Positions 1-20,000 of a DNA stretch of 20,000 nt are shown piece by piece. Positions within the stretch are counted from its first letter, which is position 1, and each line of letters opens with the position of its first letter. The notes under the pieces are model-generated. The model saw only the letters and a program-made list of their open reading frames with translations, searched no databases and was not told the origin of the DNA. The translations under genes and the position numbers were made by a program. The DNA is taken from sequence record SRR22947727_1968; one strand, given 5' to 3'.

Positions 1-888
1 GCTGCTGAATTTAGCGATGCGCCCTATTGCTCCACGGTCATTAATACCAACTCGCCGCGCATGTTGGACAAGCCCATGGCGCAGGCATTGATCGACTTCG
101 CTCGCGCCGGTCAAATGTGCATTGTCACGCCGTTTTGTTTGGCAGGGGCTATGGCTCCGATTACAATCGCCGGGGCTTTGACCTTGCAACATGCCGAGGC
201 TTTGGCGGCCATTACGCTCAATCAACTCGCAAAACCGGGCGCTCCGGTGATGTATGGCGGCTTTGGCTCGAACGTGGATATGAAATCGGGAGCGCCGAGT
301 TTTGGCACGCCGGAACATATTCAAATGTCGATCGGCTCGGGACAATTGGCCCGTCACATCGGCCTGCCTTGGCGTTCAGCTGCTGGGGCGGCCGCCAACA
401 CCAATGATATGCAAGCCACCCATGAAACCGTCATGTCGCTCTGGGGCTGTCTTCAAGCCAATGCGACCATGGTCATCCATGCGGCAGGCTGGCTTGAAGG
501 CGGGCTGACCTTTGGTTTTGAGAAATTCATCCAGGACATCGAAGCGCTGCAAGCCATTGCCCATCTGTGCAAACCTGTGGCCGCAGACGCAGCCGCAATC
601 GGGCTTGACGCCATCGAGCAAGTGGCACCCGGCGGACATTTTTTCGAAACAGATCAAACATTAAACAATTATAGCACAGCTTTTCTGGAGCCTATTAATG
701 CGGATCTGTCAAATTTTGGCACTTGGCAAAAGAATGGCGCATTGACCGCCGAAGCCCGGGCCACGGCGAAATGGCAGGCAATCTTGCACGACTTTACCGC
801 CCCGCCGGGTGCTCAGGAGCGGGTTGGCCGCGTGGAGGCAATGATCGCCCGGTTTACCCAAGCAGGCGGGGCACCGATTCTCGAGTGA
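1..888 (+). CDS. Trimethylamine methyltransferase (MttB) superfamily protein, non-pyrrolysine type; 5'-truncated by the window edge
   Basis: Frame is open from base 1 (AAEFSDAPYCSTVINTNSPRMLD...). Family-typical segments NTNSP, TPFCLAGAMAP, NVDMKSGAPSFGTPE, HAAGWLEGGL and PGGHFF. No in-frame amber codon. Confidence 0.9.
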   Translation, partial: AAEFSDAPYCSTVINTNSPRMLDKPMAQALIDFARAGQMCIVTPFCLAGAMAPITIAGALTLQHAEALAAITLNQLAKPGAPVMYGGFGSNVDMKSGAPSFGTPEHIQMSIGSGQLARHIGLPWRSAAGAAANTNDMQATHETVMSLWGCLQANATMVIHAAGWLEGGLTFGFEKFIQDIEALQAIAHLCKPVAADAAAIGLDAIEQVAPGGHFFETDQTLNNYSTAFLEPINADLSNFGTWQKNGALTAEARATAKWQAILHDFTAPPGAQERVGRVEAMIARFTQAGGAPILE

Positions 889-891
889 GCC

Positions 892-921
892 CTTGCACAA
901 GTTCGTGCAAAGGCCTATCTC
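892..921 (+). promoter_or_regulatory. Putative promoter of 6S RNA
   Basis: CTTGCA (892-897), N17, CTATCT (915-920) resembles the alphaproteobacterial CTTGAC-N17-CTATAT consensus, 6-8 nt before the RNA 5' stem. Confidence 0.65.
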
Positions 922-926
922 AAACA

Positions 927-1090
927 GCGGCGGGTTCTGCCCTTCTCGAAAGCGGTCAAATTCCAGTGGCCATACGCAATCCGAGGGAGCTGGCTCTGAT
1001 TGAACCCTGGTTCTTTTACCTGGCGCCCACCTGTACATACAGGTCCTCGGGAATTCAGTACCAACACGGTTGTTCTGGTGGGCCCGCCAC
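927..1090 (+). ncRNA. ssrS: 6S RNA
   Basis: About 160-nt intergenic segment whose ends pair (GGCGGG 929-934 / CCCGCC 1083-1088), with inner stem CCGAGG 981-986 / CCTCGG 1045-1050 and hairpin ACCTGTA..TACAGGT 1029-1044. Contains GTGGCC, GGGAGCTG and GGCGCCCACCT blocks I recognise from alphaproteobacterial 6S RNAs. Ends approximate. Confidence 0.85.
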
Positions 1091-1098
1091 GTCTTGCT

Positions 1099-2649
1099 TC
1101 AGAATGCACCGTCTTTTTGATCCTCAATCGGCTCCATCGTCAGTTCAAAACTCGGCACCGCTTCGGTCAAATCATCAACCGCCAGAGCCCCACTTGGACG
1201 CGCCAGCCGGTTGCGCACAACCCATATGAGCCGGTTCTCTGCTCGGGTGATCGCCACATAGGCCAACCGTTTCCAAAGCTGCGTGCCCGCCTCTGTTCGG
1301 TTCATGCGGGCGGCCACAAAAATATCTGGCGCAAACACCTGGACCGTATCCCACTGCGAGCCCTGGGCCTTATGAATGGTCACCGCAGCCCCATGCAAAA
1401 AGGTGGCGCCCATGCGGGCGGCAAAGGGGATAAAGGGTTCTTCCTCATCGGGCATTTCAATCTTGACGATGCTGGCGGCGCTCAACTGCGGTTGCTCGGC
1501 ACCGATGACATGCAGGCGCGAAAATCCCGGTTTGCGGCCCGGCCCAAGATAGACCACCTGCGCCCCTTTGATCAGACCCCGCGCCTCCAAATCCAACCGC
1601 TTTTTGCGGTGCTTCAAAGGAAGCTCAATACCATCACAGATCAATGGCTCGCCCGGCAAGAGCTCCTCCATCGGGGCTTGATAGGCGCCGCGGAAGGCTT
1701 GAATGAGCTTGATCCGTGTCACGTTGCGCCACACCAGAACGGGCGAGCGCGCCATGAGGTCGGACTCAACCCTTTGACCGATCACCACCCGATCATCGCG
1801 CATCGACGCATCCCGCACCATCTGTTCAAAATCAGAAAACTGCAAAGAAGCATCGCCCAAAGCATGGGCCAGATCTAAGATCGGATTGTCTTGCGTCTGA
1901 CGATGGACGCGGCTGAGCACCAAGCGGCGCTCCTCAGGCAAAGCGTCAAACACCATCGCCCCCGATTGGTTCACAGGCGCCAATTGCGCCGGGTCGCCAA
2001 ACAGAATCAATGTGGGGAAAATCTCTTTGAGATCTTCCAATTGCTGCGCATCGAGCATGGAGCTCTCATCGACAAAGCCCACGTCCAAAGGCTCCTCGCG
2101 GCGCTTCCATCCGGTAATAAAGTCAGACCCCCGCAGCCCCGCCGCTGCCAAAGCGCCCGGAATAGACGCATTGGAGGTGAAGAAACTCAAGGCTCGATCC
2201 AATGCGAGGTCACTGACCCCCTCCACCTCTGGCCGGTCGCCATTTCCACCGAGCCACTCTGCGATTTTTTCATACTCGGGATCATACATCGGCGTATAGA
2301 GAATGCGGTGGATGGTCGTCGCGGGTACACCTCTATTGCGCAATACGCTCGCAGCTTTGTTGGTGGGGGCCAGAATCGCCAAGGTCCGGCGGTCTTTGCG
2401 CGCGCGGGGTTCATAGTCTCCCGACACGATGTTCAGCCCCGCATCTTTCAACGCATGATACAGCTGCGCCAAAAGCAAGGTTTTGCCAGATCCGGCCTTG
2501 CCAATGACAGCGGCGATATTGTCTTTGCCCTCGCGCGGCGGGGTCACGATCCCATTGGCCAGATCCACGCCCGCAGAGCGCAGAATATCACTGATGGTAT
2601 CATAGGCCTGGGCCTGATCTTCGGAATAGGAAATTGGCGTCTGTGACAT
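1099..2649 (-). CDS. RecD-like (SF1B) ATP-dependent DNA helicase
   Basis: Walker A GKAGSGKT, APTNKAA, TIHR, VDESSM, GDPAQL, TIHKAQGSQW and YVAITRA motifs. Start moved to ATG 2649 (MSQTPISYSEDQ), which sits 6 nt behind a promoter-like element. Confidence 0.9.
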   Translation of the reverse strand: MSQTPISYSEDQAQAYDTISDILRSAGVDLANGIVTPPREGKDNIAAVIGKAGSGKTLLLAQLYHALKDAGLNIVSGDYEPRARKDRRTLAILAPTNKAASVLRNRGVPATTIHRILYTPMYDPEYEKIAEWLGGNGDRPEVEGVSDLALDRALSFFTSNASIPGALAAAGLRGSDFITGWKRREEPLDVGFVDESSMLDAQQLEDLKEIFPTLILFGDPAQLAPVNQSGAMVFDALPEERRLVLSRVHRQTQDNPILDLAHALGDASLQFSDFEQMVRDASMRDDRVVIGQRVESDLMARSPVLVWRNVTRIKLIQAFRGAYQAPMEELLPGEPLICDGIELPLKHRKKRLDLEARGLIKGAQVVYLGPGRKPGFSRLHVIGAEQPQLSAASIVKIEMPDEEEPFIPFAARMGATFLHGAAVTIHKAQGSQWDTVQVFAPDIFVAARMNRTEAGTQLWKRLAYVAITRAENRLIWVVRNRLARPSGALAVDDLTEAVPSFELTMEPIEDQKDGAF

Positions 2650-2705
2650 GCCTTTGTTTAGCCAATGGCTTGCCATGGGGCCAGAGCTATTGCGCGCACT
2701 CGGAT

Positions 2706-2732
2706 GCCGGGAGCAAATTAATTGCCCCCGGC
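2706..2732 (-). terminator. Hairpin after ccr stop (terminator or 3' stabiliser)
   Basis: Minus-strand RNA GCCGGGGGCAA-UUAAU-UUGCUCCCGGC forms an 11-bp stem with one G-U pair (a mismatch on the plus strand), 7 nt after the ccr stop. No U-tract. Confidence 0.55.
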
Positions 2733-2739
2733 GGGTCTT

Positions 2740-4026
2740 TTACCGTGCAACCGCAAGGGTCTCTTCAATCGTGCGCAGCCCGCGGCGGGGCGCTTGCACC
2801 AATACAGACATATTGCCCGGCAGATGCTCATTGCGGCGCATTTTCATATGCGCTTCCGGCAGATCGTTCCAATCAAAGGTTTCAGACAAGCAAGGGTTAA
2901 GCTTGTCTTCACACATCAAGCGATTGGCCGCAGCCGCCTGCTTAAGGTTGGCAAAATGAGAGCCTTGAAGGCGTTTTTGATGCATCCACATATAGCGCAC
3001 ATCCAGGGTCAAATTGTAACCGGTCGTCCCTGCACAGATCACCACCATACCGCCTTTTTTGCACACGAAGGTTGAGACAGGAAAGGTGCTTTCGCCGGGA
3101 TGCTCAAACACCAGGTCGGGGTTGTTTCCCTTGCCTGTGATCTCCCAAATCGCGGCACCGAACTTGCGAGCCTCTTTAAACCAAGTGGCGTATTCAGGGG
3201 TGTTGACCGTGGGCATTTGTCCCCAGCAATTGAAATCGCGGCGGTTGATCACGCCTTTTGCGCCGAGCCCCATTACAAAATCACGTTTGCTTTCGTCACT
3301 GATGACACCAATCGCATTGGCACCAACCACATTGGCCAGCTGCACGGCATAAGAGCCCAACCCGCCCGATGCACCCCAGATCAATACGTTTTGCCCCGGT
3401 TTCAGCTCATGCGGCGCATGACCAAAGAGCATTCGGTAGGCGGTGGCTAGGGTCAGCGTGTAGCAGGCGCTTTCTTCCCAGGTTTGATGCTTCGGACGCG
3501 GCATCAATTGTTGGCTTTGAACCCGAGTGAACTGGCTGAACGAGCCATCGGGGGTTTCATAGCCCCAAATGCGCTGTGAGGTCGAATACATCGGATCACC
3601 GCCATTGCATTCCTCGTCATCCCCATCATCTTGATTGCAATGGATCACGACCTCATCGCCCAGTTTCCAACGGGTCACTTTTGAGCCCACAGCCCAGACG
3701 ATGCCCGACGCGTCAGACCCCGCGATGTGATAGGGTTGCTTATGGCCATCAAAGGGGCTGATTGGCACGCCCAAAGCGGCCCAAACTCCATTATAGTTAA
3801 TACCAGCCGCCATCACCAAGACCAAAACGTCGTAACTGTCCAATTCAGGCACGTCCAAAACCTCTTGCAACATGGCCGTATCTGGCTCGCCATGACGCTC
3901 TCTGCGAATGGCCCAGCCATACATTTGTTTCGGAACATGACCCAAGGGCGGCATTTCGCCCATGTCATAGAGATCTTTTTTCTCCGCGGTATAGGCGGTC
4001 AAGGGTGAATTTGAATCCAATGGCAT
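2740..4026 (-). CDS. ccr: Crotonyl-CoA carboxylase/reductase
   Basis: MDR fold with AAGINYNGVWA, HIAGSDASG, IWGYETPDGSF, WGASGGLG, VFEHPG and LQGSHFAN motifs. Clustered with ecm. Start ATG 4026 preceded by AAGGGG. Confidence 0.96.
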   Translation of the reverse strand: MPLDSNSPLTAYTAEKKDLYDMGEMPPLGHVPKQMYGWAIRRERHGEPDTAMLQEVLDVPELDSYDVLVLVMAAGINYNGVWAALGVPISPFDGHKQPYHIAGSDASGIVWAVGSKVTRWKLGDEVVIHCNQDDGDDEECNGGDPMYSTSQRIWGYETPDGSFSQFTRVQSQQLMPRPKHQTWEESACYTLTLATAYRMLFGHAPHELKPGQNVLIWGASGGLGSYAVQLANVVGANAIGVISDESKRDFVMGLGAKGVINRRDFNCWGQMPTVNTPEYATWFKEARKFGAAIWEITGKGNNPDLVFEHPGESTFPVSTFVCKKGGMVVICAGTTGYNLTLDVRYMWMHQKRLQGSHFANLKQAAAANRLMCEDKLNPCLSETFDWNDLPEAHMKMRRNEHLPGNMSVLVQAPRRGLRTIEETLAVAR

Positions 4027-4044
4027 GAGAAGCCCCTTACGATA

Positions 4045-4060
4045 TTGCTGCGATGCAGAA
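4045..4060. promoter_or_regulatory. Putative PhaR-type operator upstream of ccr
   Basis: TTGCTGCGATGCAGAA contains CTGC-N3-GCAG and reads TGC-RNY-GCA-SMA on both strands, about 20 nt upstream of the ccr start. Confidence 0.55.
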
Positions 4061-4133
4061 TCAACCTGCACTTCAATGGATAAAATCCATCACGCAATAT
4101 TGCAACCAATTTATGTATTAATTTGTAATTTAA

Positions 4134-5498
4134 TTACTCACGTAATTTTTCTGATATATGGGACAGGCTGGCGGCATAATAGGGGAGCACAAATTTGCCC
4201 TTCTCAGTAATGACATAACGCCCCCCATCCTGCACAATCAGCTTGCGCTGCATCAAATTTAAAACGCCCGCTTCCGCCGCCTCGGCCCAGGCCTCTGGAG
4301 TGGCTTGCAAATACTCCGGCTCAACTGCCTGCATGACCTCCGCAAATGCAGCAGTAAGCTCCAGCGCCCGCAGTGGCGCTTTATGAATTAATATCAATGA
4401 GATTAGAGGAACAGGCAGGACAGGAATGCCGGCCTCCACCTGGGCCATGATCTCGCGCGCCAGAACAGGAGAAGAGATCCCGCCCGTCTGTTTGTGAAAC
4501 GCCGACAGGCTCACCGGCGCACCAAAATGAACAGCCGCATAACCAAAGCGCCGATAGCGGCCCGTCAACCACAACCAAAAATGCTTTGCCAAAAAACGCG
4601 CGATCACGGAAATATTGGCACCAAACCGCCTTTCTCCGCGCTTGCCAGCAGCGAGAAGAATGTAATCCTCCAAGACCCTATCGTAATTGATCGAGACTGG
4701 CACGAATATGACATCTCGGGCCTTTGGTTCCCACCCAGCGATGACATAATTCAGAAACCCCATCCGCGGCGGTGCCAAACGCCCATCCAAGGACAGGCCA
4801 CCCTCTGGAAACACCGCTTGGGTCACGCCGCCCTGCGTCGCCATCTGGACATAGCGGGCCAGAACCCGCCGATAAAGCAACCCACGCGATTTGCGGCGAA
4901 TAAAAAACGCACCCATCGCGCGAATGAGTAGGCTAATCGGCCAGATCCGTGCCCATTCGCCCACCGCATAAGACAATGCAGAGCGTTTGGAGGCCAGATA
5001 AGTCACCAGAACATAATCCATATTTGAGCGATGGTTCATGACAAACACCACAGTTGCCGTGGGATCCAAGCCGCTCAAAACATCCTCAAAACGGCCAATG
5101 CGCACCCTATAGAGCGTCTCGCTGAGAAAGCGGGCAATGGTGCTGGCGACGGTGAAATAGACCGTCGCACTGAAGGACGGCACGATCTCCCGCGCGTATT
5201 TCTGCGCCTCTTGAAAAGCGACATTTTCAGGGATGCCCTCCTTGCGGGCGTGATCATTGACCGCCTGCATCACATCGGGATGATAGAGCAATCTTTGAAT
5301 CATATCATGGCGCCGGGCCAATTTGAACGGTTCAATCGGACGGTCCAGCCGCGCGTTTAATTGGCTGACCACCCGCTCCATTCTGCGCCGGAAAAACCAC
5401 CGTACAGAGGGGATCAAAGCACGCTCCAAAGCGGCAATCGCAGCGAAAATCGCCGCGATCACTACAAACCACATCGGAAGCTCAATTGTCTCAAACAT
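4134..5498 (-). CDS. PlsB-like glycerol-3-phosphate acyltransferase (GPAT/DHAPAT family)
   Basis: Acyltransferase blocks NHRSNMDY (HX4D), AFFIRR, VFPEGG and VPVSINYDRVLE, plus an N-terminal hydrophobic helix. Start set at ATG 5498 (MFETIELP). Confidence 0.85.
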   Translation of the reverse strand: MFETIELPMWFVVIAAIFAAIAALERALIPSVRWFFRRRMERVVSQLNARLDRPIEPFKLARRHDMIQRLLYHPDVMQAVNDHARKEGIPENVAFQEAQKYAREIVPSFSATVYFTVASTIARFLSETLYRVRIGRFEDVLSGLDPTATVVFVMNHRSNMDYVLVTYLASKRSALSYAVGEWARIWPISLLIRAMGAFFIRRKSRGLLYRRVLARYVQMATQGGVTQAVFPEGGLSLDGRLAPPRMGFLNYVIAGWEPKARDVIFVPVSINYDRVLEDYILLAAGKRGERRFGANISVIARFLAKHFWLWLTGRYRRFGYAAVHFGAPVSLSAFHKQTGGISSPVLAREIMAQVEAGIPVLPVPLISLILIHKAPLRALELTAAFAEVMQAVEPEYLQATPEAWAEAAEAGVLNLMQRKLIVQDGGRYVITEKGKFVLPYYAASLSHISEKLRE

Positions 5499-5543
5499 CC
5501 GGCCAATCTGCCTGAAATGGCAGATATGCGCCAGATGGCAAAA

Positions 5544-5561
5544 TTGCCGCGTTGCAGCGAA
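5544..5561. promoter_or_regulatory. Second PhaR-like site in the divergent plsB-like/ecm intergenic region
   Basis: TTGCCGCGTTGCAGCGAA has the same TGCnGC-N3-GCnG architecture as the ccr site and abuts the ecm -35. Confidence 0.45.
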
Positions 5562-5590
5562 TTGACAGGGTGGGATTATTCCGCCATTAA
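5562..5590 (+). promoter_or_regulatory. Putative sigma70 promoter of ecm
   Basis: Perfect TTGACA (5562-5567), 17-nt spacer, CATTAA (5585-5590). Confidence 0.6.
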
Positions 5591-5637
5591 GTGCTAATGC
5601 GCAATTATATTTCGCACACAAGAAAGAGAGGCCCGTT

Positions 5638-7611
5638 ATGACCCAAGTGCAAAAAGATCGTCCCTGGTTGTTTCGAACATATGCAGGCCATTCTACGGCC
5701 GAGGCTTCTAATGCGCTCTATCGCTCCAATCTCGCCAAAGGGCAAACGGGCCTGTCCGTGGCCTTTGATCTGCCGACACAAACGGGCTATGACAGCGATC
5801 ATATTTTGGCGCGCGGGGAAGTGGGCAAAGTGGGCGTCCCCGTCAGCCATTTGGGGGATATGCGCACGCTCTTTGCCGACATCCCCCTCGATCAGATGAA
5901 CACCTCAATGACCATCAATGCCACAGCGCCTTGGCTGCTGGCGCTCTATATCGCCGCAGCCGAGGAGCAAGGCGCCGATATCAGCGCGCTGCAAGGTACG
6001 GTGCAAAACGACATAATTAAGGAATATTTGAGCCGAGGCACCTATATTTGCCCGCCCAAGCCCTCCTTGCGGATGATCACCGACATCGCCGCCTACACGC
6101 GCGCACATCTGCCCAAATGGAACCCGATGAACGTCTGCTCATACCATCTGCAAGAGGCCGGCGCGACACCCGAGCAAGAACTGGCCTTTGCCCTCGCCAC
6201 TGCGACTGCGGTTTTGGATGACCTCAAAGGCAAGGTACCCGAAGAACATTTTGGCCAAATGGTTGGGCGGATCAGCTTTTTCGTGAACGCCGGCATTCGT
6301 TTTGTCACTGAAATGTGCAAAATGCGGGCTTTTGTTGATCTTTGGGACGAGATCTGCCGCGACCGCTACGGGGTGAGTGATCCTAAGATGCGGCGTTTCC
6401 GCTATGGCGTGCAGGTCAATTCTTTGGGTCTGACCGAACAACAACCCGAAAACAACGTCTATCGCATCTTGATTGAAATGCTGGCGGTCACCCTGTCCAA
6501 AAAAGCCCGCGCCCGGGCTGTGCAATTGCCCGCTTGGAATGAGGCCTTAGGTCTGCCGCGCCCTTGGGATCAGCAATGGTCTCTACGGATGCAACAAATT
6601 ATGGCCTTTGAAACCGATCTTTTGGAATATGAGGATCTGTTTGACGAAAACCCCGCCGTTGAGCGCAAAGTTGCCTCCCTCAAGGACGGCGCACGGGCCG
6701 AGCTGGCGTTGATCGATTCCATGGGCGGCGCCGTCGAGGCGATCGAATATATGAAGTCGCGTTTGGTCGAGTCCAATGCGGCCCGCATTGGTCAGATTGA
6801 GAGCGGGGATATGACTGTGGTCGGGGTCAACGCTTATCAAAGCGGCGAAGCCAGCCCGCTCACCGCAGGCGACGATGCGATCATGACAGTGGACCCCAAG
6901 AACGAAGCCGAGCAAATCGCGCGGCTCACCCGCTGGCGCGCGGCACGAGATGCGCAGGCGGTGAACGAGGCCCTTCGGGATCTGCGCGCCGCCGCCCTCG
7001 ATGGCAGCAATATTATGCCGCCCTCTATTGCCGCCGCAAAAGCCGGGGTAACCACGGGCGAATGGGGCGATGTGCTGCGCCAAGCCTTCGGTCAATATAG
7101 AGGCCCCACAGGCGTCAGCGCCACCCCGTCCAATCGTACCGAAGGTTTAGATGAGATTCGCGATCAAGTCGCAGCAGTCAGTGATCGGCTGGGACGCAAG
7201 CTGACTTTTTTGATGGGAAAACCGGGTCTGGATGGGCATTCCAACGGAGCCGAACAAATCGCCACCCGTGCGCGTGATTGCGGGATGGAGATTTCTTATG
7301 AAGGCATCCGCCTCACGCCGGACGAAATCATCACAGCCGCGCGCGATGGCGCGGTGCATGTGATCGGCCTGTCTATTCTCTCAGGCTCACATATGCCCCT
7401 GATGCAAGAGTTGATGTCCAAGCTGCGCGCGGCCGAGCTGACCCATATTCCGGTGATCGTCGGCGGGATTATTCCCGATGAGGATGCACAGAAGTTGCGG
7501 GCCATGGGAATAGCGCGCATCTATACGCCAAAGGACTTTGAGCTCAACCGGATAATGTTCGATATCGTCGCCCTTGCCGATCCCGGTCCAGGCAATATTG
7601 CGGCGCAATAG
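5638..7611 (+). CDS. ecm: Ethylmalonyl-CoA mutase (B12-dependent)
   Basis: PWLFRTYAGHS, LSVAFDLPTQTGYD, GTVQNDIIKEYLSRGT, RYGVQVNSLGLT and C-terminal B12 motif GLDGHSNG. 657 aa, near ccr, GAGAGG RBS. Also called meaA. Confidence 0.96.
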   Translation: MTQVQKDRPWLFRTYAGHSTAEASNALYRSNLAKGQTGLSVAFDLPTQTGYDSDHILARGEVGKVGVPVSHLGDMRTLFADIPLDQMNTSMTINATAPWLLALYIAAAEEQGADISALQGTVQNDIIKEYLSRGTYICPPKPSLRMITDIAAYTRAHLPKWNPMNVCSYHLQEAGATPEQELAFALATATAVLDDLKGKVPEEHFGQMVGRISFFVNAGIRFVTEMCKMRAFVDLWDEICRDRYGVSDPKMRRFRYGVQVNSLGLTEQQPENNVYRILIEMLAVTLSKKARARAVQLPAWNEALGLPRPWDQQWSLRMQQIMAFETDLLEYEDLFDENPAVERKVASLKDGARAELALIDSMGGAVEAIEYMKSRLVESNAARIGQIESGDMTVVGVNAYQSGEASPLTAGDDAIMTVDPKNEAEQIARLTRWRAARDAQAVNEALRDLRAAALDGSNIMPPSIAAAKAGVTTGEWGDVLRQAFGQYRGPTGVSATPSNRTEGLDEIRDQVAAVSDRLGRKLTFLMGKPGLDGHSNGAEQIATRARDCGMEISYEGIRLTPDEIITAARDGAVHVIGLSILSGSHMPLMQELMSKLRAAELTHIPVIVGGIIPDEDAQKLRAMGIARIYTPKDFELNRIMFDIVALADPGPGNIAAQ

Positions 7612-7618
7612 CAAGGCG

Positions 7619-9808
7619 TTAGTAAAAACTCTGCGGATCAATATCAATCGACAAGCGGAGGGCATTTGGCAGCTTGAATAGGGCTATCCAAGCGGTCAAA
7701 GCCGCTTGAATAGGGGCGTTTTTTTCTGCCTTAATTAAGAGCCGTACCCTATGGCGCCCACGGATGCGGGCAATTGGCGCTGGGGCCGGTCCGAAAATCT
7801 GTGCACCGATCTGTGTCAAAGGCTGACAATTGCGCGCCATGGCCTGACCAACCTCAAAGGCCTCCTGCGCATCGGGTGAGGATAATACAACCCCAACCAA
7901 GCGGCCATAGGGTGGCACGCCGGCTTGTGCGCGGGCTTGCGCTTCGGCGCTCCAAAAGGCCTCTTCATCCCCATCCAGAATTGCGCGGATGACCGGGTGC
8001 TCTGGCTGATGGGTTTGCAGGGCCGCCACCCCCGGCTTGTCGGACCGTCCAGCGCGACCGGCCACTTGACGCATCAGCTGGAAGGTTCGTTCTGCGGCGC
8101 GCAGGTCCGAACCTTGAAGCCCTAAATCTGCGTCAATCACCCCAACCAAGGTTAACTTTGGGAAGTTATGCCCTTTGGCGACCAGCTGCGTGCCAATGAT
8201 CACATCCACCTCCCCGGCGGCAAGTTTGGCGATTTGCTCTTTCAATGCGCGCGCTGAGCCAAATAAATCAGAGGAGAGAACCGCGACTTTCGCCTCGGGG
8301 AAAAGCGCTGTGGCCTCCTCGGCCAATCGCTCCACACCGGGCCCCACCACAGCCAAACGGTCTTCTGCCGCACAACTGGGACAAATTTTTGGTACTGGTT
8401 TGCTTTCGCCACATTGGTGACACATTAGGCGCTTGAGAAAGCGATGCTCGACCATCCGCGCATCGCAATGATCGCAACCCACTTGATTGCCACAAGCCCG
8501 GCAGAGCGTGATGGGCGCATAACCGCGGCGATTGATAAAGAGCAAGGATTGCTCCCCTGCCTGAATGCGTGCCTCAACCATCTTTTGCAGGCGGGGGGAT
8601 ATCCAACGATCTGCAGGCAGCGTTTCTTGCCGCATATCAATCGCCATCATCTCGGGCAAAACTGACGCTCCAAAGCGGCTTTTCAGTTCAATTTTCGTAT
8701 ATTTTCCGGCCTCGACATTGGCCCAACTTTCGAGACTGGGCGTGGCGCTGGCCAGCACCACCTGCCCGCCAACCAAAGACGCGCGCAGCACGGCCATGTC
8801 CCGCGCATTATACAGCACGCCGTCCTCTTGCTTGTAGCTGCTGTCGTGTTCCTCATCGACAACGATCAGCCCCAAATCTTGAAAGGGTAGAAACAAAGCC
8901 GACCGGGCCCCCACGACCATTTGCGCATGACCTTGCCCCACCATTTTCCAAGTGCGGCGCCGCTCTGTCATGGTCACACCCGAATGCCATTCCGCCGGGC
9001 GTGCGCCAAAGCGGGCCTCAACCCGGGTCAAAAATTCTGCTGTCAAAGCGATTTCAGGCAACAAGACCAAGGCCTGTCGCCCCTCGTTGAGGCAGCTTGC
9101 CACCGCCTCCAAATAGACCTCCGTTTTGCCCGATCCAGTGACACCTTTCAAAAGCGTCGTGCGATAGCCCGCGGAATTTGCCTGCAATTGCGCAACCGCT
9201 GCGGCCTGATCTTCTGACAGGCTCTTGCCGGGCAGGCTTGGGTTTAAATGCGCAAAGGGCATATCTTGCGGCGTGGCCAGCTCCTCCACCGCCCCCAGTT
9301 TCACCAGGCCTTTAACCACCGATGAGGTGACGCCTGCCGCATCGGACAATTCCTTGAGTGTGAAACTCAGCTCAGCAAATTCTTCCAAAACCGCGAGCAC
9401 TTTTTGCCGCGCATCGGTCATACGGGCCTCGGTCTGTGCACCCAAACAGTAAACCTGCCGCATCGAGGGCGGATCTCCCAAGCCCGGCGCGCGCGTGGCC
9501 AGGCGCAGCATTTTCGACATAGGTGTGAGCGTATACTCCGAGACCCGACGCAAGAATTCTGCCATACTCTGTTGCATGGGCGCCACATCAAGCACGCGGA
9601 TCACCGAGCGGATCTTGGCGTGTTCATAATCCCCCGCGCCGGCCCGCCAGACGACACCCAAGACCTTGCGCGGTCCCAAGGGCACCTCAACAAAGGCCCC
9701 CTGCCAGCATCCCCCTTCAGGCGCCTTATAATCCAGCACCCGATCCAGCGGTTGGCTGGTTAAGACGGCAACCAAATCACCTTGATGAAAGAATTGAGGC
9801 TCTGACAC
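7619..9808 (-). CDS. priA: Primosomal protein N' (replication restart helicase)
   Basis: [38 protein letters not shown], four CxxC pairs (CRAC, CDHC, CHQC, CPSC) and [11 protein letters not shown] start. Confidence 0.97.
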
Positions 9809-9897
9809 AGCATTTCCTTAACAGCAGGGCTTTCAGTACCCTAAAAACTCCGATAAAGCTTGCCCCAACGAAGGCCAACCTATCAAGGACATACGCC

Positions 9898-10551
9898 ATG
9901 AAATTTTTTGTTGATACTGCTGAAATAGACGCAATTGCCGAATTGAACGATTTGGGCATGGTCGACGGGGTGACGACCAACCCCTCTTTGATCTTGAAAT
10001 CTGGCCGTGATATCATTGAAGTTACACGCGAAATTTGCGAATTGGTCTCCGGTCCGGTTAGCGCAGAAGTGGTTGCGACCAAAGCGGAAGATATGATCGC
10101 CGAAGGGCGTAAGCTGGCGGAAATTGCGCCGAACATCACCGTCAAACTGCCGCTGACTTGGGACGGGCTCAAAGCCTGTAAGACCTTGTCGGGTGAAGGC
10201 AAAATGGTGAATGTCACCCTCTGCTTCAGCGCCAACCAAGCACTTTTGGCCGCCAAGGCTGGAGCCACCTTCATCAGCCCCTTCATTGGCCGCCTGGATG
10301 ATGTGAACATCGACGGCATGGATTTAATCGCAGATATCCGCCAAATTTATGACAACTTTGGTTTCGATACACAAATTTTGGCCGCTTCTATCCGCACAGT
10401 GAACCATGTCACGCAATCGGCCTTGATTGGGGCAGATGTGATCACAGCGCCGCCAAATGTGATCAAATCCCTGGCCAATCACCCTTTGACCGACAAGGGT
10501 TTGGAGCAATTTATGTCAGATTGGGCAAAAACAGGGCAGAAAATTCTCTAA
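9898..10551 (+). CDS. tal: Transaldolase, short TalC/FSA-like subfamily
   Basis: [21 protein letters not shown], Schiff-base Lys in [20 protein letters not shown] and LAASIR. AAGGA RBS. Confidence 0.92.
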
Positions 10552-10612
10552 CCTATGGTAAGCCTGTCTCCATGCAATGGGGACCGCCATCGCATAAGTG
10601 AATGGGACAGCC

Positions 10613-11317
10613 ATGACACCGCAAACCGCAGCGCAGGCCGAAGAAATCTTGCGCGATATCATCACCCAGAATCCACGGATCGTTCTAGACGCCCCGGAGG
10701 TGATGCGCGCATTACTGACGGCCCATGATGAGACTTTGGGTCAAAATATTGTGGACTTGCGCAGCGTGGCCATGCACCGGCTTGAAGCGCAATTGGGCCG
10801 GCTGGAAGAAACCAACCGCTCCGTTATTGCGGCCGCTTACGACAACCTCGCCGGCACGCAGCAAATCCATCGCGCCTTGCTGAAAATCATGGAGCCGACC
10901 GATTTTGGCGGGTTCTTGACCATGATTGGCGCAGAGATGGTCGATATTTTGCGGATCGACTATGCCTGTTTGATTCTGGAAACGCAGACTCAAAGTCCCG
11001 ATCCCAACCTCGCGCCGCTTGGCCCTGTTGTGAAACCGGCCCCGATCGGCTTTGTCTCCCATTACCTGTCCCAAAACTTAGAGGCCAAGGTGACCCTGCG
11101 CACGGTCACAAAGCCGGATGTTTTTGTCTACCCTGAAGCCACTGGGCCTGTGGGGTCTGAGGCTTGTTTGCAGCTGGATTTTGGCGCCGGCACCCTGCCC
11201 GGACTTTTGGTCCTTGGCGCCAAGGATGCCGAGCAATTTTCCCCCGCCCAGGGAACAGATTTGTTGACATTCTTTGCAACAATCTTTGAACGCGCCCTGC
11301 GCCGGTGGCTGACATAG
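10613..11317 (+). CDS. DUF484 (YigA-like) family protein
   Basis: NIVDLR followed by a coiled coil, then a GAF-like C-terminus (GLLVLGA...F.P.QGTDLL.F), directly upstream of xerC. Start ATG 10613 or GTG 10598. Confidence 0.85.
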   Translation: MTPQTAAQAEEILRDIITQNPRIVLDAPEVMRALLTAHDETLGQNIVDLRSVAMHRLEAQLGRLEETNRSVIAAAYDNLAGTQQIHRALLKIMEPTDFGGFLTMIGAEMVDILRIDYACLILETQTQSPDPNLAPLGPVVKPAPIGFVSHYLSQNLEAKVTLRTVTKPDVFVYPEATGPVGSEACLQLDFGAGTLPGLLVLGAKDAEQFSPAQGTDLLTFFATIFERALRRWLT

Positions 11318-11323
11318 GGGGCG

Positions 11324-12265
11324 ATGATGTCACAGAGGCCTGACCTCACCTTGATATCACCGGCTATTCGCGATGCCATGGAGCATTGGCTGTCTCACGA
11401 GCGCGCTTTAAAATCTGCGGCTGACAATACCCTTAGCGCCTACGCAACCGACGTGGCTGGATTTACCGCCTTCATGGCCCAACATCGCGGCGGACGGCAG
11501 GGGTTGTCGTCTCTGGCCGCCATCGCCACACGCGATATGCGCGCGTGGATGGCACATGAGCGCGGCCGCGGAGTGAGCAGCCGCAGTTTAGCGCGATCTC
11601 TCTCTGCGGTGAAAACCTTCTTTCGTTGGCTCGCCGAGCGCCATGCGCTTGCGCCAACCGCCGTTTTATCGGCACGCGCGCCAAAATTCGAACGCAAACT
11701 GCCCCGTCCTTTGACCGAAGATGCCGCTCATGAAATGATTGGAACCGTCGAGATGCAGGCCCAAGAGGATTGGATCGCCGCTCGCGATGCGGCAGTATTA
11801 ACCCTGCTCTATGGTTGCGGCCTGCGGATATCGGAGGCCCTCGGATTAACCGGGGCAGATCACCCATTGCCCGATGTCCTGCGCATCACCGGAAAAGGCG
11901 GCAAGCAAAGATTGGTGCCGGTCCTGCCGGTGGCCCGCACCGCTGTCACGCGGTATGTGGAGCTCTGCCCCTTTCACATCAGAGCAAAGGATCCGATCTT
12001 TCGAGGAAAGCGCGGCGGGGCATTGGGGCCAGGAATGGTTCAAAAATCCATGCGCATGGCTCGGATGCAATTGGGTCTGCCGGCAAGTGCCACCCCCCAC
12101 GCCATGCGCCACTCCTTTGCCACACATCTGCTCAGCGCCGGCGGTGACCTGCGCACCATCCAAGAGCTGCTGGGCCATGCTTCGCTCTCGACCACGCAAA
12201 CCTATACCGCGGTTGACAGCGGGCGATTGATGGACATTTACAACGCCGCCCACCCCAAAGCTTGA
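11324..12265 (+). CDS. xerC: Tyrosine recombinase XerC
   Basis: Complete catalytic set: YGCGLRISE (R), GKGGK (K), HAMRHSFATH (HxxR), LGHA (H), TQTYT (Y). DUF484-xerC synteny. Confidence 0.92.
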   Translation: MMSQRPDLTLISPAIRDAMEHWLSHERALKSAADNTLSAYATDVAGFTAFMAQHRGGRQGLSSLAAIATRDMRAWMAHERGRGVSSRSLARSLSAVKTFFRWLAERHALAPTAVLSARAPKFERKLPRPLTEDAAHEMIGTVEMQAQEDWIAARDAAVLTLLYGCGLRISEALGLTGADHPLPDVLRITGKGGKQRLVPVLPVARTAVTRYVELCPFHIRAKDPIFRGKRGGALGPGMVQKSMRMARMQLGLPASATPHAMRHSFATHLLSAGGDLRTIQELLGHASLSTTQTYTAVDSGRLMDIYNAAHPKA

Positions 12266-12300
12266 TTGCCACCGGCTGAGAATTGCGCCTATATGGGAGC

Positions 12301-12990
12301 ATGGATATTCGATTAAAAGCCTTGGCAGTTCACTTTCTGACTGCAACCGGAGCTGTTTTTGCCATGTTGGCAATGCTGGAAGCGGTCAATGAAAAATGGG
12401 ACATGATGTTTGTCTGGCTTGTGGTGGCGTTTTTCGTCGATGGAATCGATGGTCCCTTAGCCCGTCGCTATGATGTCAAAACCAATGCCCCACTCTTCGA
12501 TGGGGTGCTGCTCGATTTAATCATCGATTACCTCACCTATGTGTTCATTCCTGCCTATGCCCTCTTTGCCAGCGGCTTGCTGGCTGGGTGGTCGGGATGG
12601 GTGGCGATCATTGTCATCACTTTCGCCAGCGCGATGTATTTCGCAGATCAGCGTATGAAGACAAAAGACAATTCCTTTCAGGGCTTTCCAGGCGCTTGGA
12701 ATATGGCGGTGATTGTCATCTTTGCCACCGAACCCAACCATTGGGTCATTCTTGCGGCGGTGGCGCTCCTGGCCATTTCAATGTTCCTGCCACTCAAATT
12801 TGTCCACCCCGTGCGCACGGAGCGCTGGCGCCCTCTGACCCTGCCCATTGCTTTGACCTGGGTGGGCTTCGCCGCTTGGGCCGCTTGGGGCAATTTCACC
12901 GAGGTTTATTTGGCCAATCTCGGCTTGGTGGCCTGTTCGGCCTATCTTCTCTTTGCCGGCATTGCTCAGCAAATGAGTGCGAAATCCTAG
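12301..12990 (+). CDS. pcs: Phosphatidylcholine synthase (CDP-alcohol phosphatidyltransferase family)
   Basis: VHFLTATG, DGIDGPLARR...FDGVLLDLIIDYLTYVFIPA, FQGFPGAWN and KFVHPVR motifs; multi-TM. Start ATG 12301. Confidence 0.9.
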   Translation: MDIRLKALAVHFLTATGAVFAMLAMLEAVNEKWDMMFVWLVVAFFVDGIDGPLARRYDVKTNAPLFDGVLLDLIIDYLTYVFIPAYALFASGLLAGWSGWVAIIVITFASAMYFADQRMKTKDNSFQGFPGAWNMAVIVIFATEPNHWVILAAVALLAISMFLPLKFVHPVRTERWRPLTLPIALTWVGFAAWAAWGNFTEVYLANLGLVACSAYLLFAGIAQQMSAKS

Positions 12991-13823
12991 AATCGGGTAA
13001 GAATTACCCCCGCAACGATCACCAGACCGGCCAAAATTTTGGTCGGCCCCATTGTGTCGCGAAAGAACAACCAACCCAACAGCATCGCGAATAGGATGGA
13101 GCTTTCACGCAAAGCGGTGACCAGGGCAATTGGCGCTTTCGTCATCGCCCAAACCACAAGCGCGTAAGCGATAAAAGAAGCAAACCCGGCCAAAAGCCCA
13201 AGGGCAATCTGCCCACCGCCGCGCGGAAGAACCGAACGACCGCGTAATGCCAATATTACAGGGGTGTAAAACACCGCAGAGAGAACCAGCAACCACGAGA
13301 CATAGGCCAGCGCATCCCCCATCACCCGCGCGCCCATCCCATCCACCAGCGAATAGCCCGCCGTCGCGGCCGCAGACCCAAGCGCCAGCGGAATGAGCCT
13401 GCGATCCTCACCCGAGCTGAACACCCCATGCGCCATCAGGACAATCCCCAGTCCCAAAACCAATATCCCCAGCAGATCCAACCCGCGCAGCGAGTCAATG
13501 CCGAATGACAGGCTCACGATCAGAACGATCATCGGCGCAGCCCCCCGGGCAATGGGGTAGACCCGGCTTAAATCGCCACGCTCGTAGGCAAGGCCTAAAA
13601 ACAGTTGGTAAAACATATGAATAAGGCCCGAGGCGATGAGCCAGAGCCAAGCCGTGCCCTGCGGCAGCGAAACAAAGGGGAGAATGCAAAGCCCAAAGAA
13701 GGCATGAGCCAAAGTCAAAAGCAGCATGCCCGATTGCTTGTTTTGTCCAGTTTTGACCAAAGCATTCCAGCCGGCATGCAGCAGCGCGGCAAACACCACC
13801 GAGCTGAACACCAGCCCAGTCAC
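12987..13823 (-). CDS. EamA/DMT-family transporter
   Basis: About 10 hydrophobic helices; LHAGWNALVK, GDLSRVYPIARG, YSLVDGMG and ALRESSILFA motifs. GTG start with GAGGGGG RBS. Confidence 0.9.
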   Translation of the reverse strand: MTGLVFSSVVFAALLHAGWNALVKTGQNKQSGMLLLTLAHAFFGLCILPFVSLPQGTAWLWLIASGLIHMFYQLFLGLAYERGDLSRVYPIARGAAPMIVLIVSLSFGIDSLRGLDLLGILVLGLGIVLMAHGVFSSGEDRRLIPLALGSAAATAGYSLVDGMGARVMGDALAYVSWLLVLSAVFYTPVILALRGRSVLPRGGGQIALGLLAGFASFIAYALVVWAMTKAPIALVTALRESSILFAMLLGWLFFRDTMGPTKILAGLVIVAGVILTRF

Positions 13824-13832
13824 AGCCCCCTC

Positions 13833-13870
13833 ACAAAATAAAGGGAAGCGGGGCGCAGAGGGCGCCCCGC
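13833..13870 (-). terminator. Probable intrinsic terminator of ileS
   Basis: 9-bp GC stem GCGGGGCGC/GCGCCCCGC (13848-13870), 5-nt loop, followed on the minus strand by TTCCCTTTATTTT, about 20 nt after the ileS stop. Confidence 0.7.
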
Positions 13871-13889
13871 CGCAAAATCACAGCTCGCC

Positions 13890-16796
13890 CTAGCGCAACG
13901 CCGCATCGCAGCGCCCACAGACACCGGCGTGACTGTGTTGACCCACATCGGGCAAAATTTTCCAACACCGCTGGCATTTTTCACCGCTGGCTTTCGCAAA
14001 GGACACCGCCACCCCATCTGTGTCTTCTAAGACAAAGGCAGCCTCTGGCGCGGCTTGGGTCGAAATTTCAATGCCAGATGTGATACACAAATCGGCAAAA
14101 CTCACAGATTTCAACACCTCGGCCACCTCTGCGGATACATAGACCACGGGTGCGGCCTCAAGGCTGGAGCCGATGTTCTTTTCACGCCGCTGCACTTCCA
14201 GGGCGCCGGTCACCACACGGCGCACCTTGCGGATGCTGGACCATTTCTCAGCCAAATCCGGATTGGACCAGCGCGATGGGGTCTGCGGCATGTCTTGCAA
14301 ATGCACCGAACTGCCCTCCTCCGGGTGGCGCTCCAGCCAAACCTCTTCCATCGTGAAGGTCAGAACCGGCGCCAGCCAAGTCGTCAAACGGTGATAGAGA
14401 ATATCCAAAACCGTCCGAGCCGCCCGGCGTTCTGCGGTATCGCCATCGCAGTAAAGCACGTCTTTGCGAATATCGAAGTAGAATGATGACAGATCCACGG
14501 TCGCAAATTGGAACAAGGCTTGGAAAACCCCTTGGAAGTCATAGGCTGAGTAGCCTTCCCGGACGGTGGCATCCAATTGCGCCAAACGATGCAATACCCA
14601 TTGCTCCAGCTCAGGCATTGCCTCAGGCGCCACCTGATCTGACGGGGTGAAATCCGCCAGAGAGCCCAGCATAAACCGCATTGTATTGCGCAACCGTCGA
14701 TAGCTATCGGCCACACCTTTGAGGATCTCCGGCCCAATCCTAAGATCACTGGTATAATCGGATTGCGCCACCCAAAGACGCAAAATATCCGCGCCATATT
14801 GCCGGGTCACATCCTCAGGCGAAACGGTATTGCCGATGGATTTGGACATCTTCATGCCCTTTTCATCCAGCGTGAACCCATGGGTCAACACGCCCCGATA
14901 AGGCGCGCGGCCCTGGGTGCCGCAAGATTGCAGCATTGAGGAATGAAACCATCCTCGATGTTGGTCTGTACCTTCAAGATAGAGATCGGCCAAGCCATCA
15001 TCAGACCCATCTGCCCGGTCGCGCAACACAAAAGCATGCGTGGATCCGCTGTCAAACCAAACGTCCAAGATGTCGAACACCTGCGTGAAGTCCTCGGGTG
15101 CCACAATCCCGCTCAAGAAGCGCTCTTTCGCGCCCTCTTTATACCAAGCATCGGCTCCTTCGGCCTCAAAAGCCTCTAACACGCGGGCATTAACCTCTTC
15201 ATTGCGCAGCAGATAATCGTCATCCGTGGGCAGGCTGCCGTTTTTGGTAAAACACGTCAAAGGCACGCCCCAGGCGCGCTGGCGCGACAACACCCAATCG
15301 GGCCGGGCTTCGATCATGGAATACAACCGATTGCGCCCGGTCGGCGGAGTCCAAGTGACAAGCTCATCAATGGAGGTCAGCGCCCGCTCGCGGATGGTCT
15401 TGCCATAGGTGTCTTGCCCATCGTTGACCGGCTTGTCGACGGCAGCAAACCATTGCGGCGTATTGCGATAGATCACAGGCGCCTTAGAGCGCCAGCTGTG
15501 CGGGTAGCTGTGCTTGATTTTGCCACGCGCCAACAAACCACCCACTTCGGCCAGTTTCTCAATAATCGCGCCATTGGCGTTGCCCTCTTTGCCATTGGGC
15601 TTGAGGATCGCCTTGCCGCCAAAGAATGGAAGATCCGCGCGAAAACGCCCATCTTCCATCACGTTATAGGTGATCACCTGCTCCAACATGCCCAAGTCGC
15701 GGTAGAGCTCAAACTCTTCCATGCCGTGCGAGGGTGCACAATGCACAAATCCCGTGCCTTCACTGTCGGTGACAAAATCAGCCGCGCGGAAGTCGCGAAT
15801 ATCATCCCATTCGCCCGCGCCGCCTTCAACACCGTGCAACGGGTGAAGCAGCTGAATCTTCGCCAAATCCTCGGAGGTGATATCACAAAGGCGGCGATAC
15901 ATCGACGGATCAAGACGCGCACGGCCCAAGACATCTTCGGCCAGTGCATCTGACAAAATAAACCGCTCGCCGATCCGGGCCCAGCATTCCTCAGGCCGGC
16001 CGATCACCTCATACAGCCCGTAGGAAATTCCCGCGCCATAGACCACCGCCTTATTCGACGGCATGGTCCAGGGCGTGGTGGTCCATATCACAACTTTCGC
16101 ACTGTCTAATGTCGCATCACCCGTGCCAACCACTTGAAATTTCACCCAAACGGTGAAGCTTTCCTTGTCGTGATATTCCACCTCAGCTTCCGCCAGGGCC
16201 GTTTTCTCCACAGGCGACCACATCACAGGTTTTGACCCTTGATACAGGGTGCCATTCATCAAGAATTTCTGAAATTCCGCCGCGATCACCCGTTCCGCAT
16301 GAAAATCCATCGTCAAATACGGATTTTCCCATTTGCCGGTGATGCCCAGTCGCTTGAATTCATCGCGCTGGATATCGACCCAACCGGCGGCAAATTCGCG
16401 GCATTCCTGACGAAATTCGACCAAAGGAACCGCGTCTTTATCGCGGCCTTTTTTGCGGTATTTCTCTTCTATTTTCCACTCAATCGGCAGCCCGTGACAA
16501 TCCCAACCGGGGATATAGCGCGCATCTCTGCCCATCATTTGCTGCGAGCGCACCACCATATCTTTGAGGATCTTATTGAGCGCATGACCAATGTGCAGGT
16601 TGCCATTGGCATAGGGCGGCCCGTCATGCAGGGTAAAGCTCTCACGCCCTGTTTTCTCGCGCAATCGGTCATAGATGCCGATCTCTTCCCAACGGGCCAG
16701 CCATTCAGGTTCGCGTTTTGGCAGGCCGGCACGCATGGGGAAATCTGTCTTAGGCAGATTGAGAGTGTCTTTGTAGTCAGGTGTTTGCTCGGACAT
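13890..16796 (-). CDS. ileS: Isoleucine--tRNA ligase, bacterial type 1
   Basis: [60 protein letters not shown] and C-terminal Zn finger CQRC..CGRC. Start ATG 16796 ([15 protein letters not shown]). Confidence 0.98.
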
Positions 16797-16824
16797 ATCT
16801 CGTCTCATCTTTAATAAACTGGGG

Positions 16825-16885
16825 AAAGGCGGCGCGGTGGGCTCCAACGCCTTTGGCCCGGCAGCTGCATTGTCACAGTGCCGGG
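16825..16885 (-). promoter_or_regulatory. Two tandem hairpins in the ileS leader (putative attenuator)
   Basis: Hairpin 1: CCCGGCA-CUG..CAG-C-UGCCGGG (16885-16857), enclosing the leader stop codon. Hairpin 2: AAAGGCG..CGCCUUU (16854-16825). Confidence 0.6.
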
Positions 16886-16920
16886 GATATAATTCGTAGA
16901 ATGATCAATATCCGTTCCAT
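16873..16920 (-). CDS. Putative Ile-rich leader peptide of ileS ([15 protein letters not shown])
   Basis: ATG GAA CGG ATA TTG ATC ATT CTA CGA ATT ATA TCC CCG GCA CTG TGA: 5 Ile in codons 4-11, ending 76 nt upstream of the ileS start. Confidence 0.75.
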
Positions 16921-16929
16921 CTCGCGCCG

Positions 16930-16958
16930 GTTATAGGCCCCTCTGTGCCGCTGCACAA
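16930..16958 (-). promoter_or_regulatory. Putative sigma70 promoter of the ileS leader
   Basis: TTGTGC (16958-16953), 17-nt spacer, TATAAC (16935-16930). The leader ATG follows 9 nt later. Confidence 0.65.
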
Positions 16959-17001
16959 CTGGCTTGACGCAGAGAGTTTGCCGCAGGGCAGAAAATTCCC
17001 T

Positions 17002-18018
17002 TCAGCGCGTCCGATCCGACAGGAAAACGCCCAAGAGTGCCCGCTTCATGAGGCCCGTCACACTGGGGAATGCCCCCGGCTGAAAGGCAAGGGGGCGGCA
17101 CAGCTGCATGGCTGCAACCCCCACCCGCGCGGTCAAAGCCCCATTGATGACACCTTCGCCGAATTTTCTGGAAAACTTGGCCAAAACAGACCCTCCCGCA
17201 ACCGACCCAATGAGATCATCACCAATGGCCACAGCCCCCGTTGCAATCACATGGGCCAAGACCAGACGCGTCAAACGCCAACTGCCAAAAAATCCTGAAC
17301 GGCCGCCATATATCTCAGCAATCTTGCGGATCATGCGCAGATTGGTGACCAGAGTTGCGACCACATCCACCAAGGCGAGCGGCATCAAAGCGGTGAGGGT
17401 CGTGACCTGCCGGGCCGCGGCCTCGATCGTTTGCTCGGCCAAACGGTCCAAAGGCGATAGCAGCGCGCGTTCTGCCGCCTCCATCATCCCATCGGCATCA
17501 AATATGTCTGGTTTTTGCTCCGAAAAACGGGCCATCTGCCAACGCAGCTCCTCCCGGCCACGGTAGAGTGCCTCAAGCTCGGCACAGACAAACTGCGCCT
17601 CGGCCAGTACCCCAGACCCGCGCGCAGCGCTGGCCCTTTGCTGAATTTGATCAATCCGCGTCAAACGGCGCAGGGCCGAGATTTCCTTGCCGACCAAGAC
17701 CAAGGTCGCAACGCTGGCACCCACCAATAAGGCAACGGCCAACCACCCTAGGGCGGGAAAGCGCACGATCAGCCCGGTCAGAAATTCCCAGATGGCCAGG
17801 CACATACTCATCACCACAAAGGCGCTGAAAAACCCAAAAGCCCAGCGCAGCGCCCGGCCAGGACGGCGACCGAGCAGCAGCGTTGTCGCCTGAAAACTGG
17901 TCGAGCGCTGCCCCGCATCCAGCCCCGCCTCAGGGATGGGAGGGGCGGTTTCCGGCGTCACATCTTGATCTGATGCCGGCAGCTCTACAACCAAAGGCGC
18001 ATTGCGTTTCTCATCCAT
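17002..18018 (-). CDS. ycjF: YcjF-family (UPF0283) membrane protein
   Basis: Two N-terminal TM helices, TALMPLALVDV, LRMIRKIAEIYGGR, and KFGEGVINGALTARVGVAAMQLCRPLAF. Downstream of ycjX. Confidence 0.9.
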   Translation of the reverse strand: MDEKRNAPLVVELPASDQDVTPETAPPIPEAGLDAGQRSTSFQATTLLLGRRPGRALRWAFGFFSAFVVMSMCLAIWEFLTGLIVRFPALGWLAVALLVGASVATLVLVGKEISALRRLTRIDQIQQRASAARGSGVLAEAQFVCAELEALYRGREELRWQMARFSEQKPDIFDADGMMEAAERALLSPLDRLAEQTIEAAARQVTTLTALMPLALVDVVATLVTNLRMIRKIAEIYGGRSGFFGSWRLTRLVLAHVIATGAVAIGDDLIGSVAGGSVLAKFSRKFGEGVINGALTARVGVAAMQLCRPLAFQPGAFPSVTGLMKRALLGVFLSDRTR

Positions 18019-18457
18019 GGGTCTGCCTCCAACACAGCATCATATCAGGCAGGTTGTAATCATTATCCTGCCCATCACTGGTCTCCACCACCTGAAAGCC
18101 CAAGCTGCGATAAAACCCCTGCGCCCTCCGGTCACTTTGAAACACCCAAAGCCGAAGCTGGTCACATTGGGATTGCGCATAGCTCATGGCCGCGCGCCCA
18201 AACCCGCGCCTTTGAAACTGCGAGCGAATATAAAGCGATTGCACGATATCCCTTTCCAGAGCCAAAAATCCAACGCACTGCCCCCGCCAGTGCAACATCG
18301 TCACCTCAGAGTGATCCAGCAAGACACGGCCATAATCGGCCCGCTCCACCGGATCATGCACCGGAGGAATCCAGCTGTTCGCCAGATACCATTCCTCCAA
18401 AATTGCGCTGATCTCTGTGGCATCAGACAGGTCAGCCCGAGTGAAATGCAGGCTCAC
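18011..18457 (-). CDS. GNAT-family N-acetyltransferase
   Basis: 148 aa from GTG 18457 (GGAG RBS, GTGA overlap with the ycjX stop). Motif A LYIRSQFQRRGFG, LWVFQ, AQGFYRSLGF and DNDYNLPD. Confidence 0.85.
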   Translation of the reverse strand: MSLHFTRADLSDATEISAILEEWYLANSWIPPVHDPVERADYGRVLLDHSEVTMLHWRGQCVGFLALERDIVQSLYIRSQFQRRGFGRAAMSYAQSQCDQLRLWVFQSDRRAQGFYRSLGFQVVETSDGQDNDYNLPDMMLCWRQTHG

Positions 18458-19866
18458 AAGACATCTCCAATCAAAAATTGCAGAGCTCGATCCAGGCGGA
18501 TATGGGGCGGTCCGTAGCCCGGCGGCAAAGACAATGGCGCCGGAGCAAAGGCTTGATCGTGAAACGCACCCTCCTCCCACTGCGAAACGCCGGCCCGGGC
18601 TTGCGCCATTACCCGCGCGGGCGAGGCTGGAAACTCCCCGGGATAAAATCCCACGGTCTTACCAGACCCCAGCGCCAAGCCCTTTACGGCAGGCAAGCTT
18701 TGCCCGTGCTTATCTAAATCAATCTCAACCGTATTGCGCAGGGCCGCCATCGCGATTGAGCTGGTCAAGGCTCCCTTGAACCGCGCCGTGTCCCGCGCCG
18801 ATTGCGTGAGCGCGGCCACCAAATCTTGCAATGCGCCATGCTGTAGGTGATGCAAGTGATCGGCCTTTGAGGCGGCAAATAAAATCCGGTCGATGCGCCG
18901 CCCGCGCAGCAATTCGCGCAAAAATCCCCGCTTTCCTGGACGAAACGCCCTCAAAATGCCTGTCATCGCCTGCTCAAGATCTGCGACGGCGGCCGGGCCG
19001 TCCGACAAGCTCTTCAGCAGATCCACCAAAACAATTTGCCGATCCAATTTTGCAAAATGATCGCGAAAGAACGGCTTCACGATCTTCTCCTGATAGGCCT
19101 CAAATCGCCGCTGCATTTCCGCACGCAAAGACCGCTTATCGCCCGCGCCCTTGGGCAAAGGCGCAAAGGTCAACACGGGGGACCCGGCCAAATCACCGGG
19201 CAAAAGCATGCGCCCCGGGGTTAAATTTGAAAACCCTGCTTGCCGCGCCGCTGTGAGATAGGCCGCATAGGCTTTGGCCAATTGGGAGGCACTGACATCA
19301 TCAAAGGGTTTTGCGCCGTCAACCGTGTTCAGTTTGGCGCAATATTCACTGGCCTGCGCGCGTCCTTCAGCCGATTGCAACGCTTGCTCTGACCACTGAT
19401 CATAGGTCAAATCCCATAACCCCAAATCAAGCAGCCATTCGCCGGGATAATCCACAATGTCCAGATGCACCGTTTTTGACGGCGCCATGGCCGCGAACAT
19501 CCCCTGCGGCGCCAGTCTGAACGACAGGCGCAACTGGCTGATGGTTTGGGTGCCCGGTGGCCATTGCGGCGCGGGGCGCAGTAACGAGTCGAGATTGGCC
19601 TCATAGTCAAAGCGCGCCAACGTATCATCGGGCTGAGGCTGTAAAAAGCTGGCCTGAATGCGCCCCTCACTGGCCGCCAAGAGCTGCGGCATCCGCCCAC
19701 GGTTCAGCAGATTGGCCACCAAAGAGGTGATGAACACAGTTTTTCCCGCACGGCTGAGCCCGGTCACCCCAAGCCGGATAACCCGATCAGTGAAACGCCC
19801 GGAGACCGCATCAACTGCGCTGCCCGCAGCATTGCCCAGGCGATCTGTCACTGAAGTTAAAACCAT
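18454..19866 (-). CDS. ycjX: YcjX-family P-loop GTP-binding stress protein
   Basis: RLGVTGLSRAGKTVFITSLV, LDIVDYPGEWLLDL, DRQIVLVD, ASKADHLH and PPHIRLDRALQFLIGD. Start ATG 19866 with AAGGGA RBS. Confidence 0.93.
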   Translation of the reverse strand: MVLTSVTDRLGNAAGSAVDAVSGRFTDRVIRLGVTGLSRAGKTVFITSLVANLLNRGRMPQLLAASEGRIQASFLQPQPDDTLARFDYEANLDSLLRPAPQWPPGTQTISQLRLSFRLAPQGMFAAMAPSKTVHLDIVDYPGEWLLDLGLWDLTYDQWSEQALQSAEGRAQASEYCAKLNTVDGAKPFDDVSASQLAKAYAAYLTAARQAGFSNLTPGRMLLPGDLAGSPVLTFAPLPKGAGDKRSLRAEMQRRFEAYQEKIVKPFFRDHFAKLDRQIVLVDLLKSLSDGPAAVADLEQAMTGILRAFRPGKRGFLRELLRGRRIDRILFAASKADHLHHLQHGALQDLVAALTQSARDTARFKGALTSSIAMAALRNTVEIDLDKHGQSLPAVKGLALGSGKTVGFYPGEFPASPARVMAQARAGVSQWEEGAFHDQAFAPAPLSLPPGYGPPHIRLDRALQFLIGDVL

Positions 19867-19890
19867 AGGGTCCCTTTGTCTTTGTCTCAT

Positions 19891-19919
19891 AGATAGGAAG
19901 CTGTGTCCGCTTTGCCTAG
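19891..19919 (-). promoter_or_regulatory. Putative RpoH-like promoter of ycjX
   Basis: CTAGGC-N16-CCTATCT, similar to alphaproteobacterial RpoH consensus CTTG(C/A)(C/A)-N15-16-CCTAT(C/A)T. ycjXF is sigma32-controlled in E. coli. Confidence 0.4.
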
Positions 19920-20000
19920 GCTTAAACTGTCCCATGCGCGCATCTAAAAGACCTCCGCATAACGCCATTTCAACACGACATGAGCGCAGCGCCTGCCGGG

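Follow-up and report, generated by a model that had tools for sequence, protein, structure and literature searches.

A conserved leader open reading frame and covarying hairpins ahead of ileS in Rhodobacteraceae: a candidate ribosome-read sensor of isoleucyl-tRNA

Comparative sequence analysis identifies the region directly upstream of the isoleucyl-tRNA synthetase gene (ileS) in a 20,000-nucleotide stretch of DNA (sequence record SRR22947727_1968; the whole stretch is referred to as the window) as a real cis-regulatory leader and as an apparently new variant of leader-peptide attenuation. A short open reading frame (ORF) with isoleucine codons runs into a first hairpin, which is followed by a second hairpin and a C/U-rich spacer (Table 1). 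With moderate confidence, we propose that the element acts in cis as a sensor of charged tRNA-Ile which controls ileS, so that starvation would raise the level of the synthetase (IleRS). To our knowledge, little is known about the control of aminoacyl-tRNA synthetase levels in Alphaproteobacteria, and we know of no T-boxes there like those of Firmicutes. The element would represent a widespread form of IleRS control in the marine Roseobacter group and beyond, and it is a candidate RNA family missing from Rfam.

Table 1. Features of the ileS leader and their positions in the window
Feature	Position	Strand	Remarks
-35-like hexamer TTGTGC	16953..16958	-	Separated from the -10-like box by 17 nt; putative promoter role
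-10-like hexamer TATAAC	16930..16935	-	Gap to the ORF ATG is 9 nt in the window
Leader ORF, 15 codons, stop TGA	16873..16920	-	ATG 16920..16918, 14 further sense codons, TGA 16875..16873
CGA-AUU-A, codons 9 (Arg) and 10 (Ile) and the base that follows them	16890..16896	-	Invariant in family leaders
Hairpin 1	16857..16885	-	16885-16876 pairs with 16867-16857; 5' arm within last ORF codons
Hairpin 1 loop	16875-16868	-	Contains the ORF stop codon
Hairpin 2, family register	16831..16851	-	16851-16847 pairs with 16835-16831
Hairpin 2, register of the sequence-only reading	16854-16825	-	Also possible in the window
C/U-rich, G-poor spacer with weak U-rich tail	16809..16830	-	Sequence composition
ileS (isoleucyl-tRNA synthetase), putative regulated gene	13890..16796	-	ATG 16796 is the start conserved among relatives; translation

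The ORF, both hairpins, and the C/U-rich tract lie where an earlier, sequence-only reading of the window had placed them. For hairpin 2, its presence was confirmed, but the register given by that reading is not the one shared by the family. Five of the eight codons 4 to 11 encode Ile, and these five are all that the 15 codons contain; the ORF also uses codons that are rare in the window (ATA twice, CTA, and CGA). Folded alone, hairpin 1 reached -18.5 kcal/mol (z -3.68), a value matched by 2 of 200 shuffled sequences. Hairpin 2 alone, in the register of the sequence-only reading, was unremarkable by itself (-10.5 kcal/mol, z -1.15), and the fold of the whole intergenic region was not unusual either (z -0.65, equaled by 53 of 200 shuffles). 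Simple scans of the window returned no promoter-like and no terminator-like sites, and the sigma-70 scan missed the TTGTGC hexamer. The neighboring gene upstream of the leader, which contains DUF697, ends at 17002. The identity of the downstream gene is reflected in the ileS orthologue of the nearest genome, which scored 783 bits against TIGR00392 (cut-off, 621).

The status of the element as more than a chance arrangement rests on its conservation and not on this single sequence. A homologous leader ORF precedes ileS at 20 of 21 loci of the family Rhodobacteraceae, each with at least three Ile in eight codons, and it was found in all 58 further genera of the same family. At least three Ile per eight codons were present in 48 of these 58 genera; the remaining 10 have the same ORF with fewer Ile. 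An Ile-codon ORF ahead of orthologous ileS genes, proposed as a check by the sequence-only reading, is therefore conserved. The heptamer CGAATTA, which spans the Arg and Ile codons near the end of the ORF, occurs in 81 of 89 ileS upstream regions. Of four family genomes, three hold a single copy of the motif extended to CGAATTA, 4 nt, and CCCGG, and the other holds two; the reversed control gave no match. A pattern scan located ileS 60 to 200 nt downstream at 73 of 80 named loci, among them Sulfitobacter, Ruegeria, Roseovarius, and Leisingera. In L008, a close relative, neither the start codon nor the CGA has been retained.

Stem covariation, the other comparative check that had been suggested, was found for both hairpins, each of which shows compensatory changes. 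Across 72 sequences, the 10 pairs of hairpin 1 had 96.5% of their cells paired, with changes on both sides at 5 of the 10. The five outer pairs of hairpin 2 were 95.8% paired; its pair 67:85, for example, is C-G in 38 sequences, U-A in 24, and U-G in 7. Taken together, 96.3% of the cells were paired, compared to 90.8 ± 0.4% in shuffles, and eight pairs changed on both sides. None of 500 shuffles reached the observed value for any of five measures, and slid controls were 37 to 46% paired. The five basal pairs of hairpin 1 (CCCGG:CCGGG) exhibited no covariation in more than 100 sequences.

Conservation is strictest immediately ahead of hairpin 1. All 77 distinct family leaders carry both CGA and ATT, without a single synonymous variant, and the CGAAUUA columns are invariant in both alignments (A1 and A2). 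The onset of hairpin 1 follows the AUU at exactly 5 nt in every one of the 77. Outside Rhodobacteraceae, leader peptides often contain just one or two Ile. What is conserved at the heart of the element is a single invariant CGA-AUU pair whose distance from the hairpin does not vary, and not the Ile-richness noted in the sequence-only reading.

A -10-like box, TATAA(C/G), was recognized in 70 of the 77 distinct family leaders, with a near variant in 4 more. The distance from the end of the box to the first in-frame ATG was 6 to 11 nt, most often 7 nt, in 74 of 77 leaders; L060, L077, and L087, in which no box was recognized, gave no value. At -35 spacing, the relatives carry TTTAC, TGGAC, or TTGTG-type words. 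Because the box lies so close to the ATG, the ORF is probably leaderless, its mRNA having no or almost no sequence ahead of the start codon. A Shine-Dalgarno sequence is absent ahead of the leader ORF, and translation would therefore have to be of the leaderless type. On average, the 77 leaders contain 4.0 Ile per 15.6 codons, and the stop codon follows seven codons after CGA in 74 of them. At Ile codon position -2, ATT (34), ATC (24), and ATA (4) are used among the 77. This synonymous variation argues for selection on codon meaning and, together with the conserved ATG and the fixed stop, points to translation of the leader ORF. One search found 19 runs that contain the stretch, 11 of them recorded as RNA and all stored as assembled contigs; in four of the runs, contigs extend from the upstream gene across the leader into ileS, although contigs say nothing about transcription or its ends. 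A frameshift fusion of the leader ORF into ileS was considered, given that the ileS frame is open back to the ORF in the window, but it was rejected since an in-frame TAA separates the two in close relatives (L003 to L007).

A model that included hairpin 2 (R1) was too family-specific, with matches in 7 of 151 genomes of the class, and it was replaced by a model of the core (R2). The core comprises the invariant CGA-AUU-A, 4 nt, and a CCCGG-based hairpin, and it is present in about one-third of the alphaproteobacterial families sampled; hairpin 2, which was seen in Rhodobacteraceae, does not belong to this class-wide core. Model R2 yielded 66 hits in the 151 genomes. Cross-reading by hand placed 26 of them directly before ileS or ribF-ileS and another 26 directly before a gene for an ACT-like protein. 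The core was located upstream of this small ACT-like protein gene at 25 loci. In Azospirillum, two tandem cores precede a threonine ammonia-lyase-like gene (NF005600, E 6e-100, below cut-off), and C/U-rich tails follow the element. The element is not confined to ileS. Its occurrence ahead of ACT-like and threonine ammonia-lyase-like genes fits an isoleucine-specific module and would provide the uncharacterized ACT-like family with a link to isoleucine. No cognate leader ORF was found before valS or leuS in the nearest genome. At five loci before the ACT-like gene, the ORF continues past the hairpin and into the start codon that follows; a stall there should lower expression, and the direction of control is consequently not secure.

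In four loci, CGAATTA falls within the C-terminal codons of ribF, and in two of these a hairpin lies over the stop codon. The idea that the leader ORF is what remains of the 3' end of ribF was left as an aside, given that several loci hold a complete ribF as well as a separate leader ORF.

In the mechanism that we propose for the window, transcription would start at or a few bases from the ATG of the 15-codon ORF, and a 70S ribosome would load directly onto the 5' end, with no Shine-Dalgarno sequence to guide it. It would meet the Ile codons, several of them rare, before the final CGA-AUU pair. Since hairpin 1 begins 5 nt after AUU, the hairpin would be positioned at the mRNA entry of the ribosome when AUU occupies the A site. 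If Ile-tRNA is scarce, the ribosome would pause on the Ile codons and both hairpins would remain folded. If it is plentiful, the ribosome would open hairpin 1 and terminate at the stop codon in its loop, after which the 3' arm would briefly be free for downstream pairing; in the window, the freed arm could form an extended stem around hairpin 2, beside the U-rich tail. In this state, fewer transcripts would continue into ileS: intrinsic termination would act in this genus, and Rho or another route where a U-tract is missing. Isoleucine starvation would then raise IleRS. The earlier suggestion that a stalled ribosome spares hairpin 1 and one that reaches the stop melts it is compatible with the fixed 5-nt spacing.

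A broader version of this proposal is tentative, and we regard it as possible but rather doubtful. According to it, CGA-AUU-A, 4 nt, and a hairpin clamped by CCCGG:CCGGG would constitute a new ribosome-read switch across Alphaproteobacteria, in which a single slow Ile codon is parked where the hairpin abuts the mRNA entry. Whether the hairpin is intact or unwound would itself be the signal, with no need for a terminator or for hiding of a ribosome binding site. The isoleucine regulon would include ileS, the ACT-like small protein with DUF4743-NUDIX genes, and threonine ammonia-lyase; or else the invariant bases might be read by a trans-acting factor. Such a switch would be a naturally occurring example in which a single codon, held at a constant distance from a hairpin, may suffice for sensing.

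Several routes by which the leader could act on ileS were compared. Five or more T in the 8 nt right after hairpin 2 were found in 7 of 71 leaders, 6 of which belong to this genus, and no terminator was called in the window; by these counts, the feature by which classical attenuation is defined is present in few leaders. When the 5' arm of hairpin 1 was removed from the window sequence, its 3' arm paired downstream (16866-16862 with 16821-16817 and 16859-16857 with 16824-16822; -18.3 kcal/mol), a stem no better than in shuffles (z -0.35). The 3' arm finds a partner past hairpin 2 in 50 of 71 minimum-energy folds, a count that is uncontrolled for C-rich composition. Hiding of the ileS ribosome binding site was rejected: two sets of partition-function models showed no difference in its accessibility between states (0.466, 0.493, and 0.465 for 76 sequences; 0.497, 0.491, and 0.500 for 71 sequences).

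Rho-dependent termination or polarity is an unlikely account of the output, albeit the likeliest of the alternatives. It holds that the position of the leader ribosome sets how much C-rich, unstructured RNA before ileS is open to Rho. The spacer between hairpin 2 and ileS contains 34% C and 19% G, with C exceeding G in 64 of 71 family leaders, and there is no intrinsic terminator; the C/U-rich tails of Azospirillum fit as well. Such a C-rich, G-poor stretch behind the leader ORF is shared with Rho-dependent leader-peptide attenuators of the tna type. For leader peptides without terminators in Actinobacteria, Rho has been proposed (PMC1262725). The composition of the spacer may, however, simply keep the ribosome binding site unstructured, and there is no evident way in which a ribosome about 60 nt upstream could shield it. 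Moreover, its median length of 43 nt is below that of typical Rho loading sites.

Somewhat less probable still is a classical four-segment attenuator of the trp/pheST type, in which the stalled ribosome would cover the 5' arm of hairpin 1, and its 3' arm would pair with the 5' arm of hairpin 2 and so block this hairpin as a terminator; a ribosome at the stop would let hairpin 2 form. The stop codon does lie between segments 1 and 2, as it does in the trp leader, and most of the 72 sequences allow four base pairs at the core of the 2:3 pairing (columns 53-56 with 65-68). Beyond these four pairs, however, the helix is not kept: 69.2% of cells were paired, compared to 67.5% after shuffling, and 86 of 500 shuffles reached the covariation score. 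The lack of a U-tract at hairpin 2 in 64 of 71 leaders and the absence of this hairpin from the class-wide core argue in the same direction. In addition, the invariant 5-nt gap suggests, from general ribosome geometry, that hairpin 1 is intact with AUU in the A site.

The strict invariance could instead mean that CGAAUUA, 4 nt, and the CCCGG hairpin are bound by a factor acting in trans, be it a protein, an RNA, or IleRS itself, and that the ORF is secondary. The zero synonymous change at CGA and AUU and the lack of covariation in the basal pairs of hairpin 1 are what such a site would be expected to show; invariance that includes wobble positions exceeds the needs of a hungry codon, and the motif is as infrequent in the four family genomes as described above. 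We consider this improbable, since the conserved start, the fixed stop, and the synonymous variation at other Ile codons favor translation, and no T-box or other Rfam family matches. The ACT-like protein was rejected as a candidate factor, as it was found in neither of two Rhodobacteraceae genomes searched.

Control of mRNA stability has a very low probability in our view. Cleavage of the RNase E type would take place in the AU-rich single strand before hairpin 1, which a paused ribosome would shield together with the 5' end. An AU-rich island does stand beside a stable stem in RNA that is otherwise GC-rich, and Rhodobacter RNase E prefers AU-rich sites (PMC6238624), but the Ile codons alone account for the AU-richness. 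A functionless chance ORF with chance hairpins, to which the ordinary folding scores of the intergenic region (z -0.65) and of hairpin 2 (z -1.15) might lend themselves, can be set aside with near certainty, given that the element is kept in at least 60 genera of many families with covariation and fixed geometry.

Among known systems, T-box leaders act on the same gene and in response to the same presumed signal, the charging of tRNA-Ile; they regulate ileS in Firmicutes and Actinobacteria (PMC1262725). The present element differs in having no conserved bulge for binding of the tRNA acceptor end, and its proposed reader is the ribosome and not the tRNA directly. The T-box covariance model of Rfam 15, which covers the Stem I specifier and the T-box sequence, had no match at E values up to 10 in positions 16400-17400 of the window or up to 1 at seven related loci. 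Nor did the amino acid leader families of Rfam (Leu, Thr, His, Trp, and Phe) match; two unrelated Rfam matches in the window lay far below their gathering scores, and at the seven other loci the element had no match.

Within Alphaproteobacteria, ribosome profiling of Caulobacter crescentus led to an "ileS leader CDS" (CCNA_03934) that was used as a negative control (PMC4117421). This small translated CDS on an alphaproteobacterial ileS leader may be a counterpart of the ORF described here; the main text of that article gives no sequence, codon content, or mechanism. The earlier remark that no experimental description was known in this lineage requires one amendment, for a leader that has been named but is uncharacterized. 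No other ileS or ilvA leader peptide in Alphaproteobacteria was found in the literature covered, with supplements and Vitreschak et al. 2004 outside its scope. Leader-peptide attenuation as such is represented in this class by trpL of Sinorhizobium meliloti, which employs a terminator (PMC6614838), and by the ilvB leader peptide (PMC1273637); unlike the element described here, both target biosynthetic operons.

E. coli pheM-pheST is a case of leader-peptide attenuation that precedes an aminoacyl-tRNA synthetase gene. This system and the trpS and leuS attenuators of Streptomyces share with our element a short ORF rich in cognate codons, RNA hairpins that follow it, and the presumed logic by which a shortage of charged tRNA stalls the ribosome; pheST is cited, and the Streptomyces attenuators are predicted, in PMC1262725. 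In contrast to both, the gene is ileS, the ORF is apparently leaderless, and 64 of 71 leaders have no U-tract terminator; an invariant Arg-Ile codon pair lies 5 nt from a hairpin, and an antiterminator pairing receives no support from covariation. In its probably leaderless character, the element resembles the mycobacterial cys genes, whose operons begin with a conserved leaderless, cysteine-rich small ORF and have no evident terminator (PMC4633059). In both, cognate codons are clustered towards the end of the ORF, with related genes downstream and no evident terminator. They differ in phylum, amino acid, and target, which is a synthetase here, and the covarying hairpin that holds the stop codon, together with the invariant motif, is a feature of the leader described in this study.

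The gap between a DUF697 gene and ileS holds a short leader ORF, two hairpins, and a C/U-rich spacer (see the table). Re-reading of the window sequence bore out the coordinates that the sequence-only reading had given for this element, and also its finding that 5 of 8 consecutive leader codons are for Ile. Folded by itself, hairpin 1 was unusually stable (-18.5 kcal/mol, z -3.68); neither hairpin 2 by itself (z -1.15) nor the fold of the entire gap (z -0.65) was unusual. Simple scans of the window called no promoter and no terminator. Rfam 15 returned two unrelated sub-threshold matches only, and no Rfam model fitted the element in the window or in seven related loci. The leader ORF contains the rare codons ATA (twice), CTA, and CGA, which account for 15 of 240 Ile, 12 of 514 Leu, and 21 of 376 Arg codons, respectively, in ten long window ORFs, some of which may be spurious. 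In the window and the two nearest genomes, the ileS frame extends upstream without a stop for about 35 codons and reaches the region of the leader ORF (16796-16900); in the relatives L003 to L007, an in-frame TAA interrupts this extension.

Features of the ileS leader in the window and of related elements and genes at loci fetched from other genomes (L-numbers)
Feature	Location	Strand	Remark
DUF697 gene end	17002	minus	upstream neighbor of ileS
TTGTGC, -35-like	16958-16953	minus	17 nt before TATAAC
TATAAC, -10-like	16935-16930	minus	9 nt before leader ORF ATG
Leader ORF	ATG 16920, TGA 16875-16873	minus	15 codons
Hairpin 1	16885-16876 with 16867-16857	minus	leader ORF stop codon in loop
Hairpin 2, then C/U-rich spacer	between hairpin 1 and ileS	minus	order read from sequence
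ileS start ATG	16796	minus	205-nt gap separates DUF697 gene and ileS
ACT-like gene	L094:1209-1496	minus	conserved ~95-residue protein
ACT-like gene	L307:1593-1907		conserved ~95-residue protein
ACT-like gene	L309:1618-1986		conserved ~95-residue protein
ACT-like gene	L313:1591-1893		conserved ~95-residue protein
ACT-like gene	L320:1626-1931		conserved ~95-residue protein
ACT-like gene	L321:948-1274	minus	conserved ~95-residue protein
ACT-like gene	L324:1178-1450	minus	conserved ~95-residue protein
ACT-like gene	L328:1589-1882		conserved ~95-residue protein
ACT-like gene	L330:1171-1458	minus	conserved ~95-residue protein
ACT-like gene	L331:1589-1888		conserved ~95-residue protein
Tandem elements	L220 about 6330-6620; also L200, L245, L251, L261		before threonine ammonia-lyase-like gene

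A search for the IleS N terminus in 41 related genomes yielded 30 loci, 21 from the window's own family, Rhodobacteraceae, and 9 from other families. The sequence-only reading had proposed checking whether an Ile-codon ORF is conserved upstream of orthologous ileS genes, and such an ORF was kept at 20 of the 21 own-family loci and in all 58 further genera (one genome each), which were drawn from the best 150 rows of an order sample of 301 genomes that includes 296 from this family. The 20 loci carry 3 or more Ile within 8 codons, 75 to 125 nt upstream of ileS, as do 48 of the 58 genera in Ile content; the remaining 10 have the same ORF with 2 or 3 Ile. One of the nine other-family loci was flagged for an Ile-rich leader ORF. 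The own-family exception is L008, a low-GC relative in the window's genus, where the leader start codon reads ATA and the CGA position TGA, yet the hairpins are kept; either the element has decayed or the assembly is wrong at this point. The leader peptide follows the consensus M-x(4-7)-[AL]-I-I-I-R-I-[IT]-x-P-A-L-stop. A pattern scan of a named genome collection returned at least 120 stretches, 80 of which were taken as loci; among the matches listed, ileS lies 60 to 200 nt downstream in 73 of the 80, and Sulfitobacter, Ruegeria, Roseovarius, Leisingera, Roseobacter, Tritonibacter, Gemmobacter, and Celeribacter are represented. The earlier placement of the element in Rhodobacterales was therefore right.

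Many Rhodobacteraceae share the ileS start ATGTGCGCCGA (M-C-A-D), preceded by a conserved AAAGGACGCC (L031 to L088), despite an otherwise variable IleS N terminus; in the window's genus, ileS opens with ATGTCCGA instead. A constraint acting on the RNA at the start site may account for the shared opening.

Translation and codon counts were made on 77 distinct family leaders. A TATAA[C/G] box is present in 70 and a near variant in 4 more, with -35-like words 17 nt upstream. The first in-frame ATG follows the box end by 6 to 11 nt, most often 7, in 74 leaders, and the space before it is too short for a Shine-Dalgarno sequence. The stop codon lies 7 codons past CGA in 74 leaders and is TGA in 71. 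Ile positions vary synonymously (position -2: ATT 34, ATC 24, ATA 4), and the average leader has 4.0 Ile in 15.6 codons. The box spacing, the fixed stop, and the synonymous Ile codons are signs that the ORF may be translated from a leaderless mRNA.

CGA-ATT occurs in all 77 leaders without a synonymous variant. The following base is always A, succeeded by four free bases and then by CCCGG, which opens hairpin 1 and whose partner CCGGG is equally invariant; hairpin 1 thus begins exactly 5 nt past the AUU codon. From ribosome geometry and the spacers of programmed frameshifting, we take it that AUU in the A site puts the base of hairpin 1 at the mRNA entry. A ribosome awaiting Ile-tRNA at AUU would then leave hairpin 1 intact, and its following step would have three G-C pairs to unwind. 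Three family genomes each contain a single copy of the core motif and a fourth contains two; the reversed-motif control gave no matches.

Both hairpins were predicted by RNAalifold on an alignment of 72 of 79 distinct sequences (L008, L022, L024, L039, L067, L072, and L077 omitted). The 15 named pairs had 96.3% of cells paired versus 90.8 ± 0.4 in shuffles, and none of 500 shuffles scored as high on any of five measures, counts that overstate the support because the aligned sequences are kin. Eight of the 15 pairs changed on both sides. Kinship does not affect the controls with the partner slid by 1 to 3 columns (37 to 46% paired) or the clear exchange in hairpin 2 (C-G 38 versus U-A 24). Stem covariation, another check that the sequence-only reading proposed, was present in both hairpins of the family leaders. 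The feature is real and strongly conserved, and it is most likely regulatory.

Beyond the family, we used a class sample of 151 genomes, one per family, with an IleS match in 134. CGAATTA was found upstream of ileS in 27 of the best 80 by score of the further genomes; about 20 of these regions have a hairpin and a short ORF ending R-I-x-x-P-x-x-stop, often with 1 or 2 Ile only. In four of the 27 (L115, L158, L107, and L156), ribF lies directly upstream of ileS and its final codons (...A-R-R-I...) hold the motif, with a hairpin across the ribF stop codon in L115 and L158. This may be a coincidence, a case of the same sensor embedded where ribF ends, or a trace of the leader ORF's origin in the 3' end of ribF. 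From 29 sequences we built a core covariance model (R2), which at E up to 0.05 gave 66 matches in 48 of the 151 genomes; the match coordinates were cross-read by hand against IleS and ACT-like gene positions. Twenty-six lie just before ileS, including one before ribF-ileS, another 26 (at 25 loci) just before the gene for a ~95-residue protein, and 14 elsewhere.

This ACT-like protein forms a clear family (33 places in 32 of 151 class genomes) with the motif C-F-x-V ... D-P-G-x-M-P-R-V-L-E-x-F-A-K-R-G-L-V-P. It resembles the ACT domain found in small subunits of acetohydroxyacid synthase only weakly and below threshold (PDB 2fgc, E 0.19; Pfam ACT_AHAS_ss, E 0.006, in 3 of 10 members); no Pfam family scored above threshold, and the protein was not found in the two Rhodobacteraceae genomes searched. 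Directly upstream of its gene, R2 matched at 25 of the 33 places and the first, family-specific model, which includes hairpin 2, at 1 more. The next gene is often DUF4743-NUDIX (five families: L307, L309/L092, L320, L328, and L094); in other families it encodes a PLP-dependent enzyme (one further family), a HisRS-like protein, an alpha/beta hydrolase, or a nitroreductase. At five loci (L328, L330, L331, L334, and L094), the leader ORF has no stop in the hairpin loop, is about 30 codons longer, and overlaps the ACT-like start by 17 to 20 nt, an arrangement suggestive of translational coupling. Three named Azospirillum species and two metagenome-assembled genomes have the element as a tandem pair ahead of a threonine ammonia-lyase-like gene (NF005600, E 6e-100, below cut-off; PALP domain). 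Copy 1 of the pair is leaderless-like and copy 2 is led by a Shine-Dalgarno sequence; in Azospirillum, copy 1 lies close behind a promoter-like TTGACC box, and copy 2 has a GGAG ribosome binding site and encodes a 12-residue peptide. The element thus stands beside genes for IleRS, for the enzyme type that begins isoleucine synthesis, and for the ACT-like protein. These neighbors, together with valS and leuS of the nearest genome, which have no cognate leader ORF, are the best evidence for isoleucine as the putative signal. The element probably regulates ileS in cis in response to isoleucine.

The proposed mechanism is weakest at its output step. Only 7 of 71 leaders, 6 of which belong to the window's genus, have a U-tract (at least 5 T in 8) behind hairpin 2, and the window's own tail is weaker than this. 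Once the 5' arm of hairpin 1 was removed from the window fold, the 3' arm paired beyond hairpin 2 in an extended stem adjoining the U-rich tail, which at -18.3 kcal/mol was no better than shuffles; similar enclosing pairs occur in 50 of 71 minimum-energy folds, a count uncontrolled for C-rich composition. Our best reading of the switch, held tentatively, agrees with the stall versus run-to-stop model of the sequence-only reading: a waiting ribosome would keep hairpin 1 folded and let ileS be read through, and one reaching the stop would melt hairpin 1 and favor termination. Rho would suit as the output route given the C-rich, G-poor spacer before ileS in the 71 leaders, but this spacer is short. 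Classical pairing of the hairpin 1 3' arm with the hairpin 2 5' arm has a pairable 4-bp core and no covariation support in the family alignment, and the ribosome binding site of ileS was predicted to be equally accessible in every modeled state. We infer the direction of control by analogy with other synthetase genes; at the five loci where the leader ORF overlaps the ACT-like gene, the arrangement would point to control of the reverse sign.

Among synthetase genes, pheST is an established case of control by a leader peptide, and such attenuators have been predicted in Streptomyces for trpS and leuS; ileS is known as a T-box-controlled gene (PMC1262725). In mycobacteria, leaderless cysteine-codon ORFs have been proposed as attenuators (PMC4633059). 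For Alphaproteobacteria, the sole mention of an ileS leader that full-text searches, supplements aside, turned up is CCNA_03934, named as a leader CDS of ileS in Caulobacter ribosome profiling and used as a negative control (PMC4117421). The element is a novel, putative form of leader-peptide attenuation, marked by its invariant core.
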